From the NCBI GenBank assembly GCA_965261735.1, contig OZ253470.1:1376001-1440000 (forward strand): DNA of 64,000 bases. The letters are read 5' to 3'. Every line of letters starts with the position of its first letter. Within the stretch, counting starts at the first letter, position 1. Positions 1 through 64,000 of this stretch are shown in pieces. Below the pieces are notes generated by a model, which did no database searches, was not told where the DNA came from, and worked only from the letters and a program-made list of their open reading frames with translations. A program made the position numbers and the translations under genes. This stretch comes from Alphaproteobacteria bacterium (GTDB lineage: Bacteria > Pseudomonadota > Alphaproteobacteria > SHVV01).

Positions 1-1957
1 AGGGACCGGAAGCGGCGAAGGTGATCGAGCTCAGGCCGCTCTCGGGCAAGGGCACCATCGATCTCCTGAAGAGCCGCCTCGATACCGACGACCTGCCGGC
101 CGAGCTCACCCGGCTGGTTCTCGCCAAGGCCGAGGGTAACCCGCTATTCGCCGAGGAGATCGCCAACTACCTGCTGGACAAGGGCAGCCTGCGGCGGGGC
201 GAGGGAGGGATATCGTACGACACCCCCGATGTGAGCTCGGCCGTTTCGGTGACGCTGGAGAACCTCCTGATGGACCGCTTCGACCGGCTCGACGAAGGGC
301 CGCGCGCGGCCTTGGAGATCGCCGCGGTGGTCGGCCAGCGCTTCTCGCCCGATCTGGTGCGGAGCGTCCTCGGCGTCGACGGCGCGCTCGCCGAACACCT
401 GCGCGCCCTGGAGCGCCAGGAGTTGATCTTTCGCGATCCCGGCCGCGGCGACTACCGCTTCAAGCACGCGCTGGTCCATGACGCCGTGTACAATAGCCTA
501 CTGACCGGGCGCCGCGAATCCCTGCACGAAAGGGTGGCCGTGGCCATCGAGACGGAAGCCACCGACGGCGCCGGCGAGCACGCCGACGCGCTGGCCCACC
601 ACTACAGCAACACCCCGCGTGCCGAGAAAGCCGTGCGCTACATGGCGCTGGCCGGCGAACGCAGCCTGCGCGTTTATGCACTGGAGGAGGCGGAGCTACG
701 CTTCCGCCAGGTCCTCGACCTCATCGAGACGGTCCCCGGCTGCGCCGACGAGGGGTCCTCGTCGACGTCCTCCTGAACGTCGCCCGCGTCTACTATTTCC
801 GCGCCGATTTCAAGAGCATCATCGCCCTCGTGGAACGATATCTCCCTCGCGTTGAGGCGTTGGGCGACAAGAAACGCCTATCGCGTTTTTTGTTTGAAAC
901 CGGCTACGCCCACGTCTTCGCCGCACGCGATGAAGAGGGCAAAGTGCTGCTGGAGCGCGCCCTGGCTTTGGGCGAGGAAATAGAGGACGAGGAAGCCATC
1001 GCCTACGCCAACTTCGGCTTGATGTGGATCCAGTCTTGCTGGGGTCAACCGGGGAGCGACCGGCTTCAGACCCTGGAACGAATAGGTCAGCGGGTGTTCG
1101 AGGTCGGCACGAAACTCGGTGACGTCTGGCTTACCGCGAAGGCAATTCATTGTCTGGCCGTCGACAGTCTGGCCTGGGGCCGGCCCCGCGAGAGCCGACA
1201 ATACTGCCTTCAATTGATCGAGCTGAGTCGAGAGACGGGCGACCCTCGACCGCGGACCCTCGGAATGTGGGCATTGGGATACCTCAATGCCATCACGGGC
1301 GAGTACGAGGAAGGAGTCGAGTGCGCGGATGAAAGCCTGCGAAGTGCCCTGAGTAGTTTGGATCGCTGGTGCGCGCAGAATCCCAAAGGGTTTGCGCTCG
1401 CCATGCTCGGACGGACCGAAGAGGGACTGAACGTATTGGGCGAGGCACGACGTCAATGGGAGACCGGCGGGCTCCGCATGACCGCCGCAGCGAACGAAAT
1501 GCTCTACGGTGCGGCCTTGGTTCTCGCTGGCGATATGGCGGGCGGCGTCCGGATTATCGAAGAGGCCGAAGGCCGCGTGCCCGGGTGGGGGCGACAACCG
1601 TTTACCCGCGCCTTCGGTCACTTCTTTCTCGGCCAAATCTATCTCAGCATGGCGCTAGGCGAAAAGACGCCGCCGCTTTCGGTGCTGCTGCGCAACATCG
1701 GGTTTCTGGTACGGACGATGCCCTTTGTCGCGGCCAAGGCGCGCCGCCACCTCGAAGCGTCCGTTGCCGAATGTCGAACATTGAACGCGCCCTATTTCAT
1801 CGCCGCAAACCTCTGCAACCTCGGTCTCCTGCACAAGGCGAAGAGGCGGCCGGCGGAAGCGCGCATCTGCCTAGAAGAAGCGCGCGAGATTGCGCTGCCG
1901 CTGGAAGTCACGGTTCTGATCGACCAGATCGACGCCGCCCTCGCCGAGCTTCCCTAA
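1..1957 (+). pseudogene. C-terminal part of an AAA-ATPase/TPR (adenylate-cyclase-associated, STAND-like) protein, frameshifted near 752-755; 5' end outside the window
   Basis: ORF 21-776 has the motifs 'KAEGNPLFAEE', 'YRFKHALVHDAVYNSLL' and 'LAHHY'. ORF 830-1957 is helical and TPR-like. Adding one G to the GGGG run at 752-755 gives a continuous frame (..DEGVLVDVLLNVARVYYF..). Confidence 0.75.
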
Positions 1958-1959
1958 AC

Positions 1960-3369
<1,410 letters not shown>

Positions 3370-3399
3370 AGCATCCTTTTCCGGGGCCCTGTCATGCGC

Positions 3400-4620
3400 T
3401 CACAGCCCCAGGAGCAGGCGGCCCGGGTCCTCGATGCACTCCTTGACGCGGACGAGGAAGCGCACCGCCTCGCCGCCGTCGATAACGCGGTGGTCGTAGC
3501 TCAGCGCGACATACATCATCGGCCGGGCCTCGATCGCGTCGCCGATCACGACGGGGCGCTTCTCGATCTTGTGCATGCCGAGGATGCCGGACTGCGGCGG
3601 GTTGAGGATCGGCGAGGACAGCAGCGAGCCGAAGACGCCGCCGTTGGAGATCGTGAAGGTGCCGCCGGTGAGGTCGTCGAGCGCGAGCTTGCCGTCGCGG
3701 GCGCGGCGCCCGAGCTCGGCGATCCTCTTTTCCAGCTCGGCGAAGCTCAGCGCGTCCGCATCGCGCACGACCGGGACCACCAGGCCCTGCGGCGTGCCGA
3801 CGGCGACGCCGATGTCGTAGTAGTTTTTGTAGACGATATCGTCGCCGTCGATCTCGGCGTTGACGCCCGGAATCTCCTGGAGCGCCGCGATGCAGCCCTT
3901 GACGAAGAACGACATGAAGCCGAGCCGCACGCCATGCTTCTTCTCGAAGGCATCGCGGTGCTCAGCGCGCAGGGCCATGGTCTGCGTCATGTCGATTTCG
4001 TTGTAGGTAGTGAGCATGGCCGCCGTGTTCTGCGCCTCCTTCAGGCGCTCGGCGATGCGCTGGCGGAGCCGCGTCATGCGCACCCGCTCCTCGCGCTCGG
4101 CGCGCGGGCGTGGGCCGGCGGGCGTCGCGGGCGGTGGTTGCGCGGCGGCCGCGGCGGGGGCCGGCGCGGCGGCGCGGCCACCCTCGATCACCGACAGCAC
4201 GTCGCCCTTGGTCAGGCGGCCGCCCTTGCCACTGCCCGAGGTCGCCGCCGGATCGAGGTGATGCTCGGCGACGAGCTTGCGGACGGACGGCGACAGGACG
4301 ACTTCGGGTGCCGGCGCGGGCTCGGGTGGCGCGGGCTTCTCGGCCTGGGCCGGGGGCGCAGGCTTGGACGCCGGCGCGCCCTCGCCCTCGGCGATGCGCC
4401 CGAGTACGGCGCCGATGGCGACGGTCGCGCCGGCATCGGCGACGATCTCGGTCAACAAACCCGGTACCGGGGCCGGCACCTCCATCGCCACCTTGTCGGT
4501 CTCGAGCTCGACCAGCACCTCGTCCCGGGCCACAGCCTCACCGACCGTCTTGAACCACTTGGCTATCGTCGCCTCGGTGACTGACTCGCCGAGCGTCGGA
4601 ACCACGATATCGGTGCTCAT
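3400..4620 (-). CDS. sucB: 2-oxoglutarate dehydrogenase E2 (dihydrolipoamide succinyltransferase)
   Basis: Lipoyl domain ELETDKV, Pro/Ala linker, catalytic SYDHRVIDG. Confidence 0.97.
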
Positions 4621-4639
4621 CGGATGTCTCCCTCGGCAC

Positions 4640-7504
<2,865 letters not shown>

Positions 7505-7674
7505 CAGGCCACAGGCGCACGCCGGGCGCGCACCGCCTCTTGTTGCCGTTCCGCCAGGTTCATGTGCGTGGAGCTAGGGGCCGAAACCACGGCCGATCCT
7601 CCGTCATTCACCATTAACAATTCGTTGCATCGGGGCCGATTTCAACCGGCGCGCCGACCTACGCGGCTCGGGCG

Positions 7675-8543
7675 CTAGAGGAGCTCGGCCAGCGTGCTGC
7701 CGATCGCCGCGGGTGATTCGGCCACGATCATGCCAGCCGAGCGCATGGCCTCGATCTTGGCCTCGGCGCCACCCTCGCCACCCGAGATGATCGCACCGGC
7801 GTGGCCCATGCGCCGGCCCGGCGGCGCCGTAAGGCCGGCTATGAACCCGACGGTCGGCTTCTTGATCTTGCTCGCCTTGAGAAAGGCGGCCGCCTCCTCC
7901 TCGGCCGCACCGCCGATCTCGCCGATCATGATGATCGCTTCGGTCTCGTCGTCGCCGAGGAAGAGCTCGAGGCAATCGATGAAGCTGGTGCCGCTGACGG
8001 GATCGCCGCCAATGCCGATGCAGGTCGTCTGGCCGAGGCCCGCGGCCGTGGTCTGGCCCACCGCTTCGTAGGTGAGCGTGCCCGAACGCGACACGATGCC
8101 GACACGGCCGCGGGTGTGAATGTGCCCTGGCATGATGCCGATCTTGCATTCGCCGGGCGTGATAACCCCCGGACAGTTGGCGCCGATGAGGCGCGAGCCC
8201 GAGCCTTGAAGCGCGCGTTTGACCCCCACCATGTCGAGCACCGGGATGCCCTCGGTGATGCAGACGATCAGGCTCACGCCGGCATCGATCGCCTCGTGGA
8301 TGGCGTCGGCGGCGAACGTGGGCGGCACGTAGATCACGGAGGCGTCGGCACCGGTCGCGGCCACCGCCTCGTCGACCGTATCGAAGACCGGCAGGTCGAG
8401 ATGGACGCTGCCGCCCTTGCCCGGCGTCACGCCGCCCATCATGCGCGTCCCGTAGGCGATGGCCTGCTCGGAATGGAACGTGCCCTGGGCGCCGGTGAAG
8501 CCCTGACAGATGACCTTCGTCGCCGAGCCCACGAGAACCGACA

Positions 8544-8544
<1 letters not shown>
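7675..8544 (-). CDS. sucD: succinyl-CoA synthetase alpha subunit
   Basis: Start MSVLVGS at 8544 overlaps the sucC stop; [14 protein letters not shown] and RMGHAGA (phospho-His). Confidence 0.97.
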
Positions 8545-9713
<1,169 letters not shown>

Positions 9714-9869
9714 GGTGCCCGGGCCGCCGCTTCAGCTCCGTCGTGCTTCGTCATGGCGCTTCAGCCCCGCCGCCCAAAAGAGTTTCACGAAAAACGCGCC
9801 GCGGTTGCGCGCGGCCTCCAACACCGTGATGCCAGTCAGCTATTAAGATCGGGTTCGCGCAGCCCTGCT

Positions 9870-10979
<1,110 letters not shown>

Positions 10980-11058
10980 CTAGCGCGTTTCACGGCCCGC
11001 CGCAAGGACGGCCCGGAGCGAGCGGCGGGCGGAGGCGGAGCCGGTGCCGGCCAGGCGC

Positions 11059-11407
11059 TCAGCGTCGCCGGGCGACGAGCCGGTTGTAGAGCCAGGCGAT
11101 CAGCGCGCCGCCGATGAGCCCGCCGACGAACGCCCAGACAGCGCCGCTGACGGCACCGACGAAGCTCGGCTCGTAGCCGATGTAGAGCGAGGACAGCACC
11201 TGCACGACGAGGATGCCCCAGCCGAACAGTCCGGCGCCGATGCCGATGACGAACACGGTAAGCGCGGAGACGATACCGAGCGCCAGGCCGAAACTGGTGA
11301 CCGCGAGTTCGGCCCGCGGCGCGACGCGGCGCGCGCGCCGGCTCCTCTATGGTCTCCCTATTGGGCTCGGCGCTCTCGGCCGGCCCGCGGTGCTCGCTCT
11401 CGCTCAC
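11059..11407 (-). pseudogene. small membrane protein (resembles the family often labelled 'bacteriophage holin'), apparently frameshifted near 11325-11340
   Basis: The hydrophobic frame ..FGLALGIVSALTVFVIG..LYIGYEPSFVGAVSGAVWAF..LIAWLYNRL has no good start before an upstream TAG at 11347-11349. A GTG with a GGGGGA RBS at 11407 is one frame off, across a GC dinucleotide run. Confidence 0.5.
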
Positions 11408-11565
11408 GCGTCCCCCCTGGTGCCGCCGCGCGCTTTCGGGCGGCGGCAGTTTAGGGACTTGCGCGCAGGCGCGCCAACGATTATGTGCGGGATGACCCGA
11501 GCGGCCCCGTCGTGGGTCCGGTCGGCTGCGCTACCCGTGCACCCCCATCAAAGCGGAAAACAGCC

Positions 11566-13443
11566 ATGGCGGAGGAAAAACGCAACTTCGAGGCCGAGGT
11601 CAGCAAGCTCCTGCAGATCGTCGCCAACGCGCTCTACAGCGAGAAGGAGATTTTTCTGCGCGAGCTCATCTCCAACGCGTCCGACGCCTGCGACCGGCTG
11701 CGCTACGCCGCCCTTACCGAGCCCGAGCTCGCCGACGACGACGCCCGCTTTCGCATCACGCTCGCGCTCGACCGCAAGGGGCGCACGCTCAGTGTCGCCG
11801 ACAACGGCGTCGGTATGAACCGCGAGGAACTGGTCACCAACCTCGGCACGATCGCGCGCTCTGGCACGACCGCGTTCCTCGAACAGCTATCCGACGATGC
11901 GCCCAAGGATCTGAGCCTGATCGGGCAGTTCGGCGTCGGCTTTTATTCGGCCTTCATCGTCGCCGACGAGGTTGTGGTGACGAGCCGCAAGGCCGGCGAC
12001 CCGCACGCCTGGAGTTGGCGCTCGGATGGCGCCGGGGAGTTCACCGTGGCAGACGCCGAGCGCGCCGAGCGCGGGACCACCGTCACGCTGCATTTGAAGA
12101 AAGGGGAGGACGAGTTCCTCGATCCGGAGCGCTTGCGCACCATCGTCAAGACCTACTCCGATCACATCGCCCTGCCGATCGAGCTCGCCACCGACGGCGC
12201 CGAGGGGCCCGAAACCCTCAATACCGCCTCGGCCCTGTGGACGCGCCCCAAGAAGGACATCACGCCCGAGCAGTACAAGGAATTCTACCACCACGTCGGG
12301 CACGCGTTCGACGACCCGTGGCTCACGGTGCACGCCCGGGCCGAGGGCCGCATCGAATATGCCATGCTCCTGTTCGTGCCCTCGGCGCGCCCCTTCGACC
12401 TCTTCGATCCGGCGCGCAAGCCCAGGGTCAAGCTATACGTCAAGCGCGTCTTCATCTCCGACGACAGCGAGGACCTAGTACCGCCGTACTTGCGCTTCGT
12501 GCGCGGCATCGTCGATTCCGAGGACCTGCCGCTCAACATCAGCCGCGAGATGCTGCAAAACAACCCGGTGGTGCGCGCCATGCGCAAGGCGCTGACCAAG
12601 CGGGTGCTGGGCGAGCTGCAGAAGAAGGCGGACAAGGCGCCTGAAGATTACGCCACCTTCTGGAACAATTTCGGCGCCGTCCTCAAGGAGGGGATCTACG
12701 AAGACGCCGAGCACAGGGACACCTTCCTCAAGCTCGCCCGCTTCCACACGACACGCTCCGGCGACGGGCTCGCCTCGCTCGCCGACTATGCCTCGCGCCT
12801 GCGAGAGGGCCAGGACGCCATTTACTACATCACCGGCAACGAGATCGGGCCGCTGCGCCAAAGCCCGCAGCTCGAGGGGTTTGCCGCCAAGGAGGTCGAA
12901 GTCCTGCTGCTGACCGATCCGGTGGATGAGTTCTGGGTCGGTCACGTCGGTGAGTACGAGGGCAAGCCCTTCAAGTCGGTCACCCGTGGTGGCGCCGATC
13001 TCGGCACGATCAAGGCCGGTGAGGCCGCGGAGCCGGAGGCGGAGACCGCTGCGCCGGCAAGCGAGCTCGACACGCTGATCGCCCTGCTCAAGCTCAACCT
13101 CGGCGAAAAGGTGAAGGACGTGCGGCCCTCCGACCGGCTCACCGACAGCGCCGTCTGCCTCATTGCCGACGAGGGCGACCTCGACATGCACCTCGAGCGC
13201 CTGCTGAAGCAGCACAACCAGGAGATCCCGACTGCGCGCCGCATTCTCGAGATCAACCCGCGCCACCGGCTCATCAGGGCGCTGGCGGAATCGGCGATGA
13301 AAGCGGGTGCAGCGGATGCGCTCGCCGATGCGTCCGAGCTCCTGCTGGATCAAGCGCGAATCATCGAGGGCGAGCCGCTACCCGATCCCGGTGCCTTCTC
13401 GCGCCGCCTGACCGACGTCATGACCAGGGGTCTCGCGGTCTAG
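11566..13443 (+). CDS. htpG: Hsp90 chaperone
   Basis: FLRELISNASDA, DNGVGM, IGQFGVGFYSAF, SEDLPLNISRE; start MAEEKRNF. Confidence 0.97.
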   Translation: MAEEKRNFEAEVSKLLQIVANALYSEKEIFLRELISNASDACDRLRYAALTEPELADDDARFRITLALDRKGRTLSVADNGVGMNREELVTNLGTIARSGTTAFLEQLSDDAPKDLSLIGQFGVGFYSAFIVADEVVVTSRKAGDPHAWSWRSDGAGEFTVADAERAERGTTVTLHLKKGEDEFLDPERLRTIVKTYSDHIALPIELATDGAEGPETLNTASALWTRPKKDITPEQYKEFYHHVGHAFDDPWLTVHARAEGRIEYAMLLFVPSARPFDLFDPARKPRVKLYVKRVFISDDSEDLVPPYLRFVRGIVDSEDLPLNISREMLQNNPVVRAMRKALTKRVLGELQKKADKAPEDYATFWNNFGAVLKEGIYEDAEHRDTFLKLARFHTTRSGDGLASLADYASRLREGQDAIYYITGNEIGPLRQSPQLEGFAAKEVEVLLLTDPVDEFWVGHVGEYEGKPFKSVTRGGADLGTIKAGEAAEPEAETAAPASELDTLIALLKLNLGEKVKDVRPSDRLTDSAVCLIADEGDLDMHLERLLKQHNQEIPTARRILEINPRHRLIRALAESAMKAGAADALADASELLLDQARIIEGEPLPDPGAFSRRLTDVMTRGLAV

Positions 13444-13460
13444 CGCGAAAGAGAAAGGCG

Positions 13461-14627
13461 CTACCCGGCCGGGAGTGCTGCCGCCGGAGCCGTGTGTGGG
13501 TCGGCGTCCTGCGCGACGTTGTGTTTGGGTTCGAGGGCGGGGCTGCCGTCCATGAACACGCAGTGACCGCGCGAGCCCCGAGACTGAGCTTTCGCTCGGT
13601 ACATTTGCTGGTCCGCCGTCTTGATGAGATCGTCGATCCCGACGGGCTCCGCCGGATCGTAGATGGCGATACCCATGCTGAGCGACACGCCGATGCGGCT
13701 GGCGTCAAAGCCCTCGGCGATCCTTTGGGCGATCAGGGGAGCTTGGGCCGCATTGGTGCGCGGCATGATGAGGTAGAACTCATCGCCACCGTAGCGGCAG
13801 GCAATGTCGGTCGCTCGGGACGCCTGGCGAACGGCGGTCGAGACTTCCATAAGCACCTCGTCCCCCGCCTGGTGACCACGTGAGTCATTGACCAGCTTGA
13901 AGCCGTTGAGGTCGATGTAAAGAAGGCCCAGCGGTTCGCTCGAGCGCTCCGCGGCACCGCACTCACGGCGCAGGTGCTCGTAAAACGACCTCTGGTTGGC
14001 GATGCCGGTCAGTGGATCCAGGCGTGACAGCTCGGCGAGCTCGCGGGTGCGCTCCGCGACCTGCTCCTCGAGGCTCAACGCGTAGCGCTCGACTTCGTAT
14101 TTCGCCACCTCCAGCTCCGCGACCAGGCTCGCGATGTAGGTATCGAACACGAGCTGAATGTCGAACATGAAGAGCTTCTGCAGCGCGACGCGGCGCTCGG
14201 CGGCGTAGGCGCCGGCGCCGTCTACTTCGGATTCCAGCTCGCGTTCGAGCAGGGACTGCAGGATCCGCAGCGCCGTCGTGTAGAGCTTGGGCGAGACGCC
14301 GATGCGCTTGTGCACCTTGCCGACACGCAATCGCTTGTTCACGTAGTCGGCGTCGTAGGTGCCGCCGAATATCTCCAATATGTAGGCGCGCATGGCCCGC
14401 TTGAGCCGCGACAGGGTCTCGGTATCGCCAATGACAAGAGCGATTTCCGGTGTCTCCGTCTGTATTTCGTAAAATTCCTCGACGATGTGATCGATCCTGC
14501 CGTGAATATGGGCCTTGCACGAAAACAGCAGCTGGGTGTCGTCCTCGGTGATCCCGAGGAGGCGCTTTCGCTCCTCGATCTCGAACTTGCTCATTCGCAT
14601 CTGCTGGGCGAGCGTCTGATGCGCCAC
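13461..14627 (-). CDS. globin-coupled diguanylate cyclase (protoglobin-type sensor plus GGDEF); start uncertain
   Basis: N-terminal globin-like region (EEFY, VGKVHKRIGV), coiled coil, DPLTG, and an RATD I-site followed by RYGGDEF. Confidence 0.85.
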   Translation of the reverse strand: MAHQTLAQQMRMSKFEIEERKRLLGITEDDTQLLFSCKAHIHGRIDHIVEEFYEIQTETPEIALVIGDTETLSRLKRAMRAYILEIFGGTYDADYVNKRLRVGKVHKRIGVSPKLYTTALRILQSLLERELESEVDGAGAYAAERRVALQKLFMFDIQLVFDTYIASLVAELEVAKYEVERYALSLEEQVAERTRELAELSRLDPLTGIANQRSFYEHLRRECGAAERSSEPLGLLYIDLNGFKLVNDSRGHQAGDEVLMEVSTAVRQASRATDIACRYGGDEFYLIMPRTNAAQAPLIAQRIAEGFDASRIGVSLSMGIAIYDPAEPVGIDDLIKTADQQMYRAKAQSRGSRGHCVFMDGSPALEPKHNVAQDADPHTAPAAALPAG

Positions 14628-14925
14628 CCTTAGCGACGCCGAGCGACTGAGACCCGGTTCATGGCCGGCGATGTTGGGCACGAATGGACATCCTTGTTCG
14701 GCGCCCAAACGGCGCGGCACCGGTACGCGGAGAGAAGGCCCCCCGGACGAGCCGGAGACTCCTCGGAAAAGGTAGTCTCAGTCCATTGTTAAAGGGTGAA
14801 GGGCGATCCGGGGCGGGCGCCGGGCCGACGGCTCGGCGATAGGGCCCGCGGGCCGCCGATCGCCGGCCGGCACCGCTCGCTCCTCCGCGCTGAAAGTCGA
14901 GGCGCGCGCCTCGGCGCGATCGCGC

Positions 14926-15666
14926 TTAGTTGGTGGGGACGATGTCCATGCGCGCGGCGCCGATGACCGGGCCGAGCCGGTCGCGCTGCACGACCACGGC
15001 ACAGCCGTCACGCCCGCCCGCCGCGAGGTCGGAGAGCGCGAGTGGAATGTCCATCGCGGCGCCGCGCCAGGTGCCGATGTCGCGCACCTCGCGCACGACG
15101 TTGGTGTAGGTGAGCTCCTTGCCGGCATTCTCGCCGCGTCCGATCGCCACCTGCTGGCGGCTGTCATAGCGGAACAGCCACACCGTGGCCGGCCCGCTCT
15201 CGCCACCTGCCGCGGCGCCGACGTGCGCGATCACGGTGCCATCTTCATCGGTGTCGAGCGACACCTCGACGGGGTTGGGCGCGCGGTGCTTGTCGCTCAG
15301 CATCGCCCATTCGACGCCATACCTGTTCGAGCCGACCACGTGCACGGTGCCGCCGATCACCATCTGCGGCGTATAGACGCGGCCCCCGCGCATGGTGCGG
15401 CCATAGTTGCGCTGACGGCTCGTCGTCACGTCCGTGGCGAAGGTGTCCTTCCAGCCGAGATAGTCCCAATAGTTGACGTGCAGGCTGAGCGCGACCACGT
15501 CGTCGCGCGCGGCAATGTCGCCGAGCATCTCGTCGGCGGGCGGGCAACTGTTGCAGCCCTGCGAGGTATAGAGCTCGACGACCGTGACCGGGCCGCCGGC
15601 GTGAGCCGCGCCGGACGCAGCCAGCGCGAACGCCACGGCGAAGAGGAGTGGGGACAGCCGTTTCAT
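14926..15666 (-). CDS. DUF1223-type exported thioredoxin-like protein
   Basis: Signal peptide, VVELYTSQGCNSCPPAD, HVNYWDYLGWKD, YTPQMVI. Confidence 0.88.
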   Translation of the reverse strand: MKRLSPLLFAVAFALAASGAAHAGGPVTVVELYTSQGCNSCPPADEMLGDIAARDDVVALSLHVNYWDYLGWKDTFATDVTTSRQRNYGRTMRGGRVYTPQMVIGGTVHVVGSNRYGVEWAMLSDKHRAPNPVEVSLDTDEDGTVIAHVGAAAGGESGPATVWLFRYDSRQQVAIGRGENAGKELTYTNVVREVRDIGTWRGAAMDIPLALSDLAAGGRDGCAVVVQRDRLGPVIGAARMDIVPTN

Positions 15667-15738
15667 GCTCCCTCTATAGCGCCGCCCGGGGCTGGCTACG
15701 AATCACGTCTCGGTGAGACCCACGTGACGCACCCCGCC

Positions 15739-18432
15739 TCAGGCCGCGCGCGCGAGCTGGCGCAACACGTAGTGGAGGATTCCTCCGTTGGTGTAATACT
15801 CGACCTCGTCAACCGTATCGATGCGGCAGAGCAGGCTGATCTCGCGCGTCTTGCCTTTGCCGCCCGTGATTCGACAGGCGACATCCATACCCGGAGTAAT
15901 CCCTGCCGCGAGGCCAGTGATGTCGAAGGTCTCGCTGCCGTCGAGGCGCAGGCGCTTGCGGTCCATGCCGTCCTTAAACGTGAGCGGCAGTACTCCCATG
16001 CCGACGAGGTTGGAGCGGTGGATGCGCTCGAAGCTCTCTGCGATCACGGCCTTGACCCCGAGAAGTCCGGTCCCCTTGGCGGCCCAGTCGCGCGATGAAC
16101 CGGTGCCGTACTCACGCCCGGCGACCACCACGAGCGGCGCCCCGCGGCGCCGGTACTCCATCGCCGCGTCGTAGATCGACATCGGCTTGTCCTCGGGCAT
16201 CAGCCGGGTGACGCCCCCCTCGGTGCCGGGCACCATTTCGTTGCGCAGCCGGACGTTGGCGAAGGTACCGCGCATCATCAGCTCGTGATTGCCGCGCCGC
16301 GAGCCGTAGGAATTGAAGTTGCGCTGGTCGACGCCGTGTCCCGCGAGATAAGAGCCGGCGGGCCCGTCGCGGCTGATCGAGCCGGCGGGCGAGATATGGT
16401 CGGTCGTGATGCTGTCGCCGAGCAGCGCGAGCACGCGCGCGCCCTTGATGTCGCCGATGGGCGCCGGTTTGCCGCTCATGTCCTGGAAATAGGGCGGCTC
16501 CTTGACGTAGGTCGAGCGCGGATCCCATGCGTAGGTTCGGCTCTTCGGCGTCTTGATGCGGCCCCAATCGCTGTCGCCGCCGAACACGTCCGCGTACTGC
16601 TTGCGGAACAGCGCCGCCGACATGCTCTTGCGCAAGGCCTCGCCGATTTCCTTGCTCGTGGGCCAGATGTCCTTGAGGAAGACGGGCCGACCCTTGCGGT
16701 CGGCGCAGATGGGATCGCGCGCAAGGTCGATCAGCATCGAGCCGGCGAGCGCGTAGGCCACGACCAGGGGCGGCGAGGCGAGATAATTGGCTTTGATGTC
16801 GGGGCTGATGCGGCCCTCGAAATTGCGGTTGCCGGACAGCACCGCGCAGGCGACGAGGTCGTTGTCGCGGATGGCGCCGGCGATGGGCTCGGCGAGCGGT
16901 CCCGAATTGCCGATGCAGGTCGTGCACCCGTAGCCGACGAGGTTGAAGCCGAGGGCATCGAAGTGCTTCTGCAGCCCGGCCTTGGCGAGATAATCGCTGA
17001 CCACCTTGGAGCCCGGCGCGAGCGAGGTCTTGACCCACGGCTTGACGCGGAGCCCGCGCGCGACGGCGTTGCGGGCGAGCAGCCCGGCGCCGAGCATCAC
17101 CGAGGGGTTCGAGGTGTTGGTGCAGCTCGTGATGGCGGCGATCACGACGTCGCCGTGGCCGAGGTCGTGCGAGCTGCCGGCAATGGCGACCCGGCGGTGC
17201 GGGCTGCCGGTTGTCGCGAATTCCTCCTTGAGCGCCGCCGCGAAGGCCGGGGCGGCGCGCGACAGCGGAACCCGGTCCTGCGGGCGCTTGGGCCCCGCGA
17301 GGCTCGGCTCGACGGTGCCGAGGTCGAGTTCGAGGGTGTCGGTGAACACCGGATCGGGTGTCCGGCGCCCGCGCCACATACCCTGGCGCTTGGCGTAGGC
17401 CTCGACGAGCGCGACCGCGGCCGGCTTGCGGCCCGTGGCCTTGAGGTAGGCGATGGTCTCGGCGTCGATGGGAAAGAAGCCGCAGGTGGCGCCATACTCC
17501 GGCGCCATGTTGGCGATCGTCGCGCGATCGGCGAGCGAAAGCTGGTCGAGCCCGTGGCCGTAGAACTCGACGAACTTACCGACCACGCCCTTCTTGCGCA
17601 GCATTTGGGTCACGGTCAGAACGACGTCGGTCGCGGTGGTGCCCTCGCGCGGCCACCCGCTGAGCTTGAAGCCGACGACCTCGGGGACCAGCATCGAGAT
17701 CGGCTGGCCCAGCATCGCCGCCTCGGCCTCGATGCCACCGACACCCCAGCCGAGTACCGCGAGGCCGTTGACCATGGTGGTGTGGCTATCGGTGCCGACG
17801 AGGGTGTCGGGGTAGGCGAGCCGACCGCGCCCCGATTTGGCGGTCCACACGACCTGGGCCAGGTATTCGAGGTTGACCTGGTGGCAGATGCCGGTGCCGG
17901 GCGGCACGACCCGGAAATTGTCGAACGCCGTCTGCCCCCAGCGCAAAAAGGCATAGCGCTCGTGGTTGCGCTCGTACTCGAGCTTGACGTTGGCCTTGAA
18001 GGCGCGCCCGCTGCCGTAATTATCGACCATCACGGAATGGTCGATAACGAGGTCGACCGCCGTCAGTGGGTTGATCGCGTTGGGGTCGGCGCCGAGCTTG
18101 GCCATGGCCCCGCGCATGGCGGCCAGGTCGACGACCGCCGGCACGCCGGTGAAATCCTGCATCAGCACCCGCGCGGGGCGATAGGCGATCTCGCGGTCGA
18201 TCTTGCGGCGCTTCAGCCATCTCGCGAGCGCCTTGATGTCGGCCACTGTCACGGAGCGCCCGTCCTCGTGGCGCAACAGGTTCTCGAGCAGCACCTTGAG
18301 CGAGTACGGCAGCCGCGAGAGGTCCCCGAGCCCAGCCTTTTCGGCCGCCTTGAGACTGAAATAGTCGTAGGCCCGGCCGCCCACGGTGAGGCGGCGGCGG
18401 GTCTTCAAGCTGTCGAGACCGGGGGCTGTCAC
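15739..18432 (-). CDS. acnA: aconitate hydratase A
   Basis: [48 protein letters not shown]; GTG start at 18432 with a GAAGGAG RBS. Confidence 0.97.
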
Positions 18433-18565
18433 GGCGTTGCTCCTTCGCGAGGGCGGGCGGGGGGCGGCGGCGAGGCGGCGCGGCGCTAAGTGTGGTTGCA
18501 TGGTGCCCAGAATTCAACCGACATTGCGCCGGCGCGGGCGTCCGCGCCACGAGGGGGATCCAGGT

Positions 18566-19330
18566 ATGGCAGTCAGCGTCGAGAACAACGGTCCCGTCAC
18601 CACCGTCATCATCGACCGACCCGAGATCAGAAACGCGGTTGGCCGTGCCGACGCCGATGCCCTCGCCCAGGCCTTCCGCGCCTTCGACCGGGACGAATCG
18701 GCGAGCGTCGCGGTACTGACGGGCGCCGCTGGCACCTTCTGCTCCGGCGCCGACCTCAAGGCCATCGCCGGCGGCGGCACGGTCAACCGCATCGCTGCAG
18801 ACGGCGATGGCCCGATGGGCCCCTCGCGCATGCGGCTGAGCAAGCCGGTCATCGCCGCCATCGCCGGCTACGCGGTAGCCGGCGGGCTCGAGCTCGCGCT
18901 GTGGTGCGATCTGCGTATCGCCGAGAAGAGCGCGGTCCTTGGCGTCTTCAACCGGCGCTACGGCATTCCGCTCGTCGACGGCGGCACGGTTCGCCTGCCG
19001 CGGCTCATCGGCATGAGCCGCGCCCTCGATCTCATCCTTACCGGCCGCGCCGTGGGCGCCGAGGAGGCGGCGTCCTTCGGCCTCGTCAACCGGGTGGTCG
19101 CCGACGGCACGGTACGCATCGAGGCCGAGGCCCTGGCGGCCGAGCTCAGCGCGCTGCCGCAGGTCTGCCTGAGGTCGGACCGCGCGGCGGCCTACGAGCA
19201 AGGGGGGCTGCCGCTCGACGCTGCGCTCGCCGCCGAGTTTCGTCACGGCGTTGGGACTCTCGATTACGGTTGGGTCGAGGGAGCCAAGGCCTTCGTGGCC
19301 GGCGGCGACAAGGCCGACGCGAACGACTGA
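18566..19330 (+). CDS. enoyl-CoA hydratase/isomerase (crotonase) family protein
   Basis: FCSGADL, GYAVAGGLELALWCD, GIPLVDGGTVRL. Confidence 0.9.
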   Translation: MAVSVENNGPVTTVIIDRPEIRNAVGRADADALAQAFRAFDRDESASVAVLTGAAGTFCSGADLKAIAGGGTVNRIAADGDGPMGPSRMRLSKPVIAAIAGYAVAGGLELALWCDLRIAEKSAVLGVFNRRYGIPLVDGGTVRLPRLIGMSRALDLILTGRAVGAEEAASFGLVNRVVADGTVRIEAEALAAELSALPQVCLRSDRAAAYEQGGLPLDAALAAEFRHGVGTLDYGWVEGAKAFVAGGDKADAND

Positions 19331-19397
19331 GCGCGTGCCTCGGCGCGGCGGCGGATGCTATACCGCCGCAGGGGCGAACGGCTCGGGGCGAGGCGGC

Positions 19398-20051
19398 ATG
19401 GCGTTCGAGGGGCGGGGGCTGGCATGCGTGCGTGGCGAGCGCACCGTCTTCGACCACGTCGATTTCCTCCTCGACAACGGCGCGGCCTTGGTGCTCAGGG
19501 GCCCCAACGGCAGCGGCAAGTCGAGCCTGCTGCGTCTCGCCGCCGGGCTGTTGCCGACGGCCGCGGGCGCGCTCCTGTGGGACGGCGCGCCCATCGCCGG
19601 GGCGCCCGAAGCCCACCGGGCGCGGCTCACCTATGTCGGCCACCTCGACGCCGTGAAGCCCGCGTTTACGGTGGTCGAGAACCTGTCCTTCTGGGCCGCC
19701 ATGTCGTTGCACGCGAGCGCCACCGATGAGGCCCTCGCCGACGCACTCTCGCGCTTCGCGCTTCAAGGGCTCGCCGACATCCCGGCGCGGCTCCTCTCGG
19801 CGGGCGAGCGCCGCCGCGTCGCCCTCGCCCGGCTCGCCCTGTCCGACGCGCCGCTGTGGCTGCTCGACGAGCCCACCGCCGCGCTCGATGCCGCCGGCAG
19901 CGCCGCGCTCAACGCGCTGATGGTGCACCACCTCGCCCGCCGCGGCCTGATCATCGTCGCGACCCACGTCGATCTCGGCCTCGCCGAGGCCACTACCCTC
20001 GACCTCGGAGCCGGAGCCGGGGCCGGCCGGGCCGGGGGGAGCGCGCCATGA
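19398..20051 (+). CDS. ccmA: heme ABC exporter ATP-binding subunit
   Basis: GPNGSGKS, LSAGERRR, WLLDEP; first gene of the ccm operon. Confidence 0.93.
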   Translation: MAFEGRGLACVRGERTVFDHVDFLLDNGAALVLRGPNGSGKSSLLRLAAGLLPTAAGALLWDGAPIAGAPEAHRARLTYVGHLDAVKPAFTVVENLSFWAAMSLHASATDEALADALSRFALQGLADIPARLLSAGERRRVALARLALSDAPLWLLDEPTAALDAAGSAALNALMVHHLARRGLIIVATHVDLGLAEATTLDLGAGAGAGRAGGSAP

Positions 20052-20713
20052 GGCTCTTCCTCCTCATCGTGCGGCGCGACGTTGCGCTCGCGGTCCGCCA
20101 GGGCGGCGCCAGCCCGCTCGCGATCGCCTTCTTCATCCTCATCGTGACTCTGTTTCCGCTCGGCGTCGGACCCGAGAGCGCGACGCTCGCGCGCGTGGCC
20201 GCCGGGCTCGTCTGGGTGGCGGCGCTGCTGGCGACCATGCTGTCGCTCGACCGGCTGTTCCAGGCCGACCTCGAGGACGGGACCCTCGATCTGCTGGTGC
20301 TGGCGCCGCTACCGCTCGGCGCGACCGTGATCGCCAAATGCACGGCCCACTGGCTCGCGACCGGGGTCCCGCTCATCGTCGCCGCCCCCATTCTCGCGCT
20401 GTTTCTCAACATGGACGCCGCCGGGCTCGGCACCATGGCGCTGGCGATGCTGCTGGGGACGCCGACCCTGAGCCTGATCGGCGGCATCGGTGCGGCGTTG
20501 ACGGCGGGCCTGCGCCGGGGCGGGGTGTTGTTGCCGCTGCTCGTGCTGCCGCTCACCATTCCGGTGCTCATCTTTGGCGTGGGTGCCGTCGATGCGGCCA
20601 TTTTGGGCCTCACGCCGCGCCCCCATTTGTTGATCCTCGCGGCCGAGCTCCTCGGCGCCATCGTGTTGGCGCCGTGGGCGAGCGCCGCCGCCCTTAGGCT
20701 CAACTACGAATGA
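20048..20713 (+). CDS. ccmB: heme exporter permease
   Basis: FPLGVGP, LDRLFQADLEDGTLD, LVLPLTIPVLIFG. Confidence 0.94.
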   Translation: MRLFLLIVRRDVALAVRQGGASPLAIAFFILIVTLFPLGVGPESATLARVAAGLVWVAALLATMLSLDRLFQADLEDGTLDLLVLAPLPLGATVIAKCTAHWLATGVPLIVAAPILALFLNMDAAGLGTMALAMLLGTPTLSLIGGIGAALTAGLRRGGVLLPLLVLPLTIPVLIFGVGAVDAAILGLTPRPHLLILAAELLGAIVLAPWASAAALRLNYE

Positions 20714-20769
20714 GGGCCGATCACGGCGCGTCACAATCGCGCGACGGGGGGCAGCCGCGGCGCCGCGAG

Positions 20770-20799
20770 TTGCGCCGGCCGCGCCTGAGGCGCTATATC
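20770..20799 (+). promoter_or_regulatory. putative sigma70 promoter for ccmC (likely leaderless mRNA)
   Basis: TTGCGC-N18-TATATC (GCTATATC) ending 7 nt before the ccmC ATG; no Shine-Dalgarno sequence. Confidence 0.4.
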
Positions 20800-20806
20800 A
20801 ACGGCC

Positions 20807-21520
20807 ATGCAGCGTTTCGCCAACCCCGCGCGTTTCATGCGCCTGAGTGCCCGGCTACTTCCGTGGACCGGCGGCCTCGCCGCGGGGCTGATCGGGGTCG
20901 GCCTCTACATGGCGCTGTTCGAGGCCCCGGCCGACTACCAGCAGGGCCAGTCCGTGCGCATCATGTTCGTGCATGTGCCCTCGGCCTGGATGGCGCTGAT
21001 GATCTACACGGTCATGGCGAGCGCCAGTGCCGTCGGCTTGATCTGGAAGCATCCGCTCGCCGATCTCGTCGCCAAGGCCTGCGCGCCGATCGGCGCCTCG
21101 TTCACCTTCGTCGCGCTGGTGACCGGCGCGCTGTGGGGGCAACCGATGTGGGGCACCTGGTGGGTGTGGGACGCGCGGCTCACCTCGGTGCTCATCCTGC
21201 TGTTCCTCTACATCGGCTACATGGCGCTGTGGCACGCCTTCGACGAGCCCACCCGGGCGGCCAAGGCAGCGGCGATTCTGGCTCTAGTCGGCTTCGTCAA
21301 CGTGCCGATCATCAAGTTCTCGGTCGACTGGTGGAACACGCTCCACCAGCCGGCGAGCGTGGCCAAGCTGGGCGGGCCCTCGATCCATGTCTCGCTCCTG
21401 ATCCCGCTGTTGGTCATGGGCGCCGGTTTCACCGCCTACTTCGTCACCGTGCTGCTGCTGCGCGTGCGGCGCGAGATCACGGCGCGCAAGATCCGCGCCC
21501 TGCGTTACAGTCTCGCGTAA
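20807..21520 (+). CDS. ccmC: heme exporter/heme chaperone-loading subunit
   Basis: HVP, WWD motif WGQPMWGTWWVWDARLT, WWNTLHQ. Confidence 0.96.
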   Translation: MQRFANPARFMRLSARLLPWTGGLAAGLIGVGLYMALFEAPADYQQGQSVRIMFVHVPSAWMALMIYTVMASASAVGLIWKHPLADLVAKACAPIGASFTFVALVTGALWGQPMWGTWWVWDARLTSVLILLFLYIGYMALWHAFDEPTRAAKAAAILALVGFVNVPIIKFSVDWWNTLHQPASVAKLGGPSIHVSLLIPLLVMGAGFTAYFVTVLLLRVRREITARKIRALRYSLA

Positions 21521-21628
21521 GCGAAAGGCGCGGCGCGCCGGCGTCATGACCCTGGGTTGCACGGGGAGGGCCAAGGCCACATCTTTATGTGCACTTCCCG
21601 CCGCGCGTGAATGAATGGACGCTCGAAC

Positions 21629-21841
21629 ATGGAGGCGCTCGCCGAGTTCCTGTCGATGGGAGGCTATGCGGTGTTCGTATGGCCGGCGTTTGCCGTCGCC
21701 GCCGTGGTGATGGTGGCGCTCTTTATCGAGAGCCGGCGCACCCTGCGCGCCGACGAGCGCACGTTCGAGGCGCTGCAAGGTGAGCGCCGCCAGGACCGCC
21801 GGCGCGGTGCGCCCGAGGCCGAGGCCGCCGATGACGCGTAA
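21629..21841 (+). CDS. ccmD: heme exporter protein D
   Basis: MGGYAVFVWPAF, single TM plus charged tail; lies between ccmC and ccmE. Confidence 0.88.
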   Translation: MEALAEFLSMGGYAVFVWPAFAVAAVVMVALFIESRRTLRADERTFEALQGERRQDRRRGAPEAEAADDA

Positions 21842-22283
21842 GCAGCAGCGCCTCCTGGTCGTGGCCGGAGGCATGGCGCTGCTCGGCGTAGCGGCCGCGC
21901 TGGTGCTGAGCGCGTTCCAGGACAATCTCGTGTTCTTCTACAGCCCGAGCGAGGTCGTCGCGCGCGACGTTGCGCCCGCCCGACCCTTCCGCCTCGGTGG
22001 CCTGGTCGAGGAGGCGAGCGTCGTACAAGCCGGCGTCACCACGACCTTCCGCGTAACCGACCGGGCCCACGCCGTCGCCGTCACCTTTACCGGCCTGCTC
22101 CCCGACCTGTTCCGTGAGGGCCAGGGGGTCGTCGCCGAGGGACGCATCAACGGTGCCGGCGTCTTCGAGGCGAGCCGCGTCCTCGCCAAGCACGACGAGA
22201 CCTACATGCCGCCGGAGGTCGCCGAGGCCCTGAAAAAGGCGGGCCAATGGCGGCCCGAGGGCGCCGCCGGACAGTCGCCATGA
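21831..22283 (+). CDS. ccmE: heme chaperone
   Basis: LPDLFREGQG, LAKHDETYMP. Confidence 0.95.
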   Translation: MTRKQQRLLVVAGGMALLGVAAALVLSAFQDNLVFFYSPSEVVARDVAPARPFRLGGLVEEASVVQAGVTTTFRVTDRAHAVAVTFTGLLPDLFREGQGVVAEGRINGAGVFEASRVLAKHDETYMPPEVAEALKKAGQWRPEGAAGQSP

Positions 22284-24277
22284 TCGCGGAAATCGGTCAC
22301 TTCGCACTGGTGCTCGCGCTCCTGCTGGCGCTCGCCCAGGGCACCGTCCCGCTCATCGGCGCGGGCCGCGGCGATGCCAACTGGATGGCGATCTCGGGGC
22401 CGACTGCGTTGGCCCAGCTGTTGTTCGTGGGCATCGCCTTCGCGGCGCTGACACACGCCTACATCGTCTCCGACTTCTCCCTCGTCAACGTCGCCGACAA
22501 CTCCCATACCGCCAAGCCACTGCTCTACAAGATCACCGGCGTCTGGGGCAATCACGAGGGCTCGATGCTGCTATGGGTCTTCATTCTCGCCCTGTTCGGC
22601 GCCGCGGTCGCCGCCTTCGGCGCGAATCTACCACCCGACCTGCGCGCCCGCGTCATCGCGATTCAGGGGCTGATCGGCGTCGGCTTCCTTTTGTTCATCC
22701 TCTTTACCTCGAACCCCTTCGCGCGCGCCGTCCCGGCCCCGGCCGAGGGCAGCGGGCTCAACCCGCTGCTGCAAGATCCCGGTCTCGCCTTCCACCCGCC
22801 CTTCCTCTATCTCGGCTATGTCGGCTTTTCGATGGCCTTTGCGTTTGCCATCGCCGCCCTCATCGAGGGCCGGGTCGATCCGGCGTGGGCGCGCTGGGTG
22901 CGGCCGTGGACGCTGGCCGCGTGGTGCTTCCTCACGATCGGCATCGCGCTCGGTAGCTGGTGGGCCTACTACGAGCTCGGCTGGGGCGGCTGGTGGTTCT
23001 GGGACCCGGTCGAGAACGCCTCGTTCATGCCGTGGCTGTTGGGGACCGCGCTCCTGCACTCGGCGGTCGTGGTCGAGAAGCGCGGCGGCCTGAAGAGCTG
23101 GACCGTGCTGCTCGCGATCCTGACCTTCAGCCTGAGCCTGCTCGGGACCTTCATCGTGCGCTCGGGCGTGCTGACCTCGGTCCATGCCTTCGCCGTCGAT
23201 CCGACGCGCGGCGTTTTCATTCTCGCGTTCCTGATCCTGGTCGTCGGCGGCTCGCTCGCGCTCTACGCCGTTCGCGCGCCGGCGCTAAGGTCGTCCGGCC
23301 TGTTCGCGCCCATCAGCCGCGAGGGCGGGCTCGTGCTCAACAACCTTCTGCTCGCCACGGCCGCCGCCACGGTCCTTCTCGGCACTATGTATCCGCTGTT
23401 CCTCGATGCCTTGACCGGTGACAAGGTTTCGGTTGGCCCGCCCTACTTCAACGCGACCTTCGGTCCGCTGATGGTGCCGGTGGTGGCGGCGATGGCGGTC
23501 GGGCCGATGCTCGCCTGGCGCCGCAGCGACCTCGCGGGCGTCCTTGGGCGGCTCAAGTTCGCTGCCGTCGCCGCCGTGATCGCGGCGCTCCTCGCCTGGT
23601 ACGCCGCCAGCCGCGGCCCGTTGATCGCCGTCGTCGGCCTCGGCTTCGCCGCCTGGCTCGCCGTCGCCTCGCTCGTCTACGTCGCCGAGCGCATCAAACT
23701 CTTTCGGGCGCCGCTCAAGGACAGCTGGCGGCGCGCTCGACACCTGCCGCGCGCCGCCTATGGCGTCGCCGTGGCGCACGCCGGGATGGCGGTCGTGATC
23801 GTCGGCATCATCGCGTCGACCACGTGGGAGTCGGAGAAGCTTCAGATCATGCGGCCGGGCGAAACCGTGGGACTGGCCGGCTACGACGTAACGTTCGACG
23901 GCGTCCGCCCCGTGGCCGGCCCCAACTACCGAGCCATACGCGGCCACTTCACCATTGGCCGCGATGGACGGACGATCACGCGGATGGAGCCCGAGACGCG
24001 CGACTATCCGACCCCGCCGATGCAGACGACCGAGGCGGCGATCCGGCCCCGGCCGACCGCCGACCTCTACGTCGTGCTCGGTGATGCCGACGGCACCGGC
24101 GGCTTCGCGACCCGCCTCTACCACAAGCCGTTCGTGCACTGGATCTGGTTCGGCGCGCTGGTCATGGTGGCGGGCGGGGCGCTCTCGCTCAGCGACCGGC
24201 GCCTGCGCATCGGCGCGCCGGCGCGGGGCGCGCGCCCGGCCACCGCCGAGGCGGCCGAAGCGGCGGCCAGCGCCTGA
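22280..24277 (+). CDS. ccmF: cytochrome c heme lyase
   Basis: WGNHEGS, HPPFLYLGY, WAYYELGWGGWWFWDPVEN, SVHAF. Confidence 0.97.
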   Translation: MIAEIGHFALVLALLLALAQGTVPLIGAGRGDANWMAISGPTALAQLLFVGIAFAALTHAYIVSDFSLVNVADNSHTAKPLLYKITGVWGNHEGSMLLWVFILALFGAAVAAFGANLPPDLRARVIAIQGLIGVGFLLFILFTSNPFARAVPAPAEGSGLNPLLQDPGLAFHPPFLYLGYVGFSMAFAFAIAALIEGRVDPAWARWVRPWTLAAWCFLTIGIALGSWWAYYELGWGGWWFWDPVENASFMPWLLGTALLHSAVVVEKRGGLKSWTVLLAILTFSLSLLGTFIVRSGVLTSVHAFAVDPTRGVFILAFLILVVGGSLALYAVRAPALRSSGLFAPISREGGLVLNNLLLATAAATVLLGTMYPLFLDALTGDKVSVGPPYFNATFGPLMVPVVAAMAVGPMLAWRRSDLAGVLGRLKFAAVAAVIAALLAWYAASRGPLIAVVGLGFAAWLAVASLVYVAERIKLFRAPLKDSWRRARHLPRAAYGVAVAHAGMAVVIVGIIASTTWESEKLQIMRPGETVGLAGYDVTFDGVRPVAGPNYRAIRGHFTIGRDGRTITRMEPETRDYPTPPMQTTEAAIRPRPTADLYVVLGDADGTGGFATRLYHKPFVHWIWFGALVMVAGGALSLSDRRLRIGAPARGARPATAEAAEAAASA

Positions 24278-24279
24278 TC

Positions 24280-24813
24280 ATGCGCACCGGCACCCTCCTG
24301 CCGCTCGGCCTGTTCGCAGCCCTCGCCGTTGCGCTCGCCTTCGGCCTTACGCTCAAGCCGCGCGAGATCCCCTCGGCACTTATCGGCCAGGCGGTGCCCG
24401 AGTTCGCCCTCCCGCCGGTGCAGGACCATGAGCTCGGCCTCGCGACCGGCGATCTCAAGACTGGCGAGGTGGCGCTGGTCAACGTGTTCGCCTCGTGGTG
24501 CGTCGCCTGCCGGGTCGAGCATCCGCTGTTGATGGCGCTGCGCCGCGAGGGTGTCGTGCCGGTGCACGGCCTCGCCTACAAGGATGCTTCGGCCAACGCC
24601 ACCGCCTGGCTGGTCCGCTTCGGTGATCCCTACGAGCGCACCGGCCTCGATCTCAAGGGTCGCGTCGGCATCGACTGGGGCGTCTATGGCGTGCCCGAAA
24701 CCTTCGTCGTCGATGGCGCCGGCACCATCGTGGCCAAGCACATCGGACCCATCACCGAGCGCGACCTGGTGGAAACGATTCTTCCCGCCATCGAGCGCGC
24801 GCGCGCGCGATGA
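24280..24813 (+). CDS. ccmG: thiol:disulfide interchange protein DsbE/CcmG
   Basis: FASWCVACRVEHP, GVYGVPETF. Confidence 0.93.
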   Translation: MRTGTLLPLGLFAALAVALAFGLTLKPREIPSALIGQAVPEFALPPVQDHELGLATGDLKTGEVALVNVFASWCVACRVEHPLLMALRREGVVPVHGLAYKDASANATAWLVRFGDPYERTGLDLKGRVGIDWGVYGVPETFVVDGAGTIVAKHIGPITERDLVETILPAIERARAR

Positions 24814-25280
24814 TGACTGCGCGCACCCTGGCCGTGGCTGCCTGGCTGGCGCTCGTCGCCGGGAGTGCGGGCGCGATCGGCGTCGACACGCCGCTCCCAG
24901 ATCCGGCGCAGGAGGCGCGCGCGATCGCCATCCACAAGAACTTGCGCTGCCTCGTCTGCCAGAACCAGTCGATCCTCGACTCCAACGCCGATCTCGCCCG
25001 AGACATGCGCCGCATCGTGCGCGAACGCATCGCCGCCGGCGCCGACGATACCGCTGTCGTCGATTATCTCGTGGCCCGCTATGGCGACTGGGTGTTGCTC
25101 AAGCCGCCGCTCAAGGCAACCACCGTGGCGCTGTGGACGGGACCGTTCGTCATCTTGGCGCTCGCCATCGGCGCCGCCTTCGCCTACTTCCGCCGCACGG
25201 GTTCCGCGCCGGCGAGCGCGCCGCCTCTGTCGAGCGACGAGCAGAAACGGCTCCAGGAACTGCTCAGTCACGAGACCTGA
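24810..25280 (+). CDS. ccmH: cytochrome c biogenesis protein CcmH/CycL
   Basis: LRCLVCQNQSI, ARYGDWVLLKPP. Confidence 0.93.
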   Translation: MMTARTLAVAAWLALVAGSAGAIGVDTPLPDPAQEARAIAIHKNLRCLVCQNQSILDSNADLARDMRRIVRERIAAGADDTAVVDYLVARYGDWVLLKPPLKATTVALWTGPFVILALAIGAAFAYFRRTGSAPASAPPLSSDEQKRLQELLSHET

Positions 25281-25289
25281 GTCACTGCC

Positions 25290-26681
25290 ATGCTGTGGCT
25301 GACCCTCGGGGTGATGGCGGCGGCGGCGGCGGCGGCGCTGGCATTGCCCCTGCTGCGCACGGGGCCGCAAGCTCCCGATCGCGGCGCCTACAATCGTCAA
25401 GTCTACCGCGACCAGCTGCGCGAGCTCGACCTCGAGATCGAGCGCGGCGTCGTCAGCGCCGACGAAGCCGACGGCGCCCGCCTCGAGATCGAGCGCCGGC
25501 TGTTGCAGACGGGTGCGGATGCGGGCCCGAGCGGGCTCGGCAACCTGCACCGCCACAATGTGACGGCAGCGGTGTTCGCCCTCCTGCTGCCCGTGGCGGC
25601 CGCAGCGCTCTATGTGTGGCTCGGCTCACCCGGCATCCCTGGCGCGCCCGGCAGCGGCCAGCCCGAGCCGGTCGCGGCGGCGGGCGGCATTCCCGGCGAT
25701 CTAGCCGAACGCGTCACGGCGCTGGCGGCCCGCCTCGAACAGGATCCGCAGGATCTCCGCGGCTGGGTCCTGCTCGGGCGCTCGTACTGGGTGCTGCAGC
25801 GCTACGCCGAGGCAGCCGACGCCGTGCGCAGGGCGATCGCGATCGAACCCGAGGATGCGGACCTCCACTCGCTCCTCGGCGAAGCCCTCGTCATGGCCGC
25901 CAGCGGAGTGGTCGATACCCCCTCACGGGAGGCCTTCACTGAGGCCCTCGCCCTCGATGCGCGCCACCCCGGCGCGCTCTACTACCTCGCCCTCGCCAAG
26001 GCCCAGGGCGGCGCCGTCCAGGAGGCGCTCGACATGTGGCTCGCGCTCCACCGCGAGTCGGCCGTGGACGCGCCGTGGCGCGGCGAGCTCGAGGCACGGA
26101 TCACCGAATCGGCGACGGAGCTCGGCGTCGACGCCGAGGCGCTGCTGGCGGCGGGCGGCGCCGCGCTAACAGCCGCGGCGCAGCCCGGGCCCACGGCCGC
26201 CGACGTCGCGGCGGCCGCGCAAATGACGGCGGAGGATCGTAGCGCGATGATCCGCGGCATGGTCGCCGGCCTGGCCGCACGCCTCGAGGACGAGCCGCAG
26301 GACCTCGACGGCTGGCTCAGGCTAGCGCGCGCCTATGGCGTGCTCGGCGAGCGCGAAGGGGCGCGCGATGCGCTGGCTCGCGCGGCGGCGCTGCGGCCCG
26401 ACGATACCGGAATCCTTGTCGACTACGCGGCCGCGATCGTGGCCACGGCTACGGACGAAGGCCCGGTGCCGCCAGCCGCGGTCACGCTGCTGCGCCGGGT
26501 ACTCGCGCTCGATCCTGACAACGCCGATGCGCTCTATTACACCGGCCTCGTCGACGCCCGGGCCGGTCACCCCGAAATGGCAGCCAAAGCCTGGCGCAAG
26601 CTCTTGGCCGAGCTCGACCCAGCGAGCCCGGCCTATGCCGAGGTCAAGCGGCAGCTCGACGCGCTCGATCTCGGCCAATGA
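25290..26681 (+). CDS. ccmI: cytochrome c biogenesis protein CcmI/CycH (TPR)
   Basis: YRDQLRELD..ERG, two TM segments, TPR repeats, MIRGMVAGLAARL..GWLRLARAY. Confidence 0.9.
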   Translation: MLWLTLGVMAAAAAAALALPLLRTGPQAPDRGAYNRQVYRDQLRELDLEIERGVVSADEADGARLEIERRLLQTGADAGPSGLGNLHRHNVTAAVFALLLPVAAAALYVWLGSPGIPGAPGSGQPEPVAAAGGIPGDLAERVTALAARLEQDPQDLRGWVLLGRSYWVLQRYAEAADAVRRAIAIEPEDADLHSLLGEALVMAASGVVDTPSREAFTEALALDARHPGALYYLALAKAQGGAVQEALDMWLALHRESAVDAPWRGELEARITESATELGVDAEALLAAGGAALTAAAQPGPTAADVAAAAQMTAEDRSAMIRGMVAGLAARLEDEPQDLDGWLRLARAYGVLGEREGARDALARAAALRPDDTGILVDYAAAIVATATDEGPVPPAAVTLLRRVLALDPDNADALYYTGLVDARAGHPEMAAKAWRKLLAELDPASPAYAEVKRQLDALDLGQ

Positions 26682-26859
26682 GGCTCTGGCGCCCCTAACC
26701 GGCACCAAACTACTGGTTTAAGCACCATCCCACCCCCATATGTAGAGTCAGCGTCCAGCGTTTGTCCGCGATCGTTAACGGCTTGTTTGCCGTCTTATCC
26801 GCTGACAGGCTACAATGTGATCTCGATCACGGGCTAGGCGCCAGCAAAGGGCACGAGGC

Positions 26860-27120
26860 ATGGTTCAGATCGGTTCGTCGGTCCCGCCTCCGACCCCACC
26901 GGTCGTGGGAGCGGTGGGTGATGGGCCGGGCGCGCGCCGCGTCAGCGACCAGGAGAGCGAGAGGCCGGTTCCCGCGGTCAACGGGATCGAGCCCGACCGG
27001 CGCGAGGAGGCGCGCGCCGCTGAGGCGGCGGCGGCCGAAAGGCGAAGCGAGCGCGAGGCCGCGGACGAGGCGCGAAAGGAGCGGCACGACGTCGGCCGCG
27101 AGGTCGATATCAGCGTCTGA
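26860..27120 (+). CDS. small hypothetical protein ending GREVDISV
   Basis: GAGG RBS, 86 aa, low-complexity charged body, followed by an intrinsic terminator. Confidence 0.6.
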   Translation: MVQIGSSVPPPTPPVVGAVGDGPGARRVSDQESERPVPAVNGIEPDRREEARAAEAAAAERRSEREAADEARKERHDVGREVDISV

Positions 27121-27143
27121 GCGGCGCCGCGCGCGGCCCGAGT

Positions 27144-27166
27144 AGCGCCTGAGCGGCGCTTTTTTT
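27144..27166 (+). terminator. Rho-independent terminator
   Basis: AGCGCC-tgagc-GGCGCT hairpin followed by a T-run. Confidence 0.7.
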
Positions 27167-27433
27167 GTGCCCGGGACCCGGCTGGACGGGGCCGGGACGG
27201 CGTGCCAGAGTCGATCCATGATCGAGCGAGCGAGGCCGGCCGGCCCGGTTGCGGTGCGGGTTCCCGAGGGCGATAACCGGCCGCGTCGCGTTTGCGATGA
27301 TTGCGGCTTTATTGATTACGTCAACCCCAAGGTCGTGGTCGGAGCGGTGTGCAGCTCGGACGAGAGGATCCTGCTGTGCCGGCGCGCGATCGAGCCGCGC
27401 CCGGGCTTCTGGACCATCCCCGCCGGCTACCTA

Positions 27434-28582
27434 GTGGATTGATCGGAACGAAAGAGTCCGATTTGAGATTCCGTATTGTGCGGTGTCATGCGAGTCTGTG
27501 CTATGCGCACCGGCATCCATTTTACTGTCACGTCTGGCGACCGTCAGCGATTGCAAGCTATCGTCGCGGACCCGAAGAGCTCGCAGAAACATGTCTGGCG
27601 GGCGCGGATCATCCTGAAGAGCGACGAGGGGCTCGGGAACTCGTCGATCATGGCCGAGACCGGCAAGTCCAAGACCTGTGTCTGGCGCTGGCAGGAGCGG
27701 TTCATGCACGAGGGTGTCAACGGCTTGCTTCGCGACAGGTCCCGTCCGCCTGGCAAAGCGCCGATCCCGCCGGAGCGCGTCGCCGAGATCGTCCGCCTGA
27801 CCCAGCAAGCGCCGCCGCACGAGGCGACCCACTGGACGCTGCGCGCGATGGCGAAGGTTGCTGGCGTCGCGGCGTCGACGGTCCAAGCGATCTGGAAGGC
27901 CCATGGCCTCAGCCCGCACCGCTGGCGGCACTTCAAGCTCTCCAATGATCCCGCCTTCGCCGAGAAGCTCACAGATATCGTCGGCTTGTATGTCGATCCG
28001 CCGGCCCATGCCGTGGTGCTGTCGGTTGATGAGAAATCACAGATCCAGGCGCTCGACCGCACCCAACCCGGCTTGCCGATGAAGAAGGGCCGCGCCGGTA
28101 CGATGACCTATGATTACAAACGGCATGGCACGACGACGCTGTTCGCCGCGCTCAACGTGCTGGACGGTACGGTCATCGCACAGAACATGCAGCGCCACCG
28201 CCATCAGGAGTTCATCCGCTTCCTCAACCGCATCGAGCGCGAGGTGCCGACGGACAAGGCCGTCCACGTCATCCTCGACAACTACGCCGCGCACAAGAAG
28301 GACAAGGTCCGCGCCTGGCTCGCCCGCCATCCACGCTGGACCTTCCACTTCACGCCAACCTCGTGCTCGTGGCTCAATGCCGTCGAGGGCTTCTTCGCCA
28401 AACTAACGCGGCGCAGGCTCAAATACGGCGTCTTCCAATCCGTCGTCGACCTTCAGGACGCCATCAACCGATTTGTCCGCGAATACAATGACGCAAACCC
28501 AAAACCCTTCATCTGGAAAGCCGACCCCGATCATATCATCGCCGCACGAAACAGAGGGTTCCAAACGTTGGAATCAATCCAC
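27434..28582 (+). mobile_element. IS630-family insertion sequence (1149 bp)
   Basis: Terminal IR GTGGATTGAT/ATCAATCCAC, with TA duplicated at 27432-27433 and 28583-28584 within a CTAG target. Confidence 0.95.
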
Positions 28583-28585
28583 TAG
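27503..28585 (+). CDS. IS630-family transposase (apparently intact)
   Basis: HTH region, VDEKSQIQA, YKRHGTTTLFAAL, ILDNYAAH, SWLNAVE; the stop codon uses the duplicated TA. Confidence 0.95.
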   Translation: MRTGIHFTVTSGDRQRLQAIVADPKSSQKHVWRARIILKSDEGLGNSSIMAETGKSKTCVWRWQERFMHEGVNGLLRDRSRPPGKAPIPPERVAEIVRLTQQAPPHEATHWTLRAMAKVAGVAASTVQAIWKAHGLSPHRWRHFKLSNDPAFAEKLTDIVGLYVDPPAHAVVLSVDEKSQIQALDRTQPGLPMKKGRAGTMTYDYKRHGTTTLFAALNVLDGTVIAQNMQRHRHQEFIRFLNRIEREVPTDKAVHVILDNYAAHKKDKVRAWLARHPRWTFHFTPTSCSWLNAVEGFFAKLTRRRLKYGVFQSVVDLQDAINRFVREYNDANPKPFIWKADPDHIIAARNRGFQTLESIH

Positions 28586-28838
28586 AGACCAACGAGAGCA
28601 CGATTGAGGGCGCGCGCCGCGAGGCCTACGAAGAGGCCACCGCCGACATCGAGATCGATGCCCTGCTGGCGGTTTACAACATCGTGCGCCTGAGCCAGGT
28701 GCAGATCATCTATCGCGCGCGCCTGCGCTCGGCCGAGGTCGCGCCGGGCCTTGAGAGCCTGGAGACACGACTGTTCGACTGGCAGGCGATCCCCTGGGAT
28801 GAACTGGCGTTCCCGAGTGTGCATTGGGCGCTGCACCA

Positions 28839-29402
28839 TTACCGCGAGGTCAGGGGCGCGGACGGCTTCGCGCCGCGCGGCAACCTCGAAGGCGCCGGCG
28901 ACCTCGGCCCGCACGGCCTTTGACGCGCGCCGCGCGCCGCGAGCAGGCGCCCCATGAAATCGAACGCCGCGCCATAGATCCCCGGGTCCGAGCTCTCGCG
29001 CGGGCCGGCGACGTTGAGAGCCCGCACATGGTGGACCCGCAGCCACAGCAGACACGCGGCGAGGCTGCGTCCGCTTCCCGGATCGGCGATCCGGCAGGGG
29101 CGGCCTAGGCGCCGCGCCAGGCGAACGGTATCGAGCGTCCCGCGGTCGGCGCGACCGCGCCGCAGCAACACGAGCGTGGCTTCCGAATCGCGGACGTTCC
29201 ACCGGGTGCGCTGGTGGGTCAGCGCGGACGGCGTCGCGCGCAGGGGGTAGCGCGGCGCGATCGGCCCATCCTCGGCCCAACGGCCGCGCGGGCACCAGCC
29301 GCCACAATCGAGGCCGTGCGCGAGGGCGGCATCGAGCGCGGCGCGGTCGACGCCGGTTTGGCCGCCCGAGACGATGCCCGCGATGGGGCCGCGATGCGCC
29401 AC
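28839..29402 (-). CDS. putative molybdenum carrier / circularly permuted YpsA (SLOG) family protein
   Basis: IVSGGQTGVDRAALD, GGWCPRGR.AEDG, RTRWNVRDS, LNVAGPRES. Confidence 0.85.
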   Translation of the reverse strand: MAHRGPIAGIVSGGQTGVDRAALDAALAHGLDCGGWCPRGRWAEDGPIAPRYPLRATPSALTHQRTRWNVRDSEATLVLLRRGRADRGTLDTVRLARRLGRPCRIADPGSGRSLAACLLWLRVHHVRALNVAGPRESSDPGIYGAAFDFMGRLLAARGARQRPCGPRSPAPSRLPRGAKPSAPLTSR

Positions 29403-29414
29403 CGAGCGCGTGCG

Positions 29415-29693
29415 CTAGACCTTGCTCAGCGCCGCATCCATCTCGGCCTCGGCGAACGCCGGCATGGTGCGAATCTTGCCGTAACCCTGCTTGGCGTACC
29501 ACACCGAGAAGGTGAGGATCGACAGCGGGTCGGGCGCCTCGACGACGTCGACGAAGTCGAACTCGCCCTGCGTGTAGTAGACCGCCTCGATGGTGATGCC
29601 GAGGTCGCCGAGCTTCGCCTTGGCGCTCTTCAGCCGCTCCTGCGAGCGCTCGATCCAGTCGCGCTCGAGCTGCCCGAGTAGTACATATTTCAT
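29415..29693 (-). CDS. GYD domain-containing protein
   Basis: 92 aa, YYTQGEFDFVDVVEAP, RTMPAF; GGAGG RBS. Confidence 0.8.
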   Translation of the reverse strand: MKYVLLGQLERDWIERSQERLKSAKAKLGDLGITIEAVYYTQGEFDFVDVVEAPDPLSILTFSVWYAKQGYGKIRTMPAFAEAEMDAALSKV

Positions 29694-29810
29694 GATCGTT
29701 CCTCCCACGCCGGTTTCTCTGGCGGCGATCCTAGCCGCTCGCGGCGCGGTGACAAAGCGCGCCGGTGGCGCAGCGTTCCGCCGCGCCGCGAAGTGGGCCA
29801 TAGTGCGGCG

Positions 29811-30537
29811 ATGATCGTGCTGTTCATCGATTTCGGCGCCGGCGGGCCCTATGTCGGACAGATGAAGGCAGTGCTCCATCGGTTGGCGCCCGGGGTCGAT
29901 ATCATCGAACTGCTTGCCGATGCGCCGGCGTACGACGTCGAGGCCGCCGCCTACCTCCTGGCCGCCTACGCCGCGGGCTTCCCGCCCGCCACGGTATTCC
30001 TCTGCGTCGTCGACCCCGGTGTCGGTACAGCGCGCCGGGCGGCCGCGATCGAGGCCGACGGGCGCTGGTACGTGGCCCCGGACAATGGCCTGCTCAACGT
30101 GGTCGCGACCCGGGCCGGGCGCTTGTACTGGTGGGACATCACCTGGCGCCCGCAGCGCCTGTCGGCGAGCTTCCACCGCCGCGACTTGTTCGCGCCGGTC
30201 GCCGCCCGGCTCGCCCAGGGCGGCGCGGTGCCGAGCGAGCGCGCAGATACCACCGAGCGCCTCCGGCCCGGCTGGCCCGACGATCTCGCCCGCATCGTCT
30301 ACGTCAGATCATTTCGGCAACGCTATCACCGGCATGCGCGCCTCGGAGCTCGACGACGACCGCGTCATCGCGGCGGCGGGGCGGCGCCTGGGCCGCGCCC
30401 GCACCTTCGCCGACACGCCCCAGGGCGAGGCCTTCTGGTACGAGAACGCAAACGGCCTCGCCGAGATCGCCGTCAACGGCGGCCGCGCCGCCGACGTCCT
30501 CGGCCTTTCCGTGGGGACGGCGGTGCGCGTGATCTAG
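29811..30537 (+). pseudogene. DUF62 / SAM hydroxide adenosyltransferase (chlorinase/fluorinase-like), frameshifted
   Basis: DFG..YVGQMK, VVDPGVG and APDNGL motifs. An extra A at 30306 breaks YV-DHFGN, and the conserved FHGRD reads FHRRD. Confidence 0.88.
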
Positions 30538-31258
30538 GGCATGATGGTGAAACCGAGCCGGCGGCCGGCCTGGCGGGGCCATTCGCGCACTTTCTGGTTG
30601 CAGTGTTCGCTGCTAACATCCGGCCATGGCGCGCACTCGAATCATAGCCGTTCTAGCCTGGGCGCTCTGCGTATGCGCCGGCGTCCTGTCCGCCTCGGCT
30701 GCCGCCGAGCGCTACCCGGTGTGGTGGGCGCCGGAGATCGGGATTGCGAGCCTCGACGAGATCGACGCGCTGCTGGCGAAGCCGTTACCCGAGGAGTTCC
30801 GCCACAGGCTCTACAAGTTCGACTATGGCCGCGGCAAGTGGGAGTCGCCCATCGTCGACCGGCAGCCGATCGAGGACTGCGTATCGCTATTCGAATGGCT
30901 TGCGGCCGGCTACAAGTGGGGCGCCGAGGACCGCGACTATGATGGTTATCACAGGGCGTATCCCTACTGCTACACGCTGCGCGCGATAGACCGGGCCAAG
31001 CCGGCGAAAGAAAGCTACGTGCGCAACTTCGTCATGGACGCGAATGCCCTAGCAGGCTGCTGAAAAAGTCCTCGCCTTTGCAGTTGTGACATGATTCTGT
31101 GATTCCTTCGAGTGATGGAGGATGGCATGCGGGGTCGAGATCAAAGCAGTGGCAATTTATTCAGCTACGTAGACTTGGAAGAGCGTGTTCCGGATGATCA
31201 TCCGCTGCGTCTGATCCGTGAGATCGTGAACGACGTATTGGGCTCTCTATCTTCGGAG

Positions 31259-32591
31259 CTTGCCTATCCGGTTAACGCCCATGACCGCTACATGTAGGGT
31301 GCCGCCACTCTCCCGAGTAAAGCTCGGCATAGGTTGGAGCAGAGGTGTCACCCGCGATGCCGAGCAATGAGCGGAAGGCGTTGAACGGGTAGAACCGCCT
31401 GTTGAAGCGGAAGGTGAACTCGTTGAGGTAGGCTTGTAGGTGCTGGTGGCTAACGCCGTGGTGGATACCGATCAGCCACGTCTTCAGGTTGGCGAAAACC
31501 AGATGGATGATCGGCAGGTATTGCTCGGCAACCTCTGGATCAGCACACTCGGCAACAGCGAAGTGCTCATAGCCGCGCTTCCCGAGGCCAGCATAGCCGC
31601 TCCAATCGTCAGTAACGATCAGCGATCGCGGCGCGACGGTGCTCTCGACGAACCCACAGACCGACTCGGCGCTACGGTCGAGCACGACGGCGAGCCGAAC
31701 GCGTCCGGCATAGCGTCCGTCCTTGCCTATCCGGTTAACGCCCATGACCGCTACATGTAGGGTGCCGCCACTCTCCCGAGTAAAGCTCGGCATAGGTTGG
31801 AGCAGAGGTGTCGCCCGCGATGCCGAGCAATGAGCGGAAGGCGTTGAACGGGTAGAACCGCCTGTTGAAGCGGAAGGTGAACTCGTTGAGGTAGGCTTGT
31901 AGGTGCTGGTGGCTAACGCCGTGGTGGATACCGATCAGCCACGTCTTCCTTTCCGGTTGTCGAGCTTGGTGCCCGGCTTTCGATGACGCACCTCGATGGC
32001 ACAGGAGACGGGGACCTTGTGGTGAACACCACGGCCTTCCCCACGCGTTCGCCCGCCAACCCAGGTTTCGTCCACCTCAACATGGTTCTTGGGCTGTCCA
32101 CCGATCCTGTCTTGGTTGGGCCGCACCATGCCCGAGCGGAGCTTGTGGAGAATTTGAAAGGCCGTCTCGTAGCGCGAAAGACCAAGTTGCCGCTGAAACT
32201 GCACGGCGGACATGCCGGGCGTCTGACTGGCGACCAGATAAGCGGCCCAGAACCAGACGTTCAGCGGAGTGTGGCTACGCTCCATCACTGTTCCCACCGT
32301 CAGCCCGGTGTTCTAGCGGCACTTGCGGCAGCGCAGGACGCCAGGGCGGTTTTCAAAGTGGAACGGCTCTCCCGCCGTGCCGCAGTGCGGGCAAGCAAAG
32401 CCGTCTCCCCAGCGGGCTTTCTCCAGGTAGGCGGCGCAGGCCGCATCATCGGGGAAAAGTCGCTGGAACTCGGGTAGCGAATGCGGGAATGGGAGATCGG
32501 CGCGGTCGAGAACATCCATGGCGCGCTCCCCTATATCCGGTTTGCGCCCATTCTAGCCCTAGTGGGTGTGGGTGTAAACCGGATAGGAAAG
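31259..32591 (-). mobile_element. IS1595-family copy A (defective)
   Basis: Ends CTTGCCTATCCGGTTAAC and CTTTCCTATCCGGTTTAC; 8-bp TSD CTTCGGAG at 31251-31258 and 32592-32599. The transposase has a TAG at 32313-32315 and an internal insertion. Confidence 0.92.
31722..31948 (-). mobile_element. 227-bp terminal fragment of the same IS1595 inserted inside copy A
   Basis: Repeats 31259-31485, starting exactly at the IR (CTTGCCTATCCGGTTAAC) and ending at ACGTCTTC. Confidence 0.88.
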
Positions 32592-33524
32592 CTTCGGAGT
32601 TCGAGACGCTTTATTCCCACATGGGTCGCCCATCGATCCCGCCGGAGAAGCTTCTTCGAGCGTTACTGTTGCAAGCGTTTTATTCGATCCGCTCGGAGCG
32701 TCAGCTGATGGAGCAGCTAAACTTCAACATGCTGTTTTGCTGGTTTGTGGGGCTTGGGCTGGACGATGGCGTGTGGGACGCCAGCGCGTTCTGCCACAAC
32801 CGGGACCGTCTTCTGGAGGCGGAGGTTTCGGGGCAGCTGCTTGCGGGGGTTATCCAGCACCACAAGGTAGGGGGACTATTGAGCCGGGATCATTTTTTCG
32901 GTAGACGGAACATTGATCGAGGCCTGGGCGTCGATGAAGAGCTTTCGTCCCAAAGGTGAGGACGATGGCGACGGGGGATCGGGGCGCAACGCCGCGCGGG
33001 ATTTTCATGGCGAGAAACGCTCGAACGCGACCCATGCAAGCACCACTGATCCGGACGCCCGGCTTTATCGCAAGGGTAATGGCCGGGAAAGCAAGCTGTG
33101 TTACATGGGCCATGCGCTGACGGAGAACCGCCATGGTCTGGCAGTCGGCGGCGGCGTGACCATTGCGTCGGGCACGGCGGAACGCGAAGCCGCCCTTGAT
33201 CTGATCGACAGGCATCGCCCGGTGGAGAGTAGAGGCGGGCGGCGTCGGATCACGGTGGGCGGGGACAAGGGTTTTGACGTCGCGGATTTTGTCGAGGAAC
33301 TGCGGCACCGCAAGGTGACCCCCCATATCGCCGTCCAGGACCACGTCACCAAGACCGGCAAGCGGCGCAAGACCAAGATAGACGGGCGCACGACGCGCCA
33401 TCCCGGTTACGGCGTCAGCCAACGTTGCCGCAAGCGCATCGAGGAGGTCTTCGGCTGGGTCAAGACGAGCGCGGGATTGAGCAAGACCAAATTCCGGGGC
33501 CGCCACCGGGTCGACGCTTCGTTC

Positions 33525-34629
33525 CTTACCTATCCGGTTTACACCCACACCCACTAGGGCTAGAATGGGCGCAACCCGGATATAGGGGAGCGCGCCATGG
33601 ATGTTCTCGACCGCGCCGATCTCCCATTCCCGCATTCGTTACCCGAGTTCCAGCGACTTTTCCCCGATGATGCGGCCTGCGCCGCCTACCTGGAGAAAGC
33701 CCGCTGGGGAGACGGCTTTGCCTGCCCGCACTGCGGCACGGCGGGAGAGCCGTTCCACTTTGAAAACCGCCCTGGCGTCCTGCGCTGCCGCAAGTGCCGC
33801 CAGAACACCGGGCTGACGGTGGGAACAGTGATGGAGCGTAGCCACACTCCGCTGAACGTCTGGTTCTGGGCCGCTTATCTGGTCGCCAGTCAGACGCCCG
33901 GCATGTCCGCCGTGCAGTTTCAGCGGCAACTTGGTCTTTCGCGCTACGAGACGGCCTTTCAAATTCTCCACAAGCTCCGCTCGGGCATGGTGCGGCCCAA
34001 CCAAGACAGGATCGGTGGACAGCCCAAGAACCATGTTGAGGTGGACGAAACCTGGGTTGGCGGGCGAACGCGTGGGGAAGGCCGTGGTGTTCACCACAAG
34101 GTTCCCGTCTCCTGTGCCATCGAGGTGCGTCATCGAAAGCCGGGCACCAAGCTCGACAACCGGAAAGACGGACGCTATGCCGGACGCGTTCGGCTCGCCG
34201 TCGTGCTCGACCGTAGCGCCGAGTCGCTCTGTGGGTTCGTCGAGAGCACCGTCGCGCCGCGATCGCTGATCGTTACTGACGATTGGAGCGGCTATGCTGG
34301 CCTCGGTAAGCGCGGCTATGAGCACTTCGCTGTTGCCGAGTGTGGTGATCCAGAGGTTGCCGAGCAATACCTGCCGATCATCCATCTGGTTTTCGCCAAC
34401 CTGAAGACGTGGCTGATCGGTATCCACCACGGCGTTAGCCACCAGCACCTACAAGCCTACCTCAACGAGTTCACCTTCCGCTTCAACAGGCGGTTCTACC
34501 CGTTCAACGCCTTCCGCTCATTGCTCGGCATCGCGGGCGACACCTCTGCTCCAACCTATGCCGAGCTTTACTCGGGAGAGTGGCGGCACCCTACATGTAG
34601 CGGTCATGGGCGTTAACCGGATAGGCAAG
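33525..34629 (+). mobile_element. IS1595-family copy B (1105 bp, intact)
   Basis: Ends CTTACCTATCCGGTTTAC and GTTAACCGGATAGGCAAG; flanks CTTCGTTC and GATCGTTC (6/8 match). Confidence 0.92.
33597..34616 (+). CDS. IS1595-family transposase
   Basis: Zn ribbon CPHC..CRKC, HTH, VEVDETWVGG, IVTDDWSGY, YLNEFTFRFNRR. Confidence 0.95.
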   Translation: MDVLDRADLPFPHSLPEFQRLFPDDAACAAYLEKARWGDGFACPHCGTAGEPFHFENRPGVLRCRKCRQNTGLTVGTVMERSHTPLNVWFWAAYLVASQTPGMSAVQFQRQLGLSRYETAFQILHKLRSGMVRPNQDRIGGQPKNHVEVDETWVGGRTRGEGRGVHHKVPVSCAIEVRHRKPGTKLDNRKDGRYAGRVRLAVVLDRSAESLCGFVESTVAPRSLIVTDDWSGYAGLGKRGYEHFAVAECGDPEVAEQYLPIIHLVFANLKTWLIGIHHGVSHQHLQAYLNEFTFRFNRRFYPFNAFRSLLGIAGDTSAPTYAELYSGEWRHPTCSGHGR

Positions 34630-34699
34630 GATCGTTCACCCTGGCCTTCGCCGCCTACAACCTCGTCCGACTACCCAGACTGCTGGCGGAGGCGCCAAC

Positions 34700-34861
34700 A
34701 TGACGGGCGATGCCGGCACGCCGCTGACCGCAAAGTGGCAGATCATCGAACTGGACGAAGCCCAGGGCATCGGATCGGTCGAGATTGAAGACGGTTTCAC
34801 CCTAAGACACGAAATCTCATTTCATTTCGGCGATGAATCCGAGTTCAAGGCCCGGCAATGA
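34700..34861 (+). pseudogene. short (53 aa) passenger ORF of the IS5 element, probably internally deleted
   Basis: The ATG overlaps the transposase stop. MTGDAGTPLTAKWQIIELDEAQG..EISFHFGDESEFKARQ resembles the two ends of the small hypothetical protein often found after these transposases (from recall). Confidence 0.45.
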
Positions 34862-35356
34862 TGACTTTTTCAGCAGCCTGCTAGACTACATACTGGCGCT
34901 GCTCGGCCCCTGGGGGTGCCGCCAGATTGGCTACCCACTGTGGGCTAATCTGAATGGGGTGCCGTGGAGCCGCTACGACTTCGGATATCCAACGCCGCCG
35001 CGCTTCGTCAAAGTCGTGGAGAACCCGAACGGATTCGTCCTCCAAGATTGGATCGAAGAGGACAACACACACTATTTGGACGACGTTTTCGAGATCGTCG
35101 GGCGCGGCGACATCAACGACGATGGCCTCGACGACATCATCGTCAGGAGCACGACCGTCTTCTACGATACATTGAGCAGCGATTCCGAGCTTTACCTGGT
35201 CTCGCGCGCCCACGCCGACGATATCCTCCGCGTCGTCGAGGTCTTGAGCCCGCTCGCCAGCGACCGCAACAACTGCGTTCCGGGAACGCTACAGCTGTGG
35301 AAGCCGCGGTAGGTTGCGGCGGCGCCAGGGCACGACAATCTGGGCGCGGCCCGCGC

Positions 35357-35530
35357 TCATAACAGGACCGGGCCCGCATCGACGGTGAGGGCGGGATTGG
35401 CCGCGCGACCCCACTGGATCACCGGTTTCAGTTCGACCCGCTTCTTGAAGTCGACCCAGCAGGGCTCTGCTTGGCGGCCTCGAGCAGCCGGACGCGCACT
35501 TTCTGGTTGCGTGGTTCGGCGCTAACATCC
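35357..35530 (-). pseudogene. orphan 3' remnant of the muramidase gene
   Basis: Encodes ..RNQKVRVRLLEAAK/EPCWVDFKKRVELKPVIQWGRAANPALTVDAGPVLL*, versus ..RNDKTREWLLEAAKQEPCWVDFKKRVQLKPVIQWGRAANPDLTIDPGPILL* in 36440-37420; 1-nt deletion near 35467. Confidence 0.9.
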
Positions 35531-35534
35531 GGCC

Positions 35535-36395
35535 ATGGCGCGCACTCGAATCATAGCCGTTCTAGCCTGGGCGCTCTGCGTATGCGCCGGCGTCCTGTCC
35601 GCCTCGGCTGCCGCCCAGCGCTACCCGGTGTGGTGGGCGCCGGAGATCGGGATCGCGAGCCTCGACGAGATCGACGCGCTGCTCGCCAAGCCGTTTGCCG
35701 AAGAGCACCGCCACTGGCTCTACAAGTTTGAGTACAGGGGAAGGTGGGAGTCGCCCTTCGTCGACCAGCAGCCGATCGACGACTGCCTGTCGTTGTTCGA
35801 GCGGCTGGCGGCCGGCTACGAGTCAGGTGTCGAAGATCGGGACGAGCTGCTGGCCTACCGCCGCACCTATCCTCGGTGCTACGCCCTGCTTGCGCTCAAG
35901 CGGGCCAAGCCGGCGAGAGTGAGCTACGTGCGCGACTTCGTCATGGACGCGAACACCCTCGATTACATGCCGGCGATGCTCGGCTACTGGTGGTGCAGTC
36001 CCCGCTCGTACCCGCAGGTCGTACGAGCGAACCGCGACGGCGTTCCGTGGAACCGCTTCGATTTTGGCTACGAATCCGGGTGGGGCTACCGGGTGGGCGT
36101 GGTGAAGAACCGCAACGTCTTCGTTCTTCAGACGTGGGCCGAGGACCACGGTCGCCGCTACGATGAAATATTCGAGATCATTGGCCGCGGGGATTTCAAC
36201 GATGACGGTCTGGACGACCTCCTCGTACGCGTGACGGTCGCCGATCATCCTCCTGAGGACGTTATTTCGGAGCTGTTCCTGCTGTCGCGGGTCCATACCG
36301 ACAGCGTACTTCGCGTTGCCGCGATCCTGAGCCCCTTGGACAACGAACGCAACCGCTGCGCGCCGGGGCCCGACGAGCTGTGGAGACGGCGATAA
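35535..36395 (+). CDS. secreted 4-Cys protein, paralog 2 (putative cognate immunity protein / lysozyme inhibitor)
   Basis: Sec signal ending ..SASAAA, four Cys conserved with paralog 1, GDFNDDGLDDLLV loop; convergent with the muramidase. The function is inferred. Confidence 0.75.
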   Translation: MARTRIIAVLAWALCVCAGVLSASAAAQRYPVWWAPEIGIASLDEIDALLAKPFAEEHRHWLYKFEYRGRWESPFVDQQPIDDCLSLFERLAAGYESGVEDRDELLAYRRTYPRCYALLALKRAKPARVSYVRDFVMDANTLDYMPAMLGYWWCSPRSYPQVVRANRDGVPWNRFDFGYESGWGYRVGVVKNRNVFVLQTWAEDHGRRYDEIFEIIGRGDFNDDGLDDLLVRVTVADHPPEDVISELFLLSRVHTDSVLRVAAILSPLDNERNRCAPGPDELWRRR

Positions 36396-36439
36396 CTTGC
36401 ATCAACGCTAACGCAAGGCAAACTCGGCGCGGCCCACAC

Positions 36440-37420
36440 TCACAGCAGGATCGGGCCCGGGTCGATGGTGAGGTCGGGGTTCGCCGCCCTGCCCCACTGG
36501 ATCACCGGTTTCAATTGCACCCGCTTCTTGAAGTCGACCCAGCAGGGCTCCTGCTTGGCCGCCTCGAGCAGCCATTCGCGGGTCTTGTCGTTCCTCTCGG
36601 CTTGAGCCTGTGTGCGATGTGACAGCGCCGCCGCCCGCTTCCAATTCCTCGTATTGACCGCCTTGCCGAATTTCCCCTCTTGATGGTCTTCCGCACCCTT
36701 GGCGCCCAGCTGGTAGGCCATGTCGAGGACCGCGAGCTTGGCTTCGTGGGGGTACGTGTCGAAAGCGCTGAATTCCTTCCGTCTCCTGACCTCTTTGATC
36801 TTTATGTCGATATCTATTAGGGCGAGTTCTATGGCCCTGTTCTCTCTGATCTCGGCCTCGGTTTCGCTGTGGGCTAGCCACGGCTTGTTTACTTCGCCCT
36901 GGTGCGTGACTCTCGCGAAATCGTCGCTTAGGACCTTGTCCGAGGCCGGCGCGCCGCCCACCTTGAGCACGAAGTAGTCGCGTAGGCGATGCGCCTCCCC
37001 GACATCGGGGAGCCAATGGCCGAAGCCGACGGTCATCTCGCCGCCCCCGTCGAGGTGCATGAAGCCGATGTAGTTGCCGCGGTAGTTTTCCACCCCTTTT
37101 AGGTGTTCCAGGAGCTCGTTCACGTAGTCCTTGTGTTCGGGCGCGGTCATGTCGCGGCTGAAGGTCTCCTGGCTGAAGTCGATGAAGGGGTGGCAGGTGT
37201 CGGATTTGACGAGGATCTCCTTGTTGCCCGCGGGCGCCACCGCCCAGCGCGCCGCGCCGAGGCGGAGTAGCTCCTCGGCGAGCACGGCTCGCGGGGTCGC
37301 GCGCGCCTTGAGCAGCGCGACCTGCTCGATGCGCTCGCAGAACTGGCGCGCCCAGGCGGGTCCGCCGAGCTTCGCCGCCTTGCACTCGATGTCCGCGCGG
37401 GTGGGATCGCCTGCCGTCAT
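36440..37420 (-). CDS. T4-lysozyme-like (GH24-related) muramidase with extra N- and C-terminal segments, no signal peptide
   Basis: E..MHLDGGGEMTVGFGH (E/D-x5-T triad), LAVLDMAYQLG, FGKAVNTRNWKRAA..SHR..ERN; GGAGAAG RBS. Confidence 0.75.
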   Translation of the reverse strand: MTAGDPTRADIECKAAKLGGPAWARQFCERIEQVALLKARATPRAVLAEELLRLGAARWAVAPAGNKEILVKSDTCHPFIDFSQETFSRDMTAPEHKDYVNELLEHLKGVENYRGNYIGFMHLDGGGEMTVGFGHWLPDVGEAHRLRDYFVLKVGGAPASDKVLSDDFARVTHQGEVNKPWLAHSETEAEIRENRAIELALIDIDIKIKEVRRRKEFSAFDTYPHEAKLAVLDMAYQLGAKGAEDHQEGKFGKAVNTRNWKRAAALSHRTQAQAERNDKTREWLLEAAKQEPCWVDFKKRVQLKPVIQWGRAANPDLTIDPGPILL

Positions 37421-37452
37421 GGTTCTTCTCCGTCAATCTTGATGCGCCACCC

Positions 37453-38470
37453 TCAGCGGATGGCGCGGCCGATGGGGCCGTTGCGCAGGATGTCGTCGAG
37501 GATCGCGGCCTTGGTGCGGGCGATGATGCGGTCGCCCTCGGTACGTAGCACGGCGACCGCCGCCGGGCTCGCGCCGCGGAAGTCGAAGTTGAAGGTCTGG
37601 TGGAAGTTGACGACGGTGCGGGCGGTTGCCGCAGCGGCGCGCCCTGCGCCCGCGAGCCGGTTGTGGGGCACGATGGCGCCGGCGGCGGCGGGCACGAAAA
37701 GCTCGGGCCCCGCCTCGCCCACGAGATAGGGGATGCGGGGCAGCACCGGCCTGCCGTGCTGCTTGCCGAAGATACCGGTGAGGCCGCCCCTGAGCAGCTC
37801 CGAGATCGGCGCGACGACGCCGGTGCGGAGCATGTCGCTCGCGATGTCGTCGAGGATGCTCGAGGCGATGTCGCGCAGGCGCTTGAACTCGAACTCGTTC
37901 GACCGCACCATGTCGCCGGACCGCGCGGGTCACGCGGCCCATGCCGCGCTCCATGATGGTCGTGACGGCACCCACGGCCTCAGCGACGGGTCCCACCATC
38001 GCCGCATCGAGCTGGCCGAACGTCCCGTTGATGGCGTCGAGCGTCGCGGGCATGGATTTGTCGATATCCTCTTGGAGCTTGCGAAAGGCCACGCTCGCCG
38101 CCGTGGTGTCCACCTGTACGCCCTTCAGGGTCTCGCGCAGGGGCTCGTACACCGCCTCGGTGTCCCGCCGCAGGCCCTTCAGGGACTCGCGCAGGGACTC
38201 GCGCGCCGCCTCCAAACCCTCCGTCGGGATCCGAGGAACGTGCGCGTTGCCCGTAGCGCCACCGGGGGCGTCCGCCGTTTCCGCCTTGCGGCCCGGCAGC
38301 TTGAGGCCGGCGAGGCCCTGGCGCAGACCCGCCAGGCTTTCGCGCAGGGGCGCCAGCGGCGCCTTGATCTTCTCGACCGCCTGGGCGACCATCTTGTGCG
38401 CCCGGTCCAAGTCCGCGCCGAGGCGCGGCGTATCCACCACGAATTTTATTAGAAACTCATCGTTTGCCAT
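37453..38470 (-). pseudogene. short GTA/phage tail tape-measure-like protein (~338 aa), +1 frameshift near 37918
   Basis: AGGAG RBS and start MANDEFLIKF, then helical repeats (LRESLKGL / LRETLKGV). Removing one C joins RVTRAV-GDMVRSNEFEFKRLRDIASSIL and leads to PYLVGEAGPELFVP..GAIVP, typical of tape-measure C-termini. Confidence 0.65.
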
Positions 38471-38602
38471 CGTTGCTCCTGCTCGCGGCGCATCCGCGTG
38501 CGCCCGATCATTCCGTTCTCCCGGCGCTCTCGATGCCCTCGTTCTATCAACCCGAACAACCGCGGGCCTGATCACTCATTGATACGTTCGGTGTCCTATC
38601 GT

Positions 38603-38638
38603 GATGCGCATGATACGTTGCGCATCGCATAATGTCTA
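38603..38638 (-). promoter_or_regulatory. sigma70-type promoter with overlapping palindromic operator for the tape-measure/muramidase operon
   Basis: Minus strand TAGACA (38638-38633), N17, TATCAT (38615-38610). The palindrome GATGCGCA-N8-TGCGCATC (38603-38626) straddles the -10. Confidence 0.6.
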
Positions 38639-38742
38639 TATCTTGTGCTACGGAGCTGCTCTGCACCCAGGTCATGGGTCTCAGGGCTGCACCGTGGCGC
38701 CGCACCGGCGCCCGGCACGCCGACCCTTTGCGAAAACGCGCT

Positions 38743-39684
38743 CTAGTCCTCGAGGCCGGCGAGGGCGCGGGCGAAGGCGCGCGCCTCGAAGGGCTGCAGG
38801 TCGTCGATCCCCTCGCCGACGCCGATGGCGTGCACGGGCAGGCCGAAGCGGCTCGCCAGCGCGACCAGCACGCCGCCCTTGGCGGTGCCGTCGAGCTTGG
38901 TCATGACGAGGCCCGTGACCTCGCAGACGTCGCGGAAGGTCTCGACCTGGCTGTGCGCGTTCTGGCCGGTGGTGGCGTCGAGCACCAGAAGCGAGCTGTG
39001 CGGCGCGCTCGCGTCGAGCTTGCGCACCACGCGCACGATCTTGGCCAGCTCGTCCATCAGGTGCGCCTTGTTTTGCAACCGTCCGGCGGTGTCGATCAGC
39101 AGCACGTCGGCGCCCTCGACCCCCGCCCTCTGCAGGGCCTCGAAGGCGAGGCCGGCCGAGTCCGACCCTGGCGCCCGGGCGACCACCTCGGCACCAGCAC
39201 GCTCGCCCCAGATCTTGAGCTGGTCGATGGCGGCGGCGCGAAAGGTGTCCGCGGCCGCCAGCACGACGTGCAGGCCCTGGCCGCGGAAACGATGCGCGAG
39301 CTTGCCGATGGTCGTGGTCTTGCCGGTGCCGTTGACCCCGGCGACGAGGATGACGTGGGGCTTGTGGCCGGCATCGATGTTGAGCGGCCGCGCCACCGGC
39401 TCGAGGATCGCGGCCACTTCCTCCGCGAGCGCCGCGCGCACTTGGTCGGCGCCGTCGCTTTCGACGCGGGTGCGCGCGATTCGCTGCGTCACCGCGGCCG
39501 CGGCCGCGACGCCGAGGTCGGCGGCGATCAGGAGCTCCTCGATCTCCTCGAGCGCGCGTCCGTCGAGGCGTTGCCGGCTTAGAACGCCAGCGATGCCCTC
39601 GCCGAGGGTGCGGCTCGAACGCGCGAGGCCCGCACGCAGGCGGCCGAGCCAGCCGTGCGCGTCGCCCGCGCCGGGCTCGCTCAT
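38743..39684 (-). CDS. ftsY: signal recognition particle receptor
   Basis: GVNGTGKTTT, DTFRAAA, DTAGRLQ, TKLDGTAKGG. Confidence 0.96.
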   Translation of the reverse strand: MSEPGAGDAHGWLGRLRAGLARSSRTLGEGIAGVLSRQRLDGRALEEIEELLIAADLGVAAAAAVTQRIARTRVESDGADQVRAALAEEVAAILEPVARPLNIDAGHKPHVILVAGVNGTGKTTTIGKLAHRFRGQGLHVVLAAADTFRAAAIDQLKIWGERAGAEVVARAPGSDSAGLAFEALQRAGVEGADVLLIDTAGRLQNKAHLMDELAKIVRVVRKLDASAPHSSLLVLDATTGQNAHSQVETFRDVCEVTGLVMTKLDGTAKGGVLVALASRFGLPVHAIGVGEGIDDLQPFEARAFARALAGLED

Positions 39685-40946
39685 GCGGCGATGCGGCCGA
39701 CGAGCGCGCCCTCGGCAACGCCGGTGGCCATGGCGGTGACCACGGTACCGGGGGCCGGCGCGGGCCCCTCGGCATCGAGCACCAGCGGCGCGAAATGCTC
39801 CGTCCGCCCGAGGCGATCCTTCTCGATCAGCACCTCGGCGGATCGACCCACGCGCGTCGCCAGGAAGCCGGCGAGGGCCGCGGCGCCGGCCTCGCGCAGC
39901 CGCCCGCCGCGCTCCTTGCGCACGCCCACAGGAAGCTGCGGCATGCGCGCGGCGGCGGTGCCGGTGCGTACTGAGTAGGGGAACACGTGGAGGTAGGTGA
40001 GGCCGCAGGCCTCGACGACATCGAGGGTGCGGGCGAACATCGCCTCGGTCTCTGTCGGGAACCCGGCGATCAGGTCGGCGCCGAACACCATGTCAGGGCG
40101 CACCCGCCGTAGCCGCGCGCACAGCGCGATCGCATCGGCGCGCAGGTGGCGCCGCTTCATGCGCTTGAGGATGACGTCGTCGCCGGCCTGCAGGCTCAGA
40201 TGGAGGTGCGGCATCAGGCGCGGCTCGTGGGCGAAGAGCGCGACCAGCTCCTCATCGACCTCGATGGGATCGATCGAGGACAGCCGCAACCGCGCGAGCT
40301 CGGGGACCCGCCGGAGCACCTCGCCCACAAGGCCGCCGAGAGCCGGCCGGCCGGCTATCTCCTGGCCGTAGGCGCCGATGTCGACGCCGGTCAGCACGAT
40401 CTCGGCAAAGCCCTGCTCGACGAGGCCGCGCACCTGCTCGACCACCGCGCCGGGCGCGACGCTACGGCTCGGCCCGCGGGCGAAGGGGATGATGCAGAAG
40501 GTGCAGCGATGGTCGCAGCCGTTCTGTATCTGAACGAAGGCGCGGGAGCGGCCCGCGAACCCGGTGATGAGATGGCCCGCGGTCTCGCGCACGGCCATGA
40601 TGTCGCTGACGCGCCGCGGCGCGGCCCCCGCCGTATAGCTCGCTGGATCGAGCTTGTCGGCGTTGCCGAGCACGCGCGCAACGCCTGGCAGCGCGGCGAA
40701 GGCGTCGGGCTCGAGCTGGGCTGCGCATCCGGTGACGATGATCGGGGCGTCCGGCCGATCGCGGTGCGCGCGCCGGATCGCCTGGCGCGCCTGGCGCGCG
40801 GCCTCGCCCGTGACCGCGCAGGTGTTGACGATGACCGCGCCCGCGAGGCCCGCGCACGCTGCGTGGCCGCGTATGACCTCCGATTCGAACGCATTGAGCC
40901 GGCAGCCGAAGGTGATGATTTCGGGGCCGCGCGGCGCCTCGCTCAT
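39681..40946 (-). CDS. mtaB: tRNA t6A37 methylthiotransferase
   Basis: TFGCRLN, NTCAVT, radical-SAM [14 protein letters not shown]; located in dapF-mtaB-ftsY. Confidence 0.92.
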
Positions 40947-41788
40947 GCGTGGGCCTCCTCGATGAGGGCCGCATCGAAGCTGCCTGAGAAACTCGTGGCC
41001 GCCGGACCAGTGAGGAGCACGTGCCCATCCTCGCGCCACGCGACCCCGAGCGTTCCGCCGTCGACGACGATCTCGGCGGCGCGCGCGAGCAGGCCGCGCT
41101 CGCTCGCCGCAACGAGCGCTGCGCAGGCCGCGGTGCCGCAGGCCCGTGTGATGCCGGCGCCGCGCTCCCACACCCTGAGGCGCAGCGAATCGGGCGCACG
41201 CACGGTGGCGACACTGACGTTGGCGCGCTCGGGGAACAGCGGGTCATGCTCGAGCGCCGGGCCGATCGCCGCGAGATCGACCGCGTCGGCATCGGCAACG
41301 AAGAACACCGCATGGGGATTGCCGACATTGACGCCGACCGCCTGGCCGAGCCCGGAGGCCGCGGCCGTCTCGAGGTCGAGATGCAGGGTGTCGCTCTCAC
41401 GGGCGAGCGGGATCTCGCGCCAGCCGAGCCGCGGCGGCCCCATGTCCACGGTGATCAAGCCGCCGCGGTCGCTCGCCTGGAGCAGCCCGGCGCGGGTCTC
41501 TATGGTGACCTCGTCGCGCCCGCTTTCCGCCATCAGGAGCTTTGCGACGCAGCGTGTACCGTTGCCGCACGCCGCGACCTCGCCGCCGTCGGCGTTGTGG
41601 ACGCGCATGAAGGCATCGGCCCGGGTCGAGACTTCGAGCGTGATCAGCTGGTCGCAGCCGATGCCGGCGCGGCGGTCGGCGATCGCCCGTGCGGCGCCGT
41701 TGCTCACGACGAAGGGTGTCGCGCGGGCGTCGACGACGACGAAGTCGTTGCCGAGCCCGTGCATCTTGACGAAGGGAACCGGGGCCAT
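40943..41788 (-). CDS. dapF: diaminopimelate epimerase
   Basis: [33 protein letters not shown]. Confidence 0.96.
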
Positions 41789-41849
41789 GGCGCGGTTATA
41801 GGGTCGCGCTCACCGCCGCGTCCACCGCTTTGACGGTGCCCCACAGCGC

Positions 41850-43307
41850 CTACAGGAGGGGCGCCAGCAGGTATACGAGCACCGTGACGATGACGATGCC
41901 CGACAGGTTGAGGACGATGCCGGCGCGGACCATCTGCCCGATGCGGACCTTACCCGAGCCGAAGACGATGGCGTTGGGCGGCGTCGCCACCGGCAGCATG
42001 AAGGCGCAACTGGCGGCGATCGCCGCCGGCGCCGCGAGTGCGAGCACCGGGTGCCCGGCGGCGCCGGCGAGTGCTGCCACGACGGGCAGGAAGGCGGCGG
42101 TGGTCGCGGTGTTGCTCGTGAGCTCGGTGAGGAACAGGATGAGGGCGGCGACGGCGGCGATCAGGGCGACGAGCGGCCACGCCCCGAACCCGGCGAGGAA
42201 GGCGCCCAACCAGTCGGCGAGGCCGCTGCGCGTGATCTGCGCGGCCAGGCTGAGGCCGCCACCGAACAGCAGGAGCACCTCCCACGGCAAGGCCCGCGCG
42301 CCGGCCCAGTCCATGAGGCGGCCGCGGCCCCGACCGGCCGGCACGACGAAGGTCGCGAGGCCGCCAGCGAGGGCGATGCCGGTGTCGGACAGGCCACCGA
42401 GCCCGGGCAGGCCGGCGAGCCACGGCCGTCCCACCCACAGCGCCGCGACGGCCACGAAGATCGCCGCCACCCGCTTCTCGGCCGGCGACATCGGGCCCAT
42501 CGCTGCGCGCTCGGCCGCGATCGCGCCTTCCCCACCGACGCCGCCCGTTGCGTCAATCGGGTAGAGGCGAACGAGCACCACCCAGGCGAGCGGCAGAAAC
42601 ACGACGACGAGCGGTACACCCAACACCATCCACTCGGCAAAACCGATTTCGACGCCGTGGCTCGCCGCCATGTAGGCGGCGAGCAGCGCGTTGGGCGGCG
42701 TGCCGATCAGGGTGCCGAGACCGCCGATGTTGGCGGCGTAGGCAACACCCAACAGCAGCGCGACGACGAAGTTGCCGCCGCTACCGACGACGCCGGCCAC
42801 CGAAAGCGCGATCGGCAGCATCATCATGGTCGTCGCGGTGTTGCTGACCCACATGCTGAGGAAGGCGGTCGCCCCCATGAAACCGGCGATGGTGGCTTCG
42901 GGGCGCGTACCGACGCGCGCGATCAGCGCGAGCGCAAGCCGCCGGTGCAGGTTCGCGCGCTGCATTGCCAGCGCAATGAGAAAGCCGCCCAAGAACAGGA
43001 AGATGAGGGGGTTGACGTAGGGCACCGCCGCCTCGTCGATGGTGGACAGGCCGAGCGTCGGGAACAGGATCAGCGGCAGCAGGGCCGTGACCGCCACCGG
43101 CAGCGCCTCGCTCGCCCACCAGCTCGCCATCAGGACCGCGACGGCCGCGGTCGCCCAGGCCTGTGCGCTCATGTTCGCGGGCTCAGGCAGGGCGAGCATC
43201 ACCGCGCACGCCGCGATCCCCACGGCGAAGCCGATGCGACGCGCGCGCGCACGCGCCGCGGCGAGCGCGGGACCCTCGGCTTGCGGTGTCCTCGATGGTT
43301 GGGCCAT
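41850..43307 (-). CDS. SLC13/DASS family sodium:dicarboxylate/sulfate symporter
   Basis: SMWVSNTAT, GTPPN, TSNTAT, PVATPPNA; multi-TM. Confidence 0.9.
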   Translation of the reverse strand: MAQPSRTPQAEGPALAAARARARRIGFAVGIAACAVMLALPEPANMSAQAWATAAVAVLMASWWASEALPVAVTALLPLILFPTLGLSTIDEAAVPYVNPLIFLFLGGFLIALAMQRANLHRRLALALIARVGTRPEATIAGFMGATAFLSMWVSNTATTMMMLPIALSVAGVVGSGGNFVVALLLGVAYAANIGGLGTLIGTPPNALLAAYMAASHGVEIGFAEWMVLGVPLVVVFLPLAWVVLVRLYPIDATGGVGGEGAIAAERAAMGPMSPAEKRVAAIFVAVAALWVGRPWLAGLPGLGGLSDTGIALAGGLATFVVPAGRGRGRLMDWAGARALPWEVLLLFGGGLSLAAQITRSGLADWLGAFLAGFGAWPLVALIAAVAALILFLTELTSNTATTAAFLPVVAALAGAAGHPVLALAAPAAIAASCAFMLPVATPPNAIVFGSGKVRIGQMVRAGIVLNLSGIVIVTVLVYLLAPLL

Positions 43308-43360
43308 GGCGGAGGTCGCCAGCCTAGCCAATGTCGCTGCATGCCGCCAATCGTGGGCGC

Positions 43361-43390
43361 TTGACGGGGTTCGCGCCGCAGCGCTAGGGT
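43361..43390 (+). promoter_or_regulatory. putative sigma70 promoter of the ffh operon
   Basis: TTGACG-N18-TAGGGT. Confidence 0.5.
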
Positions 43391-43399
43391 GCGCGCGCT

Positions 43400-43480
43400 C
43401 TCTGGCCCATTGAGGGTTCGCCGGCTCGCGCCGGTTACCCGTCAGTCCGCGAGGATTCGCGCACTGGCGCGCTAGTGCTT
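43400..43480 (+). ncRNA. structured 5' leader of ffh (ffh-motif-like cis-RNA)
   Basis: Nested stem TGAGGGT..CCGGC-TCGC-GCCGG..ACCCGTCA plus hairpin GCACTGG-CGCG-CTAGTGC between the promoter and ffh. An ffh leader RNA motif is known in Alphaproteobacteria; the match was not computed. Confidence 0.45.
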
Positions 43481-43508
43481 TGGTAAGAGGATGTGCAAAG
43501 GGACGTGA

Positions 43509-44864
43509 ATGTTCGATAGCCTGACCGATCGCCTGGGCGGCATCTTCGAGGGGCTCAAGCGCCGTGGGTCGCTGAGCGAGGGCGATGTCGATGCGGCCCT
43601 GCGCGAGGTCCGTATCGCGCTACTCGAGGCCGACGCGGCACTCCCGGTGGTTAAGGACTTCATCGCCGAGGTGCGCGAGCGTGCCGTCGGCCAGGAGGTG
43701 CTGCGTAGCGTCACGCCGGCGCAGATGGTGGTCAAGATCGTCCACGACCACCTCGCAGCACTACTTGGGTCGGACACCGCCGAGCTCAACCTCCAGGCGA
43801 CGCCGCCGGTGCCGATCCTGATGGTCGGGCTGCAGGGCTCGGGCAAGACCACGAGCGCGGCCAAGGTCGCGCTCCGGCTCAAGACCGACGACAAGAAGAA
43901 GGTGCTGCTCGCCTCGCTCGACGTCCACCGGCCGGCGGCCCAGGAGCAGCTCCGCGTCCTCGGCGAGCAGGCCGATATCGCCACCCTGCCGATCGTCGCC
44001 GGCCAGATGCCCGTCGACATCGCGCGCCGCGCCGTGCAGGCCGGGCGCCTGCAGGGGTTCGATGTCGTGGTGCTCGATACGGCCGGGCGGCTCCACATCG
44101 ACGAAGCGTCGATGGCCGAGGCGGCGGCGGTGCGCGATGCCGTCGGCCCGGCCGAGGTCCTGCTCGTCGCCGATGCGCTCACCGGCCAGGACGCGGTACG
44201 TATCGCCGAGCGCTTCGCCACCCGCCTCGGCGTCACCGGCGTCCTGCTCACGCGCGTCGATGGTGACGCGCGCGGCGGCGCGGCGCTGAGCATGCGGGCC
44301 GTCACCGGGTGCGCGATCAAGTTCGTCGGCACCGGCGAGAAGCTCGACGCCCTCGAGGTGTTTCACCCCGAGCGGGTGGCCCAACGCATTCTCGGCATGG
44401 GCGATGTGGTCTCGCTCGTCGAGAAGGCCGCCGAGACCATCGACCACGAGGACGCGGCCAAGCTCGAGGCCAAGTTGCGCAAGGGCGCGTTCGACCTCGA
44501 GGACCTGGCGGGCCAGCTCCGACAGATGCGCAGATTGGGCGGCGCCGAGGGCCTGATGGGCCTCCTCCCCGGTGCCGGTAAGATGAAGAAGCAGCTCGCC
44601 GAGGCGCAGATCGATCCGCGCATGCTGACGCGCCAGGAGGCGATCATCCAGTCCATGACCGGTGTCGAGCGGCGCAACGCGAAGCTCCTCGGAGCCTCGC
44701 GCAAACGCCGCATCGCCGCCGGCTCGGGCACCAGCGTCCAAGACGTCAACCGGCTCCTCAAGCAGCACAAGCAGATGGCTTCGGTCATGAAGAGGGTCGG
44801 CAAGCTCGGCCCCAAGGGGCTGAGCCGCCACGGCCTTTCCGGCATCCTGCCGGGCCTTCGCTGA
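43509..44864 (+). CDS. ffh: signal recognition particle protein
   Basis: [38 protein letters not shown]. Confidence 0.97.
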
Positions 44865-44890
44865 AATCCCTCATAAGTGCGGACCCACAC

Positions 44891-45457
44891 ATGCCCTTGA
44901 AAATTCGTCTCTCCCGCGGCGGCGCCAAGAAGCGCCCCTTCTACCGCATCGTCATCGCCGACGCGCGCGCCCCCCGCGACGGCCGCTATATCGAGCGCAT
45001 CGGCACCTACAATCCGCTGTTGCCGAAGGACCACCCGACCCGCGTGACGCTGAAGCCCGAGCGCGTGAAGTACTGGCTCGACAACGGGGCGACGCCGACG
45101 GATCGCGTCGCCCGCTTCCTCGGTCACGCCGAGATCATCCCGATGCCGGCGGCGCGCAACAACCCGAACAAGGCCAAGCCGCGGCCCAAGACGGTCGAGC
45201 GCGAGAAGGCGCGCGAGGAGGCGGCGAAGGCCGCGGCCGAGGCGCCGCCTCCCGAGCCAGAGGCGGTAGAGGAGCCCGCCGCGGAGGAAGCTCAAGCGGC
45301 GCCCGAGCCAGAGCCGGAGGCTGCGCCTGAGGCGGCCGAACCCGAACCGGAGTCCGAGGCGCCGGAGCCGGAGCCGGAACCGGGCGCGGCTTCGGAGGAA
45401 GCGCCAGTGGAGGAGGCGCCAGAGGCGCCGGCACCGGATGAAGAGGCCAAGTCTTAG
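44891..45457 (+). CDS. rpsP: 30S ribosomal protein S16 with a long Glu/Pro/Ala tail
   Basis: [26 protein letters not shown]. Confidence 0.96.
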
Positions 45458-45473
45458 GAGCCGCGACGGCGGC

Positions 45474-46040
45474 GTGAGCGAGGCGCTGGGCGCCGGGCCG
45501 GCGCCGGGCAGGAAGGCCGCGCAGGATAGCCGGGTGTGCGTCGGCGTCATCACCGGCGCCCACGGCATCCGCGGTGACGTGAAGATCACGAGCTATACGG
45601 CGCGGCCCGAAGACGTCGCCGCCTATGGCCGCCCCGAGGACGAGGCCGGCTCCCGCCGCTTCGAACTCAGCGTCAAGACGGTCGGCAAGCGTGGCGTGCG
45701 CGCCTCCATCCTCGGCATCGGCGATCGCGACAGTGCCGTCGAGCTCGCCGGCACCCGGCTCTACGTCACCCGCGCCGCCCTTCCCGAGGCGGGCGAGAAC
45801 GAGTTCTACCACGGCGATCTTATCGGCCTGCGCGTCGAGCGCGACGATGGAAGCCCACTCGGCCGGGTGGCGGGCGTGAGCGACTTCGGCGGCGGCGACA
45901 TCCTGGACGTAGCGCTCGATGCCGGCGGCGCGGTCCTGCTGCCGTTCACCCGCGAGGTCGTGCCGGTGGTCGACACCGAAGCAGGCCGCATCGTCGTGCG
46001 CCCACCGGGCGGGCTCCTCGACGAAGTCCCGGAGGGCTAG
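45474..46040 (+). CDS. rimM: 16S rRNA processing protein
   Basis: [30 protein letters not shown]. Confidence 0.93.
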
Positions 46041-46041
46041 C

Positions 46042-46800
46042 GTGTCGCGCCGGCAAGAGGCCGAGGCGGCCCCGTGGACGGTCTGGGTGCTGACCCTGTA
46101 CCCGTCGATGTTCCCCGGGCCGCTCGGCTATTCGCTGGCGGGAAAAGCGCTGGAACAGGGGCTGTGGCGGCTCGAAACAGTGGACATTCGCGACTACGCA
46201 CGCGATAAACACCGCACCGTGGACGAGGCGCCGTTCGGTGGCGGGCCAGGCATGGTAATGCGGGCCGATGTGCTCGCCGCGGCGGTCGAGGGGGCCCGTG
46301 CCGGAGCCGGCGGGAGCGCTCCCGTGCCGCTCGTGTATCTCGGGCCGCGCGGCCGGCCGCTCGATCAGGCGCGGGTGCGCGAGCTTGCCGCTGGGGCTGG
46401 TGTGATCCTCATCTGCGGGCGTTACGAGGGCGTCGACGAACGGGCGCTCGAAGAGTTGCGGGTCGAGGAAATCAGCCTCGGCGATTTCGTCCTGTCGAGC
46501 GGCGAGCCGGCCGCGCTGGCGTTGATCGATGCGGTGGTGCGGTGGCTGCCGGGCGTCATTGGCGATGCGAACGGACTGATCGACGAGAGTTTCGAGGACG
46601 GACTTCTCGAGTACCCACACTACACCCGGCCGCGGTCGTGGCACGGCCGGGAAGTACCGCCGGAGCTGCTGTCGGGACATCACGAGCGTATCCGGGAATG
46701 GCGGTTGGCGGCGGCGGAACGAATGACACAAGCGCGCAGGCCCGACCTGTGGGCACGCTACGCGGCGCGACGGAAGGCCAGGCAAGAAGGCGGGGAGTGA
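46042..46800 (+). CDS. trmD: tRNA (guanine-N1) methyltransferase
   Basis: [36 protein letters not shown]. Confidence 0.95.
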
Positions 46801-46803
46801 GCC

Positions 46804-47190
46804 ATGAACATGATCGAGGAACTCGAGCGCGAGCAGACCGCTAGGCTCACCGAGGCGCGGCCGGTGCCGGAGTTCGCCCCCGGCGATACGTTGCGGGTCA
46901 GCGTACGCGTGGTCGAGGGAGTGCGCGAACGGGTCCAGGTGTTCGAGGGCGTGTGTATCGCGCGCAAGAACCGCGGCCTGAACTCGGCGTTCACCGTACG
47001 CAAGATCTCCTACGGCGAGGGCGTGGAGCGCATCTTTCCGCTGCACTCGCCGCAGATCGCCAAGATCGAGGTGATGCGCCGCGGCGCCGTCCGCCGGGCC
47101 AAGCTCTACTACCTGCGGGGCCTCACCGGGAAGCGCGCGCGCATCGCCGAGAAGCAGGAGCGGCGCGTCGCCGGCGAGGGCCGCAAGTAG
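46804..47190 (+). CDS. rplS: 50S ribosomal protein L19
   Basis: [29 protein letters not shown]. Confidence 0.97.
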
Positions 47191-47221
47191 CGCGCCCGCG
47201 CGCGGCGATAGAGAGGGTGCC

Positions 47222-48628
47222 ATGGCCAAGCCACGCACGCTGTTCGACAAGATCTGGGACTCCCACCTGGTCGATACCCAAAAGGACGGGACCGCGCTGC
47301 TCTATATCGACCGTCACCTGGTACACGAGGTGACGAGCCCGCAGGCCTTCGAGGGACTGCGCGCCGCCGGGCGCGCCGTGCGCCGCCCCGATGCGACGCT
47401 CGCGGTCGCCGACCACAACGTGCCGACGACCGACCGCGCGCGCGGCATCGCCGATGCCGCGTCGCGGCTCCAGGTCGAAACGCTGACCGAGAACTGCACC
47501 GCCTTCGGCGTCGAGCTGTTCGCCATGGACGACGTGCGCCAAGGCATCGTCCACATCATCGGCCCCGAGCAGGGCTTCACCCTGCCCGGCACGACCATCG
47601 TCTGCGGCGACAGCCACACCGCCACCCACGGCGCCTTCGGCGCCTTCGCCATGGGCATCGGCACCTCGGAGGTCGAGCACGTGCTCGCGACCCAGACGCT
47701 GATCCTCAAGCGCCCCGCCAACATGCGCATCACGGTGGACGGCGCCCTGCCCTTCGGCGTCTCCGCCAAGGACGTGATCCTGGCCATCATCGGCGAGATC
47801 GGCATCGCCGGCGGCACCGGCCACACGATCGAGTACGCCGGCGAGGCTATCCGCGCGCTCGATATGGAGGCGCGGATGACGGTGTGCAACATGTCGATCG
47901 AAGCGGGCGCGCGGGCCGGGCTGGTGGCGCCCGACGAGAAGACCTACGCCTACCTCGAGGGGCGCCCCCGGGCGCCCCAAGGAGAGGCCTGGACTCAGGC
48001 CGTGGCGGCGTGGCGCACGCTGCCGTCGGACGAAGGTGCCGCCTACGACAAGGAGGTGCGCCTCGACGCCGCCGCGATCGCGCCACAGGTGACCTGGGGT
48101 ACGACGCCGGATGCCGTCTTGCCGATCACCGGGCGCGTGCCCGATCCGACCGAGGCCGCCGACCCGGCGCGGCGCGCGGCGCTCGAGCGCGCGCTCTCCT
48201 ACATGGGGCTGGCCGCAGGCACGCCGCTGCAGGAGATCGCGATCGACCGGGTCTTCATCGGCTCGTGCACCAACGGCCGGATCGAGGACCTGAGGGCGGC
48301 GGCCGCCGTCGTCCGCGGGCGCAAGGTGGCCGCGAGCGTCGGCGCCATGGTGGTGCCGGGATCGGGCCTGATCAAGCAGCAGGCCGAAGAGGAGGGCCTG
48401 GACCGGGTGTTCACCGAGGCCGGGTTCGAGTGGCGCGAGCCCGGATGCTCCATGTGCCTGGCCATGAATGCCGACAGGCTGGAGCCCGGCGAGCGCTGCG
48501 CCTCGACATCGAACCGCAACTTCGAGGGGCGCCAAGGCCAGGGCGGACGCACCCATCTGGTGAGCCCGACCATGGCTGCTGCCGCGGCTGTCAAGGGCCG
48601 CCTCGTCGACGTCCGCGAGCTCGGCTGA
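47222..48628 (+). CDS. leuC: 3-isopropylmalate dehydratase large subunit
   Basis: [40 protein letters not shown]. Confidence 0.97.
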
Positions 48629-48640
48629 GGAGAGCGCGAG

Positions 48641-49246
48641 ATGGAAAAGTTCACCGCCTTGTCGGGGATCGCCGCGCCGTTGCCGATCGTCAACCTCGAC
48701 ACCGACAAGATTATTCCCAAGCAATTCCTCAAGACGATCAAGCGCACCGGCCTCGGGCAGTTCCTGCTCCATGACCTGCGGCAAGACCCGGAAGGGCGCG
48801 AGCGCGCCGATTTCGTGCTCAACCGCGAGCCGTGGCGCGGCGCGCACCTGATGGTGGGGGGTGAGAATTTCGGCTGCGGGTCGAGCCGCGAGCATGCGCC
48901 ATGGGCGTTCCTCGACTTCGGCATCCGCTGCATCATCGCGCCGAGCTTTGCCGACATCTTCTACAACAACTGCTTCAAGAACGGCATCCTGCCGATCACG
49001 CTGGCGCAGGCCGAGGTCGACGCGCTGATGGCCGACGCCGAGCGCGGCGACGAACTCGCCGTCGATCTCGAGGCCCAGCGCATAACGCGCGCCGACGGCA
49101 GCACCATCGCGTTCGATGTCGAGCCCTTCCGCAAGCATTGCCTGCTCAACGGCCTCGACGACATCGCCCTCACGCTCGAGCGCGCCAGCGCCATCGATGC
49201 CTTCGAGGCCACCCAGAAGACGGCCCAGCCCTGGCTCTACGGCTAG
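48641..49246 (+). CDS. leuD: 3-isopropylmalate dehydratase small subunit
   Basis: [22 protein letters not shown]. Confidence 0.97.
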
Positions 49247-49348
49247 CGGCGCCGACCCTAGCGTTTGCGCGGGACGTGGCCCGCACCCATTACTCCGGCC
49301 AACACATGAGCCGAGGTGAACGCGCTCGGGGCGGGTAGGAAGACGGAA

Positions 49349-50302
49349 ATGACGCGGTCCGAGGAGTCGAGCGACCGGGCGATCGCCCTGATCGGGGCGC
49401 CGACCGACGTCGGCGCCGGGGCGCGAGGCGGGTCGATGGGGCCCGAAGCGATGCGCGTCGCAGGGATCGAAGTCGCGCTCGGTCGGCTCGGCCGCCGGGT
49501 GCTCGACCTCGGCAACCTTTCGGGCCCGTCGAACCCCAACGGCGAGGGCGTGATCGAGGGCTACCGCCATCTCGAGGAGGTCACCCAATGGTGTCGGTCG
49601 GTCCGCGGTGCCGTTCAGGGGGCCTTGCGCCAGGGGCGTTTCCCGATCCTGCTCGGCGGAGACCATTCGCTCGCGATCGGCTCGGTCGCCGGCATCGCCG
49701 CGTATTGCGCCGAGCGCGAGGTGCCGCTGTCGGTCCTGTGGCTCGATGCCCACGCCGATTTCAACACGCCCGCCACCACGCTGTCGGGCAACCTCCACGG
49801 CATGCCCGTTGCGGTCCTCACCGGCGCCGGGCCGGCGCCGCTGACCACGCTCGGCCCGGCGCAGCCGATCATCGAGGCTGCGCGGATCATTCAACTCGGC
49901 GTGCGCTCGGTCGACCATGCCGAGAAGGCCCTGGTGATCGAGAGCGGGCTCGAGGTCAACGACATGCGGCTGATCGACGAGCGCGGCATGCGCAAGATCA
50001 TGGATGGCGTCCTCGGCCGCCTGGCCGGAATGGGCGGCCACGTTCACGTCAGCTTCGATGTCGATTTTCTCGATCGCTCGATCGCGCTGGGCGTTGCGAC
50101 GACGGTGGCGGGCGGGCCGACCTACCGCGAGGCCCAACTCTGCATGGAGATGATTTACGATTCCGGCCTCATGGGATCGCTCGATATCATGGAGCTCAAC
50201 CCCGCCTACGACGACGACAACCGGACCGCGCGTCTCGTGGTCGAGCTCGTCGAGAGCCTGTTCGGCGAACAGATCCTGAGCCGCCATCGCTTCACCCTCT
50301 AG
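49349..50302 (+). CDS. rocF: arginase
   Basis: GGDHS, DAHADFN, GNLHGMP, SFDVD, ELNP; upstream of ornithine aminotransferase. Confidence 0.9.
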   Translation: MTRSEESSDRAIALIGAPTDVGAGARGGSMGPEAMRVAGIEVALGRLGRRVLDLGNLSGPSNPNGEGVIEGYRHLEEVTQWCRSVRGAVQGALRQGRFPILLGGDHSLAIGSVAGIAAYCAEREVPLSVLWLDAHADFNTPATTLSGNLHGMPVAVLTGAGPAPLTTLGPAQPIIEAARIIQLGVRSVDHAEKALVIESGLEVNDMRLIDERGMRKIMDGVLGRLAGMGGHVHVSFDVDFLDRSIALGVATTVAGGPTYREAQLCMEMIYDSGLMGSLDIMELNPAYDDDNRTARLVVELVESLFGEQILSRHRFTL

Positions 50303-50317
50303 CGCGGGAAGCACGGA

Positions 50318-51193
50318 ATGACGCAGACGCAGCGCTCGGCCGACGAACTCATCGAGATCGAATCGCGGCTCGGCGCGCACAACTATCATCCCCTCGACGT
50401 GGTCCTGGTGCGCGGCGAGGGCGTCTGGGTATGGGACCTCGACGGCAATCGCTACATGGATTGCCTGTCCGCCTACTCGGCGGTCAATCAGGGACACGGA
50501 CACCCCAAGATCCGCGCCGCCCTGATCGAGCAGGCGAGCCGCCTGCCGCTGACCTCGCGCGCCTTTCGCAACGACCAGCTGCCGTTGTTCTATGAGGAGA
50601 TCTGCGCGCTCACCCGCTCGCACAAGGTGCTGCCCATGAACAGCGGCGCCGAGGCCGTGGAGACGGCCATCCAGACCGGCCTCGGGCGTACCGGCAAGCT
50701 GTTCGCCGAGGAGCACGACGGCATCGAGGCCGACGTCACCCTGGTCGGCAAGGCGCTGTCGGGCGGCTTCTACCCGATGTCCGCGGTCCTCTCCAATACC
50801 GAGGTCCTGGGCGTTCTCAAGCCGGGCGAGCACGGCAGCACGTTCGGCGGCAACCCGCTCGCCTGCGCTGTGGCGCGGGCGGCGCTGCGAGTGCTGGTCG
50901 AGGAGGGGCTGATCGACAACGCGGCGCAGCAGGGCGCCTATTTCCCGGCCGAGCTCGCCAAGCTCCGCACCAATCAGGTACGCGACGTGCGCGGCCGCGG
51001 GCTCATGATCGCGCTCGAGTTCCGTGCCGATGTCGGCGGCGCCCGGCGCGTGAGCGAGGCGTTCAGGAGCGCGGGCCTGCTGTGCAAGGAGACGCACGAG
51101 AACACGCTGCGCTTCGCGCCACCGCTGGTGATCGAGCGCGAACAGGTGGACTGGGCGTTCGAGGTCATCGATAGGGTGCTCAGAGCGGTATGA
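50318..51193 (+). pseudogene. rocD: ornithine aminotransferase with a large in-frame internal deletion
   Basis: [14 protein letters not shown] and [12 protein letters not shown] are fused directly to QTGLGRTG. The FHGRT, EPIQGE and DE segments of class III aminotransferases are absent; 291 aa. Confidence 0.88.
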
Positions 51194-51215
51194 GCACGGC
51201 CATGCGGGGTGAAGG

Positions 51216-52328
51216 ATGACGGCCAACAAGAAGCTGCTTTTGCTGCCGGGCGACGGCATCGGGCCCGAGGTGATGGGCGAGGTCAGGCGCGTCATCGACT
51301 GGCTCGCGGCGCGCCGCGCGCTCGACTTGGAGCTCGAGGAGGGCCTCGTCGGCGGTGCCTCCTACGATGCCCACGGGACGGCGCTTACCGAGGCGACACT
51401 AGCCACGGCGATGGCCGCGGACGCGGTGCTGTTCGGCGCCGTCGGCGGGCCGCGCTGGGAGCAGCTCGACTTCGACGACCAGCCCGAGCGCGGCCTGTTG
51501 CGGCTGCGCAAGGAGATGGGGCTGTTCGCCAACCTGCGCCCGGCCATCGTGTTCGAGGCGTTGGCCGAGGCCTCGACGCTCAAGAGCGAGATCGTCGCCG
51601 GGCTCGACCTCATGATCGTGCGCGAGCTCACCGGCGGCGTCTATTTCGGTGAGCCGCGCGGCATCGAGACTTTGCCCGACGGCACCCGACGCGGCGTCAA
51701 TACCCAGGTCTACACGACGCCCGAGATCGCGCGCGTCGCGCGCGTCGCCTTCGACCTCGCGGGCAAGCGGAGCGGCCGGCTGTGCTCGGTCGACAAGGCC
51801 AACGTCATGGAGAGCGGCCTGCTGTGGCGCCAGGAGGTCGAGCGCATCCACGGTCTCGACTATCCGGACATCGAGCTGTCGCACATGTACGCGGATAACT
51901 GCGCCATGCAGCTGGTGCGCGCGCCCAAGCAGTTCGACGTCATCGTCACCGACAATTTGTTCGGCGACATCCTGTCCGACTGCGCCTCCATGCTCACCGG
52001 CTCGCTCGGCATGCTGCCCTCGGCCTCGTTGGGTGCCGCGGACGCGACCGGGCGCCGCAAGGCGCTATACGAGCCGGTGCATGGCAGCGCCCCCGACATC
52101 GCCGGCCAGGGCATCGCCAACCCGCTCGCCTGCATCCTCAGTCTAGCGATGATGCTGCGCTACTCGTTCGACCTTGACGCCGAGGCGCGCCTGATCGAAA
52201 ACTCGGTCGCCGACGTCCTCGGCCAGGGCATCCGGACCGCCGACATCATACAGGATGGCAAGGAGCGGGCCTCGACCGAGGCCATGGGCGCCGCCCTCCT
52301 CTCGGCGCTGGATGCGCGGGCCGGATAA
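51216..52328 (+). CDS. leuB: 3-isopropylmalate dehydrogenase
   Basis: [38 protein letters not shown]. Confidence 0.97.
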
Positions 52329-52410
52329 TGATGCGGCCAGGCCAACTTCCCGTTGACGAAAGGGGTTTCAATCGCCTACTTTGACGATAGTTCGCCAAAG
52401 GAGACCGTAA

Positions 52411-53595
52411 GTGCTGCGAAAACTGGCGATGGAGAACTTCTACTCTATCGCCGACCGCCAGGAGCTGGATTTTTCGGTCGCCCGCAACGCGACCGACCCT
52501 GACGGCCGATTCGCCCAGCCGATACCGTCGTCCCCGGAGCGCTACCCGAAGGTCATTGCTCTCTTCGGCGCCAACGCGTCGGGCAAGACCAACGTGCTAC
52601 GGCCAATCAACTTTCTGGTTCGATTCGCACGCGAGTCCGCCTCTTGGGGTCCGGACCAACAGCTTCCCTACCTGCCGTTCCTTAGCCAAGAATGGAACCA
52701 CAAGCCGACCTTTCTGAGCGTCGAACTCGACGGTGCGCTACTCGATTGGCCACAACGGGCTGCCTTCTACTACGAGCTGCAGATAACGGATGGGAGGCGC
52801 ACGATTGCGCGGGAAGACCTGTCCTATCGCCCCGCCGGCGGACGGCGGCGTTATCTATTCCGCCGGCGCAAAGATAAGGTCGATGCGGCGCCCGACTTCC
52901 GGCTTCCCAAGCGAGACCCCGTCAGAGGAAAAATAAGAAGCACCGCGAGCGTCATATCCACGTTGGCCCAATTCAATCATGATTTTTCCATGAAACTGTT
53001 TAAGGGCCTTGAGGCCATCCAAACGAACGTCGGGCCTCTCGACAAATTGGAGCTGCCACCTGAGATCGCGACCAACTACTATTCTAAAGATTCTGACGCC
53101 CTGGAAGGATTAGCCCGCATTATCGCAAAGTTCGACTTGGGAATCGAGCGCGTAACCGTGGAACAGACTAGTCAAGGTCAGCAGCCACGCTTTCACCACC
53201 CGGGCCTGGACATGCCAATCATGCTCGAAACCGAATCGCAGGGGACGCAGCGTATTTACAGCGAGTTTCCGCGCCTCTACTACGTGCTCAAGGTTGGCGG
53301 CGTTGCCGTCCTCGATGAGCTCGACAACGACATTCATTCCAACCTACTTCCCGAAATTGTTGGCCTATTCCAAGATTCGAAAACAAACCCGCACGCCGCC
53401 CAACTCGTCATGGCTAGTCACAATGCGACATTGCTTGAGCACTTGGTGAAGGAGGAAGTTTATTTCGCCGAGAAAGATGAAGCGGGCAAGACCCATCTAT
53501 ACGGCTTGGCCGACGTGAAGGGTGTGCGGCGTGATGAGAACATTTACGCCAAATACCTCGCCGGCGCCTACGGCGCGGTACCTCGTCCCGCGTGA
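52411..53595 (+). CDS. AAA_21 / RloA-like ATPase
   Basis: ENFYSI, Walker A GANASGKTN, ESQGT, VLDELD, SHN, YLAGAYGAVP; lower GC than the flanks. Confidence 0.85.
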   Translation: MLRKLAMENFYSIADRQELDFSVARNATDPDGRFAQPIPSSPERYPKVIALFGANASGKTNVLRPINFLVRFARESASWGPDQQLPYLPFLSQEWNHKPTFLSVELDGALLDWPQRAAFYYELQITDGRRTIAREDLSYRPAGGRRRYLFRRRKDKVDAAPDFRLPKRDPVRGKIRSTASVISTLAQFNHDFSMKLFKGLEAIQTNVGPLDKLELPPEIATNYYSKDSDALEGLARIIAKFDLGIERVTVEQTSQGQQPRFHHPGLDMPIMLETESQGTQRIYSEFPRLYYVLKVGGVAVLDELDNDIHSNLLPEIVGLFQDSKTNPHAAQLVMASHNATLLEHLVKEEVYFAEKDEAGKTHLYGLADVKGVRRDENIYAKYLAGAYGAVPRPA

Positions 53596-53601
53596 TTTTC
53601 G

Positions 53602-54168
53602 GTGCCGCGACGCGCGCCCCACATACCAAGAAAACGGGTCGTGTTTCTTGGCTGTGAGGGTCTGAGTGAACATGGATACGGAAACTGGCTCAACCGGCTC
53701 GCGGGCCGCCGCGGCGTTGCGGTAGCGATAAGAGCGGAAAACCTGCGCGGCGGAGACCCTTTGGACGTTGTAGAGAGCGCCGTCGGAAAGCTCCGGCAGG
53801 CCAGGCGCTCCGGAAGGAAGTACGACCATCGCGCCATTCTGCTCGACAACGACCTTCTCGGAAGTAACCCGACACGGGACAGTAGCGCTCGGCAGCTTGC
53901 GGCGAGCAATAACGTCCGGCTCATCTTTCAGAGTCCAACCCACGAAGGTTTCCTGGTTCGGCATTTTCCGGGTCAGGAAACACGACAACCCCCTAACGTG
54001 GCTGCCGCGGAGATTCTGTTGCGCTCGGTATGGCCCAACTACGAAAAAGGAATTGACGCCATCGGCTACGAGAAGACGCTCACCCTGGAGCACCTCAGGA
54101 GAGCGCGTATCGTGGAGCCCGAGTTCGACGCGTTTCTCACCTCGATCGGGTGGCCACGAGGCGCTTGA
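53602..54168 (+). CDS. RloB-like (TOPRIM-related) protein
   Basis: FLGCEGLSEHGY, LLDND, QSPTHEGFLVRHF; directly after the AAA_21 ATPase. Confidence 0.78.
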   Translation: MPRRAPHIPRKRVVFLGCEGLSEHGYGNWLNRLAGRRGVAVAIRAENLRGGDPLDVVESAVGKLRQARRSGRKYDHRAILLDNDLLGSNPTRDSSARQLAASNNVRLIFQSPTHEGFLVRHFPGQETRQPPNVAAAEILLRSVWPNYEKGIDAIGYEKTLTLEHLRRARIVEPEFDAFLTSIGWPRGA

Positions 54169-54240
54169 TCCCTACCCTCGCCAACGATATCTCTGAGCCA
54201 TCGTCGCTCGTTTGACGATATCACAGGAGTGGATGCGAAA

Positions 54241-55263
54241 ATGGGTTATAGGGTTGCGGTGGTGGGGGCCACGGGGGCCGTGGGGCGCGAGATAATCAAT
54301 ATCCTCGCCGAGCGCGAGTTTCCCGCCGACGAGGTGGTCGCGCTCGCGTCGAGCCGCTCGCTCGGCAAGGAGGTCGGCCTGGGCGAGAAGACGCTCAAGG
54401 TGCGCACCCTCGAGGGCTTCGATTTCGCCGGCATCGACATCGCGCTGTTCGCCGCCGGCGGCGCCGTCGCGAAGGCCCAAGGTCCGCGGGCCGCCAAGGC
54501 CGGCGCGGTCGTCATCGACAACAGCTCGACCTTTCGCATGGAGCCCGACGTGCCGCTGGTGGTGCCGGAGGTCAATGCGCCCGCGCTCGCCAAATACGCC
54601 AAGCGCCGCATCATCGCCAACCCCAACTGTTCGACCGCGCAGCTCGTCGTCGCGCTCAAGCCGCTGCACGATGCCGCCAAGATCAAGCGCGTCGTGCTCG
54701 CCACCTACCAGTCGGTGTCGGGCGCCGGCAACGCGGCGATGGACGAGCTGTTCAGCCAGACCAAGGCGATCTTCGTCAGCGATCCGATCGCGCCGGACAA
54801 GTTCACCAAGCAGATCGCCTTCAATGTCATCCCCCATATCGACGTGTTCGAGAAGGACGGCGCGACCCGCGAGGAATCGAAGATCGTCAGGGAGACGAAG
54901 AAGATTCTCGATCCCGATATCAAGCTCAGCGTGACGTGCGTGCGGGTGCCCGTGTTCGTGGGCCATTCCGAGGCGGTCAACATCGAGTTCGCCAAGCCGC
55001 TCCGCGCCGCCGCGGCCCGCGAAATCCTGCGCCAGGCGCCCGGCGTGATGGTCGTCGACAAGCGTGAGGACGGCGGCTATGTGACGCCCGTCGATTGCGT
55101 CGGCGAGTACGCGACCTATGTCAGCCGCATTCGCGAGGATTCGAGCGTCAAGAATGGCCTCAGCCTGTGGGTGGTGTCGGACAACCTGCGCAAGGGGGCG
55201 GCGCTCAACGCGGTGCAGATCGCCGAAGCGCTCATCAACCGTTACCTCGAGAAGGCGGCCTGA
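54241..55263 (+). CDS. asd: aspartate-semialdehyde dehydrogenase
   Basis: VVGATGAVG, DNSSTFRM, ANPNCST, YQSVSGAG, DNLRKGAALN. Confidence 0.97.
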   Translation: MGYRVAVVGATGAVGREIINILAEREFPADEVVALASSRSLGKEVGLGEKTLKVRTLEGFDFAGIDIALFAAGGAVAKAQGPRAAKAGAVVIDNSSTFRMEPDVPLVVPEVNAPALAKYAKRRIIANPNCSTAQLVVALKPLHDAAKIKRVVLATYQSVSGAGNAAMDELFSQTKAIFVSDPIAPDKFTKQIAFNVIPHIDVFEKDGATREESKIVRETKKILDPDIKLSVTCVRVPVFVGHSEAVNIEFAKPLRAAAAREILRQAPGVMVVDKREDGGYVTPVDCVGEYATYVSRIREDSSVKNGLSLWVVSDNLRKGAALNAVQIAEALINRYLEKAA

Positions 55264-55391
55264 GGCGCGCCCGCAGCCACTGCGGCTCACGCGAGAGTGA
55301 ACGCCGTTGATTGGTGTTTGCGCCGACGCCGGCTGACAATGGCGCCGCGTCGGGCTCGCCAGGGGCGGGCTTGCAGCGGGAGTGAACGAGG

Positions 55392-55811
55392 ATGTTGAGA
55401 CTTCTCCTGGCCACCGTGCTAGCTGCGTCGCTGGCCACGGGCACCAGTGCCGCGCCCAAGCGCATCACGGTCACCGGCGAAATCATCGATACCTGGTGCT
55501 ACGTCACCGAGATCATGTTCGCGCTCGGCACGGCGCACCACCAATGCGCGGTGTGGTGCGCGGTCGGCGGTATCCCGGTCAGCATTCGTGACGCCGACGA
55601 CAATGTTTATCTCGTGCTCAAGGTCGAGGATGACGACACCAACGTCGCCAACCCGCGCATCATCAAGATCCAGACCCATCAGGTGAGCGTCGATGGCGAC
55701 CTCTACGAGCGCGACGGGGTGAAGTACCTGATCGTCACGAAGGTTGCCGACGACCAGGGCATCGTCAACCTCACCCACGAGGAATACGGCATTCAGCCGT
55801 TCGGAGACTGA
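55392..55811 (+). CDS. exported hypothetical protein with DxxC and HHxCxxxC motifs
   Basis: Signal peptide; TGEIIDTWCY..GTAHHQCAVWCAVGGIPV; GAGG RBS. Confidence 0.75.
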   Translation: MLRLLLATVLAASLATGTSAAPKRITVTGEIIDTWCYVTEIMFALGTAHHQCAVWCAVGGIPVSIRDADDNVYLVLKVEDDDTNVANPRIIKIQTHQVSVDGDLYERDGVKYLIVTKVADDQGIVNLTHEEYGIQPFGD

Positions 55812-55814
55812 GCC

Positions 55815-56336
55815 ATGCGCCTTATCGCAAGCCTGCTCGCCTTCGCACTCCTTTCCGGCCCGGCCCTCGCCGCCGACAGTTGGGACATCGAGCACGAATC
55901 CAAGGCGCGCTTCGAGGCCAAGGTCGTCGACATCCTGTGCGAGCTCACCGGCGACTGCCCGGCCGACTGCGGCGCCGGCAAGCGTCAGCTCGGGCTCTTG
56001 CGCGACGACGGCAAGCTGGTCGTTGCGGTCAAGAATTACGATCCCTTCGCCGGCGCCGTGAACGACTTAGTGAGCTTCTGCGGCAAGCGGGTCGTGGCCG
56101 ATGGACTGATGATCGACGACCCGCAGATGCCGGTGTTCGCCCTGCAGTTCAAACGCCTGGCGCCCGACGGCAAGTGGAGCCGCGCCAACTGGTTTGGCAA
56201 GGATTGGGCGCGCAACCACCACCTCGACGCCGGCGATGCGATGGCCGGCCAGTGGTTCCGCCATGACGAAACGGTCAAGACACTGATCGAGGCGGACGGG
56301 GTGTTCGGCATCCCCGGTCTCAAGGCCGAAGAGTAG
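55815..56336 (+). CDS. exported hypothetical protein with DxxC and CxxxC motifs
   Basis: Signal peptide; KVVDILCELTGDCPADCGAG; starts 3 nt after the previous stop. Confidence 0.75.
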   Translation: MRLIASLLAFALLSGPALAADSWDIEHESKARFEAKVVDILCELTGDCPADCGAGKRQLGLLRDDGKLVVAVKNYDPFAGAVNDLVSFCGKRVVADGLMIDDPQMPVFALQFKRLAPDGKWSRANWFGKDWARNHHLDAGDAMAGQWFRHDETVKTLIEADGVFGIPGLKAEE

Positions 56337-56357
56337 GTCCGCCTCCGGGCGGATTCG

Positions 56358-56963
56358 ATGCTCCGACCCCTCTTGCCGCTCGCCCTGGTAGCCGCGATGG
56401 TGGCCACCCTGACCGGCGGCGCCCCGGCCCACGCGGCAGCGCCGCCGCCGCCGCTACCCGCATCGCTCGGGCCGATCAGCTTCGGCGGCCCCTTCACGCT
56501 CGTCGATCATACCGGGGCGCCGCGGACCGACCGCGACTTCCACGGCCGATTCATGCTGGTGTTCTTCGGCTACACCAACTGCCCCGACATCTGCCCCACC
56601 GGGCTCACCACGATGGCCGCCGCGCTCGATGCGCTCGGCGCCCGTGCGGCTCAGGTTCAGCCGCTATTCATCACCGTCGATCCCGAGCGCGACACGGAAG
56701 TCCTGGCCGACTATGTCGCCCACTTCCACCCCCGGCTCGTCGGCCTCAGCGGAAGCCAAGCGCAAGTGGGCGCCGCCGTGCGCGCCTACCGGGTGCACCG
56801 CGGCAAGGTGGTGACCTCCGCGGACGCGGGCGCCGACGACTATCTCGTCACGCACTCCTCGCTCACCTTCCTGATGGACCCGGACGGCGCCTTCCTCACC
56901 CTATTCCCGCACGGCACGACGGCACCCGCCATGGCCACCGCCATCGGTAATTACTTGCACTGA
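56358..56963 (+). CDS. SCO1/SenC family copper chaperone
   Basis: GGPFTLVD, FGYTNCPDICP, TVDPERD, conserved His in VTHSS. Confidence 0.92.
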   Translation: MLRPLLPLALVAAMVATLTGGAPAHAAAPPPPLPASLGPISFGGPFTLVDHTGAPRTDRDFHGRFMLVFFGYTNCPDICPTGLTTMAAALDALGARAAQVQPLFITVDPERDTEVLADYVAHFHPRLVGLSGSQAQVGAAVRAYRVHRGKVVTSADAGADDYLVTHSSLTFLMDPDGAFLTLFPHGTTAPAMATAIGNYLH

Positions 56964-56968
56964 CGCGC

Positions 56969-57820
56969 CTAGCCGACGCGCTCGGCCGTGAAGCGCCGGG
57001 TTAGCGCAACGATCTCCTCCTGGGCATCGACGATGGCGAGCTCCCTGCCACCGCCTGCGACGCTCGCAGCGAGCACGCCGTAGGTGCCCGAGACCGCGCG
57101 CGATAGCGCATCCGCGACCTCGTGGTGCACCAGGTAGTTGCCGAGAAACAGCGCGGCGAAGAGGTCGCCGGCGCCGTAGAGCTCGCCGTCGAGCCGGGGC
57201 GTCCTCACGCGCCAGGCGCCGCGTCCGCTCACGGCCAGCGTATCGAGGGCGCCGGGCGCGTGGTCCCCGGGCTCCAGCGAGGTGACGACGACGAGGCCGG
57301 GTCCGGCGGCGCGAACCGCCTGGCACGCGGCGAGTGCGTCCTCGAGGCCCTCGATGCGCCGGCCGCTGAGGTACTCGAGCTCGACCTGGTTGGGCGTCAC
57401 GATATCGGCTGCCGGCACCGCCTCGGCGCGCATGAATTCGGCGATCTCGCGGGCGACGAAAAAGCCCTGCCCCTCATGGGCCATGACCGGATCGCAGCAA
57501 TAGAGCGCGCTCACGCTCGAGCTGCGCACATGGGCGACCGCATCGAGGACGACGGCGCCCTGGCCGCCCGAGCCGAGATAGCCCGACAGCATCGCATCGC
57601 ACGCCGCCAGCGCGCCGCGCGCGGCGACGCCGGTAATGAGCGCCGCCAGCTCCGCGTCCTCGGCCACGCGGCCCTCGAAGCTCCCGTAGGCGGGGTGGTT
57701 CGAGTAGGCGACGGTGGCGACCGGCCATACCTCGTGGCCGAGCCGCCACAGCGGCAGCAGGCCGGCGCCGAGGCCGACATGGCCGTAGGCGACGTGGGAC
57801 TGGATGGCGAGGATGTTCAC
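56969..57820 (-). CDS. pdxY: pyridoxal kinase
   Basis: IQSHVAYGHVG, SGYLG, CDPVM, TPNQVEL, GAGDLF. Confidence 0.9.
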   Translation of the reverse strand: MNILAIQSHVAYGHVGLGAGLLPLWRLGHEVWPVATVAYSNHPAYGSFEGRVAEDAELAALITGVAARGALAACDAMLSGYLGSGGQGAVVLDAVAHVRSSSVSALYCCDPVMAHEGQGFFVAREIAEFMRAEAVPAADIVTPNQVELEYLSGRRIEGLEDALAACQAVRAAGPGLVVVTSLEPGDHAPGALDTLAVSGRGAWRVRTPRLDGELYGAGDLFAALFLGNYLVHHEVADALSRAVSGTYGVLAASVAGGGRELAIVDAQEEIVALTRRFTAERVG

Positions 57821-59067
57821 GGTTGCCGGCCGGCGTCGCGGCCGAGGATCAGGCGCAGGAGCACCGGCGTCATCAGCGTGGTGAGGACGGCCATCAGCAC
57901 CAGCGCGGAGAACAGGTGCGCGACGATCGGATCGCCCTGGTCGGCGCGCGCGAACAGGCCGGCTTCATAGGCGATGCTGATGACCACCAGCTCGACCGCG
58001 CCGCGCGCGTTCATGCCGACCCCGACGCAGAGCGCGTCGCGCCCGCTGAGGCCGGCCCAGCGCGCGGGCAAACCGGCGCCCACCACCTTGCCGATAAACG
58101 CCACGCCGATCAGCGATGCTACGAAGACCGGTACCGCGATCACCGCATCGAGCTCGACCCTGAGCCCGATAGAGGCGAAGAACAGCGGCCCTAGGAAGCC
58201 GCCGGTGATGCCCGTGACGAGCAGCTTCATCTCGTTGTAGGCCAGAGCGCCGACCCGCGACGGCTCGAAATACAGGCCCGCCATGAAGGCTCCGATGATC
58301 CAGTGCATGCCGAGGAGCTCGGCCAGCAGCCCGTAGGCGAGCGCTACCGCCATCAGGGTGCTGAACTCGAGCGTCGCCACCTGCAGTGCCCGGATGCGGC
58401 GGCTGACATGCGGATAGACATGGACGCCGAGGGTAACGGTGATGGCGAAGAAGAGCGCCGCCTTGCCCAGCATCAGGGCCAGGCTCGCCGTGTCCGGCAC
58501 GCCGCCGGTCGCGATCACCGAGGTGAGCACCGCGAGCAGGAACAGGCCGAGGACGTCGTCGATGACGGCCGCCGCGACGACCGTTTCACCGACGGCCGTA
58601 TGTAGCAGGCTGAACTCGGTCAGTATCTTCACCGACTCGGGGATGGCGGAGATCGACAGGGTAACGCCGACGAGTAGGACCAGCACCAGCTTGGCCGGCG
58701 ACTCCGGAAGCACCAGCCACGCCAGCGCCGCGCCGGCGGCCAGCGGCACCGCCACGCCGCCGCAGGCGACGGCCAGTGTACGCCCGGACCGCTGGGCGAT
58801 TTCCGCGGGCTTCATTTCGACGCCGGCGAGGAGCACGAGGAAGAAGATGCCGGCGTCGGCGACGTGCTCGAGCCACGGGCTGGCGGCGATGCCGCCGAAC
58901 AACGGGCCGACGAACGGCGCGCTGGCGAGGCCGAGGCCGAGAAGGGCGGCAAGTGCGATGCCGGCGGTGATTTCACCGGCGGCGGCCGGCAGATGGAGTC
59001 GCGCGGCGATACTGCCGAGCGCTCGCGTCAGCACCAGGAGCAGCAGCAGTCCGGCTATGACCTCCAA
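57817..59067 (-). CDS. cation:proton antiporter (CPA2)
   Basis: GEITAG, AAVIDDVLG, FFASIG, GMNARGAV; multi-TM. Confidence 0.88.
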   Translation of the reverse strand: MEVIAGLLLLLVLTRALGSIAARLHLPAAAGEITAGIALAALLGLGLASAPFVGPLFGGIAASPWLEHVADAGIFFLVLLAGVEMKPAEIAQRSGRTLAVACGGVAVPLAAGAALAWLVLPESPAKLVLVLLVGVTLSISAIPESVKILTEFSLLHTAVGETVVAAAVIDDVLGLFLLAVLTSVIATGGVPDTASLALMLGKAALFFAITVTLGVHVYPHVSRRIRALQVATLEFSTLMAVALAYGLLAELLGMHWIIGAFMAGLYFEPSRVGALAYNEMKLLVTGITGGFLGPLFFASIGLRVELDAVIAVPVFVASLIGVAFIGKVVGAGLPARWAGLSGRDALCVGVGMNARGAVELVVISIAYEAGLFARADQGDPIVAHLFSALVLMAVLTTLMTPVLLRLILGRDAGRQP

Positions 59068-59156
59068 ATCGCCTCCTCCCCTGGGTGCGCCCCGCGGGCC
59101 GGCGCTAGTCTAGCGCACGCACGGCGCGCGGTTGCGCGCGCATACAGGGGCGTGCG

Positions 59157-59185
59157 TTGACTTGCGCGGGTTCCCGGTCTTAAAT
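59157..59185 (+). promoter_or_regulatory. putative sigma70 promoter of sdhCDAB
   Basis: TTGACT-N17-TTAAAT. Confidence 0.55.
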
Positions 59186-59244
59186 CGGGACCACTTCGGG
59201 GGCGGGACCGGGATCGCGGTTGCCCCCTGATCACGAGGGGGGAC

Positions 59245-59640
59245 ATGACCGTGGTCAATCGGCCGCTGTCGCCACACCTGCAGGTCTATCGGCCGCAGCT
59301 CACGTCGATGCTGTCGATACTGCACCGGCTTACCGGACTCGCGCTCGGGGTCGGTACGCTGCTCCTGACCTGGTGGCTCGTCGCCGCCGCAGCCGGCCCG
59401 GAAGCCTTTGCCAGCGCGCAATCGTTCCTCGCCTCCTGGCTCGGGCGCCTCGTCCTTCTCGGCTTCAGCTACTCGCTCTTCTATCACCTGCTCAACGGCA
59501 TCCGGCACCTGATGTGGGACATGGGGCGCGGCTTCGAGCTCAAGGCCGTGCATGCCTCGGGCTGGGCCGTCGTCGGGCTGTCGCTGGTGCTCACGCTGCT
59601 CGCTTGGATCCTGGCCTATGCCGTACGAGGTGGAGCATGA
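59245..59640 (+). CDS. sdhC: succinate dehydrogenase cytochrome b subunit
   Basis: RPLSPHL..SILHRLTG..NGIRHLMWD. Confidence 0.96.
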   Translation: MTVVNRPLSPHLQVYRPQLTSMLSILHRLTGLALGVGTLLLTWWLVAAAAGPEAFASAQSFLASWLGRLVLLGFSYSLFYHLLNGIRHLMWDMGRGFELKAVHASGWAVVGLSLVLTLLAWILAYAVRGGA

Positions 59641-60017
59641 GCCTGCGCACCCCCTTGGGTCGCGTGCGCGGCCTCGGTTCGGCGAACGCCGGCACCGGAC
59701 ATTGGTGGCACCAGCGCCTCACCGCTCTGGCCCTGATTCCCCTGGCGCTGTGGTTCGTGGTCTCGCTCATCTGGATTACCGGCGCCGATCACGCGACCGC
59801 CGCAGCCTGGCTCGGCTCGCCGGTGGTCGCCGCCCTGACGATCCTGCTTGTCGGCGCCACGTTCTATCACCTCAAGCTCGGGGTTCAGGTGGTGATCGAG
59901 GACTACGTCCACGGCGAGGTCGCGAAAGTGGCTTCGATCATCATCATGACGGCGGCCTGCATCGTACTGGCGCTCGCCGCCATCCTCGCCGTGCTGCGGC
60001 TGTGGCTGGGAGTTTGA
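59637..60017 (+). CDS. sdhD: succinate dehydrogenase membrane anchor
   Basis: [29 protein letters not shown]. Confidence 0.95.
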
Positions 60018-60021
60018 CGGC

Positions 60022-61806
60022 ATGAGCGAGGCCTACCCGATCACCGATCACACGTATGACGTCGTCGTGGTCGGCGCCGGCGGCGCGGGCCTGCGTGCCT
60101 GCCTCGGCATCGCCGAGGCGGGCCTGAAGGTCGCGTGCATGAGCAAGGTGTTCCCGACGCGCAGCCACACGGTCGCGGCCCAGGGCGGCATCTCGGCCGC
60201 GCTCGGCAACATGGGCCCGGACGACTGGCGCTGGCACATGTACGACACGGTCAAGGGCTCGGACTGGCTCGGCGATCAGGACGCCATCGAGTACATGTGC
60301 CGCGAGGGTCCGGCGGCGGTGATCGAGCTCGAGCACTACGGCGTGCCCTTCTCGCGCACCGAGGAAGGCAAGATCTACCAGCGCGCCTTTGGCGGCATGA
60401 GCACCAATTACGGTGAAGGCACCGCGCAGCGCACCTGTGCCGCCGCCGACCGCACCGGCCACGCCATCCTGCACTCGCTCTACCAGCAGTCGCTCAAGCA
60501 CCAGACCGATTTTTTCATCGAGTATTTCGCGCTCGACCTGATCATGGAGGACGGCGCCTGCCGCGGCGTCATCGCGTGGTGCCTCGACGACGGCTCGATC
60601 CACCGCTTCCGCGCGCACACGGTGATCCTCGCCACCGGGGGCTACGGGCGCACCTACTTCTCCTGCACCTCGGCCCACACCTGCACCGGCGACGGCAACG
60701 CCATGGTCTTGCGCGCGGGGCTGCCGCTCCAGGACATGGAGTTCGTGCAGTTTCACCCGACCGGCGTCTACGGCGCCGGCGTGCTCATTTCCGAGGGTGT
60801 GCGCGGCGAGGGCGGCTATCTCGTCAACGGCGAGGGCGAACGCTTCATGGAGCGCTACGCGCCGAGCGCCAAAGACCTCGCCTCGCGCGACGTGGTCAGC
60901 CGCTCGATCACCATCGAGCTGCGCGAGGGGCGCGGCTGCGGCCCCGACAAGGACTATGTGCTGCTGCGCCTCGACCACCTCGATCCGGCGATCGTCGAGG
61001 AGCGCCTGCCGGGGATCTCCGAGAGCGCCAAGATCTTTGCCGGTGTCGATGTGGCCAAGGAGCCGATCCCGGTCGTGCCGACCGTGCACTACAACATGGG
61101 CGGCATCCCCACCAACTACCACGGCGAGGTGATCGCGCCGCGCGACGGCGACGCGGAAGCGGTGGTGCCGGGCCTCATGGCCCTCGGCGAGGCGGCCTGC
61201 GTCTCGGTCCACGGCGCCAACCGCCTGGGCTCGAACTCGCTCCTCGACCTCGTGGTCTTCGGGCGCGCGGCGGCGCATCGTACGGCCGAGGTCGTCGCGC
61301 CCAACCAGACCCACAGGCCGCTGCCGGCGGGCGCCGGCGAGGACGCGCTTGCCCGGCTCGATGCGTGCCGTCACGCCGACGGCGGCCGGCCAACGGCGCA
61401 GATCCGCCTCGACATGCAGCGCACGATGCAGACCCACTGCCCGGTGTTCCGAACGAGCGAGGCCCTGCAGGAGGGCGTCGCGCGCATGGCCGAGGTGTGG
61501 GAATCGCTGGGCGACGTCAAGGTGAACGACCGCTCCATGGTATGGAACTCCGATCTCGTCGAGACGCTCGAGCTCGACAACCTCCTGCGCCAGGCGGTGG
61601 TGACCATCCACGCCGCCAGCAACCGCGAGGAGAGCCGGGGCAGCCATGCGCGCGAGGACTTCCCCGACCGCGACGACGAGAACTGGATGAAGCACACCCT
61701 GGTGTGGCACGACGAGGGCGGTGTACGTCTCGATTACCGGCCGGTGCACGCCCACACCCTGACCGACCAGGTGCAGTATTTCCCGCCCAAGGCGCGCGTC
61801 TACTGA
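60022..61806 (+). CDS. sdhA: succinate dehydrogenase flavoprotein
   Basis: [35 protein letters not shown]. Confidence 0.98.
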
Positions 61807-61845
61807 GCGCGACGCCCACGGCAAGCAGCATCGGAACCACGATCC

Positions 61846-62622
61846 ATGGCTGAATTCATGCTGCCGGCGAATTCGAAGATCGGCTCCGGCACGACCCACA
61901 AGGCGCCGGCCGGCGCGACCCGAACCCGCACCTTCAAGGTCTATCGCTGGAACCAGGACGACGGCCGCAAGCCGCAGGTCGACAATTTCGAGGTCGATCT
62001 CGACACCTGCGGGCCGATGGTGCTCGACGCGCTGATCAAGATCAAGAACGAGGTCGACTCCACGCTCACCTTCCGGCGCTCGTGCCGCGAGGGCGTGTGC
62101 GGGAGCTGCGCGATGAACGTCGACGGCACCAACACGCTCGCCTGCACCAAGGCGATCGACGACGTCAAAGGCGCGGTCAAGGTCTATCCCCTGCCGCATC
62201 TACCGGTGGTCAAGGATCTCGTGCCCGACATGACGACCTTCTACGCCCAGTACGAGGCGATCCAGCCGTGGATGCGCACGCAGACGCCGGCGCCGGCGGC
62301 GGAACGCCTGCAGTCGCGCGACGAACGGGCCGAGCTCGACGGCCTGTGGGAGTGCATTCTGTGCGCGTGCTGCTCGACGAGCTGCCCGAGCTACTGGTGG
62401 AACGGCGATCGCTACCTCGGCCCGGCGATCCTACTCCAGGCCCACCGTTGGCTCGTGGACAGCCGCGACGAAACCACTGGCGAACGGCTCGATGCGCTCG
62501 AGGACCCCTTCCGCCTCTATCGCTGCCACACCATCATGAACTGCACCGAGGCCTGCCCCAAGGGCCTCAATCCGGCCAAGGCCATCGCCGAAACCAAGAA
62601 GATGATGCTCGAGCGCCAGTAG
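61846..62622 (+). CDS. sdhB: succinate dehydrogenase iron-sulfur subunit
   Basis: [34 protein letters not shown]. Confidence 0.98.
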
Positions 62623-62805
62623 GCGCGGCGGCGGGGCCACCGCTGGCGCCGCACTTCGGCCGCCCGCCTTTCCCTTCAGACTCTCCCCACGAGGTGGGCA
62701 ATCCGGCGCGTGGCTGTGCGGCGCGTACAGGAAGCGCTTTGCCGCCGCCTTGCCGTCGCGGAACGTGCGGCCTAGGCTCGCGGCAAGCGTCCACGGGATA
62801 GAGCC

Positions 62806-64000
62806 ATGCCCGAGCAGCTCCACCACTTCATCGACGGCCGGCCCGTGGCGGGCGCGGGCGGGCGCTTCGGCGAGGTGTTCAACCCGGCGACCGGCGAAGT
62901 ATCGGCGCACGTACCGTTCGCGGGCGCCGCTAAGGTCGACGCGGCGGTAGCTGCGGCCAGCGCCGCCTTGCCCGGCTGGGCCGCGACACCGCCCGCCGAG
63001 CGGGCGCGCGTCATGTTCCGCTTTCGCGAGCTCGTCGATGCCCACCAGGGCGAAATCGCCGGCCTCATCACCGCCGAGCACGGCAAGACGCTCGCCGATG
63101 CAAAGGGCTCGCTCACGCGCGGGCTCGAGGTCGTCGAGTTCGCGTGCGGCATTCCGCATCTCCTGAAGGGCGAGTTCAGCGACAGCGTCGGCGGAACCGC
63201 GGACTCGTGGTCGCTGCGCCAGCCCGTCGGCGTGTGCGTCGGCATCACGCCCTTCAACTTCCCGGCGATGGTACCGATGTGGATGTTCCCGATCGCGCTC
63301 GCCTGCGGCAACACCTTCGTGCTCAAGCCCTCCGAGAAGGACCCGTCCACGGCCCTGCGGCTCGCCGAGCTGCTGGCCGAGGCCGGGCTGCCCGACGGCG
63401 CCTTCAACGTCCTCAACGGCGACGGCGAGACGGTCGCGGCGCTGCTCGCCGATGCGCGCGTGGCCGGGGTGAGCTTCGTCGGTTCGACGGCGGTGGCCGA
63501 GCAGGTGTGGCGCACGGCGACCGCGCACGGCAAGCGCGTCCAGGCCCTGGGCGGGGCCAAGAACCACATGGTGGTGCTACCCGATGCCGACCTCGACCAG
63601 GCGACCTCGGCGCTGATGGGCGCGGCCTACGGCTCGGCCGGCGAACGCTGCATGGCCGTGTCGGTCGCGGTCGCGTTGGGCGGCATCGGCGATGCGCTGG
63701 TCGAGCGGCTCGAGCCGCTGGTGCGCGGGCTCAGGGTCGGGCCCGGGACGGACCCCGAGTCCGACATGGGGCCGCTGGTCACCGCCGAGCACCGGGCGCG
63801 CGTCGAGGGCTACATCGACATCGGGGTCGACGAGGGCGCGCGGCTAGCCGTCGACGGCCGCGGCCTCAAGCTTCAGGGGTACGAATCGGGCTTCTTCACC
63901 GGGGGCACCCTGTTCGACCAGGTCACGCCCGAGATGCGCATCTACCGCGAGGAAATCTTCGGGCCGGTGCTCTCGGTGGTGCGCCTCGACGGCCTCGACG
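62806..64000 (+). CDS. mmsA: CoA-acylating methylmalonate-semialdehyde dehydrogenase (3' end outside the window)
   Basis: Read directly from the sequence: [55 protein letters not shown]. Confidence 0.9.

Follow-up and report, generated by a model that had tools for sequence, protein, structure and literature searches.

A divergent GH24 muramidase and a convergent exported protein as a candidate enzyme-inhibitor pair of GTA-like tail modules, eroding in an alphaproteobacterial genome

In the window, the whole 64,000-nt stretch of DNA that was analysed, we found an island in which a muramidase gene ends tail-to-tail with the gene of an exported protein with four cysteines. We consider it about an even chance (a probability near 0.5) that the two genes encode a muramidase and the cognate inhibitor that restrains it in the periplasm, a pair that belongs by origin to GTA-like tail modules and has its parallels in T4 gp5/Spackle or pesticin/Pim. 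The identities of the genes, their arrangement, their recurrence, their co-divergence and their decay are plain from the genomes; the binding and inhibition, the periplasmic location and the delivery route of the pair are what we infer. The window copy is eroding, without a tail to serve.

The homology shared with other copies of the module begins at about 30584 and extends, in one of them (L007), to 38648. At the right end, a sigma-70-like promoter match on the minus strand (38610..38638, TAGACA-17-TATCAT, 10 of 12 positions, a consensus match only) precedes a tape-measure-like gene, as the first-pass annotation had proposed; two sites of this type occurred in the region, against 0.3 expected from shuffles. 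The frameshifted tape-measure-like gene (37453..38470, minus strand) has its stop at 37453 and the muramidase gene (36440..37420, minus strand, 326 aa) its ATG at 37420, which leaves the 32-nt gap already described. The tape-measure-like gene is located between ftsY and the muramidase. Also as described, the muramidase faces the intact copy of the exported-protein gene (35535..36395, plus strand, 286 aa), with 44 nt between the two ends. Further left, an orphan muramidase 3' end was recovered at about 35357..35496 on the minus strand, within repeat families D1 and D7; its last ~37 codons are in frame and are followed by out-of-frame homology, and the last 36 residues are 86% identical.

The exported protein has a second copy on the left, which had been taken for a diverged one. 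The copy exists but is not merely diverged, being split by an IS5-family element (31049..34884, 25-nt terminal inverted repeats, no strand assigned) into an N-terminal part (30626..31063, plus strand, residues 1-142) and a C-terminal part (34833..35312, plus strand, aligned to intact residues 139-286); compared with the intact copy, the first is 79% and the second 50% identical. Two inverted IS1595-family copies lie inside the element, one broken and with an internal duplication (31259-32591) and one intact (33525-34631). Together the nested insertion sequences make up 3.8 kb, with the inverted repeats I1-I4 and the direct repeat D3, and IS copies 98-100% identical to those of the window were found elsewhere in the genome. 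No capsid, terminase, tube, integrase or T6SS gene was seen within the island, in agreement with the first reading, and Pfam searches on its main ORFs returned transposases only.

By profile, catalytic residues and modelled fold, the gene previously called lysozyme-like is a divergent GH24 (T4-lysozyme-type) muramidase with predicted activity. Its profile matched T4 lysozyme (T4L) among PDB sequences with an E value of 3.6e-5, the motif being aligned to T4L residues 3-35. Across the alignment of 82 sequences the catalytic glutamate, E111, never varies, and conservation is at least 90% at both D124 and T130; the three correspond to the T4L triad E11, D20 and T26. An AlphaFold2 model built on this alignment (pLDDT 90.9) was used in place of a poor model from 8 sequences (pLDDT 57.5). 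VIA-align placed it on T4L with a Z score of 13.9 (rmsd 2.7, 148 aligned), on P22 lysozyme with 11.8, on the DLP12 endolysin with 12.6 and on pesticin with 10.5, the matches to T4L, P22 lysozyme and pesticin ranging from Z 10.5 to 14.4; Foldseek gave TM scores of 0.58-0.69, normalised to T4L. The window muramidase had no Pfam match at E 0.01 and did not reach the gathering threshold of PF00959, which 57 of its 82 relatives in the alignment matched, and we therefore regard it as a divergent GH24 branch that is reached via the profile. The protein consists of an N-domain (residues 1-95, fold class unassigned), a catalytic domain (about 97-290) and a low-confidence tail (296-326), and its N-terminus is not hydrophobic and carries no signal peptide. 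A search for distant loci with the muramidase alignment returned 10 loci, mostly in Acidobacteriota, which matched in the lysozyme core only; neither an exported-protein gene nor a tape-measure gene adjoined any of them.

The exported protein has a signal-peptide-like N-terminus, read by eye from the sequence, four conserved cysteines and a conserved RGDFNGDGLDD loop. The conserved cysteines and the recurrence beside the muramidase make it a candidate periplasmic inhibitor. It matched no Pfam or NCBIfam family, and it had no match in 50,697 phage records or 72,556 plasmid records. Among PDB sequences it matched FG-GAP-like loops only (E > 0.5), and in the Protein Atlas it fell into unnamed clusters, plus one with FG-GAP in 23% of its members. 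A search for related loci with its alignment, in which the loop is a generic pattern, returned only an unrelated Stieleria repeat protein. Complex prediction for the muramidase with the mature exported protein (residues 28-286) scored 0.00 in both runs, a result that counts neither way. In the literature we found no paper joining FG-GAP, an immunity protein and a peptidoglycan hydrolase, and the pair was described in none of the titles or abstracts found on gene transfer agents, tape measures, lysozyme and peptidoglycan.

The source genome is closed and 98% complete. The exported-protein profile had 23 matches in it, so that the tandemly amplified array proposed earlier holds as a genome-wide amplification; the window itself has two copies, one of them broken. 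The same genome has muramidase pieces at 8 loci, full length at 4. A muramidase scrap accompanies an exported-protein gene in the window and at 976567, 778672, 779801 and 1700574, and frameshifted copies were found in the window, at 1353097 and 4565993 and in run X8. Orphan exported-protein copies and muramidase scraps thus accumulate by the pair, as had been expected from toxin/immunity loci. The majority of loci sit between housekeeping genes, and some are syntenic across different genomes. We rejected a plain prophage because the flanks of all loci tested in the source genome are housekeeping genes or IS elements. Two muramidase genes of this genome are 100% identical over 840 nt and stand next to exported proteins that are only 60% identical to each other, so strict one-to-one specificity is not evident, and recent gene conversion may explain the combination. 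When 28 locus pairs were compared, identity between the muramidases was only weakly correlated with identity between the exported proteins (Spearman 0.39, p 0.04, the pairs not being independent).

The convergent pair is not confined to the source genome. A family-level search covered 8 genomes, and an order-level search gave these 8 again. The muramidase with its N-domain occurs at nine foreign loci in six genomes; a convergent exported protein faces it at six of these loci and is absent at one, and two of the loci end at a contig edge. In all, the pair was found in five other alphaproteobacterial genomes, and because it is seen again there, the arrangement is more than chance. Of the triad described in the first-pass annotation it is the pair that recurs; the tape-measure gene never adjoined a muramidase among the foreign loci examined. 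Extra exported-protein copies and muramidase 3' scraps often accompany the foreign pairs, as in the scrap and exported-protein gene of G105 C3, the array of exported-protein copies in G004, the two copies without an enzyme in G227 and the one additional copy in G409.

Four of the nine foreign loci (G182, G409 twice and G257) have a tube gene as neighbour in a GTA-like cluster. There the module stands between the tail-completion and tube genes, and at all four the muramidase runs in the direction of the structural genes; in G257 other exported ORFs follow it in place of the exported 4-Cys protein. The two G409 clusters are 99% identical in the tube and 90% in gp17, whereas their muramidases are 60% and their exported proteins 62% identical.

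A muramidase gene within the head-tail clusters of G182, G257 and G409 could be a mere endolysin freeing GTA-like or phage particles, in which case the role of the exported protein in the envelope would be regulatory or unrelated, and the copies in the source genome would be prophage debris. GH24 is the classic endolysin fold, the head genes of the source genome survive only as IS-riddled remnants, and the frameshifts listed above show copies being lost. Neither holin nor spanin was seen adjoining the muramidase, however, and the protein is twice the typical endolysin length because of its conserved N-domain; a tblastn search with it found no match in the 50,697 phage records. Debris would leave the orphan exported-protein arrays unexplained, and an endolysin would hardly diverge to 60% between clusters with 99% identical tubes in step with the protein that faces it. 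We consider this explanation improbable.

Intact pairs also occur in G000, G004 and G105, where no PF06199 tube gene was found, and the pair may therefore function without any tail. It is possible, if somewhat unlikely, that the muramidase is a tail-independent, pesticin-like antibacterial toxin with an immunity protein, set free by leakage, lysis or an unrecognised export route, entering rival cells via the N-terminal domain, neutralised in kin by the exported protein, and hitch-hiking as a moron in the GTA-like clusters. The location of most loci between housekeeping genes, with some synteny across genomes, and the piling up of orphan exported-protein copies would fit such a toxin, as would the pesticin alignment and the C-terminal pesticin activity domain (PF16754), which 5 of the 82 relatives carry and the window muramidase does not. 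Pesticin likewise is reported to have no lysis protein and to have a periplasmic immunity protein (PMC3390615). An entry domain is nevertheless hard to recognise in the muramidase: no TonB-box-like start was seen by eye, there was no match to the pesticin N-domain, and the N-domain had no significant match among PDB sequences, the best (E 0.025) being de novo designed beta-trefoil proteins. Nor is a secretion route apparent, as the source genome contains no match to the type VI sheath VipB/TssC (PF05943), and its one match to XVIPCD (PF20410), at 3978016, lies outside any muramidase and scores 21.6 bits, below the cut-off of 24.9. Finally, the four co-oriented loci share one precise tail-module site, far above chance placement, which counts against a tail-independent toxin.

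The tape-measure-like gene of the window starts with an ATG at 38470, and a single additional C at about 37918 breaks its reading frame. This base is present in the contigs of runs X1 and X3 and absent from those of X4 and X8; intact relatives of the protein have 338 or 334 aa. The N-terminal half is coiled-coil-like with repeats, and the C-terminal half is a tape-measure C-terminal domain bearing PYLVGEAGPELFVP. In PHROG the protein matched tape-measure families (1e-4 to 4e-3) and phrog_30701 (1.5e-13), its tblastn matches were annotated tape measures in 4 phage records, and PF09718 was borderline (23.9 bits for P0021 and 22.7 bits for P0019, at a cut-off of 23). The RcGTA-type tape measure equivalog model NF058675 scored 18.5 bits, below its cut-off of 220. 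Homology to the short tape measures found in RcGTA-like clusters covers the C-terminal 110-190 residues (E 1e-9 to 4e-18), and the homologues in G354, G246 and G053 occupy the tape-measure slot, after the tube and chaperone genes, which bears out the link to short GTA-like tape measures first made from the window. The window protein differs in its 150 extra N-terminal residues, and its frameshifted gene has no tube or chaperone genes beside it; the usual position, after tube and chaperone and before the tail tip genes, is not that of the window locus.

From this gene the first-pass annotation had drawn a working satellite cassette, in which tails or GTA particles whose genes lie at another place in the cell are loaded with the muramidase by the tape-measure-like protein. 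The short gap behind a promoter-like site, the dN/dS of about 0.4 between copies of the tape-measure gene, and the ends of the three-gene module, which recur at two other loci of the source genome, are consistent with such a cassette. The particles, however, did not turn up: searches of the source genome for tube (PF06199), tail completion gp17, DUF6950, DUF2460, Phage-tail_3 and PF10145 were all negative, and an RcGTA-type cluster in this genome was rejected on these six tail/GTA families. The tape-measure-like gene, moreover, is present with the pair at no more than 3 of the 11 own-genome loci bearing pieces of either gene, all of them closest copies. It is frameshifted in the window and truncated at 2917655-2918236, and at 3943495 an IS lies between it and the muramidase; foreign pairs lack it as a neighbour. 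The proposal of loading onto particles encoded elsewhere does not stand for this genome, and a working cassette of this kind is highly improbable.

Pairs of a cell-wall enzyme and its inhibitor are familiar from bacteriocins, secretion-system effectors and phage T4. Spackle is a small helical protein, whereas the exported protein here has about 260 aa, four cysteines and an FG-GAP-like loop. Spackle is reported to block the T4 gp5 tail lysozyme in the periplasm as superinfection exclusion (PMC7677548), and our pair resembles it in joining a tail-linked muramidase of GH24 fold with a candidate blocking periplasmic protein, both of one element that in T4 protects carrier cells (PMC7677548). It differs in that the enzyme is a separate 326-aa protein and not a spike domain, and in that the genes are convergent, multi-copy and found in orphan arrays. 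Pesticin of Yersinia pestis is described as T4-lysozyme-like, without signal peptide or lysis gene and with the periplasmic immunity protein Pim (PMC3390615). The muramidase is like it in its extra N-terminal parts, its missing signal peptide and its alignment at Z 10.5, and unlike it in having no recognisable TonB box or receptor-binding domain. The pair here occurs at many loci of the chromosome and in GTA-like clusters, whereas pesticin/Pim is on a plasmid; the exported protein matched no Pfam family. The X-Tfe XAC2609 is reported as a lysozyme-like enzyme whose periplasmic inhibitor, X-Tfi XAC2610, is encoded alongside (PMC10933484). Pairs of the T6SS and X-T4SS share with ours a cytoplasmic lysozyme-like enzyme, an adjoining candidate periplasmic inhibitor and dispersal over the chromosome (PMC10933484), but here the enzyme is GH24 and not GH19, and the genes are convergent and not bicistronic. 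A T6SS effector/immunity pair was rejected for the lack of a PF05943 sheath in the genome, and an X-T4SS effector since the muramidase has no C-terminal XVIPCD.

We suggest that the core module comprises two genes, one for a GH24 muramidase made in the cytoplasm with an extra N-terminal domain and one, convergent, for an exported and probably disulfide-bonded protein. In the periplasm the latter would block its cognate muramidase when this arrives from outside, acting by analogy as an immunity or exclusion factor, as Spackle does for T4 gp5 and Pim for pesticin. The module appears to be native to the tail part of alphaproteobacterial GTA-like head-tail clusters, as a fast-diverging insert, and there the enzyme would most likely be borne by the particle or released together with it. 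In the source genome the tail clusters seem to have gone, leaving dispersed, IS-damaged copies, of which three, the window among them, retain a tape-measure-derived gene upstream of the muramidase. The orphan exported-protein genes with muramidase scraps may be what remained after the enzyme gene was deleted and the protective gene kept. A bolder extension, which we think unlikely, is that in some Alphaproteobacteria the GTA-like particles bear a hypervariable muramidase, and that it depends on a matching inhibitor in the recipient's periplasm whether the tail breaches the wall. The pair would then be a self/non-self or exclusion code for GTAs, or would make them weapons; orphan inhibitors would have been gathered as a defence after the particle genes were lost, and the tape-measure-derived protein would be an adaptor that formerly placed the enzyme in the tail.

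The window alone carries a modest message, that of a copy in erosion. The pair brings together an uncharacterised family of exported proteins and a branch of GH24 whose N-terminal domain is new. Its apparent home is the GTA-like tail module, of which no other element varies as much. Should the exported protein prove to be an inhibitor, it would represent a new family of lysozyme inhibitors and would offer a testable handle on what limits uptake of, or killing by, GTA-like particles. It would also account for the small arrays that last between housekeeping genes.

The island in the window extends from about 30584 to about 38648, limits that were set by homology to other copies of the same module, and is flanked by a SAM hydroxide adenosyltransferase gene and ftsY. 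The remaining ORFs of the window, whose products were read by eye with a few run against Pfam, are housekeeping genes (TCA-cycle, cytochrome c maturation, ffh, leu and sdh genes). The adenosyltransferase gene (29793-30647) occupies two frames (29793... and ...30537), with its C-terminal Pfam domain in the second, and seems to be frameshifted near 30300. On the minus strand of the island, a sigma-70-like site (38638-38610) precedes a tape-measure-like gene (ATG 38470, stop 37453), and 32 nt past this gene starts a muramidase gene of 326 aa (37420-36440). The plus-strand gene of an exported protein of 286 aa (35535-36395) ends 44 nt from the muramidase stop. Farther left come the 3' scrap of another muramidase gene (about 35357-35496) and another exported-protein gene, which an IS5-family element (31049-34884; terminal inverted repeats of 25 nt) has divided into two parts, 30626-31063 and 34833-35312. 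Two IS1595 copies in inverted orientation are nested within this element, and one of them has an internal duplication of 238 nt.

Pfam gave no match for the 326-aa protein itself. A profile of this protein and its paralogues, compared with PDB sequences, matched T4 lysozyme (E 3.6e-5) across the catalytic motif and the C-lobe. Among 1.84 billion representative proteins, 3005 relatives were recovered at E <= 0.001, of which 65 reached E <= 1e-30; PF00959 was matched by 57 of the 82 relatives that we aligned and the pesticin activity domain by five. E111 is invariant in this alignment, and D124 and T130 are nearly so. With the same 82 sequences as input, AlphaFold2 produced a model (pLDDT 90.9) in which residues 97-290 align to T4 lysozyme (Z 13.9) and pesticin (Z 10.5), and also to P22 lysozyme, DLP12 endolysin and the SpmX muramidase domain. 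Residues 1-95, confidently modelled as three helices and a small sheet, had no significant sequence relative among PDB sequences, and the last 30 residues were modelled with low confidence.

The exported protein matched no family in Pfam or NCBIfam and had no significant match among PDB sequences (best E 0.58). Read by eye, its start resembles a signal peptide, and some paralogues carry a lipobox-like AVAGC. Four Cys are conserved, and the protein contains an FG-GAP-like loop (RGDFNGDGLDD). Its dN/dS is 0.25-0.35, compared with about 0.4 for the tape-measure-like gene and 0.13 for the muramidase, a value dominated by a converted tract. None of the papers covered by our literature searches describes the muramidase/exported-protein pair.

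The N-half of the tape-measure-like protein is rich in repeats. Its C-half lies at the PF09718 threshold, weakly matches PHROG tape-measure families and is matched by annotated tape measures in four phage records; identity with the RcGTA equivalog was rejected (18.5 bits against a cut-off of 220). An extra C at about 37918 breaks the window gene, and relatives read ...TRAVGDMVRS... in a single frame (338 or 334 aa). Contigs of the sequencing runs X1 and X3 share the extra C, which is absent from those of X4 and X8 (both from other studies); the frameshift is therefore a polymorphism between strains, not an evident error of assembly, although X1 may be the source sample. In the X8 contig, the muramidase gene carries an extra T after 37232. 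It appears from these contigs that different strains have lost different parts of the module. In the source genome, the tape-measure-like gene is found only beside three closely related copies of the module: the frameshifted window copy (38470-37453, minus strand), a truncated copy (2917655-2918236) and an intact one (3943495-3944496) that has lost its muramidase to an IS1595 element.

In 401 genomes sampled evenly across the class, the exported protein was present in six genomes, the muramidase (E <= 1e-20) in 12 and the C-half of the tape-measure-like protein in 24. This sample and two family-level searches gave nine foreign loci, in six genomes, holding the muramidase with its N-domain. At six of the nine the exported protein lies on the opposite strand, tail-to-tail with the muramidase (G004, in an array; G182; G105 twice, once with two copies; G409 twice); at one, in G257, two other exported ORFs take its place, and two loci end at a contig edge. 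G105, G227 and G409 also contain orphan genes for the exported protein. Another alphaproteobacterial genome, G180, carries five GH24-core paralogues without the N-domain within 24 kb (C2 560333-584501). That the enzyme is a plain endolysin is a less likely reading, which we consider improbable.

Four of the nine foreign loci lie inside GTA-like head-tail clusters, whose genes encode a prohead protease, an HK97 capsid, a connector, the gp17 tail completion protein, a Phage_tail_2 tube and DUF6950. At three of the four, one in G182 and two in G409, gp17 and the tube gene flank the pair, the muramidase points in the same direction as the structural genes, and a duplicated 3' piece of gp17 marks the insertion; in G257 the muramidase locus directly follows the tube gene. 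The two G409 clusters (L070 on C102 and L071 on C217) are 99% identical in the tube and 90% in gp17, with muramidases 60% and exported proteins 62% identical. Such joint divergence of a cassette inside near-identical flanks is the behaviour of antagonistic enzyme/blocker pairs. On C102, G409 has an additional exported-protein gene accompanied by a piece of gp17; this extra exported-protein copy shares 76% identity with the one in G182. Another GTA-like cluster (L055 in G053 C37) has an unrelated, oppositely oriented ORF of 265 aa (7414-8211) between gp17 and tube, so that accessory genes in general may insert at this junction.

A homologue of the tape-measure-like C-half fills the tape-measure slot of GTA-like clusters in G354, G246 and G053. 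In the G182, L071 and L058 clusters the stretch from the tube to the distal tail genes contains no tape measure. ORFs of chaperone-like and tape-measure-like type are found there ahead of the protease or capsid genes (L054 and L038 in G182 C9 8001-34000; L071 23-310; L058 4984-5289), and the gene order is therefore permuted in these clusters.

Pairs are kept without a tube gene in G004 and G105. The strongest of the alternative readings gives the pair a tail-independent, bacteriocin-like role; the loci within head-tail clusters count against it, and we hold it to be unlikely. The genes occupy similar chromosomal places in different genomes, near hppA...plsX (L042 in G105 C3 and L007 in the source genome) and beside gpmI (L044 in G004 and L003 in the source genome), which suggests long residence or a shared insertion preference.

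The first-pass annotation had proposed a satellite cassette that loads the muramidase onto particles encoded elsewhere. Searches of the source genome for PF06199 tube, PF11367 gp17, DUF6950, DUF2460, Phage-tail_3, PF10145 and the T6SS sheath found none, and positive controls in reference genomes were matched in the tail and T6SS sheath searches. The satellite model does not fit this genome, in which none of these tail or sheath families was found, and that it operates there is very improbable. The weak capsid and portal matches, at 2.23-2.25 Mb and 2.81-2.82 Mb (L046-L048, C1), proved to be head-gene pieces broken up by transposases; fragments of terminase, portal and capsid genes alternate there with transposases of the Mutator family. 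These fragments are head modules of a prophage or GTA in decay, and no tail genes are recognisable among them.

The source genome is closed (5.03 Mb) and has muramidase pieces at eight loci, full length at four of them, and 23 matches to the exported-protein profile at E <= 1e-5. All loci tested there are flanked by housekeeping genes and IS elements. In a repeated pattern, an exported-protein gene faces a full muramidase gene or just its last 36-60 codons (for example, at 975864-978624 and 777752-781862). The muramidase genes of the window and of 2916487-2917464, 1.5 Mb apart, are 100% identical over 36563-37402, a tract of 840 nt covering codons 1 to about 286 (approximately 8606-9445 of L005, C1 2908001-2926000). 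The flanks of this tract are 62-97% identical; beyond it, the last 40 muramidase codons and the exported-protein gene fall to 62-83%, and the adjoining exported proteins are only 60% identical. We read the tract as the product of very recent gene conversion. At its 3' end the breakpoint falls where the orphan muramidase 3' scraps begin, and it seems that recombination in a conserved stretch around codons 280-290 shuffles the body of the enzyme against the tail-plus-partner unit. Across 28 locus pairs, muramidase and exported-protein identities correlate weakly (rho 0.39). This correlation and the identical muramidases with divergent neighbours speak against a simple cognate-pair story.

The nearest functional precedents for a muramidase with a candidate blocker are T4 gp5/Spackle and pesticin/Pim; the blocker would counter the muramidase in the periplasm, and a GTA-like tail module would be the origin of the pair. 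IS5-type and IS1595-type copies, 98-100% identical, adjoin most of the other loci (L001, L004, L006, L007 and L008), so that IS activity is eroding the family. We suggest, with a probability of about one half, that the pair is a muramidase and a candidate periplasmic blocker that arose in the tail module of GTA-like elements, and that its copies in this genome are now dispersed and in decay.
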